Part shown: positions 1-64,000 of the stretch, in pieces
Numbering within the stretch: position 1 is the first letter of the stretch
Layout of the letters: every line of letters begins with the position of its first letter
Assembly (NCBI GenBank): GCA_043228905.1
Contig: JBHGNT010000001.1
Location: 16,926,001-16,990,000 of the forward strand
Reading direction: 5' to 3'
Length of the DNA stretch: 64,000 nt
Source of the DNA: Azolla caroliniana
Taxonomy: Eukaryota > Plantae > Polypodiophyta
Made by a program: the position numbers and the translations under genes
Notes under the pieces: model-generated
Told to the model about the DNA's origin: nothing
Database searches by the model: none
The model's input: the letters and a program-made list of their open reading frames with translations, nothing else

Positions 1-2
1 TG

Positions 3-3000
3 GTGGACACCAACAGTCCGGCAATTACTGCCATTGTGAAAGGGAAAGAACTCCCCGGCACGATAATAGACGGAGGCTCTGGCGTTAATTTAATAAGCCT
101 CTGGACGTGCGATGCTCTTGGAATCCAAGAGTGGGAGCCATGTCCATTCTGGCTCCGAATGGCGGACACAAGCTCGGTGCGACCGACAGGATTAATACGA
201 GACTTAGAAGTAACCATCGGGGGCCATACATTCCGAATCTCAGCCGTAGTTCTCTAGTTGCAGGCTCAAGGAGCGTACCCATTATTATTGGGACGCCCTT
301 GGTTAAAGACAACACACATCAAGCAGAACTTAAGGAGGAATATGATTACGTTCCGGCGGGGAAAAGCGAAGGTACGGGTACCAACACAACCAAGGAAGGG
401 CACCGGCAAGGATCTGACACCGTTATATGCGGAGTGTGTCAATATGCTGGAAGGTTAGCACACGAAGAAGAAGATCAGTACTTGCAGGAGAACCCGAAGA
501 TTGTACCTCTATTCGAAATTGACGTCGCCGAAGCGGTATCACCCTACTTACTGCAACCGGACGGAACCGAAGTAGGACCGGATAGAGAAGCAATCCGGGA
601 GTTACGGCAAGCGCAGGAGGCGTTGGAAAGAGAAATGGCCGTATCACAACGCGTAAAAGCGTCTCAATTAGAAGAGGTAAATCTAGGAATGGTGGAGGAG
701 GCAAAACCGGTGCACATTGCCAAAGAAATGAATGCAGAGAACAAAACGGTGATAATTACACTCCTCAACGAGTTTCGCGACGTATTTGCCTGGTCTTATA
801 AGGATATGAGAGGGTTGGATCCTCAGTTGTATCAGCACCAGATACATTTGAGCAAAGACGCCAAGCCGGTAGCACAACGTCGGTACCGGATGAACCCAAA
901 GTACGCCGCCAAAGTCAAGGAGGAAATCGACAAATTGCTGAGGGTTGGCTTCATCCATCCCGTAAAGAAATCTACATGGCTGAGCCCGATCGTAGTCGTA
1001 CCGAAGAAGAACGGCAAAATTAGAGTCTGTGTCGACTACCGGAAGCTCAATGCGGCAACGGTAACGGATGTATTTCCACTTCCGTTTACGGATGGAGTTT
1101 TGGATGCCGTCGCCGGCCATGAAGTCTACAGTTTCTTAGACGGATTCAGCGGGTATAATCAGATCCGGATGCACCCTGATGATCAAGAGAAAACGACTTT
1201 CGTCACCGAATGGGGAGTGTTTGTTGCCGTGGTGATGATGTTCGGACTGAAAACGGCACCGGCAACATTCCAACGAATCATCATGGAGATCTTTGGCGAA
1301 TACATACCAGCTACACCGAAAACGGCAAAGGCATTGAGTCATTTCTTAGGACAAATCCGTTGGCATAGCCGAATGCTCCGGTATTTGGCGGACCTAGCTA
1401 CACCACTGCATGTTGTGGTACACCGAACATCGTTCCAGTGGACCGACACCAAACATAAGGCGTACCAGGCACTCAAAGTTCTATTGTCGCAAGCGCCGGT
1501 AGTGCAACCCCCGGATTGGGCGAAGGAATTTCATGTGTTCGTGGATGCGTCCGACATTGCAATCGGGAGTGCGCTGATGCAACTTACGGAGCCAAGATGG
1601 TACCGGCCTGTATATTACGCAAGCCGGAAGTTATCCCAAGCCGAACGAAATTACTCCACCACGGAAAGGGAATCTTTAGGCATGATCTACAACTTAACAA
1701 AATTCAGGCATTATTTGTTGGGAAGAAAGTTTTGCTTCCATGTAGATCACTCGGCACTTCTCTACCTAGTGTCCAAAGCGTCACTTACCGGTAAGTTGGC
1801 TTGGCGGACATTGCTGTTGCAGGAGTTCGAATTCGAGATATTCCACCGACCCGGCATACAGCATGTGGTAGCAGATTATTTAAGCTGGTTAGATTCCGGC
1901 GAAACCAGCGACGGAGTACCGGACGAGTTTCCGGATGTTGAGTTATTTCGAGTCACTACGGAAACGGCAACAGATGAAACGGTGGCACTAGAATATAAGT
2001 GGCTAACGAATATGCACCAATTTCTGAGCACCAGATTACCTCCGGAGGAGATGAACCGGGACGAGAGGAAGCGCCTGGCGGTACAAAGCCAACACTTCTG
2101 TTTACTCCAGGACACGCTATACCACAAAGGTGCGGACGGTATATGGTGACGAGCGGTGCGTAGCGACGAGAAAGAGGTAATACTACGGGAAGCACACTAC
2201 GGAGTCGCCGGAGGCCATTATGCCGGGGATGCTACGGCAAGGAAGATATGGCAAAGTGGGCTATGGTGGCCGACTACATTGAAAGACGCAGTCCGGTACG
2301 CGAAAGAGTGTGATCTATGCCAGCGAATGGGCCAGCCAACGGAGCAAGCTAGGATGCTGCACCAGCCAGTACTACCGCTAGAACCATTTCAGAAATGGGG
2401 TCTGGATTTTGTCGGACAGTTTAAACCACAGGCAATGAGAACTGGCAACTAGTATGTTATCGTCATGACGGACTACTGCAGTAAATGGGTGGAAGCCAAA
2501 GCCTTACGAGATAACACCGCAGCGTTGACGACAAAATTCTTATATGAATGCATTTGGTGCTGGTACAGATGCCCAATAGAGCTGATAAGAGACCAAGGAG
2601 GGCACTTTCTAGGACAGGTAGTGGAGAGCTTGACGTCATTCTATGCGGTATTACATAAACGGAGCACCCCGTACTACCTACAAGCCAACGGATTAGCGGA
2701 GTCAACAAACAAAACGCTATAGAATATCCTGCGCAAGATCATCAATGAAAATCGGACAGATTGGGACACGAAGCTGCACAGTGCGCTCTGGGCTTACCGG
2801 ACAGCGTACAAAACAAGTATCCGAACAACGTCGTTCCGGTTAGCATTCGGACTAGAGGCAGTCATGTTAGTCGGATTCCAGGTACCGAGCTTACGGATTC
2901 AAATTCGGGAACGACTCAATGAAAAGGAATTAGAGGCAATTCAGTTAAAGGCTCTGTGTGAACTAGAGGAACACCGACTGGCGAGCATCATGCACCTGGA

Positions 3001-3250
3001 ATTGGAACAACGGTGACGGAAAGCGTTTGTAGATCGGCACCGGAAGGGAAACGAGAAAATGTTCGAAATCGGCAAGCCGGTACTAGTATTCCAGACCCAG
3101 ATGGGTAAAATGCCAGGCAAACTACGGTTTAGATGGACCGGACCATACTGGATCACACGCGAGTTCAATGGATCCTGCCAGTTAGGGACACTTGCTGGCG
3201 AAGTGTAGGGTAAATGCGTCAACAGATTTAGACTAAAGCCATACAAAGGA
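3..3250 (+). pseudogene. Degenerate pol (protease-RT-RNase H-integrase) of element A
   Basis: ORFs 3..257, 107..2149, 2156..2452 and 2465..2722 are broken by stops and frameshifts. An in-frame deletion removes the RT catalytic DD motif (EYIPA|TPKTAK). Confidence 0.9.
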
Positions 3251-3597
3251 CCTATGCCCAAGAACCCATTTGAACGAAGGACCGCCACCGAATCAGACGC
3301 CAGCAGGCCAACCACGACGGCAACCCGTGAGGAAAAAGGCTACCACCAAGCTGGTAAGGGGGAGCACGAGCCGACAACCGGGGAAAGCATAACGACGGCA
3401 AACCATCAAGAGGCTGGCAAGGTGCGCGTTTCGGGTAAGGGTCCAATAGGACCGAAGAAAAATTAGCCACACAATTAATCAAAAAAAAAGAAGAAGAAGT
3501 AAAAATCGAATGGAATCAAATAAATCATGAAAAGGAGTGGTGGAAACGGCCATGCAAACGAGGAGTAAAGAGGCACGTCGAAAAGGTACGAGGGGCT

Positions 3598-6132
3598 ATG
3601 AATAGGACATTAAAACACCGCCACATGGCACACAATGCTATTATAGTACACGACCTGCAGATGCGGAGGCTCGAAAAAGGCGCCAAGATGCAGAGAGAAA
3701 AACCCCCATGCATCGAGACCTTCTCCTATCGCGAACCAAGGAGAACAGACATAGACAGACGCGTGAAGATCAATCGCAGAGAGCTCGCACACAGAGAACC
3801 CCCTCACGCAAAACTTTCTCTCTCACACTCTCCTCACCACCAAACCTCGCCAACACTCTCCGACCTCGACGCAGAGAAGGCGGCAAAGGAGCGCGCCAGC
3901 CGAAAGCGATCGACGGATGCAAGCGAGGAGACACCACCACAGCCCCTGAAGAGCCCACTCCACCGACCGGTGCAACAAGAAACAGACACCCTAGCGGCAA
4001 GAATGAATGCCGAGACTCAGGCAGAGGAAATGGAGGAAGAATCCACGGAGCACCTCCAGCGGCGGCCAGTGAAGAGCACCGCTGAATCAACCGGGAAGCG
4101 TTCGGACTTACAGAAGGAGGGAATGCCCGCAACTCACACTGAGCATCCCATGCCAAGGGAGGCACCGGAACCGGTTCGGATGGAACCGGTCACAGAAGTC
4201 CCTGCGCAAGAGGTAGCACCGGCAAGCCCCGTAACTCAAGAGCCAAATATACAAAGGCCAACCTTCCCAACCGGCCAAGAACAAGCAGACAAGGGGCGGC
4301 TAGCCGAAACACACTCAGAGCCGGAACGACAAAGTGGTCAGCTGGCAGAACCAGAAGTGCAGCTCCACGCAGTAAGGCGGAACTAGCCACCGGCGAGTGA
4401 ACCCATCAGCCAACCCTCCGTGCAAGCACAACAACAGTGCATCGGCAGCCAATGGATCCGGTGGATAGGAGAATAAATTGCCGGAGTAGTCGGATGCATA
4501 GAGGTAGAGGAAAGAGTGCAAACGGAACGGTTGCTCGTCACAACCGATGAACTGGAGACGGCACGGTCAAGGATCCGGTGCCTCGAACAAGACTTGCATC
4601 GGATCACAGGAGACATGGCCAAAATGGCCTTAACCGCAACGCAGATCCAAGCACTGGTGACTTCGGTTGATGTACAGGGGAATAAGACCCCAGAGACACA
4701 AACTGTCCCGGAGAAAGATGTGGCGCAAGCTCAAGAGCTTGCGGAATGACGAGATGAACTTGCCGTACAAGAAGCATTATGGAGCCGCGAATGGGACTTG
4801 AAGAAGGCGGCCGAAGAAGAATTAAAGAAGACTGCTGAGAACCTCTGTTGGGTAGAGGAAAACTTGCATAAAGGACATCATGCTTACGACCGGCTGAAGG
4901 AGGAAAAAGAGAAATTGCTGCAGGAAAAAGACAAGCTGCGACAGATGGCGGAGACGGAAATCGAGAGGTTGAAGGAAGAGCTCCGTCAACAGAAGGACCG
5001 GGAGGACCGTGCGTGCCGACAGATCAACCAGAGGCTGAAGCAGAAGACCGATGATTTTGATCATCTGCACTAGGACTACAAGCAGCTGGAGACAAAGTTT
5101 AAGCAGCAACAGGAATGGATGGCCGAGCTCCGGCAAGAAGTTGATAGGGCCACAACGGCACTCGCCGAAGAACGAGCTGAGAGTTCCAAGCTATTGGAGG
5201 AAGCGGCGAATGACCGGATGAAGCTCCACAAACAGAACCATGAAGACAAGGAAAGAGCAACAATGGTATTACAGAGGTTGCAAACAACCTATCAAAATCA
5301 ATTGTCGCATTATAGGGAGTAGGAGGCGGACACGGTCCGAATCATCAAGCAATTGAAAGAGGAGCGACAAGCCGCAGAATATAAATCATGGATGGGAGCT
5401 GAACGGATCTAGTGCATCCTCCGGTCATGGCTCACTAAGACCAAAAGCTTGATTGACGACAACTCTGTGCGTTGGTGGACGAAATGGGCGCAGAATACGG
5501 CGGAACTTCAATTGCTCAGGGTGGACGTGGAAAACCGGCAGAAGGAGGGTGACGACTGTTATACGCTGACATCAGAGGACTTCACCGCCATAAGGGATGA
5601 GCTGGCTGAAGATTTCACAGCCCTGCCGGATGAACAATTGCTGCAGGTCCGGCAGCTCGTAGCTCAACTGGACGACGATCGGCTGGAGGCTCAAATCCAG
5701 TTTGAGAGCTATGAGCGGTCCCGGCTTCGGGAAGAAAAAACGTGGAAGGCGGCAACAGTCAACCTTAGTGATGAGGAACCGTCGCCGGTACTAGGACAAG
5801 ACGGGGACCAGGCCGGGGTCAGTCAACCGGAAACAACTCCGACGGAGGAACCAACAAAGGAAACGTCGGTGCCAGAACGACAAACGGAGCCGCAGCCCCA
5901 AACGGAGAAGGCACAAACGCAACAGCCACAACCACAAACGCAACAGCAGCCACAAAAGCAACAACTGATTCCCGACGAGCCATTGGAAATTTTGGAGCAA
6001 AGCATTCTGGACATTTTGGACGAAGCCTAAAAGGGCCAGATAATGGGTTCGACGTACAAGGTATTGTCCCATGGGCATGCCATGTGTTACCGGCTGGCAA
6101 GAAGGCTTAAGGAGGTCCAAACCAGAGTGTGA
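3598..6132 (+). pseudogene. Additional ORF of element A (~810-840 codons; disordered N-terminus, coiled coil, AELQLLRxDxENR motif), broken by point stops
   Basis: ORFs starting at 3598, 4516, 4798, 5119, 5449 and 6043 are all in one frame and separated only by in-frame stops. It is homologous to the minus-strand ORF 59462..60019. Confidence 0.75.
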
Positions 6133-6546
6133 AAAGGAATAGTTTATTCGGGAACTGTTGTAATTAGTAGTCTTAAAATATATAGTAATATATGAGTAGA
6201 TGTGGACGAACGGACTAGAATCGGTATGCCGATCCGGATCCGGACCGATTCCGAAAAGGTGCCCGTTGGCACCGTTTTTTATTTCGCACTGGAGACCTAT
6301 ATAAAGGCCTAGTTACAATGTAATCGAGAGCGGATAATTAATAGAACTTATTGCTTTAATCTTTTAGTGTTGATTACCGTCCTGTGCTTATTGTTGTATC
6401 TTGCGTGTGTTAATGATGTGTTGCTAAGTAATCGATTAAGGTCTAATTAAGCGTTGTGTCGTAAGTCATTTTGCCGTACCACCCTTTGGTGAAGTGTCTT
6501 AAGTGGACACCCTGTGTTAGGCTATTGTCTGGCCCTAGGAGTAACA
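6085..6546 (+). repeat. 3' LTR of element A (462 bp)
   Basis: Inverted termini TGTTAC/GTAACA and a TATATAAA box near 6298. LTR B sequence resumes at 6547. Confidence 0.85.
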
Positions 6547-7260
6547 CCTACCATTTAGCCAATACCCATTATATGTGTAAAATAAAATGTGTTGTTTCAT
6601 TTGAAGTATCATTGTATAGTCTAAACCATGTAATGTACTACATGTGCAGCATATAGCACACATGCAAGAGCCCTCTTTGCATGTGTGACATATGGCCCAC
6701 GTGCAAAACCATCCCCTTCCTATAAAAGGAGAAGGGAGTGTAATCACAAGGATATCAAGGAATCAATCAATCATATTGAATAAAATTATTGTATGGAATC
6801 GAGCAAAATTATATTGTAAGAGATATCATAATAGAGAAAGAGGGAGAGAAGGTAAAAGCTATATAAAATCTTAAAAAGACAATAGAAGAACTAGCTTGGC
6901 GGTGGCGGTGCTCAGGTTGTAACGGAAAGGCAGAGGTTCGAGTCTTATCCTCGTCGAAAGATAGAAGGGAAGATTGTGGTCTCCTATCAAGAAAGAGAAG
7001 AGCGACTACCTTGTGAGACAAAGTTCGATGGTTCAACGACACTCACAACCATTTTGTAACTCTTTCATGAAATAATTATAAATTTCTTACATTCCCTCAA
7101 TTATTATTTTTCATCCTATCTTGTCATATCTTGTTGATCACTATTTATCTATTTCCACTCTTTTGTCTCTTCCATCCAAAATCCCAACGATTCCTTCCTC
7201 ACTTTCACGTTGTCTTCTGTCTAGGCAACGCTACGCTTCTAGGCGAGCCACACCACGACA
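6547..7260 (+). repeat. Distal part of 5' LTR of element B
   Basis: Close direct repeat of the 3' LTR; ends CACGACA. Confidence 0.9.
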
Positions 7261-7265
7261 CAATT

Positions 7266-7282
7266 TGGTGAACCTGATGTGA
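7266..7282 (+). promoter_or_regulatory. Primer-binding site of element B, tRNA-Trp type
   Basis: TGGTGAACCTGATGTGA, 5 nt after the LTR, matches the complement of the plant tRNA-Trp 3' end (TGGTGAACCCGACGTGA) with two C>T changes. Confidence 0.7.
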
Positions 7283-7321
7283 AATGGGGAAGTAGAAGAG
7301 ACATCTAAAGTAAAGATCAAC

Positions 7322-10300
7322 ATGAACATCGCAAGTATGAGTACAATGGATCTGGTAATGTTGTTTACTGAAAGGTTGAATCAAGATCGATTATTTCATG
7401 CCTTATGAGAAGTCTGAGAGAAGATTGGTATGCTTGATGGCACAATATTTCGAAGTATGTGAATATATATCATGATGAAATGGAAATGTCTGGTATAAAT
7501 GATGTCAATATGATAGAAAACTTTTATAAATTAGTGGATATGGAATTAAGTGATAGAATTCATGAGATACAAACATTGCATAGTTTGGATTGGAATGCAT
7601 TCAAAGAAGCACTTGTGTTTGAATATGCTCGTGAGGATTTCTCTCGCGTTACTATGCTTTCATTCCATGAATGGGTTCTAAAAGAAAATAAAGGATTATC
7701 TGTGGTTGCCACGAAAAAAGAGTTTGATAGATTGTATGGACACTTAAAGCCAGAAGAAAGAAATTCTTTGTCTTGGAAAAAGGTTGCTTTATTTTTGCAG
7801 GCAATTGACAAGAGATATAGAAAAGAATTGGAATTTATGCTTGAAGTACCAAATATCGAGGATGGTATAACTGCAAATTGGAATGAGGTAACAAATGCTT
7901 GTAATAAATTTAGGAAAAGAATGCAAAGGAATGGTGCAATGCTACAAATACCACATGTGGGAATCACAAATCGGCTTGAGCAAAACATCGAAGTTCAAAG
8001 ACTTGGTCTAGAACCATCACACGAAATGGTCCATCAACCACAAGAAATGATCGAAAGTAAGAGTGAGTCTTTGCTTGATGATTTAGTTCAAAGTATGAAA
8101 GATCTAACAATTAAAGTGGCAAAGCTTGAGAATGGTCAGACTTCAAGGTCAAGGGAACCATTTCGACCTCGATGCATGTGGTGTGATAGTCTCGAACATC
8201 GATTACGTGATTGTGCGGAATATAAAGACATGGAAAATCGAGACTTGGTCTATTGGAAAAATGGTAGCATTTACTTAACTGAAACTAGAAGTCCACTTAC
8301 AAAGAACTTTGGTGATGGTGGTGTTAAGGTTAAGTTTGAAGAAGCTGAAGCAAAGAAGGCTTCTGCAATGTACTACTCGGCAACGACATGAATGCATCTT
8401 GATGACATGGCATACCGATCATCATTCTGGGAGAAGGTTGCCGGAGATTCTGTAAGGAAAAACACTGGATGGGATGTTCCAGTAGATGTTATCACAATCT
8501 ATGCTTAGATGGCAGAACACCAAGAGCATGAGGTGATAGTGGAAGAAAAAAGGAAAAGGTCGGATGATGAGATTGGCTCAACAAAAAAGCATGAAACAAG
8601 AGAAAGCAAAAGAAAAGAGATGGACACAAAAGTTGAAAAAAGTAAATCTGGTCCTTCATTCAAATTAATGTCTGATATTGAAAAGGATACAGATTTAAAG
8701 AAAATTTTAGAAACAAGAATACTAGACAGTCGAGTAGAATTTACACTAAGAGAAGTGTTACATATTGCAGAAAAGGAATTTCATGATGAAATAATTGATA
8801 TTGTGCAAAGAAAGAAGCAAGTAAATGAGCAGGTTAAAGAAACAAATCCGAAGGTGGCATATGAAGTGGTAAGCAACGAGTCGAACAATATCATTGTTGA
8901 CTCTCAACATGCATCAACCTCAATGATAAGTTCAACAGAGACAAGAAGCCACTACTCTCGCAAATGTTGGGCAAAAGCCACTACTGAGCATCATGTGAAG
9001 ATTGGAAATGTTGCAGACCCGGTGATGGCACCTATGGATCATGGTTCTGAAATAAATATAATGAGTGCTGATTTTTATAGGAAAGCTAGATGGCCAATTG
9101 ATACTCAACATGGTTGGCGCATAAAAGTAGCCACATTAGTCACCGAAGATTTATTTGGTGCATGCCCAAATGTAAAGGTTACTATTGGTGATATAGAGGT
9201 AGATCAACATTTCTTTGTGCAAGAAGGATCTACCTATCCGATAATCTTGGGGCAACTATACATCACAACGGTACGGATGGAGACCAAAGTCCTTGACAAT
9301 GGTTCTACCTATGCGAAGATTCGAAGCCAAGATGGACGAAGAACTGCACAATTTATGACAATTCGCCCAAATCATGAGAGGAACAAGCAAGAGCTTCGTG
9401 AGCATTCGATACCAAAAGAATGTGATGATTTTGATAATCAGGTTTTTTACTAGGACTGTTGGAAATGAGGGTTGCAATAGTCCCATTATTAAAAGACCCT
9501 CGCATAGGGCATTACAACATATGAATAAGTTATTTCATGTTTCTAAAAGTGGTGCTATATGTGTGACTAGGATGTATGAATGCAAGAGGAACTTGAAAAA
9601 GAATGCTAATTTGTTTCAATAGGCATTGAAGGATAATGGAGTACTTGAAATGGAAGAGCACATTGAAAGTGTTATGGAAGAAATTTCTTTTGCAAATACT
9701 ATAGAAGAGTTAGAAAATGTATTTGAAAGAAGATGATGAGAGTGTTAGAAAGATACATGTAAACTCAATTGATATGTATTATGAGATTGATAGGTATAAT
9801 TGTAAATATGAAGAAGTAGAAAGTTTATGTAATACAAAATACAAAACATTAGACAAAAAGATCAAACCAACTGCAATACCATTACCCATTGGTGGCGAAG
9901 AGAAGATGTAGGCAACAGCAACCGAGCCTATGCTTTGACCAATAGAGAAGATTGGATATCACTTCACTTCGGAGACAATAGATAACTTGAGAATTAGAGG
10001 GGGTGAATTTCTTCTGCAATAAGAGATCACGACTTTGAAAGAAATTATCTTTAGGCATGGGAAAGCGTTCGCATTCAAAGCTGAGGAGATTGGTTGTGTA
10101 GATCCAAAGGTGGTGACACCAATGGCAATATTTACTATCCCTCATATTCCTTGGAATTTTAAACCTATTGCAGTACCAAGGGCTCGATTGCCTCAGTTGT
10201 TGGAGCTACTAAAGGATAAAGTCAAGATGAAGATTTTAGAGCCTTCCAACGCACCATATTCCAATCGATGGTTCACCATTCCAAAGAAAGATGGTTCTCT

Positions 10301-12872
10301 AAGATTCATTCAAGATCTACAACTAGTAAACAAAGTCACAATCCGAAATGCAAGAATCGGACCTATCGTTGATGAATTTGCAGAAGCTTTTGATGGGAGA
10401 GCAATTTATTCTATAGGAGACCTATATTCGGGATACGACCAATTTCAGCTAGCAATTGATAGTCGCAATATCCCAACAATGAAAACACCAATTGGATTAG
10501 TTCAGATGTGCACTCTACCTCAAGGTGCGACACATTCAGTTCTACATGAGTACATCCCAAAGGTAACTATGCCATTTTTAGATGATATTCCTATTAAGGG
10601 ATGCTTAGAAAGAGAGAAAGATGAGACTATGGTTGGAAATGGTTGCAGAAAGTTTGTGATGGATCACATTAATGATTGTGAAAGTATTTTAAATAAGCTT
10701 GAGCAGGTACATTTGACACTATCAGGAACAAAGTCAAGCTTTGGGTAGAACGAAGTTCTGATAGTTGGTCATATGTGTGCCTAGTATGGGAGGAAGCCGT
10801 CACCGATCCAAATTAACGCAATACAAAATATGAAGGAGGTTTGCGAATCGGTAACGGAGGTGAGAAGATTTTTAGGTGCATGTGTGTTTTATCATATTTG
10901 GTTACCACACTTTGCACATGTATCATATCCTCTCTACCAACTTTTAAGAAAAGGGAGGAAGTTTATTAGGACTAATGAACATACAGAAGTGGTTCAACAA
11001 TTGAAAGAAGCATTATTGAAAGCTCCAGTTTTTCGTCAACCAGACTACAAAGGTGAAAGCCCAATTATAGTGACAGTTGATACTAGCCCAATTGGGATCG
11101 GTTGGGTTATCAACCAAGAAGATGAAGACCAACATCGATATGCTATCAAATTTGGAGCAATGATATTAAATGAAAGACAAAGAAATTATGCACAAGTTAA
11201 ACGAGAGTTGTGGGGTTTGCTTACTGCATTAAAAACAGATAGAGAGTACTTGTTTGGTGCAGATGTAGTGGTTGAAACAGATTGTCAGCCACTCATCGGA
11301 ATGATAGCAAGTTGCACGGCACCAGATATTGCAATGCTTCGGTGGATTGCATACATCAGAACCATGAACCCAGAATTACGGCATATAAAGGGCAAAGAGA
11401 ACCCAGTCACAGATATGTTGTCAAGAGCAAGGTTCATAAATGAAAGGGTGATGCAAGCTGAAGATAAGAATTGGGCAACTACAAGCCATCAAGTTGCTCA
11501 TCAAGTATCTATTAAGTCTCCTGATGAGTTTAATGTAAGTATAATGCTCAAATATATGGAGTATGAAGGTCAATGGTTAGAAATAGGAAATTCTCTAAAG
11601 ACTCAAGAAGCCAACCCATCATGGTCGAAGAAACAATTAAATGAATTTTGAAGACGAGCATTCAAGTGTTTTTTACATAAAAGGCATTTATGGAGGCGCC
11701 CAAAAAGGCCAACTGAAAATCCTCTTCGAGTCATTTGTAAGGATGACATTAAGAGAAAATTAATTAATGAATTCCATGATAGTTTGTGGGTAGGACATGG
11801 AGGCATATGGGCGAAATTTATGAAGTTGAAAGAAAAGTATTGGTGGCCACATATGTATAAAGATGTAACGAAATTTGTGGAAACCTGTGAGGTCTGCTAG
11901 AGGTATTCAACTATTCGGTATTGAGATGAGTTAAAACCAACATATTCATCATCAATGCATTTTAAATGGATGGTCGATCTAGTGACAATGTCACTTGGGG
12001 AAGTTCAAATGTGATACTTAGTACTAGCAAGAGAAGACCTTACAAACCAAGTAGAAGGTAGACCACTACGACAAAAAACAACTAGAGTTGTATGTAAATT
12101 TTTGTTAGAAGATGTAATATGTCGTTACGGGTGTGTTGGTAAAATAATTGCAAATAGAGGAGAACTTGACTCTGATGAAGCTAGAGAATTCTTCAGCTGG
12201 ATAGGAGTCAAATTATCACTTATAACTACGTATAATCTAGAAGCCAATGGAAAGATTGAAAGAGGAGATAGCCCAATAGTTAAGGCAAGGCGACTGTGAA
12301 AAGTTGTAAAGGTAAAATAAGAGTTTGGTCACGCATGCCACCTTATGCACTATGGGCGGATCAGACAACGCATAGTTCGGTAACAGGATACAGGCCAACT
12401 GAATTGGTACTTGGCCAAAAGGCCATCATGCCGGTAGAAGAATCAATTATGTCATAGATATCTATTCCATTGAGAGAGGAGGTGAGCAAAGAAGAATTGC
12501 TTGCTTTGCGAATTCAACAATTAGAGTGTCGACCTCAAGATATAGAATTGGCAGCCCAACAATTGAAGGAGGCTTGACTAAAGAATAAATTTTGTTTTGA
12601 TAAAACTCACAGAATTCGGTCGAAGAAAATAGAAGAAGGGGATTGGGTACTCATGTATGATAGCAATTTAGATAATCAACGTAGCACCGTCTGCAAGCTT
12701 AACATATAAGCTTACATAGTGAAAAAAGTATATGATAACTTAACATATAAGATTAGTGGATTAGATGGGACACTAATGCTAAACGTGGTAGTTGGAAAGA
12801 GGATAAAAGTATTTAAGAAAAGGTTTGAGCTTGAACCTCCTCCAATAGATCAATATGAAGATGAAAGATAGT
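7322..12872 (+). pseudogene. Degenerate gag-pol of element B
   Basis: ORFs 7459..8391, 8509..9453, 10035..10748, 10830..11651 and 12102..12299, with many stops. Confidence 0.88.
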
Positions 12873-13413
12873 GGCCCATGCCGGAGGATGTGTAGGTCTA
12901 GAGGGGGTGGATGTTGTGAAGTACGAAAGCTTCACATTAAAAGTCTACAAAAAGATAAATACGTAACTAAAATAAAATATATCTTGATATTGTTTTATAA
13001 AGGTAATATTAAAAACGCACTATGATAATATTATACATTATATGTAGAGGCAAATAAAACATATATATTATATTACATGGACAAGAGAAGACTTGAACCA
13101 ATAAACCCCACCTTATTACTGAAACCTTACGGATTACCCTATAATTGTAGTATGTATAAAACCATATGTCTTGTTTACCTAAAGTAACATTGTATGGTTT
13201 AAATCCTAAACCATATATTGTACTACATGTGCACCATATATTGTATTACATGGGCGAGAGAAGACTTGAACCAAAAACCTCCACATTATGAACCTCAAAG
13301 CCTACCATTTAGCCAATACTCATTATATGTATAAAATAAAATGTTTTTTTATTTCATTTGAAGTATCATTGTATAGTCTAAACTATGTAATGTACTACAT
13401 GTGCACCATATAG

Positions 13414-13438
13414 GGGTGAAAGCATGCGAGTGGAAACA
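13414..13438 (+). repeat. Left TIR
   Basis: Reverse complement of 22212-22236 with one mismatch. Confidence 0.95.
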
Positions 13439-13767
13439 ATTAGCTATGTCCTTGACATAGCTAATTAGCTATGCAAAAAGCTACCATTGATAAATAGTCA
13501 TTTTAGTAAAAAGCCATCATTAATAAATTAAGTATGCAAAAAACTACCATTGAAAATACTAGAGTGTTTTAATTACATATGTAAATGAGTGCCATAAATG
13601 TGCAACATAAATTGATGTGTGCACCATAAATGTGTACCATAAATTATATATCGAATTCCTAGGTCCATTATGCATGATCCTTTGCCACATCACGTAGGCC
13701 ATCTCTAGTTGAGTACTATGGGTTAGTTGCTACCACTGTTGCTAAACCCTATCGAGTCCACCTGCCG

Positions 13768-14540
13768 CCACTCTACACTGAGGGGCCGCTACTGTGCGTT
13801 CCAAGCATCATCAAAGAGCTGCTCAATCTGACGGGGTTCTCTTCTCTGTGACACTCTACACTCAGGGGCCACTACTGTGCATTCCAAGCATCATCAAAGA
13901 GCTGTTCAATCTGAGGGGGTTCTCTTCTCTGTGCCACTCTACACTCAGGGGCCATTACTGTGCGTTCCAAGCATCATCAAAGAGCTGTTCAATCTGAGGG
14001 GGTTCTCTTCTCTGTGCCACTCTACACTCAGGGGCCATTACTGTGCGTTCCAAGCATCATCAAAGAGCTATTCAATCTGAGGGGGTTCTCTTCTCTGTGC
14101 CACTCTACACTCAGGGGCCGCTGCTGTGCGTTCCAAGCATCATCAAAGAGCTGTTCAATCTGACGGGGTTCTCTTCTCTTTGCCACTCTACACTCAGGGG
14201 TTGCTACTGTGCGTTCCAAGCATAATCAAAGAGCTATTCAATCTGACGGGGTTCTCTTCTCTTTTCCACTCTCACTCAGGGGCCGCTACTGTGCGTTTCA
14301 AGCATCATTGGTAACTGTTCAATCTGACGGGGTTCTCTTCTCTATGCCACTCTATTCTCAAGTGCCTTCTATGTGCGTTTCAAGCATCATCGGTAACTGT
14401 TCAATCTGACGGGGTTCTCTCCTCCATTGCCATCATTCTATACTCAGTTGCCACTACTGTCCAGTCCCGAATTGCTTCCACATTTCGATTTGACGGAGTT
14501 CACTCATCCAACGGCAACATTCTACACTCAGTTGTTGCCA
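13768..14540 (+). repeat. 83-bp tandem repeat (~6 near-identical units plus ~3 decayed units) upstream of the transposase
   Basis: Unit is approximately CCACTCTACACTCAGGGGCCRCTACTGTGCGTTCCAAGCATCATCAAAGAGCTGTTCAATCTGASGGGGTTCTCTTCTCTGTG. ORF starts recur every 83 bp from 13794 to 14209. Confidence 0.95.
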
Positions 14541-14755
14541 TTGGTCGGTCTTGGATCGCCTCCTCAACTGTTGGATCCAACAGAGTGAAATCCTCTACTG
14601 TTCGGTCTTGGATTGCAATAACTTTTCTGTCTATTGATTATCTTGTGTATTGTTGTGTCTAATCTTGTGTATTGTGTGGAATATTTTTGTGTATTGTTGT
14701 TGCCCATAGCCATCTTTAATACTTGTTTTTTTTTCTGGAAATTTAGGGTTTTAAC

Positions 14756-17700
14756 ATGTCTAGCCAAATGGAAGGGGAAGAAGGGTGTTTAGAATTACCC
14801 CTCAATGATCATAAGGATAGGGATGATGTTATCAGGACACAACAAGCCATACGAAACTATTGGGCAGAAAAAAAAAGGAAACATCGTCAATTGTTGAAGG
14901 ATACGAAAGCCACACTCAGTAAAGGTAAGGATAGTTTAGCTGAGAATGTAAGTAATGCGACTACCATCATAGAGAGAAAGGTTGTAGACTATTTCAATGT
15001 TCAAACCAAGCACATCAGCAATGAAGAAAAGAAGGTAGTACTTTATGGAATATGTAATGATCCATCGATAAAGGACTTAGTTGATTGTGATGGTCTTAAT
15101 GCAAACATATCATCTATTTTAGTAAATAATCTTCGTAATAGTTTCGTATCCATGAGCAGGTCAGAAGATGATCTTGTCTTAAAAAGGTCTAGTCTAATGA
15201 TGTTACTTAATAGTGATGTTGACGATATAAACATCAGTGAGCTATCTAAGGTAATTGGTGTTAGTAGAAAAACAGTGTACAATACAATGAACCGTATAAT
15301 TTCCTCGGGTGAAGGAACTAGTCTACTAAAGCTAACTACAAGATGTAAGCCAATGACACCCATAACATTTGAAATCAAGGATGTAATCACAATGTTTTGG
15401 ACTAATGAGAGTAGGGTTTCACCCAATAAAAAGGATTTATGCAGGAAACGTGTTGGAAGAAATCAATACGAGGAGCATCCCATTCATCTTCTTGATGTAC
15501 CTCAGGTATTTACATTTATCTCAACATTTGTTTTGACTCTACTCGGAAAGTTAATTAGCTCAGTTAGCAGAAAAGCTAATTAGCTTATCAGTTACATTTA
15601 CCTCAGTTAGCTACTAGGATCGCTACTACATAGGTAACTAGCTACTCTCAATAGTTACTACCATGATAGCTAATTAGCTATTCTCAATAGCTAATTTAGG
15701 TACTACCAGATAATTAGCTGTACTGCTAGCTAGTTAGCTATCATGGTAGCTAGTTAGCTATTTCGTTATTACCAGCTAATTAGCTACTAGGAAAGCTAAT
15801 TAGCTACCATGATAGCTAATTAGCTACTATGATAGCTACTACATAGGTAACTGGCTACTCTCAATAGCTACTACCATGATAGCTAATTAGTTAGGATAGC
15901 TAATTAGCCACCATTATAGCTAATTAGCTACTAGACCAGCTAATTAGCTACCATGATAGCTAATTAGTTACTAGGACAGCTAATTAGCCACCGTGATAGC
16001 TAATTAGCTACCATGATAGCTAATTAGCTACTATACCAGCTAATTAGCTACCATGATAGCTAATTAGTTACTAGGAAAGCTAATCAGCCACCATTATAGC
16101 TAATTAGCTACTAGACCAGCTAATTAGCTACCACGATAGCTAATTAGCTACTAGACCAGCTAATTAGCTACCATGATAGCTAATTAGTTACTAGAAAAGC
16201 TAATTAGCCACCATGATAGCTAATTAGCTACTAGACCAGCTAATTAGCTACCATGATAGCTAATTAGTTACTAGGAAAGCTAATTAGCCACCATGATAGC
16301 TAATTAGCTACTAGAGCAGCTAATTAGCTACCATGATAGCTAATTAGCTACTAGGACAACTAATTAGCTACTAGGACAGCTAATTAGCTACCATGATAGC
16401 TAATTAGCTACTAGGACAACCAATTAGCTACTAGGACAGCTAATTAGCTACCATGATAGCTAATTAGCTACTACGACAGCTAATTAGCTACCATGATAGC
16501 TAATTAGCTACTAGAATAGCTAATTAGCTACCATGATAGCTAATTAGCTACTACGACAGCTAATTAACTACCATGATAGCTAATTAGCTACTAGGACAAC
16601 TAATTAGCTACTAGGACAGCTAATTAGCTACCATGATAGCTAATTAGCTACTAGAATAGCTAACTAGCTACTAGAATAGCTAACTAGCTACTAGAATAGC
16701 TAATTAGCTACTAGGATAGTTAGCTAGTTACGAGAATAACTAATTCCCCTTTATTACGCAGGTCGATTTATTTATTAGGTTCAAACGAATGCATCCAACT
16801 ATCAAAGTTCAACTACGAACATTCGAGTCTCTTAAGCCACACTTTGTGAGACGCTTAAAGGATCGATACACATGTTGTTGCATTTACCATGTACAGATGG
16901 GTTTTCTGAAGGACTCTGTTAATCTACTACGTCACCATAGCGCATCCCTAACTAATACAGTTTGCACATGTGGGTGCCCAATCTGTCGATCAAGCCCGCA
17001 AGAGGAGTGTAAATCATCTGAGCACGTTATCTCTTCCATGGTGTCAAAGCATTCTTTGGGAACCACATCCTGTTCTTCCTAGATGGATGATTTGCCCCGT
17101 TTGATGCCGTCGTGTGAAAGTTGTTTTCATGATTTAGGAATTCAACTGATTTTAGGTAATCCATCTTTATGTGGCACGACATGAAAGGTGCTATGAAAAA
17201 CACGTAACCGACCGAATTACGTGAAATGGATAAATCAATCTGGTTAGGGCATTCTTTAGAACTTACTTCAGGAAGAATCATCCAGGGCTGCGGTTGCGGT
17301 TTCTTCTTTCTTGTATTCATAACTTTTTTCTATTGCTTTTTCGGCGAAAAGGCAAGCAAGTTTTACCTGACTTAATTTATTAGATTCAATATTGTGTCCG
17401 AGAGAAACTGACGCTATCTTCCATATTCATAAATGTGTCATGGGTTTATGTCAAGATTGTGGCCCTACTAGATTTAGGTGGTGTCCAAATGAATTGAGTA
17501 GTGAAATATTGATCTCTGTGAAGTTATTTGAGTCAGTGAACACCAATTTCGAAGGAAAGGTGTGTAAAAGAAAGGATCTAGTTCGGAAGATGCTTAAACC
17601 AAGGGATTTGGTGTCTCTGTTTGTAGTATCTCTAGGAAAGTTCATTAAACACAACTTCTTTTATTCATGGCAGGCCCATCAGTTTAAGACTTGCATATCT

Positions 17701-18246
17701 GATTTCCCAAATGATGTAGTAGTCTCAGTAGTAGATTTCGCAGAGAATTATACTTTCAAGCAGCAGAATGAAATTCAATCTATGCATTGGTGTTCAGTTC
17801 AGGTAACCATTTTTGTGCACATAACATATTTTCGAGTTTCAGGTGATGTTAAAAAAGTAATTCATTTCTTTATTTCCGATGATAAGAAGCATGATACCTT
17901 GTTCGTCCAACACTGTTTTAAGTTACATTGGCAGTGGTTATTAGCTCAACGTTTGGAGCTTACTCAACATTGGGTCTGGTCTGACGGAGCTGCGTCACAA
18001 TTCAAGGCTCGACGTCCATTTTATTTTGTGGGGAGGTATCCTGCTATAACAGGTTTGGAGATGAGATGGAATTTTTTTGGGTCTGGCCATGGTAAAGGTG
18101 AACATGATGGTGCAGGGGCTGTTATAAAGCGGGCACTTACCCATGAACAACTAAAGACAGATGGTGTGCACATGAATTGTGCATCACATGAATTGTGCAT
18201 CACATCATTTGCCGTCCTTAATCCACAAGATTCTACAATAACATGA
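14756..18246 (+). CDS. Sola2-like DDD transposase, spliced (exons 14756-15505, 16762-~17008, ~17384-18246; ~619 aa), probably C-terminally truncated
   Basis: The GT..AG intron 15506-16761 joins DVPQ|VDLFIRFKRMHP in phase 0. A Cys-rich segment (TCCCIYH, CTCGCPIC) precedes the catalytic motifs in 17392..18246. The second junction is uncertain. Confidence 0.8.
15550..16742. repeat. Array 1 of the palindrome TAGCTAATTAGCTA with 6-bp spacers (20-bp period), filling transposase intron 1
   Basis: For example TAGCTAATTAGCTA-CCATGA-TAGCTAATTAGCTA-CTAGAC-CAGCTAATTAGCTA. Confidence 0.97.
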
Positions 18247-18254
18247 CAGTTATT

Positions 18255-19821
18255 TAGGATAGCTAATTAGCTACTTTACTAAACTATGGTAGAAGCTAGG
18301 ATAGCTAATTAGCTAGTACGATAGCTAATTAGCTAGTATGATAGCTAATTAGGTACTTTACTCAACTATGGTAGTAGTTAGGATAGCTAATTAGGTACTT
18401 TACTCAACTATGGTAGTAGTTAGGATAGCTAATTAGCTACTAGGACAGCTAATTAGCTGCCAGTAGCTAATTAGCTACTAGGATAGCTAATTAGCTGCCA
18501 GTAGCTAATTAGCTACTAGGATAGCTTATTAGCTACTTTACACAACTATGGCAGTAGCTACTAGGATAGCTAATTAGCTACTAGGATAGCTAATTCGCTA
18601 GTAGGATAGCTAATTAGTTGCCAGCAGCTAATTAGCTAGTAGGATAGCTAATTACCTACTAGGATAGCTAATTAGCTAGTAGGATAGCTTATTAGCTACT
18701 TTACACAACTATAGTAGTAGCTAGGATAGCTAATTAGCTACTTTACTCAACTATGGTAGTAGCTAGGATAGCTAATTAGCTACTTTACTAACTATGGTAG
18801 TAGCTAGGATAGCTAATTAGCTACTTTACTAACTACGGTGGTAGCTAATTACCTACTAGGATAGCTAATTAGCTAGTAGGATAGCTTATTAGCTACTTTA
18901 CACAACTATAGTAGTAGCTAGGATAGCTAATTAGCTACTATGGTAGCTAATTAGCTACTTTACTCAACTATGGTAGTAGCTAGGATAGCTAATTAGCTAC
19001 TTTACTAACTATGGTGGTAGCTAGGATAGCTAATTAGCTACAATGAAAGCTAATTAGCTACTTTCTCAACTATGCAGTAGCTAGGATAGCTTATTAGCTA
19101 CTAGGACAACTAATTAGCTGCCAGTAGCTAATTAGCTACTAGGATAGCTAATTAGCTGCCAGTAGCTAATTAGCTACTAGGATAGCTTATTAGCTACTTT
19201 ACACAACTATGTCAGTAGCTAATTAGCTACTATGATAGCTAATTAGCTAGTAGGATAGCTAATTAGTTGCCAGTAGCTAATTAGCTAGTAGGATAGCTAA
19301 TTAGCTTTTTTACACAACTATGGTACTAGCTAATTAGCTAGTACCATAGCTAACTAGCTACTAGGGTAGCTTATTAGCTACTTTACACAACTATGTCAGT
19401 AGCTAATTAGCTACTATGATAGCTAATTAGCTAGTAGGAAAGCTAATTAGCTAGTAGGATAGCTAATTAGTTGCCAGTAGCTAATTAGCTAGTAGGATAG
19501 CTAATTAGCTTTTTTACACAACTATGGTACTAGCTAATTAGCTAGTACCATAGCTAACTAGCTACTAGGATAGCTTATTAGCTACTTTACACAACTATGG
19601 CAGTAGCTAATTAGTTACTAGGATAGCTAATTAGTTGCCAGTGGCTAATTAGCTAGTAGGATAGCTATTTAGCTTTTTTACACAACTATGGTACTAGCTA
19701 ATTAGCTAGTACCATAGCTAATTAGCTACTAGGATAGCTAATTAGCTAGTAGCTCATTAGCTGCCAGTAGCTAATTAGCTAGTAGGATAGCTAATTAGAA
19801 AAGACTAAGCTTATTAGCTAC
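18255..19821. repeat. Array 2 of the palindrome TAGCTAATTAGCTA, between the two convergent genes
   Basis: Same core, with spacers CTAGGA, GTAGGA, GCCAG and the longer CTTTACACAACTATGGTAG. Confidence 0.97.
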
Positions 19822-21757
19822 AATATGGTATACCTGTTTGTTTTCTCCACTCATTTGGTAGAGTTGTACTGCAATCTCCCAAACAGAATGCAGCAATTCG
19901 ATAGGCATGTTGAAAACAAAGCAGATGGTATGTGTGGTTGCATGGTTGTAGGTGAACCAACAAAGACGCAGTTTTGTCCTCCACACCTAACCCGCAAGCG
20001 ATGCAACGTGCTTGAACTGTCAATAAATCATTTTCTGGTTCTACTTCATTTGGTAAGGGAGCAAGAATGTTCAGGTCCAAATCCTGTCTGGTCCTTACCA
20101 TTCCCTCCACAAAATGTAGCTTCTTCTTAAGGCAGCTAACTACCTGTTCTTGATGAATGTATTGTTCCTTCAACGCAACAGAGAAATTTACCGATTAATT
20201 ATTCTTGTTGTTGAAAGAATAATTAATCGGTAAATTACACCAACTTTGCTCAGGAATCGTTAACTTACTTGAAGCTTATCCAAATTGTAATCTGCAACAG
20301 TATTTACACCTAGAAGGTCCAGGTTCATTGAAAGAACCTGGATCTCTATTTGCAGTTCTATTTTACGCTGGGGATCCAGTGGCCCCTCTAATTCAAGCTC
20401 CTGTTGCGCAACCTATTCCAGATAATGCTTGATTAGCACATTTTACCCGTTATTTATAACACAATCACATACCAGCAAAACAATAGTTACCTGAATCTTA
20501 TTTCTAATTGTTGTAACAACAGAAGTAACTTTGCTCTCCATTGCAGAAGCCATTGTGGCTTTCTCTAAATCAGTCTTAAAAAATGCCAATGTCTCACAGG
20601 CTTCATGGACATTTTTTAGCATATAGCTAACCAATGTCTCACCTGTATCATCGACATTGGATTTCCTTGGGTGTCGGTGTGGTGTATGCCCCCGGTCTTG
20701 CTGGGAGTCGGCAGTTGCATCAACAACTGCCATGCTCCAAAATCTGTCTATGTTTTGTGCCAAGGTCCCCATCTTTCGGCATCTTTTTACCGATGCCTCA
20801 CCATAGACTGCCCAAGCTACCCTATACATTTCAGGGTCTCTAGATTCCTTCGCTGTTTTGCAGTACTCATATGCAAATGCTCTAGCAAATGAAACTGACA
20901 ACTCATTGTTGACTGGGATCTCCTGATGAACTTTCTGGTGCAGTCTCATGCAGTCATCGTACAAGTCGGCTCGTACATGCTTCAGCTTGACCTTGCCTTT
21001 GACTCTAGGCACTGTATATACTGTCATCCAGTCTATATCACTGATCAATTTATCACTTAGGACAGCAAGGTCAACACCCTCGACTGACAGACCATAGGTG
21101 TTGTGGAAGTCCTCCTTTGTCTCGCAAAATTTTGCGAAGTTTAGCACTCTCGTATACGGAGGAACGAGCCATCTGAAATATCATTTCAGAAATCAGAAAT
21201 AGTGCAAAATCAGAATATGTGAGAATCAAAAACCCCAATCAACAACAACAAAAATGGTGCAAAATCTTTAACTTAGCAAATCAGAAACCCTAATCATAAT
21301 TTGTATTCAGAAATTTGAAATCAGAAACCCTAATCAAAATCTGTAATCAGAAGTTTGAAATCAGAAACCCTAATCAAAATCTGTAATCAGAAGTTTGTAA
21401 CCAGAAACCTTATTCAGAAATTCTAATCAGAAATTTATAATCAAAAACCCTAATCAGAAATTTCAATCAGAAACCCTAATAAAAAATTTCAATCACAAAC
21501 CCTAATCAGAAATCCTAAGCAGAAATTTATAAACAAAAACCCTATTCAGAAATTCTAATTTGTAATCAAAATTTGTAACCAGAAACCCTATTCAGAAATT
21601 CTAATCAGAAATTTATAATCAAAAACCCTAATCAGAAATTTCAATCACAAACCCTAATCAGAAATTTCAATCACAAACCCTAATCACTAAAGACAGGATT
21701 AAACACAAAAAAAGTAATATAAACACACCTGTTGCTACTCCCCGATTTGCGAGACAT
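19814..21757 (-). CDS. Transposon-borne 5-exon gene, predicted 373 aa, with C-terminal RING-H2-like zinc finger (exons 21757-21729, 21172-20491, 20400-20367, 20291-20269, 20167-19814)
   Basis: All four introns are GT..AG (556, 90, 75 and 101 nt) with compatible phases 2/0/1/0, and the joined CDS has no internal stop. It reads MSRKSGSSNRWLVPPYTRVLNF...IRNKIQ|ELELEGPLDPQH|YNLDKLQ|EQYIHQ... and ends in C-x2-C-x17-C-x-H-x2-H-x2-C-x10-C-x3-C. Confidence 0.75.
21190..21690 (+). repeat. Degenerate TCAGAAA / AAACCCTAAT minisatellite in intron 1 of the RING gene
   Basis: About a dozen AAACCCTA copies interleaved with TCAGAAATTT. Confidence 0.85.
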
Positions 21758-22211
21758 CCTTGTATGGGACTCCAAGGACTTCGCCCTATTCGATTTTAGG
21801 GAAATATGAATCGGCACCAAAGTTCAGACAGTAGTCAAAAAGAAAAAACAAATGTTTGGGGTTTCTGTAACTGAAACATACCTGGACAATGATCGAGCGG
21901 GTTCTGTGTTGTAGCTCTCAATCTGCAATGTCGATTTTTTGCTGTTGCGGGAGCTACGTCTGCGTTCGTGCTCTGAGTACTCCATCTGCGTTCAAAATCA
22001 GACTTAGGCTAAACAGGAAATTGATGACATTGAAGTCGACCTTAGATGATGGTGATATTCCCTAAGTTCCACTACGTCTGAAACAGAAGTTCAAATATTT
22101 GAGTTTTTTCATAAATTAGTTTTTCAAATATTTGATTTTCCCACAAGAAAGACTAGCTAAACAAATAGCTAATTAGCTATGGCCATTTTAGTAGCTAATT
22201 AGCTATAATAG

Positions 22212-22236
22212 TGTTTCCACTCGCATGCTTTTACCC
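22212..22236 (-). repeat. Right TIR
   Basis: TGTTTCCACTCGCATGCTTTTACCC. Confidence 0.95.
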
Positions 22237-22844
22237 ATAGCACACATGCAAGAGCCCTCTTTGCATGTGTGACATATGGCCCACATGCAAAACCATCCCC
22301 TTCCTATAAAAGGAGAAGGGAGTGTAATCACAAGGATATCAAGGAATCAATCAATCATATTGAATAGAATTATTGTATGGAATCGAGAAAAATTATATTG
22401 TAAGAGTTATCATAATAGAGAAAGAGGGAGAGAAGGTAAAAGCTATATACAATCTTCAAAAAACAAGACAAGAACTAGCTTGGTGGTGGCGATGCTTAAG
22501 TTGCAACGAAAAGGCGGAGGTTTGAGTCTTATCCTCATCAAAAGATAGAAGGGAAGATTGTGGTCTACTATCAAGAAAGAGAAGAGCGACTACCTTGTGA
22601 GACAAAGTTTGATGGTTCAACGACGCTCACAACCATTTTGTAACTCTTTCATGAAATAATTATAAATTTCTTACATTCCCTCAATTATCATTTTACATCC
22701 TATCTTGTCATATCTTGTTGATCTCTATTTATCTATTTCCACTCTTTCGTCTCTTCTGTCCAAAATCCCAGCGATTCCTTCCTCACTTTCACGTTGTCTT
22801 TTATCTACGCGACACGATGCTTCTAGGCGAGCCACGCCACGACA

Positions 22845-24020
22845 CCGGATTGCCGAAGTTCAGTGACCGGAAAGGTCAAGTATGTGAAACTTGCCAGTTG
22901 AGGAAGCAGCATAGGCTTCCATTCCCAAATGAGAAGAATTAGAGCCGGAATCGGCTTGATCTCATCCATCCGAATGTGTGGGGACCAACTCGAAACGTGA
23001 GCATTGGCGGGAGATGATAATTCTTCTCCTTCATCGATGATTTCAATCGGTACACCTGAAAATACTTAATCGAGAAGAAGAGTGAAGTCTTCTTGTGCTT
23101 CCGGGACTTAAAGAATCATGTAGAATGAGAAACCGGAAGGAAGATCAAGAGTCTGAGATCAGATGGTGGAAAAGAGTACTTTTCCGGACAGTTCACGAGT
23201 TATCTACAAACGAAGGGAATCCGATGAGAATTCTCCTGGAGATACATGCCGGAGCACAATGTCGTGGTCGAACAACGGAATGGGACGCTCGTAGAAGTGG
23301 CAAGGGTGATGCTACAAGAAAATGCATGCCCCAGATTTATTGGGCTGAAGCAATTTGGACTGTTGTTTACGTACAAAATCAGACATCTGCCTTAGGGACA
23401 AAGGTGTCGCCGCACGAACTGTATTTCGAGCGGAAGCCAAATTTGGCACACCTTCGGGTATTCGAGAACATTTACTATGTGCATGTGCCAGATGAGAAGT
23501 GGAGGAAACTTGATGCAAAATCTGAGAAGTGTATCCTAGTTGGCTACTCTCACGAGCAAAAGGGATACAAGCGCTATAACCCCCGTTCAAAGCAAGTCCG
23601 AGTTAGCCGTGATGTCGTTTTTGATGAATCCGCATTTTGGTACTTCTCACCACCGGAACCCGAGCTGATTGTTGTGGATGAAACAACTAACTCCGGAACA
23701 AAACGCAACATAGCGGAATTTGAACCGGATAGTTTGACTTCTCTCTGGATCCGTCGAATCCAGACTGGTTGAGCCAAAATGGTCCACCAGATGACAAGCA
23801 GTCGAGTAGTGAACACTCGGTCGTGCTCTCTCCTCACAAGGAACCGAGGAGACAGTTGATGCGTAAAGAGAAAGGGAAGAAGAAGCTGCCGGAGTATGGC
23901 CCAGATAGGGAAGAGTCGGATCGGAGTGAGTCCGACTCCGGAAAGAACAAAGACGATCTTTAGAAGAGAAGTTCAAGTCGGTCAAGAGGGCCACGAAATC
24001 AACGAACTAGAAATTGCGTC
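22845..24020 (+). pseudogene. Ty1/copia element C: GAG-pre-integrase and integrase remnants (host of element B)
   Basis: CETCQLRKQHRLPF, WAEAI..VYVQN, KLDAKSEKCILVGYS..KGYKRYNP, VSRDVVFDE. Confidence 0.88.
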
Positions 24021-27000
24021 GTTCCACCATACCGAATACGGAAAGGACCTAATCGCCGATAATCCAACTTCTCGCATGGGCGGGTAGTCTTGATGTGTCG
24101 TCGTTGTAGCCATACCCTATCTCCAATGTTAAAAATGTATGGAGGCCGATGAAGATCCGCATAAACCTTGTGTGTTTTTTGACCTTGTTGTAGATGAGTA
24201 GATAAATATGCTTGTATCTTGCATAACTGCTCCAAACGATCCTCTGCGCAAGGATTTGTGGGTAACTTTGGGGTTTCAAATACACACCACCCGTATAAGC
24301 ATAAAATGGCATAACTTTAGTCGATGAGTGGATAGAGTTATTATAGGCAAATTCGGCGAAGTGGAGAATATCTGCCTAGTGATCCTGATGATAACTTAGA
24401 AAGCACCGAAGACACTGCTCCAGCGTTTGATTTGCTCGTTCTGCATGGCCGTGGGTTTGCGGGTGGTAGCCGGAGGAGAGGTTACAAGTGACCTTGAGCA
24501 TTTTAAAAAGGTGCTTCTAGAATTTCGAGACGAATTGGGGTCGATGGTCGTTGATGATATTATCAGGAAGGCCATGATGCTGACATACTTCACTCATGAC
24601 AATTTCGACGATTTCTTCTGTGGAGATTTGCTTAGTACATGGTAGGAAATGAGCCATCTTCATATATCGATCTACTACTGTTAAAATTGCATTGAATCCC
24701 TTAGAGATTGGAAGATTTGTGATGAAATCTATAGCAATGGATTGCCATGGCTTGCTTGGAATTGGTAATGGTTCTAATAAACCATGTGGATGATGCCTTG
24801 GCATTTTTGCTCTGCAACATGTATCACAAGTCCGAACAAAATCTTTGACAAATTGTCCCATACACGGCCACCAGAATGATCGTTGTACTAAATCTAATGT
24901 CTTAGTACTACCAAAATGCCCAATTGTATATGTGTCAGGACAGTTTGGACTACTCGAAGGTGGCAAGGACCATTAGGAACATACAAGAGTTTCTTAAAGA
25001 ATAGTAATCCATCATGACATTCGAATACAAAAATCAAGAAATTTTTCAAATACAAAAGCATTAATGGAATCCCAGAACAATGCTTGTTCAATGATTGCTG
25101 CCAGAATGGATATAGGCCCTATTCACAGTGGAAGGGGTTTGTTACTAGTCTTCCAGGAAATTCTTCGAAAATACTTTAGAATCCCCTTAGCAATAATTTG
25201 TAAGAATCTTGTCGATAGTCCGTACCTGGTTGTTGCGACTGTGAATAAGATGCTCAAAAGGGATCAATTTGTGCTAGAATGGCTTGGGCGAAAGCATTTG
25301 TCTTCAAGTCCTCACGTATGGTATCGATAACATGGGAATCCAAGGGCATGCCGAGGACCTGTGTTGCTTGCAGTCGTGCTCATCCCAAGTTTACTTGCTT
25401 TTGGTTATCGAAAGCTGGCTCGCCGAGACGCGGTGCTAGATACGAACGTCGTGATAATGCATCTGCCTTCCCTTGGTGCTTCCCCGGACAATATGTAATT
25501 TTGAAATCGACATGCGTGAGGAATTGGGCCCACTGAGCTTGACGTCGATTTAACACATGAGCACTCTGAAAGTAGGCAAGGTTTTTCTGATCATTGAATA
25601 CAATGACTTGATGAGAGGATCCCTCTAGAAAATGCCTCCATTGCGTAAAAGAGTCCACTATTGCTAATACCTCCTTATCATGAATTTCATAGTTGATTTC
25701 AACGGCGTCAAACTTGCATGAGTGGAAAGCCACAAGATGTAGCTTGTCATCATTACCTTGTTGAGACAGAATGCTACCAAAGGTGAAATTCGACGTGTCT
25801 GCTTCAATGATGAATGGTTTTTCTGGATGATCAAAAAAACATCCAAGAGATCTCGGAATATATCATTTGTCATGTGCTGGAAGACTACTGGCGCATTAGT
25901 GAGGCCGAACGGCATGATTGTATACTCGAAGTGCCCATATCTAGTGCAAAATGCGGTCTTCCATTCATCTCTTGGCCGGATCCGTACGAGGTTATATGCT
26001 CCCCGTAAGTCGATCTTCGTGAAGAACCTTGTACCATTTATCCGTTCTAAAAGACTTGAGATAAGGGGAAGTGCATACTTATTTCTGATGGTAACCTTAT
26101 TCAAGCCACGGTAATCTACAACCAGACGAAGTGATCCATCCTTTTTCTTGAGCCGGTTGGAGATTTCAAATGCTGAATGAAACCATTTTCCAAATTCTCC
26201 TCTATATAGGCTCGAAGGACTTCTAGCTCGGTTGGTGACAAATTGTAGATCGGTCCCCATGGTGGCTCTTTTCCCGGTTGTAAATCGATGGGGAATTCAT
26301 ATGGTCGATGGTGAGGAAGCGTATTGGCTTGTACTTTATCGAACACATCGGCATAATGATGATACTTCTTTGGAAGTTGAACGGTGGAATCCTCTTTAGT
26401 GGTGTCGGAGGGTTTTACTGATATTGCAAAGAGAAACATTTCTTCCTTGCGTCCTTCCCGCAACTGATGTAGCGAAATGGTTGCAATCTTATGAGTAGAT
26501 TCTCAAGCTTGTCGATATCAGATTTCTCTTGTTCTCCAATCTATGTCTGGGTTATGTAATTCGGACCATGGTAATCTTAAAACAATGGAATGTTCTGGGA
26601 TACTAATTATATTAAATGATACTACACACGGTAGATTATCTAGGACAATATTAACGGGCTCTGACTCTTCAATGATATTTCTGGAAGCAATGGGACGACC
26701 ATCAATGACTACTACAGAGGTTGGACACGAGAGTTTTCTGAGAAATATCTGATGAGCTTGGGCAAAATTCCTATCCATGAAGCAAGAGTTAGCTCCGGAA
26801 TCTAGAAGTGCTAAGACGTGTACTCAAGGGGTACTTTTAGTACTACCTATTACTTGGGTTACGAACACATTGCTAACTTGCTTAGAGGGAATGGAACCAC
26901 TAATGGGTTGCACAGATCTAGGGTTGTCCAACCAAACGGCTCCTATTTTGGCTGGACTTAGTCGTTTAACTCTTCTTCTAATTGATTGAGGACATCAAAT

Positions 27001-28615
27001 TTGTTCACTAGATTTGAGCTATTAGTACTATTAGGACAATTAGATATTCCTATAGACTCGGGTTTAGTACAATTAGAACTAGCAACTATTTGGTTTACCT
27101 GTGTTCTTGGCCTATGGGAACAATTTATTGTAATATGCCCTGGTCCACCACAATAAAGACATAGTCGATTTGCTCAACGTCGCTGCTTTTCTTCTTTCGA
27201 TAATGATCCAGGACGACGTGTAGTGTCAAATCTCCATCGGAGTCGGAGTATTCACTAGACACGCATTATATGACTCCCTCAAAAAAGGTTTCGCTACCAT
27301 TGAGGGATAGGTGGGCTCTGATCTTGTCCTCAGCATCTGGAATTGCCGTTCCTAACGTCGTTCGAAAAGGCGGTTGTCGCATCTCACCGCGCGACTGATT
27401 GCTTCTGTTTATGACTTTGGTTCTTCAAGGAAAGGTCAAGAGTAAATCCTTGACATCGTTGCGTAAACCATGATAAAGAAATTGCTCAATCAATGCTTGA
27501 TCATCCTAAGGGATATCGGCGGTGAGTAGGTGGAAATCTGAAGCGTATGCGGAGGCTAGACGATCACCTTGGCGTAATCGTCGGATTTTGTTGATTGTTT
27601 TCCTTATGCTGTCAGTATCTCCAAAACAGGCTTTGAACTCAATTATAAATTTTTCAAAATTGTTTAGTAATGGAGATTTCTTTTCTAACAACGGAGCGAA
27701 CCAGGCCAATGCTGAGCCACTGAGTAGAGTGCCTACCAGTCCCACTCGTGATGCATCTGTGGGATAGCGAGAAGGATGCATTTGAATCACTAAACGTACT
27801 TGATTCAGAAAACCTCTATATTGTGATCGGGTCCCATCAAATTTTGCAGGAAGACTGATCTTGGGTTCTTTATGAATCACTTTAGTGCTTGATCCTTGTT
27901 GTTGTAGTGATACAATAGTCTCTTCAAGTTGTTGTACATGTAACGTCAGCTCCCCGTGTTGTTGTTTTTCCAGCGCTATTTGTTGAAGATCCCCCAACAA
28001 ATAGTGATTTTCTTGTTCTAGTGCTACATATTTCTCTTTTAAGCACTAGAGCTCTGAGAAAACAGATTGGTATTCTTGAGTGCTAACAATTTCCATTTTA
28101 CTAGGGAGGATAGGAGGATTAGTATGAAGGGAAAAACGGGGTAAGAAAATAAGGGAAACCAGAATGAAGACCGGAAAAAGGGGATATGTAAGAAGATAAA
28201 AGGAAGAGGAGGAAAGGAGGAGATGGAAGGAGGAAAATCGGTTCAAACTTTCAGGAATAGTATTGAGACAGAGAAGAAATTAGTAGTACTAAGAGGAATA
28301 GAGGGTGTAGAACACTTGAGAGAAGGAGAGAGAGAGAGAGTGTGTGTGTGTGTGTGTGTGTGAGTGACAGAGTGACAGATTGAGGGAGAGAAAATGATGA
28401 TGACAACGATATATTATGTAAGAAGAATATACAAGGAAGGCTAGGAGGCTTAAGAATGGCGTTGAACCAATTTGGTTCGAAATAATGCCTTGTGCCTCCT
28501 TTTATAGTGTTCTCAGGAGTAGTCCTGAAGTTTCTAGAATGTTCCAGAGAAATTTGGAATATACATTAATTTTCTATAGTAAAACTTAAATAAAAATAAT
28601 ATCTTATGTATTACA
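24021..28615 (-). mobile_element. Ty3/gypsy chromovirus-type (Tcn1/Tf1-like) element, 3' truncated and degenerate; short 5' LTR ~28417-28615
   Basis: Gag (LPAKFDGTRS..SALAWF) with a CLYCGGPGH knuckle, PR (LLDSGANSCFMD), RT ([20 protein letters not shown]; YxDD deleted), RH ([14 protein letters not shown]) and INT ending at GPFRI. LTR termini are TGTAA/TTACA. Confidence 0.88.
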
Positions 28616-31600
28616 CTATCTTGCCATTTCATGACAAAGTCCCCTTACAAACTAAAGCAAACCCCTCGTGCCTAGATCGCTAAGATCATGTAGCGATTGC
28701 ATCGAATGGGGTTTGCCGCGTCAAAGTCGGACACTTCATTATTCATTCGGCATAGGCCGGTAAGCATTTTGCTTCATGTTGATGATTTAGTCATCACCGG
28801 CACCGACGTAGGGGAAATTGACCGCGTCAAGTCTGAACTCATGGCATTGCTCAAAACGAAGGGTCTCATGGACCTTCATTACTTCCTTGGCATCATTATG
28901 TGTACATGGTGAAGGTGGCAGTTGTGCGTGAGTTGGAGAGCTATGCCAAAGCTGCTATAGATCCGAACTTGTAGAAGGCCATGGAGGAAGAGATGCACGG
29001 ACTCACGGAGAATGAGATGTGGGACCTGGTGGACGTACTGAAAGGAGTGAAGCCGATCGGTTGTCGATGGGTATACAAGATCAAATACAACACCAACATC
29101 TTCGTGAAAAGTTACAAGACCAGGTCAGTGGCCAAAGGCTACGCGCAGTAGCACGACATCGACTACGATGAGACGTTCGCTCCAATCGCAAAGATGACGA
29201 TCGCCCATGTCTTGCTTTTGGTGGCAACAGCGAAGGGGTAGCATCTACATCAAATGGATGGGAAAAATGCATTCCTGCAAAGTGATATTGAGGAACAAGT
29301 ATACATGGTTCAGCCCCCGGATTTCAGTCTAGAATGAACATGTTGACTATTTCTTGACTTAAGAAGTCCCTTTATAGACTAAAGCAAGCCCCGCGTGCCT
29401 GGAACGCGAAGATCCGCATGTCGGATGGGGTTTGCTGTGTCAAAGTAAGATTCTTCACTCTTGATCTGTCAAGGTCGGAACCGGCCTGTTAGTATTTTAC
29501 CTTCTCGCCTACCTGGATGAAATCGACTGCATTAAGTTTGAACTCCCAGCATCGTTTGCCATGAAGGATCTTGGGAACCTTCATTACTTCCTCGGGATCG
29601 GTATGCTCTTCAAATTCGGTATGACGGAATGTACGTCCGTCTTCACTCCTTTGGATAAGAATGTGAAGCTTCGCCCTAACTTGGGATCAACATGCGACCT
29701 CAAAAGGTTATGGCAGAGAGTCAGAAGCCTTATATACCTAACCATCACCCGACTATATCTCATTTATCCAGTTGGCTTGATTAATCAATTCATGGCGCAT
29801 CCGACTGTGGAGCACCTTCAGTTTGTGCACCAAATACTCTGGTATGTTAATGGCACTAAGGACAGGGGGGTGTTGTATTGGACCAGTATAACAGGACAAC
29901 TTGTTGGCTATACAGATGCCGATTGTGTGGGAAATGCCAGCGATCGAAGGTCAACTTCCAAATTCAAGTTTTCACTTGGAAGTGTCGTAGTCATCTGGAG
30001 TCGCAAGAAGTAGCCGACAGTTGCACTGTCGAGCACTGAGGTTGAGTATCGAGGAGCGGCTGTTGCAACTTGCGAAGCCATTTGGCTCAAATGGTTATTG
30101 AAGGGTCTGCAAGTGGAAGTGTCAGATCCGTTGATAATCTACTTTGACAACCTCAGTAGCATCCAGCGAGCGAAGTACCCCGTTTTTCATGGCCATGTGT
30201 CCTCTCTAGTGAAGTCGAATTGGTGTATGTTCTGACGGATTGGCAGGCAACCGATATATTCATCAAATCCTTAGCTCCTGACAAGTTGCGGAAATTTTCG
30301 GCAATACTTGGTGTGTAGCACCTTGACTTGCCAAACTTGAGGGTGGGGAATGAAAATGAAAGGAACAAAAAGGAGAGAGATGGTCGAGCCAGAAAAGAAG
30401 ATGTTCGGAAAGCTGAATCGGATATTCAACCCGATTTTGATCCGTCTGAAGAAATTGGAGTGTTCAGATCGAATGAAGAACCCAAGGATGGATGAACACA
30501 TGCAGATTGGACAGACAAGTTGTTAGGAAACAGGTCCCTCCGGATGGGAAGTGAGAAGAACAGAAACCGGATGTGGAGTACCCGGCATGAGCCGGATGGT
30601 GCAGACCTGATGAGAACCGGATGAGGAGTACCCGATTACGGAAGATCCGGTGAGAACTAGATGAAGAGTACCCGGCTACGGAAGAACCGGATGAGGAGTA
30701 CCCGATTACGGAAGATCCGGTGAGAACTAGATGAAGAGTACCCGGCTACGGAAGAACCGGATGAGGAGTACCCAGCTACGGAAGACCAGGTGAGAACTAG
30801 ATGACGAGTGCACGGCAAGATCCGGATGATGCAGGCCCGGTGAGGAGCGCTCACCGGATGAAGGGACATATTCGTAAATATCTCTTCTAAGAGTCCATCT
30901 GGGCTATTATTTGTAAATAGCCGAAAAGTCATATTAGTATAAATATGACTTAGGGCAAACTTATTAGATAGCGGTGTTGTCATTCTTGTTGGTGTAAGAC
31001 TTGAGAGCACGTAACAATGTACTGAGAGAGAGAGAGAGAGAGGAAGAGGTCGCTGCCTCTGTTGTAACCGCCACCTGTGGCGAAGATCGTGAGCGCGAAG
31101 TCGTTGCCTCCGTGAGCTCACTGTTGTAATTATTGTGACATAGTGATAGTTAGTAGTCAGTGGACTACCGTGGTTTTTCCCTCTGAAGGTTTTCCACGTT
31201 AAACATCCTGTGTACTCTTCTCTCCATTGTGTCGTGCTTTCATTTCCCGTTTTCTGTGTATGATTCTAAGCTCGATTGTGGCCGAGCGTTGCGTATAGGG
31301 AGCATGTAGTTCCTGTCACAAGTGGACACTTGTCAGAATAGGGGGAGCGACCATAAGTGAAAGCCGGAGCCCAAGACAACCGAAAAAGGGGAAGGTAAAC
31401 ACAAGGTGGCTAAGAAGATCAAGACACGGACGTGGTCAGATGTCGTGAAGGGTCTTAAGATCGGAGACGAGTTGGAGGAAGCCAACTCGGAGTGAATCGG
31501 ATACAACCGATTCGGTCAAGAGTTGAAGTGAATCGGAAGCACTCGATTCAATCAAAATGGTCGACTTAGAAGAGCCGAATTGATTGTCCAAGAAATCGAG

Positions 31601-32188
31601 ATGGCAGCAGAAGTTGACACTGACATGGAGGAGCCGGTAGGTCAAGAAGCGCTAGATTCGCAACAACCAAAGGAGCAGACAAACCGATTGAGAAGATCGA
31701 GCTGCATGGAACTAGATGGGTAATGGGAAGATGAACTGGACAGGACGAGGAGCCAGAGGAAAGGACCAGTGGACACACATAGCGATCTGACCTCAAGTTG
31801 AGCGTTAGGGGGAGTGTTGAGCGGGCAAGCTCAATTGGATCCGGATCGGTATTCGGAACTAAGAGCCGGATCGTACTCTGGAATAATGAGAATCGATAGG
31901 CTGTTGGAGGCCTATGGTTTGAGCCTAGTACATAGGCATATTCATTGGAGTTAGTGTCAGTTGCTCGTATGCACATTGAAGTACATCTCAGTCCTTTTAA
32001 GGACCTATATAAAAAGTATTCTATAGGACATTTGTATGTACAAAGTATTAATTTTTTGAATTGAGTTTTCAGATCTACTCTCTCTTTGTCCTCTCGTGTA
32101 TTGAAGGTTTCCATTAAACCTCTGTTCTGTGTTCTACTGTTATCCGAACTAGCCGGTTTTGTCTTACCTTCCGCACAATATCTTTTAC
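28616..32188 (+). mobile_element. Remainder of copia C: scrambled RT/RNase H, long 3' region, PPT and 3' LTR (31815-32188)
   Basis: LKQAPRAW, LHVDDLVI, YTDADC..DRRST, VALSSTEVEY; PPT AGGGGGAG followed by TGTTGAGC...TTTACA. Confidence 0.8.
30521..31318 (+). mobile_element. Solo LTR (copia), TSD CAAGT
   Basis: TGTTAGGA...TCCTGTCA flanked by CAAGT on both sides; U3 tandem repeats, TATA box and (GA)n. Confidence 0.92.
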
Positions 32189-32917
32189 ACCGCCATGACT
32201 TCCCAAGTCAATGCATTGACCTTGTCTGGCTTGCTTTTGCCGAACTGCACCGACATCCACAAGTCTTTGCACACCAACATGTCCTGCATGTTTGACTTCC
32301 AGACTGAATAGTTGGAGCCGATGAGTTTGAACATGCCGCCGAATGAGTCTTCCATCGCTCTAATACCACTTGTTAGGATTTGAACTGGCCTCTATCGGTT
32401 ACTCATTCGTATGTTTTTGTGCAAAGAATCAACAATAACAGTGCATAGACAAGAAAGAACAGAAAACGAAAAACCGAGACACAAGATATTTAACGCGGAA
32501 AACCCAATCTAGTCCACAAACCTCGAGAAACAAAATCACTATGATAGAGTAGAAGCTCAGAGGCAACAACCTCAAGTTCTTCTTTGTCAGACTGACGACT
32601 ATAGAGTTACTAACTCTCACACTCTCACTCTCTGTATGTTACACAATTATAGATGCAACTACATTCAGTGTAACTTTACAACAATGATCAACTACCACAA
32701 TCTCAAAGTTTGCCCTAGTTGTTTATATACTAAAACAACTTTCTAGCTATTTACAAGTATAGCCCACAAGGACACATTTGGACTATTTACAAATATAGTC
32801 TTCGAAATCGATTAAACAATCGATTCTCGATTTCGATTTCGATTTTGAATTACCCATTGGTTCCATTCGATTTGGTTCGTACTCTTCTTCCCATCCAGAG
32901 GGACCTGTTCCCTTCCA
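32189..32917 (-). mobile_element. 5' end of copia D (LTR ~32371-32917, PBS-iMet, gag start MEDSFGGMFKL), interrupted by copia C
   Basis: The reverse strand shows TGGTATTAGAGCG and a gag start matching ORF 43767. Confidence 0.82.
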
Positions 32918-33696
32918 CCAATACTTTTGCTTGATCCAGTTAGATCACTACCTCCACTCATATAAAATAATCGCGATCCGACTTAATCACCAATACTACT
33001 CCCCATAGCTCTCATTTGACTTGTGCATATCCAGATTGCCTTTTGTTGAGAACCTTTGCTCCGAATCTGATTGGATATTGTGAACCATCGTATTGGCTTG
33101 GTTGATGACCCATTTGATCCCGGTTGGACTTGTATCAACCGTAACTATGATTGGTCGGTCATAGTCTGGCTTCTTAAGTGTTTCTGCCCTCCATAGTGCC
33201 TTCTTGAGCCTCTTCATGCCCTTTGTGTGCTCCGGTCTCCATTCAAACTTTTTCCCCTTCCGCAGTAGGTGATATAGTGGGTTCGCAATGTGTGCATAGT
33301 GCGGAATCCATATGTAATAGAATGTGCATGCTCCAAGAAACCTCGGTACTTCGAATTGCACTTCTCTCATAGCTTGAATCGCATCAATCTTGGCTGGTGA
33401 TGGTCTTCGACTAGTATCTCCCCTTGTCTGAATGCTGATTTTTTTCTAGAGAGTGTTAAGTGAGCACCTTCTCGCAATCTCGAATATGGCGCACTAGAAA
33501 CTTTCAGCATCCTCGATTATCCATAGTTTCATCCTTCTCTTCCACAGTACATCCTTTCATAGGGATGTCATCTAAGAATGGCAGTGTGATCTCCGAAATG
33601 CAATCTCGTAGTACCTTGTTCATTGCGTTCATCATATGCGCAACTGAATTTATAACTCCATGTGATGGCATACACATCTGTTGTTCGGCCAATAGT
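32918..33696 (-). pseudogene. RT/RNase H fragment of a gypsy related to element B
   Basis: PFLDDIPMKG, RFLGACTFYYIWIPHYAH, IIVTVDTSP. Confidence 0.85.
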
Positions 33697-36520
33697 TGTT
33701 GAGCGGCAAGCTCAACTAGAGCCGGATCGGCTGGATAAGCTTGAGCCGGTGAGCGAGACGGATCGGTAAGCTGGTGAGCAACCGGGCCAGCAAACAACAG
33801 AGACGGTGAGCTCGGGAGCCGGTTAGCCGGATCTAGTCGGTAATCGGAAGCCTAGTATTAGTTTAGACTACTAGGCAATTAAGTGTAAGCAGATGCTTGT
33901 GTGAGCATTGAAGTACGCGGTACTTCTGTCAGTCCCATGAGGACTTGTATAAATAGTGCTACTGAGCACAGTTGTAATTACAGAGTGATTATATCGTTTT
34001 GAATATAGCTTTTACGTTCTGCTCTCTCTGTCTCTCCCATGTACTCTGTGTATTCCCTACTTTCTCTGTTTTCTAACGCTTCCGCAGGTAATCGTTTACA
34101 TGGTATCAGAGCGGGAGGGTTGAGAACCTCCTTTGCAGCTGACAAACGCTTGAAAGAAAACCCTAACAGGTCGTAAGAACAACAGAAAGAGAAGTGATGG
34201 ATAGAGGGATGGCTAGCTCGCTCCTTGTGGAGAAACTCGATAGATCCAACTACGCATCTTGGTTGTACAAGATGCACCAGTGCTTGCTTGGGCATGGCTA
34301 CTGGAGTTTCATTAAGGGAGACAACGAAACAACACCTGATGCGGCACATAAGGACTTCCCAGTGTGGGAACAATCGGCAAGCAGAGTGATGTACTGCTTC
34401 GCGTCCAGTGTCGGAGACCAGCTGCTGAGCCACATCCGAAACGCCAAGACGCCGAAGGTGGCTTGGGTAAACTTGAAGAAGGTTTTCGCCGCAAGCTACA
34501 GCCTAGAAGCTGCAACTCCGACAGGAGTTGAGCAATGTCCGACAGAAGGACATGTCGGTGGCGGATTACACGGCCCGGATCAAAGAGATCTGTGACTCGC
34601 TTGCCTCTATCAACGTTACCCTCGAGGAAGACGAGATGGTACAGGTCTATCTTGGGGGCGTGGCGTCTAAGTTCAAAGCGTTCCGAACGGCGGTGTGTAC
34701 AAGGGAGAATACGCCGTCATTTTTCGACTTACAGTCGATGCTCCTTGTAGAGGAGAACCACGCCGGTGCATCAACTAGCGCACCCACTGATAATTGGATG
34801 TTGTACACAGAGTCGGATCGGTCCTGTGGGCATGGTGGACGAGGCGGGTCGGCACGCAATGGAGGCGGCCGGCAACACCAAGAACGAGGGCACAGAGAAC
34901 GTGCCGACAACAGTTCCGGGACTCCCACAGGCAGGGGGAGTCATGGCGACACCGGAAGACGGCAAGAGAAGTCAGCAATGGAATGCTGGTACTGTGGCAA
35001 AAAGGGCCACAGAGAAAGCGAGTGCTGGAGAAAACGAGCCGATTCGGACAAATCCGGATCCGGCAAGGCCGAAAAGGATGGACAACAAAGCTCGCACTAC
35101 GCAAATGGATCAGGAGGATCCAAGAACAGTAACGGGCCAACCTTGGTGATGACGCACGAGGCAAACTCGATGAAGAAGATCACTTCCAAATCGGAGGAAG
35201 TGTGGTATGTTGATCCTAGTGCATCGAACCACATTACGAGCCACAAAGAGTGGTTCTCCTTTTAGGAGAAACCAGATCAACCAGGAGTAGTCGAAACCGG
35301 AGATGACACTCCTTACCCAATCATGCACGTTGAAGAAGTCCCTCTGAGCCACGTCGGACAGAAGGGGAAGCTAATGAACGTATTCACGTTTCGACAATCA
35401 CGAAGAACCTGGTGTCGGTCGGACAGATCGTCGAACAGGGGATGCAAGTGCGCTTTACGCACCTTGGGTGCTAACAGGAACTACACGCTCCGATGAACAC
35501 CGCTCGGCCACAACCGAGCTTAGAATCAAACACAGAAAACGGGGAATGAATAACGCGACACAAAGGAGAGAAGAGTACACAGGATGTTTAACGTGGAAAA
35601 CCCTGATAGGGAAAAACCATGGAAGTCCACAGACTCCAAACTATCACTATATCACAATGATTACAACAGTCAGCTCACGGAGGAAATGACCTCGTGCTCA
35701 CGATCTTCACCATAGGTGGCGGTTACAACAGAGGCAATGACCTCTTCCTCTCTCTCTCTCTCTCTCTCTGTACACTGTTACGGGCTCTCTAGTCTTGCGC
35801 CAACAAGAATGACAACATCAACACTTTACTAAGTTTTCCCTAAGTCATATTTATATTAATATGACTTTTCGGCTATTTACAAAAATAGCCCCGATGGACT
35901 CTCAGAAAACATATTTACGAATATGTCCCTTCATCCGGTGAGCACTTCTCACCGGGCCTTCACCATCCGGCTCTTGCCGGGTACTCCACATCCGGTTCTC
36001 ACCGGGCCTTCACCATCCGGCTCTTGCCGGGTACTCCACATCCGGTTCTCACCGGGCCTTCACCATCCGGCTCTTGCCGGGGACTCCTCATCCGGTTCTC
36101 GCCTTCACCATCCGGCTCTTGCCGGGTACTCCACATCCGGTTCTCACCGGGTTTTCCGTTGCCGGTACTCTTCATCCGGTTCTCACCGGGTCTTCACCAT
36201 CCGGCTCTTGCCGGGTACTACTCATCCGGTTCTCACCGGGTCTTCCGTTGTCGGATACTCCACATCCGGTTTCCCACCATCATTGTTCTTCTCACTTCTC
36301 ATCCGGAGGGACCTGTTTCCTAATAGGTGCTTCATCGAGGAAGAGGGCCAGATTATTGCGCAAGGGCGTAGAGACGGGGGGATGTTTATCCTCGACACCA
36401 ATGACATCGGCACCGCTCTGTTTGCAAATGGACAGAAGGTCGAATCGGACATCGACCTATAGCACAAGTGGATAGGCCACATCAATTACCGGAGGCTTCA
36501 AGACCTGCAAACGAAGCAAG
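33697..36520 (+). mobile_element. 5' part of copia E (LTR 33697-34100, PBS TGGTATCAGAGC 34101-34112, gag with CWYCGKKGHRESEC, protease WYVD..ASNH)
   Basis: ORFs 34194..34595 and 34528..35265; the coding sequence continues across the solo LTR to HKWIGHINY. Confidence 0.88.
35472..36325 (-). mobile_element. Solo LTR (same family as 30521-31318), TSD GGTGC, both termini mutated (TG>TA, CA>TA)
   Basis: GGTGC at 35467-35471 and 36326-36330. Removing the insert restores THLGCFIEE. Contains ~48-bp tandem repeats. Confidence 0.92.
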
Positions 36521-36542
36521 GCGTACCGACTACGACGAGACA

Positions 36543-38725
36543 TTTTTTCCGCCGGAATAGTAACCGACAGACAAGAGCGTTGGAATAAGAAATAATATAA
36601 GGTCATAACGCATGTAACGGTTCACGCAGGAACCGTGAATGGCTAAATAGACCCTGCGTATATAAAGAGCAAAAAAGCTCTGATAGAGGGAGCGTGTAAT
36701 TTTGGAATGTAAAGGAACGTATCATAATAGAATTATATCTTCTCTAAAATTTTGTGTATAGCTACGACTAATCTACTATATGTCTGGAATACCTGTGCGT
36801 GTAAGAACGTAAGTGTAACCATTGCTAAGGAGTCGGTTGTAGCCGCCTCCCTTATACGTTTATAGGTTACAGGGAACATTCCCCTACGCATTACGCATAG
36901 ACGCCTATTCGTTGTTCCACAACTACTTGAAGGTCTAGGTCGAAGGACTGACCGCAGACCGTGTTCCTAAGAGGTAACACTTTTGGCATGCCGGGTGATC
37001 TGTGTCTTCTCATAGACGAGCAACGACGAATGGATGTTTAGCCGCAGACACCCCAGAGAACCAACACGACAAGACCGGCGAATCACAAGGTCCGTCACAC
37101 GCTAGGTAGAAGAACACGCACGGCAAAAGCCTCGCCTCAGCGACCTCAGTACTACCTGCCGGGATTACAAAGGTGAGCCTTCACTCTCCAAATACCTTGA
37201 CGAGATGCGGGGAGTACACTCACCACAGCCACCCTATGGTCTTTCCTGACCCGCCGTAGCCCCCAGCATGGCCTTTGCCTACCCCCGCTTTAACGGCGAA
37301 ACCGACGCCACAACCCATATTTGCATGTTCCTTAATGTCTGGAATGCGAACCACATGGTGTAGAGCCTTTCGGAGGCGGTAGCACACCAGTTGAAAATGA
37401 TGAAGTTCGGGTTAACATTGGATGGGAGAGCGGCATTTTGGCATTCACAAATGGATTTACCAGCAATCACAACCTTCGATTAGCTGCAGTCCGCTTTCTT
37501 GCGGTTCATCCATCGGAGGGTTCCACAACTCGAAATCCTCAGACAATTCTACATGATTAAGCAACTGCCGACCGAGAGGATCGCAGATTTCAGCTTACGT
37601 TTCCAAAATCTACTACGGAAACTAGAACGGAGCCCCGTGGAGGACGAGGCTCGAGAAACATTTCTGGCAACATTACACCGACCCATCCGGGCAACGCTGA
37701 ACAACAATAGCGTGAAAGGGGAAACAACGGATATGGTCATTGAACGAGCGTTACAGCTCGAGTTGGACGAGGAGGAGGAAAGGCTTTCTATGTCCTCCTT
37801 ACGACCAACGTTACCATAAAACGAGGAACGCTAGTTTCGCCAAGCAATCCAATGCACGATTTGCTTGAACTCGGGGCATTCCGCAATGGACTGCAATATG
37901 CAAATCCACTGCCCAATCTGCCACTCGAAGGCTCACAAAATCGAACAATGCGAATACAATATGTTGAACAGAGCCACTCCCGCAGTCCGTAGCATGGACA
38001 CCCAACGTCCACCACGCCAGACTGAACAAAGGAGGCAAGAAGACCGACCACGGTATGTGGATCGCAACCCACGGGATGACTGGCACCACTGGAATCGCCG
38101 AAATCACAACGACTCCAAGGAAGACGAACCAGAGGACAAGGATTATCATGGACATCCGAGTTATGCTAAAGGGGGCCGGTGCTACGAGAATCACCGGCCG
38201 ACAAACAAACGGGGCGGCTTCAATGGTTATCGTGGTAAGCCGCGGCAATATCGAGATCACCGGCATTACGACGAAAGCTCGGGAGATGAGTGACACCAGG
38301 AACAATGACGGGACCAACAACAACCACCGCGTGCGTTCCGACAAACAAGGCCGGACCGCGAGGAGCAAGTAGCACCAGGGGAGCGGCACACACTACCAGG
38401 AGCTGAGAAGGGTGAATCAAGCATACATTGTTTTATTTGTCACCAACCCGGACATTATGCCACACAATGCCCATCACGCAAGGGAAAGGGGCCCGCTGTC
38501 AATACGATTACGGCGGAAGTGCAGCAAGTCACGACACGCTAGCAAACAAAAACGGTTGATTGGGTTGCACAAGACGAGATATGACGACAAGCCCATGCAT
38601 GGGTGGAAAAAGCAAATGCGACCAATACAGAGCGCATGCGGAAGGAGTCCGTGAACGCGAGGGAGCGAGCAGAGGACGAAGGACAGGTCCCGGACCACAT
38701 TTGGCAGGCATTAGCGGGCTGCGAG
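36543..38725 (+). mobile_element. 5' part of gypsy F (LTR to 36979, PBS TGGCATGCC of tRNA-Arg type, degenerate gag with several CCHC knuckles)
   Basis: The LTR is homologous to the solo LTR at 42899-43340. Gag shows FNGETDA..FGLTLDG.AAFW, CPICHSKAHKIEQC and CFICHQPGHYATQC. Confidence 0.8.
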
Positions 38726-40510
38726 GAGGGTGTATTTGCTTCGTTTAAAGAAGATTCTACAAGTGGAATGCGCAATCCTTCCACTTGTGAACGCGAACGT
38801 GTTATGAGTCTTGGTTTCAACTGTCCTTTAGAGATGGAGAAGTATGGGACCTACAGATCAAATCTTCTCAATGTGGGAGAATAAGGAGGTCAAGGGTCAA
38901 CGACAAAAGAAATCTAAGGTTGACCCTCAACTAGAGTTAAAGTCACAAGCGGCCAAGAAAATTGACTTGAAAATTGAAGAAGTGGCTAACGACATGAAGT
39001 TGTCTCTGTGGAGAGCGATGCAAGGTATTAAGGACGAGCAACTTCTTGTATCTGTTTTGTCAAGGGTTGTGGCGAAAGATTTAAGCCTTCAAGAAATGGT
39101 GACTGAGTTCAATAAGTAAGTCTTTCAAATACTGATATTGAAGTCTATATGTTGTAATTCAAAGTTCTAATCTTGATTTCTAATTTTACAGTCATAAGGT
39201 GTACATGAAGATCCAAGAAGTTATGATGAAACAACTTGGATGTATAACTTGGGAACAAGTGACTGAGGATTATCCTCTAACGTCTTCATATAAGGCGTTA
39301 TAGGAGTATTTTATTGCATTCAAGGATTGGGTTAGTATTGATGGTTTTTCATTACGCTTTCATCATATCATTTAGCCACAAAAAAGATATTACGAGAGAT
39401 CTTTACTACAATGTGGTTTGTGGCAATGTCGTCGACTTGATCCAAAAAGTGCCAAAGAAGGAATATACGCTAATGATTGCAGATATTCCTTAGGATTTCT
39501 AATGGTTGCGTCATCATACGACGATGAACCGTTTAGGTTTAAACAATTGGAGAAGATTGCCAAGGATTTCGTTGAGCTAACGACTGCATCCTTGTGGCGA
39601 ATAGTTGTCTTTCATAGTATGGACCAAGGGTACTCGGTAGCTCAAGCTTTGAGATCTCGTTGCAATGGATCGAGAACCTTGCATGGTAAGGATTATTTAT
39701 AGGTGTCATTCACTATATTGCATTTCTTAAGGTTGTTCAATCTATTCTTAACTCGATGTATTATTTTTTATAGGATAAAAACCAATGTAAATAGAGGGAC
39801 AACTTTTCGGTTCATTAATGCCATTGAATACATCACGGTTGGCTACTTCGATGAAATTAAGAAACAAAGAATCAAGGAGCATTCTAATGAAGTGGGAGGT
39901 TAAAATCTGCTGGTATGTCCAGCAGTGACACGGAAATTGCGAAATGTAACCACGATAGAGCAGGGACTTGTCAACCCATATCAAAAACCTCAACGACTTA
40001 TAATGCGCTTGATCGAGATGTTTTCTATCGAAGGAGACTGGATATTAGATCTCTTTTCTGGCACAAGTATTTCTCGAACTAGGGTAACGATCTTGAGATA
40101 ACCAATACCGAATCTTTTTTTCTTGACAACTAATTCTTTTTGTTACTTTCTTCACAGTAACGACATATGCATGTGCATTGAAGCTCTTTAGAAATACAAT
40201 TGCATTGGAGAAGGATTAGGAGCAGGTTATATTTATAAATATGAGGATTAAGGCTTTGTGGGAGTGCCCAGACCAGGATGAGGAGGTCGGTGCAAAGAAC
40301 CTCGCTAATACAGAAAGGTTTCAACCTGCTTCGCGAGAGCCTATTCCTCCGTTAGCCGGTGAACCGGGGGAGCTAATAGAGCTTGATGATGAGCTTATAG
40401 AAGATATTTCGTTGGCTCGGCTAACAGGGGAAGCCAATGCATGTATAGCCGAAGAGAGTTCTACACAATATGATGAAGAAAATGACATTGATGAATTGAT
40501 TGCTATGTAA
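38726..40510 (+). pseudogene. Intron-containing beta-class DNA amino-methyltransferase (N6_N4_Mtase-like) pseudogene
   Basis: Motif IV YTLMIADIP(Y)G at 39464-39495; W|IKTN...F.NAIEYITVGY; NPYQKP at 39973-39990; LIEMFS.EGDWILDLFSGT|xTT (motif I); ALKLFRNTIALEKD. GT-AG introns at 39116-39191, 39686-39773 and 40067-40157. Stops at 39301, 39901 and 40217, plus frameshifts. Confidence 0.85.
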
Positions 40511-40927
40511 TAGACTCTATGAAGAAAATGACACTGACGATTTGTTTGGATTTCACATTATTAATACAAATTTTGGGTTTTACTTGGTGGATTCTATTCT
40601 TTATAATCTTCTATATGTTTCAATTTTATTTTTATATACTTGGTTAGTAGACTTTCACCGTGTGCATAACTGACTACCAAATTTATGGAGAAACATGAAT
40701 TAGTTTAAATTGAGGCTGATTTTGGTCCAAGCTAACCTTAACATAACATGGTCGTACAATTGTTGCCATGACTGTCCATGTTGTTATTATGGATCTTTGT
40801 CTTCTATTGTTAAAACTATTATGTTTCTATTCCATTGCTGCTTAGATTGTGTAGTGTGTTGATAATGGTTCCACTAGCGTTATCCGCATGTTTTTATATG
40901 CTTGTAGTTCCAGTTGTGTTATCGTTC

Positions 40928-41206
40928 GGAGTTTGATCCTGTGTGAATCACCTAAGCAATAGAGTAGATCAATTTTAAATATAGGTATGAAAGCCTTAAT
41001 AGGTTTGTTATTTCCACCACATTATCCTAAAGTTCACTGCCTTACATTGTCCACAATTATATACATATGGTTTGATCCCATACAAACAAACTGAGGAATA
41101 GATTAGATCAACTTTAAATACAAGTATTGAATACTTTAATAAGTTAGTTATTCCAATCACATTATCCTAAAGTGCACTATCCTACATTGTCCACAATTAT
41201 ATACAT
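40928..41206 (+). repeat. Diverged ~139-bp tandem duplication in AT-rich DNA
   Basis: CACATTATCCTAAAGT..TACATTGTCCACAATTATATACAT occurs twice. Confidence 0.8.
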
Positions 41207-41507
41207 GCACGTATGGGTCAAAGTATAAATTATAACTCATTTTATTAGTATGGATACAAGTACACCTCATATTTTTGTAAAACTTACCAAATTAATATAA
41301 GTCTTTAACTTAGTGTTTCCCTTGTCGCACATTAGTGACATATTGAGCCATTGTTGAACTTTATTATGCCTACATTAACTTATCAACACGTCCAAACTTG
41401 CATGATTTCTAATGATCTCCACTCGTAGACCTATCATGTATTTTTATATTTGCAAATTCTAATCAAGTTGAGGAACATGTGATACTAGTGCATCCAATTT
41501 TTGTAGA

Positions 41508-41586
41508 GAGGGTGTATTTGGATAGTTTCAAGAAGATTCTACAAGTGGAATGCACAATCCGTCCACTTGTGAATGCAAACGTGTTA
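41508..41586 (+). pseudogene. Second, diverged fragment of the methyltransferase-gene upstream exon
   Basis: Aligns to 38726-38805 (GAGGGTGTATTTG..AAGAAGATTCTACAAGTGGAATGC..TCCACTTGTGAA). Confidence 0.75.
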
Positions 41587-41589
41587 GGC

Positions 41590-42212
41590 AACTGATTCGG
41601 CCCGGATGTTGGATTTGGAGACGCCGAATCAATTGAAGGCCAAGCCGAAGAAAGGGCAGTAGAAGAGGCGCCAACACCATGACAACAAGGGAGCTGGAAA
41701 AGGCCACACGAGTAGACAAGCCGACCGTAAGGGTCGAGACGCACAGAATCGAACGGGTCGATGACCGCGAGCGAGGCATAAAGTCAAGAGAAACCGGAGC
41801 ATTGGACCGAAAGAGCCTCAAGTTGAGCTTGAGGGGGAGCGTTGAGTTACAAGCTCAACATTGGCCGAATCGGTGCGTAAACTGGTGTGTAAACCGGTGC
41901 GGATACCTGGAGGCTAGTGAACAGATATTCCGCGAGGGAATATATTTGGGAGTTACTGTAGGAGCTCATTTTTGAGCATTGAAGTACATTTCAGTACTTC
42001 TGTCAGTCTGTATGGACTTGTAGAAAAGTGCTCCTGAGCACGTCCTATGTACAGAGTTCTACACATGGTTTTGAATTTAGTTTTTATGTGTGTTCATTCG
42101 CTCTTTGTGTCTCTTGCGTACATTATGTCTTAAGCTCTCCATTAAACGTATTTTTCTCTATCGGTATTCTGTGTTTCATGTAGCTTCGGCATGTTACATT
42201 TCACACATTACA
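41590..42212 (+). mobile_element. 3' region, PPT and 3' LTR (41840-42212) of a copia of the C/E family
   Basis: CTCAAGTTGAGCTTGAGGGGGAG, then an LTR similar to those at 31815 and 33697. Confidence 0.75.
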
Positions 42213-42382
42213 TGGCTATGATCCTAGTCTACTACGCACACTATTCTCTTAGTAATCAGTGTCAGTCTAGCTCGCATCAAAGTACTTCTCGGTCCTTTTA
42301 AGGACTTGTATAAAAAGTTCTCTCTAGCACATGTGTATGTACAGAGTTTATAAAGTTTTTTTGAAATCGAGTTTATGTTTTG

Positions 42383-42431
<49 letters not shown>

Positions 42432-42898
42432 GTTCTCTGTGTATTTTCAAGCTTTCCATTAACCCTTCATTCTATTTTTTATTGCTATTCGGTTGAGCCG
42501 GTTGTGTCTACAAGCTTCTGCACACTACTCATTTCATGGTATCAAAGCGCGAGGGTTGAGAATCTTCTGCTGGTACCAAATACTGAACTCACACAATCCC
42601 TAACACCCAAAAAGCATAGAAAAGGTTGTTAGGATTTCGGTCCCTCCAGATGGGATATGATTACCCGGCAAGGAAGACCCGGTGAGAACCGGATGATATG
42701 ATTACCCGGCAAGCAAGACCCGGTGAGAACCGGATGATGAGTACCCGACAAGGAAAACCCGGTGAGAACCGGATGGTGTAGGCCCAGTGAGAACCTCTCA
42801 CTGGATGAAGGGAAATATAGGTAAACATGTTTCTGAGAGCCCATTGGGGCTATATTTGTAAATAGTCCTAATGTCATATTAGTATAAATATGACCTAG

Positions 42899-43340
42899 TG
42901 TTGCCGTTTAGGAATACGGTCTGCGGTCAGTCCTTCGACCTAGACCTCAAAGTGGGTGTGGAACAACGAACATGTGTTTAAGCGTAATGCGTAAGGGAAG
43001 AACCCTTGAAACCTATCAGTGTATAAGGGAAGATGGCTACAACTGAATCCCTATCAAGGGTTATACATATGTACTACAACGCTTAAGTATTCAAGACACC
43101 CACATTGAACTAGCCGTAGCTATACACAGAAAATCAGAGAAGATCGAATTCTATTATCAGGCATTTCTTTACATTCCCCCAAAATTACACGCACCTCCCT
43201 CAGAGGTTTCCTGCCCTTTATATATGCAGGTTCTAATTAGCCGTTCACGCTTCCTGCGTGAACCGTTACATGCGTTATGCTCTTATATAATTTCTTATTC
43301 CTACGCTTTTATCCGTCGGTTGCTATTCTGGCGGACAACA
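42899..43340 (-). mobile_element. Solo LTR of gypsy family F, TSD CCTAG, inserted just downstream of the TATA box of LTR G
   Basis: TGTTG...CAACA flanked by CCTAG; reverse complement resembles 36543-36979. Confidence 0.92.
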
Positions 43341-46300
43341 CCTAGGGAAAACACTATAGGTCGTGTGTTGTTGTCATTATTTGTTCTATAGAGTTATTGA
43401 CTGTAAATGCTGTACAGAGTGAAAAGACATACAAAGAGAGAGAGACACACACAGAGCAAGTCTCTGTTGTAACCGTTGTCAGGCAAAGATTGTGAGCAAG
43501 AAGCTGTTGCCTCTGTGTTCACCTATTGTATTCCTCTCGACATAGTGATGTTGGAGTTTGTGGACTCCCGTGGTTTTTCCCATTTAGGGTTTTCCACGTA
43601 AACATATTGTCTACCCTCTCTCATATTGTTTGTGTGTACATGTATTCATCACCATTCCCATTCTCGGTGTTCGATTCAAAACGACACGATCTGAGACTCG
43701 GTTGTGGCCGAGTAATTTTCCGCATATTTCGCGTCAATTTGGTATCAAAGCAAAACGACACAGAAAATGGAAGATTCATTTGGCGGCATGTTCAAGCTTA
43801 CCGGATCCAACTACTCAGTGTGGAAGTCGAAGATGAGGGAAATGCTTGTGGTTAAAGATCTTTGGTTGCCGGTTCAGTTCGGGGACAAGAGACCGGACAA
43901 GATCGATGCCACGATATGGGAGGTGATGCACATGAAGACAACGGCTTACATACAATGCTTCATCGACATGAGCCTATACAACAACTTCAATGAAGAGAGC
44001 AAGGCTCATGAGCTCTGGGAGAAGATCGGCATTATGTTCCAAAACAAAAATGTCGTTAATCGAGTTTCGATATTCCAGAAGCTAGTAAGACTGTGATACC
44101 AAGATGGCTCTAGTATGACAGAGCACATGAATGCCATCCAGGGGCTAATACACTAGGCAACATCATTGGAAGTACCTCTCGCTGATAATGTACTAGCATT
44201 ACTCCTGCTCGGTTCCCTCCTGGATAACTGGGAGACGTTAGTTGTCACTTTGGGCAACGTCGGGCCGGAAGGAAAACAACTATCCCTAGCAAGAGTCAAG
44301 TCAAGCTTGCTAGATAAGGAAGCATGTCGGAAAGACAAGGGGGTGATCTCCAACCCCAAAGCGCTCCTTACTGGATCAGAACGTGGAAGACAAAGAAAAC
44401 GGAGTCCCCAGAACCGGGAAAAGTCGGGGACACAGTCAAAGTCAAGGGGGCGGCTACTTGCTTCTATTGCGGCAAGCTGAGACACTTCCTGAAGAACTCT
44501 CGGCATTTCCAGAAAGACAAAAAAACTGACAGTACTGATTCGAAGCGATCACCGGACCGGAACGGTAAAGACCGGAGGGGACTGGATTGGAAGGGAACGA
44601 CGACGATCGCGGCAAGTGAAGAAGAGTTGATGCTCACCACCGAGGAGAATGAGTTGAACCTTGCAGGCAATGAGACAACGTGGGTTGTCGATTCTGGAGC
44701 GTCGTTCCACCTGACCCTGGACCGGAAATGCTTCTCATCCTACATAGCCGGTGAGCACAACTGTGTCCGGATGGGGAATGAAGGTACATGCTGAATTGTC
44801 GGCATAGGAGATGTGTGGTTGACAACAACAACCGGATGCAAGCTACTGCAAAAGGATGTTCGACACATTCCGAAGGTTCGACTAAACCTAATATTAGTCG
44901 GTCGGCTAGACGATGAAGGCTACATTTGGTAGCATCCGGAACGGAGTCATGAAGTTCAGCAAAGGGAGCCTAGCCTAATATTGGCTCGGACCCGGAAAGT
45001 CAACACGTTGTACCTAATGAATGCTTGGTTATGCCAGGAAGAAGTGAACGTTGCATCCGACACTACCGGTGAGCTGGGGCATAAGAGACCGTGTCACATG
45101 AGCGAGAAGGGGATGAAGAGGATAACAACCTCATTCCAGTGAAAGACATGCCTCTTGAGAAGTGCACCGACTGCCTAGCCGGTAAGCAAAACCGGACCTC
45201 CTTCCGCTCAAGGCCACCAATGAGACGTAATGCACCACTGGAGTTGGTGCATACCAATGTGTGTCAAGTGGACACGAAGTCACATGCCGGATCATAGTAC
45301 TTCGTGACGTTCATAGATGACCACAGCCGGAAGTTGTGGGTCTCGCCGTTGAAGACAAAGGATCAAGTGTTATCCATCTTCAAGGAGCTCCACACAAGAG
45401 TGGAAATAGAAACCAGTCGGAAGCTGAAGGGGGTTCGAGCAGATAACGGAGGAGAATACCGGGGGCAGTTTGAGGAGTACTGCCGCTCGAAGGGAATCCG
45501 GCTTGAATTTACCGTGCCAAAGATGCCAAAACTCAATGGGCTGGCCTAGAGGATAAACCGGACCATAATGGAGAGGCTCTGGAGTATGTTAGCACATGCA
45601 AAGTTACCCAAGACGTTTTGGGTTGAGGCGTTGACGACAACAACGTACGTGATAAAAAAATCACCCTCAACCCTTGGACGGAGACATGCCACAGAGAGTA
45701 TGGATCGGTAAGGAAGTGTCTTACCAGCATCTGAAGGTGTTTGGGTGTCTCGCTTACGTGCATGTGGCAAAGGACCGGAGAGCAAAGTTGGATCCAAAGT
45801 CTTGGCCTTGCATATTCCTCGGATACGGCGATGATGAGTTTGGTTATCGAGTGTGGGACCCCATCAACAAGAAGGTGTTTCGGAGTGGAGATATTATCTT
45901 CATGGAGGACAAGACTCTTGCCGACTGAGAGTCGGAGAAGAAGATAATGAACTCTGAGTCGATCGAAAAGGACCGATTCGATGAGATACGGACCTACCCG
46001 GCTAAGATCCGGTTGACACTCAAAGAACAGGCCGGTTACGGAGAGGACACCAAACCAGCAGAAGAAGAAGAGAAAGCAGGAACTAGAACCGGCCAAGATC
46101 TCGAATCGGATTCGGATGAAGAACAAACAGAGGAGCCGGTTGCCGGAAACCAAAGACGCAGATATCCTCTGAGAGAGAGGAGGGCCCCCCAGAGATTTCC
46201 AGATGCAGAGCGCGTGTTGCTAACCGATAAGGGGGAGCCGGAAAGCTTCGAAGAAGCAAAGGTCGACACCCACATCCGCAAGTGGTTGAGTGCCATGTAG

Positions 46301-46895
46301 GACGAGATGGATTCCCTGCATGAGAACCACACGTATGAATTGGTGGAGTTGTCGAAAGGAAAGTGGGCACTCTGGAATAAGTGGGTGTATAAGTTCAAAC
46401 CGGGAGATGCCGGCAACCCCCCAAGGTACAAAGCCAGGATTGTGGTGAAGGTGTTCCAACAGAAGAAGGGAGTGGACTTTGACGAGATATTTACCCCGGT
46501 AGTAAAGATGACTTCCATCCGGACGGTGCTGAGCATTGCGGCAAGCATGGACCTCGAGGTAGAGTAGTTAGACATGAAGATGGCGTTCCTCCACGGCAAC
46601 CTCGAAGAGGAGATCTACATGCAGTAACCAAAGGGATTTGTGAAGAAAGGGAAGGAGCACCTAATTTTCCGGTTGAAGAAGAGCCTCAACGGTTTAAAGA
46701 AGGCTCCCCGGCAATGGTACCGGAAGTTTGACTCCTTCATGAAGGATCAAGAATACCACAAGACACAGGCTGATCACTGCGTGTTTGTGAAGAAGTTTGA
46801 AGGTGGAGACTTCCTGATACTCGTCATGTACGTGGACGACATGTTGATCGTTGGACGAGACCAATTCAAGATACGGACGCTGAAGAAGGCTCTGA

Positions 46896-48055
46896 AGTGA
46901 AAATCATATAAAACATCCGAAATCAAGTATGAATCATATAAAACAATAATAGTGAAAATACTATTTTAAATAATTTTCGTATCTTAGTACAAAAAGATGG
47001 AGGTCTTCAAGAGCTTTCGAATGCACTTTTCTACATAAGAAACAGACATCTAAGTCTCAAGTTATGAGGGTAGGAAGTTTGCAAAGGAAAAAAGAAAGAT
47101 AAAACTGTGAGAGATCCCACATAAACAAGACAAATAAAGATCTTACCATATATAACGCAGAGCAAAAGCTATTATCTTTATGTATATATGTGGAGCATAA
47201 AGAGTTCAAGGTGACTTGAACTAAGTTAATTGGTTGAGTGGGTGTGGCCTAGCTACTTGTAAAAGTTTTTGGCCAACCAAAACCGGCAGCAACCGGCGAC
47301 GAAGCTGGCGAGCCGGCGGCAACCGGCTCCGTTGCCCAATGCCGTCGGTCACCGGCTCCATCCCCGGTTGCCGCCGGCTCGCCGGACCAGCAAGCGGATG
47401 CAAATCGGACGGATTGGTCAGGCCGGTTGATCGCGGTGCATGGTGTCTTAAAGATATTTGGTCCAAAAGCCTAATAGTATTTTGTGCATAAAAGAAAAAG
47501 ATGTAAGCAAGGCTCGAACTTAACACCTCCAAGATAGGAAGCAATAGGCTCACCATTAAGCCAAACCATTTCTTTAGGGATTATATTTTTATCATTATAG
47601 CTTTACATGTAAATTCTTATATTAGAGCTTGATTCAGTGACATGTGATGCATGAGCGCGAAATGGCAAACATGCATCCCATGCATTCCATGCATTGTATG
47701 CATGTCTTGTACCCTCACATGCACCATATGCATGGGAGCAACTCTAAAAGAGTGGATGAAAAATATCAAAGGGGATGGTATCAAAAGAGCATTTGTACTT
47801 TATATCAAAATTAATATTAAGAAGAAAATTCGTTATCCAATTGATGTATTAATCTTGTTCTTCAAATCTAAAGTCAAGAGTTGAATCTTAATCTCTCTCT
47901 CAATCTAAAGTCAATCGTTTTATCTTATCTCAATCTCTCTCTTTCAATCTATCTTAAATCCTTTCTCGCTAAAGCTAGTGCAAACTTCGAGTCCTTCCGG
48001 TCCAGAACCCCAGCGGTTCCGCCTCACGATCCGCACGTAGTGACGGATCTTCACA
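46896..48055. mobile_element. ~1.16-kb non-coding insertion (probable solo LTR of another family) replacing part of the RT of G
   Basis: Imperfect inverted ends GTGAAAATC / GATCTTCAC. The host MKDLG..ILGM segment is missing and there is no clear TSD. Confidence 0.55.
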
Positions 48056-49178
48056 AAAACGTGACAACAGTGCTTTAGCGGTTCAACATGTCAGATGCAA
48101 AACCAGTCGAATCGACACTCCCGGCAAACTGTACGTTATCCGGTAAGCAAAGCCCGAAAATGATGGCAAAGAAGGCGGATATGATGAAGATACCATATGC
48201 CTCTGCCGTCGGGAGCTTAATGTACGCAATGGTGTGTACCCGATTGGATATCGGATACGCAGTTGGAGTGGTGAGCCGGTTTATGAGCAATCCTGGCAAG
48301 GAGCACTGGAATGCGGTAAAATGGAACCTCAAGTATGTGTCTCCGATTTGGCTCCGGTAAAACCCAACTTGACGGTTTCACCGATTCGGATATGTCGGTT
48401 GATGCGGACACTAGCCGGTCAACTTCCGGATATGTCATGACCTATGAAGGGGGAGTCGTTTTGTGGCAGTCGAGGCTGCAGAAGGCGGTTGCATTGTCAA
48501 CCACGGAGGTAGAGTACATGGCAGCCGTGAAAGCTGGCAAGGAAATATTATGGAGAGCTAGGGATCTGGAAAGAGGAATACCGGTTCTACTGCGACAGTC
48601 AAAGTGCCATCCACCTTGCAAAAAACACGGCATACCATTCCAGAACGAAACACATCCAGCGCAGGTACCATTGGATCCGGGAGCGAGTAGAAGATCGAGA
48701 GTTCGTGCTAACGAAGATCCACACGGAAGAGAATGGGTCGGATATGCCAACAAAGGTGCTAACACCCGACAAGTTGGACGCATGCTGGAAGTGGATCGGA
48801 CTGACGAGGCATCCCATGCCGGAGTGAAGGGGGAGTTTGTTAGGATTTCGGTCCCTACAGATGGGATATGATTACCCAGCAAGGAAGACCCAGTGAGAAC
48901 CAGATGATATGATTACCCGGCAAGGAAGACCCGGTGAGAACAAGATGATGAGTACCCGGTGAGAACTGGATGATACAAGCCCGATGAGAACCTCTCACCG
49001 GATGAAGGGACATATAGGTAAATATGCTTCTGAGAGCCCATTGGGGCTATATTTATAAATAGTCCTAATGTCATATTAGTATAAATATGACCTAGGGCAA
49101 ACACTATAGGTCGTGTGTTGTTGTCATTATTTGTTGTATAGAGTTATTGATTGTAACTGTTGTACAGAGTGAAAAGAG

Positions 49179-49231
<53 letters not shown>

Positions 49232-49701
49232 CAGAGCGAATCTTTGTTGTAACCGCCGCCATGCAAAGATTGTGAGCAAGAGGTTGTTGCCTCTGTGTTC
49301 ACCTATTGTATTCCTCTCGACATAGTGATAGTTGGAGTTGGTGGACTCCTGTGGTTTTTCCCATTTAGGGTTTTCCACGTAAACATATTATGTACCCTCT
49401 CTCATATTCTCTGTGTGTAGGTGTATTCATCACCATTCCCATTCTCGGTGTTCGATTTGAAACGACACGATCTGAAACTTGGTTGTGGCCGAGTAATATT
49501 CCGCATATTTCGCGTCAAAGGAAAGGAGAGAAATGGATAGAGGAATGGCAAGCTCACTTCTGACAGAGACGCTTGATCGAAGCAAGTACACATCTTGGTC
49601 CTACAAGATGCACCAATACCTATTGGGGCACGGATACTGGAGTTTGTCGAAGGAGCGAACGAAGTAACGCCGGATTCGACACAGAAGGATTTCCCAGCTT
49701 G

Positions 49702-52700
49702 TGTTGGGATTACGGTCCCTTCGGATGGGATGGTCGGATCCGGTTGTCGGTTTCGGATCCGGATGACGAAGACCCCAGTTTCGGTACCGGATGACGAATG
49801 TACCCGGAGAGCGATCCGGATGCAGGGACATATCCGTGAATATGTTCGCTATGGGCCCCTGAGGCTACAGTTGTAAATAGCCCAAAGTCATATGAGTATA
49901 AATATGACTTAGGGCAAACTGTTTTGTTGTTGCTTCTCATTTTTCTGTTTTTTCCACTCAAGAGGAGTGAAGAGTAAGCAGCCGTGAGAGAGAGAGAGAG
50001 AGAGATAGAGCGCGAGAGAGGAAGAGGACGACGCCTCTGTGTATTTCCGCCGCCTGTGGCGAGGACAGCGAGCTCAAGGTTGTCGCCTTGGAGCTCGTCA
50101 TTGTATACTTCTCTTTGTATAGTGTTGTTTGGAGTCTTGTACTCCCGTGGTTTTTCCCATCTAGGGTTTTCCACGTTAATCACTGTGTACTCGTGTATTT
50201 CTCTTTTGGTTCCTATTTTCTGCTCCATTGATCCGCAATTACTCGGGTGTGGCCGACTGAAGAAGGTGAATCGAAGCGTTGATTCTCAACAAACTGGTAT
50301 CAGAGCGACTGTTGCAGAAAATGGAAGGCGGCGGCAGCGGGCAGCCGGGGATGATGGTGCTGAACGCACAGAATTACGCCGACTGGAAGATCAAGATGGA
50401 GGATCTTCTGATTGTTCGGGACCTGTACGAACCGATTGACAGGTCGGAAATACCGAAGGGGGTACTTGAGTCGGAGTGGAAGCTCCTGAACCGGAAAGCC
50501 GTAGCGACGATCCGACAATATGTCGATGTAAGCGTCCTACAACATGTGGCGAACGACACCAACGCATATGAAATGTGGAAGAAGCTGTCGGGCCTCTACG
50601 AGAGGAAGAATGCGTTGAACCGGACCTCCCTGATGAGGAAGATTGTGAATCTCAAGTACCGGGACGGCGAGAGTATGGTGGAACACGTAAGCACGTTCAT
50701 GGGATTCGTGAATCAGCTTGCGGCGATCAAGTTCCCGCTGGAGGATGCAATGCAAGCCATCATCTTGATGTGTACATTGCCGGACAGCTGGGAGAACTTG
50801 GTGGTGACTCTCAGCACCTCCTGCACCGAAGATAACTTGTCCTTGCAAACGGTAAAGACAAGTATCTTGAACGAAGAAGCGCGTCGGAGAGACAAGGAAC
50901 CGGCCTCCGAACCGAAGATGCTATTTACCGAATCGGATCGGGGAAGACAATGGAACCGGAGTCCGCAAAGACGGGAGAAGTCGGGGACCCGGTCGCAGTC
51001 AAGAGGAAGGCCCACACGCTTCCACTGTGGGAAGCCGGGGCACTTCCGAAAGAACTGTCGGCATTACCGAAAAGACAACGGAGCCGACGACACCGATTCG
51101 AAGAAGTCACCGGAGAGAAACGGTGCATACCGGGGAGCCACGGACCGGAGAGGTTCGGATCGGCGAGGGCAGGACCGGAAAGGAACGACGGCACTCGCGG
51201 CAAGTGAAGAAGAAATCATGCTCATCACCGAAGAAGGTGAGCTAAACATTGCCGGCGATGAGACGACCTGGGTGGTCGATTCCGGAGCATCGTTCCACCT
51301 GACCCCGGAGAGAAGATACTTCTCATCCTACACAGCCGGGGAGCATGGCTGCGTTCGGATGGGAAACGAAGGTACGTGCCGGATTGCCGGCATAGGAGAC
51401 GTGTGGTTGACAACCCCGACCGGATGCAAAATGCTGCTGAAGAATGTCCGACACGTTCCGGAGGTCCGACTGAACCTGATTTCGGCCGGGAGGCTAGATG
51501 ATGAAGGCTACACGGGTAGCATCCGGAACGGTGTCATGAAGTTCAGCAAGGGGAGCTTGATAGTGGCTCGGGCCCGGAAGGTCAACACACTGTACCTGAT
51601 GAATGCCTGGTTATGTCCGGAAGAGCTGAATGTGGCAGCCGACACTGCCGGTGAGCTGTGGCACAAAAGACTGTGCCACATGAGTACGAAGGGGATGAAG
51701 AGGCTTGCAGAAGACAACCTTATTCCGGTGAAGCATGTGCACCTGGAGAAGTGCACCGACTGCCTGGCCGGTAAGCAGAACCGAACCTCCTTCCACTCAA
51801 GGCCACCGACGAGACGTAGCGCACCATTGGAGTTGGTGCACACCGACGTGTGTCAGGTAGAAACGAAGTCACATGGCGGAGCCCAGTACTTCGTAACATT
51901 CATCGATGATCATAGCCGAAAACTGTGGACGGCTCCGATGAAGACAAAGGACCAAGTGTTGTGCGTCTTCAAAGATCTCCACGCGAGAGTGGAAAGGGAA
52001 TCCGGCAAGAAGCTGAAAGCGATACGAGCGGATAACGGAGGGGAATACCGGGGGCAGTTCCAGGAGTACTGTCGCTCGAAGGGAATCCGGCTCGAGTTTA
52101 CTGTGCCGAAGACGCCGGAACTGAACGGGCTGGCCGAGAGGATGAACCGGACCATAATGGAGAGGGTCCGGAGTATGCTGGCGCATGCGAAATTACCCAA
52201 GGGATTTTGGGCTGAGGCAATGTCGACGGCGACATATGTGATAAACAGATCACCCTCAGTACCTTTGGACGGAGACACGCCGCAGAGAGTGTGGACCGGT
52301 AGGGAAGTATCCTACCGGCATCTGAAGGTGTTCGGGTGTCTCGCATACGTGCATGTGGCAAAGGACCGGAGAGGGAAGCTAGATCCAAAGACCCGGCCAT
52401 GCATATTCCTCGGTTACGGCGACGACGAGTTCGGCTACCGAGTATGGGACCCGGTCGACAAGAAGATATTCAGGAGTCGAGACATCATCTTCATGGAGGA
52501 CAAGACACTCGCCGACTTGGAGTCGGAGAAGAAGATGAAGAGCTCCAAGTCGACCGGTGAGGATAAACTCTACGAGGAGCAGTCCCGACCGGAAAGGGAC
52601 CGGTTAGCACTCGAGGATCCGGCCGAAGACGGTGAAGAAAGAGAACCGGCCGAGGAAGATGAAAATGATACCGGAACCGTTCCCGATCCCGAAATGGATT

Positions 52701-54997
52701 CGGATGAAGAAGAAGAATCAGAAGAACAGGTTACCGAAGCTCCGGAACGGAGATATCCTCTAAGAGAGAGAAGGGCCCCCCGGAGATTTCCGGAACCAGA
52801 GCACGTGCTGCTAACCGACGAAGGGGAGCCGGAGAGCTTTGAAGAAGCAAAGCATGACACCCAGAGCCGCAGGTGGTTGAGTGCCATGCAGGACGAGATG
52901 GATTCCCTGCATGAGAACCACACATATGAACTTGTGGAGTTGCCGAAAGGAAAACGGGCACTCCGTAACAAGTGGGTGTTCAAGCTGAAACCGGGAGATG
53001 CCGGAAACCCCCCGAGATACAAAGCCAGGATCGTGGTGAAGGGGTTTCAGCAGAAGAAGGGCGTCGACTTCGACGAGATATTTGCCCCGGTAGTGAAGAT
53101 GACCTCTATCCGGACGGTGCTGAGCATAGCGGCAAGCATGGACCTCGAGGTAGAACAGATGGACGTGAAGACGGCATTCCTTCACGGTGACCTCGATGAA
53201 GAGATCTACATGCAGCAACCGGAAGGATTCGAGAAGAAAGGGAAGGAGCACCTGGTATGCCGGTTGAAGAAGAGCCTTTACGGACTGAAGCAGGCTCCCC
53301 GGCAATGGTACCGGAAGTTCGATTCCTTCATGACCGACGAAGGGTACCTCAAAACGCAGTCCGACCACTGCGTGTTTGTGAAGAAGTTCGAAGGAGGAGA
53401 CTCTCTAATACTCCTCCTGTACGTGGACGACATGTTGATCGTCGGACGGGACCAGGTCAAGATACGGATGCTGAAGAAGGCTCTTCACCGAACCTTCTCA
53501 ATGAAGGACCTGGGTCCGGCGAGGCAAATACTAGGGATGCACATCATCCGGGACCGGAAGAAGAAGCAGTTGGGTCTGTCACAGGAGAAGTACGTGACGA
53601 AGGTGCTTCACCGGTTCAACATGTCGGAAGCGAGACCGGTCGGATCGACCCTCCCGACAAACTGCAAGCTGACCAGCAAGCAAAGTCCCAAGACAAAGGC
53701 TGAAAAGGAGGATATGATGGAAGTGCCGTATGCCTCAGCCGTCGGGAGCTTGATGTACGCCATGGTGTGTACGAGACCGGACATAGGATATGCAGTCGGA
53801 GTGGTGAGCCGGTACATGAGCAATCCCGGCAAAGAGCACTGGAACGCGGTCAAGTGGATACTCCGATACCTGAAGGGCACGGCAAACGTGTGCCTCCGAT
53901 TCGGCTCCGGTAAGCCCGAACTCGAAGGCTTTACTGATTCTGATATGTCGGCTGATGCAGATACCAGCCGGTCCACATCAGGGTATGTGATGACGTATGC
54001 AGGGGGAGCTGTTTCGTGGCAGTCGAGGCTGCAGAAGACGGTTGCGTTGTCAACCACGGAGGCGGAGTACATGGCGGCTGTTGAAGCCGGCAAGGAAATA
54101 ATATGGATGAAGGACTTCATTAGAGAGCTCGGTATCCGGCAGGAGGAGTACCGACTCTACTGCGACAGTCAGAGTGCAATCCACCTTGCAAAGAACGCGG
54201 CCTATCACTCCCGGACGAAGCACATCCAGCGAAGATATCACTGGATCCGGGAAAGGATAGAAGACAAGGAGTTCGTGCTGACGAAGATCCACACGGACGA
54301 GAACGGGTCGGATATGCTGACCAAGGTGCTCACACCCGACAAGCTGGAAGCGTGCCGGAAGAGGATCGGATTGGAGAAACATCCCATGCCGAAGTGAAGG
54401 GGGAGTTTGTTGGGATTACGGTCCCTTCGGATGGGATGGTCGGATCCGGTTGTCGGTTTCGGATCCGGATGACGAAGACCCCAGTTTCGGTACCGGATGA
54501 CGAATGTACCCGGAGAGCGATCCGGATGCAGGGACATATCCGTGAATATGTTCGCTATGGGCCCCTGAGGCTACAGTTGTAAATAGCCCAAAGTCATATG
54601 AGTATAAATATGACTTAGGGCAAACTGTTTTGTTGTTGCTTCTCATTTTTCTGTTTTTTCCACTCAAGAGGAGTGAAGAGTAAGCAGCCGTGAGAGAGAG
54701 AGAGAGAGAGATAGAGCGCGAGAGAGGAAGAGGACGACGCCTCTGTGTATTTCCGCCGCCTGTGGCGAGGACAGCGAGCTCAAGGTTGTCGCCTTGGAGC
54801 TCGTCATTGTATACTTCTCTTTGTATAGTGTTGTTTGGAGTCTTGTACTCCCGTGGTTTTTCCCATCTAGGGTTTTCCACGTTAATCACTGTGTACTCGT
54901 GTATTTCTCTTTTGGTTCCTATTTTCTGCTCCATTGATCCGCAATTACTCGGGTGTGGCCGACTGAAGAAGGTGAATCGAAGCGTTGATTCTCAACA
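49702..54997 (+). mobile_element. Intact young Ty1/copia element I (Tnt1/Tork-like), TSD GCTTG
   Basis: 590-bp LTRs at 49702-50291 and 54408-54997 with no difference seen by eye; PBS-iMet TGGTATCAGAGC at 50295; PPT GAAGGGGGAG; single uninterrupted ORF. Confidence 0.98.
50321..54397 (+). CDS. Gag-Pol polyprotein (gag, protease, integrase, RT, RNase H), 1358 aa
   Basis: WVVDSGAS, WHKRLCH..CTDC, VHTDVC/RADNGGEY/NGLAER, YVDDML, FTDSD..TEAEY..CDSQSA..SDMLTK. Confidence 0.97.
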   Translation: MEGGGSGQPGMMVLNAQNYADWKIKMEDLLIVRDLYEPIDRSEIPKGVLESEWKLLNRKAVATIRQYVDVSVLQHVANDTNAYEMWKKLSGLYERKNALNRTSLMRKIVNLKYRDGESMVEHVSTFMGFVNQLAAIKFPLEDAMQAIILMCTLPDSWENLVVTLSTSCTEDNLSLQTVKTSILNEEARRRDKEPASEPKMLFTESDRGRQWNRSPQRREKSGTRSQSRGRPTRFHCGKPGHFRKNCRHYRKDNGADDTDSKKSPERNGAYRGATDRRGSDRRGQDRKGTTALAASEEEIMLITEEGELNIAGDETTWVVDSGASFHLTPERRYFSSYTAGEHGCVRMGNEGTCRIAGIGDVWLTTPTGCKMLLKNVRHVPEVRLNLISAGRLDDEGYTGSIRNGVMKFSKGSLIVARARKVNTLYLMNAWLCPEELNVAADTAGELWHKRLCHMSTKGMKRLAEDNLIPVKHVHLEKCTDCLAGKQNRTSFHSRPPTRRSAPLELVHTDVCQVETKSHGGAQYFVTFIDDHSRKLWTAPMKTKDQVLCVFKDLHARVERESGKKLKAIRADNGGEYRGQFQEYCRSKGIRLEFTVPKTPELNGLAERMNRTIMERVRSMLAHAKLPKGFWAEAMSTATYVINRSPSVPLDGDTPQRVWTGREVSYRHLKVFGCLAYVHVAKDRRGKLDPKTRPCIFLGYGDDEFGYRVWDPVDKKIFRSRDIIFMEDKTLADLESEKKMKSSKSTGEDKLYEEQSRPERDRLALEDPAEDGEEREPAEEDENDTGTVPDPEMDSDEEEESEEQVTEAPERRYPLRERRAPRRFPEPEHVLLTDEGEPESFEEAKHDTQSRRWLSAMQDEMDSLHENHTYELVELPKGKRALRNKWVFKLKPGDAGNPPRYKARIVVKGFQQKKGVDFDEIFAPVVKMTSIRTVLSIAASMDLEVEQMDVKTAFLHGDLDEEIYMQQPEGFEKKGKEHLVCRLKKSLYGLKQAPRQWYRKFDSFMTDEGYLKTQSDHCVFVKKFEGGDSLILLLYVDDMLIVGRDQVKIRMLKKALHRTFSMKDLGPARQILGMHIIRDRKKKQLGLSQEKYVTKVLHRFNMSEARPVGSTLPTNCKLTSKQSPKTKAEKEDMMEVPYASAVGSLMYAMVCTRPDIGYAVGVVSRYMSNPGKEHWNAVKWILRYLKGTANVCLRFGSGKPELEGFTDSDMSADADTSRSTSGYVMTYAGGAVSWQSRLQKTVALSTTEAEYMAAVEAGKEIIWMKDFIRELGIRQEEYRLYCDSQSAIHLAKNAAYHSRTKHIQRRYHWIRERIEDKEFVLTKIHTDENGSDMLTKVLTPDKLEACRKRIGLEKHPMPK

Positions 54998-55447
54998 GCT
55001 TGGTACTAAGCAGCGAGCAGAGTGCTATATTGATTGCGTCCTATTTGCACGGCCAGATGTTGGGCTACATCAGAGATGCAAAAATGCCAAAGGAGGCCTG
55101 GGAAAATCTGAAAAAGATTTTCTCTGCAAATACCACGGCCTGGAAGTTGCAACTCTCATAAGAGCTCAACAATATCCAGCAAAGGGACATGTCAATCGCC
55201 GACTACACCACCAAAATAAAGGATACCTACGATGCCCCAGGATGTGTCATTGTGATGGTGGATGAAGATGAAATGTTACAGATCTGTCTCGGTGGTCTAG
55301 TGCAAAGGTACATGCCAACCCGGAAGACAATATGCACACGGGAGAAGCCAATGTCCTTCTTTGACTTGCAATCGATGTTGATGGTGAAAGAAAACCACGC
55401 AAGTGGGCCGAGGACCACTCAATCAGACAACTGGATGTTGTACAGGG

Positions 55448-58400
55448 AAAAGTTTTCTTCTTCTTCTGTCGTCTCCTCCTGTTGTCGCTCAAGCATCGCA
55501 TCTTCTTTAACTCTTGGATGACATTGTCTTTGTGATCCAGCAATGCTCCTATCTAGGTCTTGGCGAGTTTAATGCAGTCTTCCATCTTTTTCACATTTTC
55601 CTTGGCTTTGGTTGCTCCGTCATTTGCCTCTTCGACCTTCTTCTTTGTCTCACACAATTGATCGCTTAGTTGTTCATCGGGTGCATGCATATGGGTTTCG
55701 GCCTGCTTTACCTTTTCCTCTACTTGTCGGAGCCTCTCCGACAAGTCAGCATTGTCCTTCGTTGTTGTCAAATATTGAGCATGTAATCGACTACCTATTG
55801 TCGTGTGGCCTTTTTGCACGCTTTGGCCATGTCCCGTGCAACCTTGTTCATTCGCACATATTCTGGATGGACTTCTACCAAAGCCGTGTTCCATGGAGGC
55901 ATCTGAATTGCCTCTCCCCTATACTTGGCAGTCCTTTGTCGACCGATTCGATCCAACTCCAGTTGTTCCTCTGGCTCGATTGCGCAGATCATGGCCCTTT
56001 GAATCATGATTCAATCCTTGTGTTCTTGGGCTAGCATGTCAAATGCATACTGTAAGTGTTAGGTTGGCCATTCAACAAGTTCGTAAGATGTGCCGAACTG
56101 TAGAATCATTGCCAACTCATGTGCCGCTAGTGGAAATTCTGGTAATCCCAATACTTCGTTGGGGATCATCTAATATGATTTCCCCTTTTCTAGACGACTC
56201 GTGTCAGTTGGATTGACACGCGTATCATTTTCTGTTTGTTGTGCTAAGTGTGCTAGCGACTGTTGTTCCTCGACCCGCTACCTCTTCGTTGTTTGGGTGT
56301 CTTTTTCTATTTGTTGAAATCTCCGACTCTTCTGCTTCGTTTGGAATGTAGGTGGTTGTGGTTGATTCTCATCCTCAAAAGTTGGGGTCGATTCCTAGGT
56401 AGGTTGGGTTTGTGGAATCGGCTCCTAAACTAGTTGTCACTGGGGATTCAACGTCATTATTGGCTCCATTACCAGGGTTTCTGAGTTCGGAATTGGCTCT
56501 AGCTCTTGCTGGGGTTCAGCTTCCGATTGTCGAGTTGGTTCCAACTCTTGGGTGTCAACGGTTAGCGGCTCCGGTTCTTGCCATTCTTGATGTGGCACTT
56601 CCCTCTAGGCCCTCGATGTCGACTCTGGTTGCCCTCTTTCCTTCCTCGAGATCTTATGCCTACTCTCCGTACTTGGTGTCGGGCAGAGTAACGTGAGCCA
56701 TCGACCGAAAATGGGCTTCATTGGTTTTCCCTTCTGCACCCCTTTCAATTGGTTCCGCAGTGCTTCCCCTGTTAGGTACCTACCAGTCGATTGTGTCCCC
56801 TTCATATGTGGCGATAATAAATCATGCCCTTTGCTTGGGGATGTAGTAGAACTAGGGATTCACGAAAGCCACTTCTAGCACAAATTTGGCAACTTCCTGG
56901 AATAGTTCGTCTTTACAGCCCTGTGTTTTATAAGCTTTGGCCGATGGCGAATACTTGCCGAAATATGACATTAGCACTTCTGGTTCAGTGGATCCATACC
57001 ATCGGACCCTTCCCTTTTATGATTCAGAAATCGGCGTACCTGTTTATTGGTGATTTTGGCGATGTCGATTTGATTCACGATTTTTGCAACGCGGGGATGG
57101 GGTTCAACATCTGGAAAACCTAAGATATCCTTGCAGTCCCTTTTTGTGCAACCATTGAAGAAGTCTGTCAGATACAGGGATCAACATGGTTTTGTCTTCA
57201 GTGATGTTTGAGCTGTCAGTGATTGTTGAAGAATAGTGAAAGCTTCGGTCTCTTTGCCAGTTGTCGAAAGAAGAAGCATGAAAACTCTGTGCTCTGTGTG
57301 CTCGAAAACATTTGTGTTGTTGTGAAGAACAGAATGTAGAGGACAAGTTTTTGGAGAAGAGTTGGGCCATTTTTCGAGGGTTTTAATAAATAGGAATATA
57401 CTATTAATGGCAAAGCTAGTATGAATATAGTAATAATAGCTTTTAATAGCTACCACTCGGCATGAGTACTAAATGATTAATTGGCCTATCCATTTATAGT
57501 CTGAAAAGGACAATGCCAAGAAGTCATCATAACAAGAATCAATTTCTGTTATATTTTTGCCAAGTATTTTTTTTTAAAAAAATAATATTTACACTTTTGG
57601 CCCCTTGCCACGTCACTGAGTGGTTGGCAAATTGTTGATGTCGACGCCGACTCCAAATGGAATTTCCGACATTGGTCCTTGATAAGGCTTGAGTTGGAAC
57701 CCATTTACCCATTTCGGCAGAATTTCACCAGTTAATGTACCGACTTGATATGTACCATCTTAGATGTCGACTATCCAAAATGGTCCTTTCCACCGCAATC
57801 GAAATTGACCTGGCATTGAACCCATCTTTGTTTGGAATACCAACACTGACTTGCCGACTTCAAACATATTTTCCTTTTGTTTCCGGTTTCGGTCAACAAA
57901 TGCCTTGGTTTATCTTTGTTTTTGCTCTAGTCCACACATGGCTTGAAGCCGACTGTCCTCCAATACCAACAATTGTTCCTTCCTCATTCGTTTCGACTAT
58001 GCTTCATCTAATCTCTCGATGATCGGACCTTGTATTGTCAGAATTTGGAATTCGACTGGCATTATAACTTCTAGTCCGAATGCCACCAAAATGGGGTTGA
58101 TTTGTTAATTGTCTTGTATGAAGTCTGGTATACCCATAAAGCACTATGAAACTTCTGGTCCCAATCAATTTTATTCTCGTTAACTATTTCTCTCAGAATC
58201 ATCTGTAAGGTTTTGTTTGTTGATTCTGCCAATCCATTGGCTTGAGGATAGTACAGAGTACTTCTTTTATGTACCACTGCATAATAAGTGGATAACTCAT
58301 GTACAATTTTATTTATAAAATGAGTACCCTGATCACTTACTAGTTCAATTGGGAAACCGAATCAACACCATCTGAATTCATAGAGAAATTTAATTGTTGA

Positions 58401-58789
58401 TGCCGTTGTGTTGTCCCGAAGAGCTTTCGCTTCAACCCATTTGGTACAGTAGTCGATGCCAACTATAATATATTGATTTCCGGTTCGTGCAACGGCTGGT
58501 TTCAATGGCCCGACAATGTCGAGACCCCATTTTTGAAATGGCTCCAAAGATAATAACAGATGATGCGGCAACCTATCTTTTTCTCTGGGTTGGCCGATTT
58601 GCTAACATAAATTGCACTGTCGACAATAGTTGATGACATCTTTTGACGTAGTCAGCCACCACAGGCTGCTATTCCAAATTTTCCTTGCCGTCGTTTCTCC
58701 TACATAATGACTGCCAACAATACCGCAATGGGCCTTCCGAGGAACTGCTTCCTTCTCATATTGTTGAACCTTCCGCCGCCATATGTCGT
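55448..58789 (-). mobile_element. Degenerate gypsy J1: integrase followed by additional coiled-coil ORF remnants
   Basis: [26 protein letters not shown] and ANGLAESTNK closely resemble element A; downstream ORF pieces lie at 55448-57250. Confidence 0.82.
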
Positions 58790-60530
58790 TGTTGTTCGGT
58801 TGAAAATTGTTATTTTGCCGACACAGTATAAGACGAACGTTCGTCTCAAACGTTCTATCAAAAAGTTGTGGTTAGACGAATAGATACAAATTAGTTGTAA
58901 CTTATCGGTGATAACAGACATCGAGATCGTGACTTAGGTAATATAGCTTAGGCAGAAATAACTAGATGACAAGAAGCAATCCGTACACCGAGATTCCATA
59001 ACCAAACTTTATATTACTAAATACAACGATAGATTTTTACAATGCCTTTGGTTCCTTTTATAGGTACCCCGAAGGTCTTTTCTCATCAAGAAATCCTACT
59101 GCTTATACTTAGCAAGAATTACAAAACTTCGTAACTAACTATATCCTATTCGGTTTTCTGCTGAGTCATCGATCCAAACTGTCAATCCGACTCCGACTCC
59201 AACTCCAAACATCTTTCCGATTCCGACACATTCATACTTGTCCGGGTAACACTTGGCATAACTGTGCGTTAGGACGTTGTCTGGCGAACCCATAGGACCC
59301 CTCTACTCCTACTGCTCTAAGGAAAGATCTTCCTCCATCTCCAAATCCTCGTCTGCGTCGTCTTGCAAAATGTAGAATAATGAGGGTTCTGCCTCCTGTG
59401 CTGCCATGCCTTCCTTGTCTTCGTCTTCATCTTCGGTATCCTCCCTGTTGTTGTTTTCTGTTCAGGTTCCTTCCGTCGATGGTCTTGGCTCCGCTTTTGT
59501 TCCTACTTCCGGTGCCTTGAGTCCAAGTGTTTTGGTGACTCTTTCGGCTTCGATATTGTCTAACTCGACGGATGTCTCGACATCATGCTTGTCGAATTCC
59601 TGCATGATTCGGTTAATTTCTTCTTTAAAATAAGCCGCCATGTCGTATACATCCTTAGCAATATTTTCCTGAATTGTGGTCATTGCTTCTTCCGACATCT
59701 TGCGGAAGCCTTTGCCTTGAACTTTCCTATTTTCTCTGTCGGCTCTTAATAGCTGAAGCTCCGCGGCTTGTGCCGACCATGTTTGCCAACCCTTCTCCAG
59801 CGATTCATTGACCAAGTTTAAGGTTTTAATTCGGTGACGTCTAATGATTGCTTGAACCCTGTCCTGAGTCATTCTAGCCTCAAACTGTGTTGTTGCCAAT
59901 GCTTTCCGTAAATCAATGATTACCACATTGGTATGCCCTTCTGCCTGCATCAATTTAGCTTGTGCTACTAAGAGGTCAAGTCGTCGTTTCTTAGAGACTG
60001 TGTTTGAATTTCTGCACATCGGTTTTCCAGCTTCGCTTTCTCTTCATTCTAGTTGTTCTACTGTTGAATAATTTTTCCGTTGATTTTGTCTATCAGTTTG
60101 TCCTTACCAGCCAACTGTGTTGTAAAACAAGTCTCTTTGCTCTTGACATAGTCTTCCAGTTCCTCGACTTGTTGCCTTGTAGGCTCTTGCTGTTGGGCTA
60201 ACTGTTGGCATAAATCTAGTATTACATTATCCTTTTCCCCTAAACATCTATCGGTCATCGTTTTTGCTGACTGTAATCGAGCCTCCATTTCCCTGAACCG
60301 GTCCTCAGTCCTTTCCGCCTTCATTTCGGCCTCTCTTCGTGCTTGTTCGGCTTGGTACAACCTCTTTTGTAATTCCAAATCTGTCTGCAAAGGTTGTCTT
60401 CGTGACTCTGGCTGGAATATCTATTCTCTCGGTTTTTCTAGAGCCACCTGTTCTTCTTGCAGTTTATTTTTCAATTGCTGATTTTCTGCCTGCATTTGTT
60501 TATATTGTGCATTAAGCACATCTGCAATTG
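58790..60530 (-). mobile_element. 3' end of gypsy J2: additional ORF plus 462-bp 3' LTR (59251-58790), inserted in the integrase of J1
   Basis: LTR TGTTAC...CAACA on the minus strand; ORF 59462..60019 is homologous to 5449..6030. Confidence 0.8.
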
Positions 60531-60534
60531 TTGT

Positions 60535-62848
60535 AGCCTAGAGGCAAGCATCCTAAATGAGGAGGGAAGGAGGAAAGACAAAGGAGTCCTGTCCCAAACA
60601 GAGTCGAATTTGACTCAACACATGGACAGAGGAAGAGACCGGCGAAGAAGAAGTCCGTAGCGAACGGACAAATGCCACACCAGATCGGAGTCCAGAGGTA
60701 AGCATGTGTGCTTTTATTGTGGAAAACCTGGACACTTCCAGAAGAACTACCGACAGATGAGAAAAGACAAGAGTGTCGGAAATAATATCGAATCCTGGAA
60801 AATTCCAAATGAAAAGAACACTTCGGCCATTGCTACTAGCATTGAGGAACTTCTGTTCATTTGTGAATAGACAAGTGCAAACCTTGCAAGCAAAGAGTGC
60901 ACTTGGGTGATTGATTCCGGCGCATCCTTCCATATTACTCCGTCGAGAGAGTATTTCTCGACTTACATAGTCGGGGATCATGGCTATGTAAAGATGGGTG
61001 ATAGTGGAGAGTGCAAGATAACCGGAGTCGGAAGTGTGTGCTTAACGACGTCGACAGGGTGTCGACTAACGTTGAAGGATGTTCGACACGTCCCTGATAT
61101 CAGATTGAATCTGATATCAACTAGAAGGTTTGATGACGAAGGCTACAGTGGTAGTTTTCGGAATGGCAAGTGGAAGTTCTCCCGAGGAAATCTCATAGTG
61201 GCACTAGCACAGAAAGAAGGCTCATTGTACATGATGCATGCCTGATTGTGCAAATCGGGAGTAAACGTGGTAGCCGACTTGGCAGGGGAGATATGGCATA
61301 AGAGGCTAGGCCACATGAGTGAGAAGGGAATGCACCTGTTAGTAGACTAGAAACTTCTATCAGAAGTCAAGGGAGTGCACCTGGAGAAGTGTGTCAACTT
61401 CTTAGCTGGAAAGCAGAACAGGGTGGCATTCCACACGAGACCACCAAAGGATCAGAGGTCAAAGCTCGAAAGCAAGTCGAAAGCATGCATATTCATGGGA
61501 TACTCGGAAGATGAGTTCGGCTACAGGCTGTGGGACCTAGTCGACAAGAAGGTAGTGACAAGTCAGGATGTAGTCTTTCTAGAAGACAAGACAATTGAAG
61601 ACTGGAAGCAACAGAAGTCGGAACCGACTCCCCAGTCAATCTCGACTACCATCGACTTAAGGCCAAGTGAGTCCTCACCGGCAGCTGTAAGGAGACAGCT
61701 GGCCGACAGAGTCGAATCCGAGTCAGTCGACTCGGAAAGACCGACAGACTATGAGTCAGAGTCGGCAGAGCTGCTAAAATCAATTGAGGAATATGAGTTG
61801 GAGTTGTCCAACCTGGAGATGCGGATTGATGAGCAGAATCTCGAGCAAAGAGAAGAGTTCGCAGAGACATCCGGAAAAGAGCCAACAATGAGTGGACGAA
61901 GGTACCCACTGAGTGAAAGGAAGGCACCGACTACATATGCCAGTCAATACATCCTCTTGACTGATGACGGTGAACCGGAGTGCTATGAAGAAGCCATCGC
62001 TGACGAGAGCAGAGAAAAATGGCTGAATGCGATGCAAGAGGAGATGGAATCCTTCCACGCGAATTACACCTACGACCTAGTAGAGTTGCCGAAAGGTAAG
62101 AGAGCACTCAGGAATAAATGGGTCTACAAGGTGAAGACTTGAGAAGTCGACAATGAGCCTAGGTATAAAGCCCGCATAGTGGTGAAGGTTTTCCAACAGA
62201 GGAAGGGCATCGACTTTGACAAAATATTCGCACCAGTCGTGAAGATGACATCTATACGAACTGTTCTGAGCATAGCGGCCAGCATGGATCTAGAGATCGA
62301 ACAATTGGATGTCAAAACCACATTTCTGCACGGGGAGCTAGAAGAAGAAATCTACATGCAGCAACCTGAAGGCTTTGAGGAAAAAGAGAAAGAGAATCCG
62401 GTGTGTCGACTGAGGAAAAGCTTGTACGGTCTGAAATAAGCTCCACACCAATGGTACAAGAAATTTGAGTCCTTCATGATGGAATATCGGTTCCAGAAAA
62501 CACAAGCCGATCACTATGTGTTCGTCAAAAGGTACGAGAAGGAGATTTCTTGATTCTCTTGCTATATGTTGATGATATGTTGATAGTCGGTCAAGACACA
62601 AGGAAGATTGGAAGCTTGAAGAAAGCTCTCGGCAAATCATTTGCCATGAAAGACCTTGGACCGGCAAAGCAAATCCTAGGAATGCACATAACCCGAGATA
62701 GAGCTCGGAAGGTGCTATGGTTGTCACAATAGAAGTATGTGACGAAGATCCTAGAGAGGTTCAACATGTCAGATGCAAAGTCGGTCTGCTCTGTGTTGCC
62801 GACAAATTGCAGACTAAATGCGAAGCAGTGTCCGAAGGGACAAAAGCG
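60535..62848 (+). pseudogene. Internal fragment of copia K (gag end, protease, integrase with core deleted, RT)
   Basis: WVIDSGASFH, the deletion junction HTRPP|KDQRSKL, and LLYVDDML. Confidence 0.88.
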
Positions 62849-62849
62849 T

Positions 62850-63326
62850 ATTTAAGCATTGTCTGTCTATTGTGATTTGAATTCTGTGACGGTTTCTATA
62901 CACTGTCAACAATAGTCGATGGCATCTTTTAAGGTAGTCAGCCACCACAGGCCGCTATTCCAATTTTTCCTTGCCGTCATTTCTCCTACATAATGACCAC
63001 CGGCAATGCTGCAATGGGCCTCACAGCGAACCGCTTCCTTCTCGTATTGTTGAACCTTCTGCCGCCATATCTCGTTGTTGTTCGGTTGACAATTGCTATT
63101 TTGCCTACAAACTATAAGATGAACGTTAGTCTCAAACGTTCTATCAAAAAGTTGGGGTTAGACGAATAGATACAAATTAGTTGTAAACTTATTGGTGATA
63201 ACAGACACCGAGATCATGACTTAGGTAATATAGCCTAGGCAGAAATAAACAGATGACAAGAAGCAATCTGTACACAGAGATTCCCTAACCAAACTTTATA
63301 TTACTAAATACAATGATAGATTTTTA
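62850..63326 (-). repeat. Duplicate of the J1-integrase / J2-LTR junction (~58600-59040)
   Basis: Same breakpoint GCCGCCATATSTCGT|TGTTGTTCGGTTGA and similar flanks. Confidence 0.85.
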
Positions 63327-64000
63327 TGTTGGGAGACAGGTCCCTCCGGATGGGAAGGGAGAAGAACAGTGCCGACGAACAAACTCGGCCGAGGCCGACA
63401 AGCCGAGGCTGAAACGGTATGAACCGGATGGGGAGTACCCGATTGCGGAGAGCCGGATGGTGTAGGCCCGGTATGAACCGGATGGGGAGTACCCGACTGC
63501 GGAGAGCCGGGTGGTGTAGGCCCGGTATGAACCGGATGGGGAGTACCCGACTACGGAGAGCCGGATGGTGCAGGCCCAGTATGAACCAGAGGAAGAGACA
63601 TATTCGTAAATATGTTTCTGAGAGCCCATCGAGGCTACATTTGTAAATAGCCGAAAAGTTATATTATTATAAATATGACTTAGGGCAAACTTTTAGGTGT
63701 GTCGTTTTTTTTGTTGTTGTTATTCTTCCTTGTTGGTGCAAGAAGAAGTGAGAGCGCGTAACTGTACAGAGAGAGAGAGAGAGAGAGAGAGAGACGAGGT
63801 CGTTGCCTCTGTTGTAACCGCCGCCTGTGGCGAAGATCTGAGAGCACGAGGTCGTTGCCTCAGTGAACTCACTGTTGTATATTCCTACATAGTGACAGTT
63901 TGCAGCCTGTGGGCTGCCGTGGTTTTTTTCCCTATTTTGGGGTTTTCCACGTAAACCTCCTGTGTACCATTTCTCCCTTTTGTGTCGCAGTTCATTACCT
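63327..64000 (+). mobile_element. Copia LTR (family of 30521/35472), running off the window; 57-bp U3 tandem repeats
   Basis: TGTTGGGAGACAGGTCCCTCCGGATGGG, TATAAATATGACTTAGGG, (GA)n. Confidence 0.88.

Follow-up and report, generated by a model that had tools for sequence, protein, structure and literature searches.

In a 64,000-nucleotide window of the fern Azolla caroliniana (the whole stretch of DNA that was analysed), a spliced gene on the minus strand, with its ATG at position 21757, lies within the TIRs of a Sola2-type DNA transposon. Our first-ranked reading, held tentatively and at somewhat under even confidence, is that a Sola2-type cut-and-paste family carries it as a second gene, spliced and under selection, and that its product acts, by analogy, as a self-addressed accessory factor resembling VANC of the Arabidopsis VANDAL elements. 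It is ranked first because the layout of a palindrome within the element parallels that of VANDAL elements.

Fern genomes are very large and poorly explained, and few transposon-encoded counter-silencing factors are known. VANC is perhaps the most convincing case, according to the available part of a 2019 review (PMC6719617). A conserved accessory gene and a candidate target motif in one element make a ready fern test case.

The Sola2-type element and its insertion site

The element and its transposase gene have the following features.

13414..22236, Sola2-type DNA transposon, internally deleted, 8823 bp, defined by TIRs, ATAG duplication and empty site
13414..13438, plus strand, left TIR, 25 bp, target duplication at 13410-13413
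22212..22236, minus strand, right TIR, 25 bp, target duplication at 22237-22240
14756..18200, plus strand, broken Sola2-type transposase gene, assigned by motifs against a Sola2 profile and alignment
15507..16762, plus strand, transposase intron with the second palindrome array, 35 core copies

The 25-bp TIRs are identical at 24 of 25 positions. The insertion target was one LTR of a Gypsy-like element; ATAG flanks both ends of the Sola2 element, and the uninterrupted LTR has it once at the corresponding position (6653-6656), which gives a target duplication of 4 bp. The right terminal sequence is also found upstream of the gene in two other copies, L004 and (by blastn) L011. At this end the flanks differ among contigs of runs X1-X3, two of which diverge one base before the assigned end point. 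The sequence-only reading had placed the gene inside a DNA transposon, and the TIRs, the duplication and the Sola2-type transposase bear this out.

The HTH exon of the transposase runs to 15506 and its HTH matches are weak. The transposase motifs agree with a published consensus for the Sola2 profile (PMC5751038 supplement part 62) and with a Sola2 alignment (PMC3627910 Additional file 10, part 1 of 2); this assignment is a comparison by eye that carries no score and that covered Sola2 among the Sola profiles. The motifs shared with Sola2, as far as the available parts of the sources go, are DFAENY..Q.EIQS.HW, WSDG.ASQFK and W.FF...HGK...DG.G...KR (PMC3627910, PMC5751038). Short imperfect TIRs, a 4-bp target duplication and, in some families, second genes are likewise shared with the Sola2 elements described in the available part of PMC3627910, whereas the window target, ATAG, does not fit the AWWT given there for Dictyostelium families.

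The transposase reading frame contains seven in-frame stops at 17080-17368 and is truncated at approximately 18200; with these stops and the 3' deletion, an intact transposase is absent from the window copy. The stop-rich stretch of 0.3 kb at 17080-17368 may be an intron or an insertion. A 16-bp duplication (18169-18205) is found where the remnant of a predicted fifth exon of the second gene meets the antisense transposase, and a single deletion seems to have removed the 3' ends of both. The window copy is a deletion derivative that is incapable of moving autonomously.

The insertion host is a decayed Gypsy-like element (6550-22850) with LTRs about 94% alike, the second of them split by the Sola2 element, and with gag-like, RT and RNase H ORFs at 7438-11651. 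Inside the Sola2 element, 5' of the transposase, lies an 83-bp tandem repeat of eight copies with 91% matches (13767-14424). Elsewhere in the window, an uninterrupted Copia polyprotein frame of 1375 aa (50270-54397) is accompanied by a pair of 300-nt direct repeats of 100% identity at 49702 and 54408; judged by its sequence, this is a young LTR element.

Gene structure and selection

The second gene, read on the minus strand, is composed of the following parts, given in the order of transcription.

21881..22119, minus strand, 5' untranslated exon, covered by the run X1 contig and followed by a 96-nt GT-AG intron
21729..21757, minus strand, the 29 coding nt of exon 1, whose start is at about 21784; the X1 contig connects it to exon 2 with loose ends
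21173..21728, minus strand, intron 1 of 556 nt, containing a degenerate tandem repeat (13/40 bp)
20491..21172, minus strand, exon 2, 682 nt, N-domain of about 145 aa, linker and start of the coiled coil
20269..20412, minus strand, exon 3, a single exon of 144 nt, coiled-coil region
19834..20167, minus strand, exon 4, 334 nt, helix and RING-H2-like finger (C340-C384)
18233..19833, minus strand, predicted intron 4 (putatively spliced) with the AGCTAATTAGCT palindrome array, 39 core copies
18198..18232, minus strand, predicted exon 5 remnant, cut by the deletion and fused to antisense transposase, acceptor shared with homologues

The sequence-only reading had proposed a hidden five-exon gene encoding 373 aa, and that model can be rebuilt exactly (exons 21757-21729, 21172-20491, 20400-20367, 20291-20269 and 20167-19814). 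The spliced minus-strand gene stands; the structure given for exon 3 and the C-terminus of the 373-aa product do not. In place of the proposed micro-exons of 34 and 23 nt, a single open exon of 144 nt (20412-20269) fits better. The X1 and X2 contigs skip 78 nt (GT-AG) at intron 2, where the earlier model needs 90 nt, and of its predicted junctions the join of exons 1 and 2 agrees with the X1 contig. L004 and L005 lack acceptor 20400, donor 20366 and acceptor 20291 of the earlier model, while the splice sites of the four-exon model, with its 144-nt exon, are retained in 5 of 5 sequences. The 75 nt which that model removed as an intron show a dN/dS of 0.10-0.15 against L004 (24 codons) and align as protein to the continuous ORF of a relative, P0011, to which exon 3 is identical at 24 of 47 residues. 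The sole other stop-free combination of 34- and 23-nt exons listed requires an intron of 18 nt.

The final residues of the 373-aa product are probably intron read-through, since a donor follows 19834 and the homologues diverge exactly there. Exons 1-4 amount to 396 codons, and the product would be 402 aa if intron 4 were retained. The counterpart of exon 1 in L004 has 26 nt and the same phase.

Three introns (the 96-nt leader intron, intron 1 and intron 2) are missing from a 1252-nt contig of run X1, and X3 contigs retain these introns. The X1 and X2 contigs come from one study, their status as RNA is a software guess, and the X1 contig is about 95% identical to the window; none of the runs listed by the search is recorded as RNA, and runs X4 and X5 contributed no contig. 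As the X1 contig has 36/687 differences in exon 2 and unrelated sequence from 20369, it represents another, truncated copy; it departs from the gene within exon 3, 2 nt short of the donor of the earlier model, and covers no join of exons 3 and 4.

The degenerate repeat of intron 1 (21278-21686) is rich in AAACCCTAAT, with similar repeats in L001, L002, L004, L005 and L011; we take the AAACCCTAAT-rich repeat to resemble plant telomere or telo-box motifs. Among the relatives, P0011, P0045, P0127 and P0143 have continuous ORFs across the positions of intron 2 or 3 of the window gene and, at the level of sequence, intron content is variable among lineages of the protein family. At L001:671-2603 a gene judged PPR-like by eye precedes a RING gene copy that is truncated at its 5' end. 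In L011 an internal deletion fuses exon 2 to exon 4 (L011:2680-3825), and the region before exon 5 is far shorter and without the palindrome array.

The RING exon probably splices over the palindrome array to a fifth exon. Beyond the array, L002, L006, L009 and L010 share an acceptor and an exon start that match window position 18232. In L009 the required phase stays open through 170 codons of the predicted exon, whose product is acidic and ends in a basic stretch; L010 has one stop and L006 one frameshift, and in all three of these copies the end is a basic, NLS-like stretch. The window retains about 12 codons, followed by antisense transposase. An intact product would have about 566 aa, a length summed from different copies. 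No purifying signal is seen in predicted exon 5 (dN/dS 0.61-1.29 in 4 of 4 pairs), and none of the contigs guessed to be RNA covers it or joins it to the RING exon.

Selection across copies, one of the checks proposed with the sequence-only reading, is purifying between subfamilies. The window copy compared with L004 has a dN/dS of 0.25 (CI 0.19-0.33) over 383 codons, and the values against L004 are 0.22 for L001 and 0.21 for L002, all at a dS of 0.7-0.8; L005 is nearly identical to L004 and was not treated as independent. By region, dN/dS against L004 is 0.18-0.21 for exon 2 and 0.33-0.37 for exon 4, and for the RING alone it is 0.25-0.38. Comparisons within the subfamily give 0.63-0.88, the intervals spanning 1, as is expected for copies decaying after insertion. 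A methylation-decay signature is not evident in the private changes of the window copy (17/62 are C>T or G>A).

Purifying selection across mobile subfamilies argues that the element needs the gene. This bears on the alternative that a host gene was captured as a Pack-type passenger and has no role for the element. Giant algal DNA transposons do bear many genes of unknown function, as described in the available part of PMC12477816, and the window copy and several others are broken. Against a passenger stand the selection between TIR-bound subfamilies at a dS of 0.7-0.8, the element-specific arrays in the gene's own intron and the finding of no named or conserved host gene among the 20 relative clusters looked up. 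The passenger explanation is already weakened and we consider it very unlikely.

Domains of the encoded protein

The N-terminal approximately 150 residues define a family of 136 cluster representatives, most matches being to that part. The sequence-only reading had not recognised this region, and it still lacks a Pfam or PDB sequence match: no consistent Pfam match was obtained (69 proteins; 34 members, E up to 10) and the N-domain alignment had no PDB sequence match at E up to 10. The N-domain is an undescribed, confidently modelled family of more than 100 members without a sequence match in either database. Its conserved residues include W-L-x-V-F, V-Y-Q-x-x-P-x-N, E, F-A and A-W-A, and its mean net charge of +2.6 (51 sequences) makes it mildly basic. 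Identity with the plant mobile domain had no support from the Pfam searches. Of 20 relative clusters looked up, 7 have names, all of them for hypothetical proteins from the ferns Adiantum nelumboides and A. capillus-veneris.

The order of N-domain, coiled coil and RING-H2-like finger recurs in distant relatives at 25-40% identity. The strict motif C-x-H-x-Y/F-H-x2-C is present in 8 of 134 new family matches, many of which are single-exon fragments where the absence of a RING says little. Together with two degenerate cases, the eight strict RING-bearing relatives fall into five groups besides that of the window, with N-domain identity of about 21-41%. AlphaFold2 was applied to one relative with a continuous ORF, P0127, using a 67-row alignment (mean pLDDT 77); this model, which is of the relative and not of the window protein, shows a compact N-domain, mostly above pLDDT 90, and long helices spanning 173-326; its RING scores about 80. 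The P0127 RING matched the RING profile of the window family with a probability of 94. In the structure searches the coiled coil filled the match lists for N-domain and RING alike, and the Atlas search with P0011 returned no usable match. A search with the RING profile for longer proteins gave none among 7993 scored, which is weak evidence. L012 was rejected as a family member, being a chance match (29%, without the ligands).

The gene models of six relatives from three lineages (P0090, P0125, P0149, P0078, P0160 and P0064) continue into an FCP1/NIF-like phosphatase domain. PF03031 is above cut-off in two of the six, and Asn replaces the second Asp where the motif is seen. As these are automatic gene models, the extensions may be fused neighbouring genes; the domain was not seen in predicted exon 5 of the window's family.

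The finger itself holds up as first described, with eight ligands in order and a last pair of C-x3-C (C340, C343, C361, H363, H366, C369, C380 and C384). A search of all six reading frames of the window gave a single RING-H2 pattern, and 40 shuffles gave none. The C3H2C3 ligands have the consensus spacing, the last pair being C-x4-C in most of the distant relatives, and of 11 sequences spanning the ligands, 8 retain all eight. In order and spacing the finger resembles RING-H2 E3 ligases (RNF38; zf-RING_2 PF13639 and zf-rbx1 PF12678), and a cross-brace fold would be in keeping with this. The predicted fold of the window RING exon is poor (pLDDT 44).

One alternative to be weighed is a transposon-encoded E3 ubiquitin ligase with an N-domain that would select the substrate protein, be it the transposase or a silencing factor of the host. 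Among PDB sequences, the RING profile scores best with E3 RINGs, RNF38 being one of them (E 0.012), zf-RING_2 is weakly matched in 14 of 16 members, and the ten Atlas rows listed are all RING-type clusters (0.83-0.89). All Pfam scores, however, are below the curated cut-offs (best E 0.021; window exon 15.5 bits against a cut-off of 27.3). No IBR or RING2 follows the RING in predicted exon 5 (L006, L009 and L010) or in a Pfam scan of 69 relatives.

The helix Trp and the linchpin Arg are E2-related residues in RINGs. In close sequences the L1 Ile/Val position is Ala in 11 of 12 and Thr in one, Leu replaces the L2 Pro, mostly Ala replaces the helix Trp (a position checked against RNF38) and Ser or Asn stands at the linchpin Arg; these residues are likewise absent in nearly all distant relatives, the nine that cover L1 showing one Val. 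The finger lacks the Ile/Val, Trp, Pro and linchpin Arg through which RINGs usually contact an E2, which makes a canonical E3 doubtful. Parkin RING1, an RBR domain, also has a longer L2 and lacks the L1 Ile/Val and L2 Pro, yet is part of an E3, as reported in the available part of PMC3940038. The departures it shares with the finger leave room for ligase activity, and a RING active despite the missing E2-contact residues would be a new RING E3 subtype. The window finger differs from both RING-H2 E3 and RBR proteins in falling below the Pfam cut-offs, in the absence of the canonical E2-contact and linchpin residues and in having no IBR or RING2. Of the sequence-only reading, the transposon-encoded, spliced and selected gene with a RING-H2-like finger is upheld, while the E3 ligase is weakened; we regard it as improbable, with about a fifth part of our confidence or slightly more.

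Palindrome arrays and the proposed role

The core of the AGCTAATTAGCT palindrome occurs 77 times in the Sola2 element and not once in the other 55 kb of the window. Besides the 35 copies in the transposase intron and the 39 in intron 4, three lie beside the TIRs (13460, 22168 and 22194). Five other copies (L002, L005, L006, L009 and L010) have 6-15 palindromes behind the RING exon.

According to the available part of PMC5735166, the VANC protein removes methylation and binds a motif that has multiplied into tandem arrays, both within introns and in the non-coding DNA of the element ends. Arabidopsis VANDAL elements, which are MULEs, share with the window element an extra gene in a plant DNA transposon with a predicted coiled coil (available parts of PMC5735166, PMC6719617 and PMC13547354) and a short, tandemly arrayed motif in intronic and terminal DNA (PMC5735166). 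They belong to another superfamily, and the window protein has a RING, is without detectable VANC or MAIN homology in the PDB and Pfam searches with its N-domain, and would have binding and demethylation roles by analogy. In the VANC-like reading, the N-domain would bind the element's own palindrome arrays as the reader, the predicted coiled coil would oligomerise the protein, and the atypical RING, together with the coiled coil, would recruit host chromatin or ubiquitin machinery against silencing.

Several observations favour a VANC-like factor. The same TIR adjoins the gene in the window, L004 and L011; the palindrome core is confined to the element, in introns of both genes and beside the TIRs; dN/dS between subfamilies is 0.21-0.25 and the X1 contig lacks three introns; N-domain and RING co-occur in the window's lineage and five other groups; the AlphaFold2 model of P0127 is confident for the N-domain, the helices and most of the RING; and predicted exon 5 ends in an NLS-like stretch in L009, L010 and L006. 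On the other side, the N-domain is mildly basic and resembles no known family, its PDB and Pfam sequence searches connected it with neither VANC nor MAIN, and the arrays could instead be bound by the HTH of the transposase. The dN/dS within the subfamily (0.63-0.88) and in predicted exon 5 (0.61-1.29, with no contig coverage) also weighs against it, as does the nature of the spliced contig, a sequence of guessed RNA origin from a single study that is about 95% identical to the window and leaves the gene inside exon 3.

The CACTA TnpA and Harbinger Myb proteins are transposition cofactors and provide the model for another alternative. Such a cofactor would attach to subterminal motifs or to the transposase itself and contribute to the assembly or regulation of the transpososome; its RING would be structural or protein-binding. 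The palindromes directly beside both TIRs, the retention of the gene under selection, the missing E2-contact residues and the long predicted coiled coil are all in agreement with this, but 74 of the 77 motif copies are in internal introns, distant from the ends. Published Sola2 second genes, such as Fanzor1, are moreover unrelated (available part of PMC3627910), so the gene is not a universal Sola2 subunit. We give the cofactor about a quarter of our confidence, which makes it unlikely.

A bolder form of the VANC-like reading can also be formulated, in which an undescribed fern Sola2 protein family, with a new N-domain fold, a coiled coil, a non-canonical RING and, in three lineages, an FCP1/NIF-like domain, binds its own palindrome arrays and brings ubiquitin- or phosphate-editing to its own chromatin as a VANC-independent form of anti-silencing. 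This is speculative and we hold it at about a fifth of full confidence; if true, it would tie transposon counter-defence to ubiquitin signalling.

Sola elements with second genes are already known, namely Fanzor1 in Sola2 and a ParB-methyltransferase in Sola1 (available parts of PMC3627910 and PMC12477816). The literature search found no description of a RING-bearing Sola accessory gene or of the N-domain family; Repbase reports, the original Sola paper and bioRxiv supplements were outside its scope and may describe one. The Fanzor1 gene is from amoebozoa, whereas the gene reported here, with N-domain, coiled coil and RING, is from a plant (PMC3627910, available part). Sola1-1_Ec32 of Ectocarpus has an accessory gene on the strand opposite to the transposase, as in the window, which is proposed to act on the element's own DNA; that gene encodes the ParB-methyltransferase, and the element is a Sola1 of a brown alga (PMC12477816, available part). 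RING-type or related zinc fingers are present in other DNA transposons too, as the RING of RAG1/Transib and the cysteine-rich domains of piggyBac, and in the available parts of these sources the finger is within the transposase, whereas in the window it is encoded by a separate gene (PMC1131882, PMC4411706, PMC8086355).
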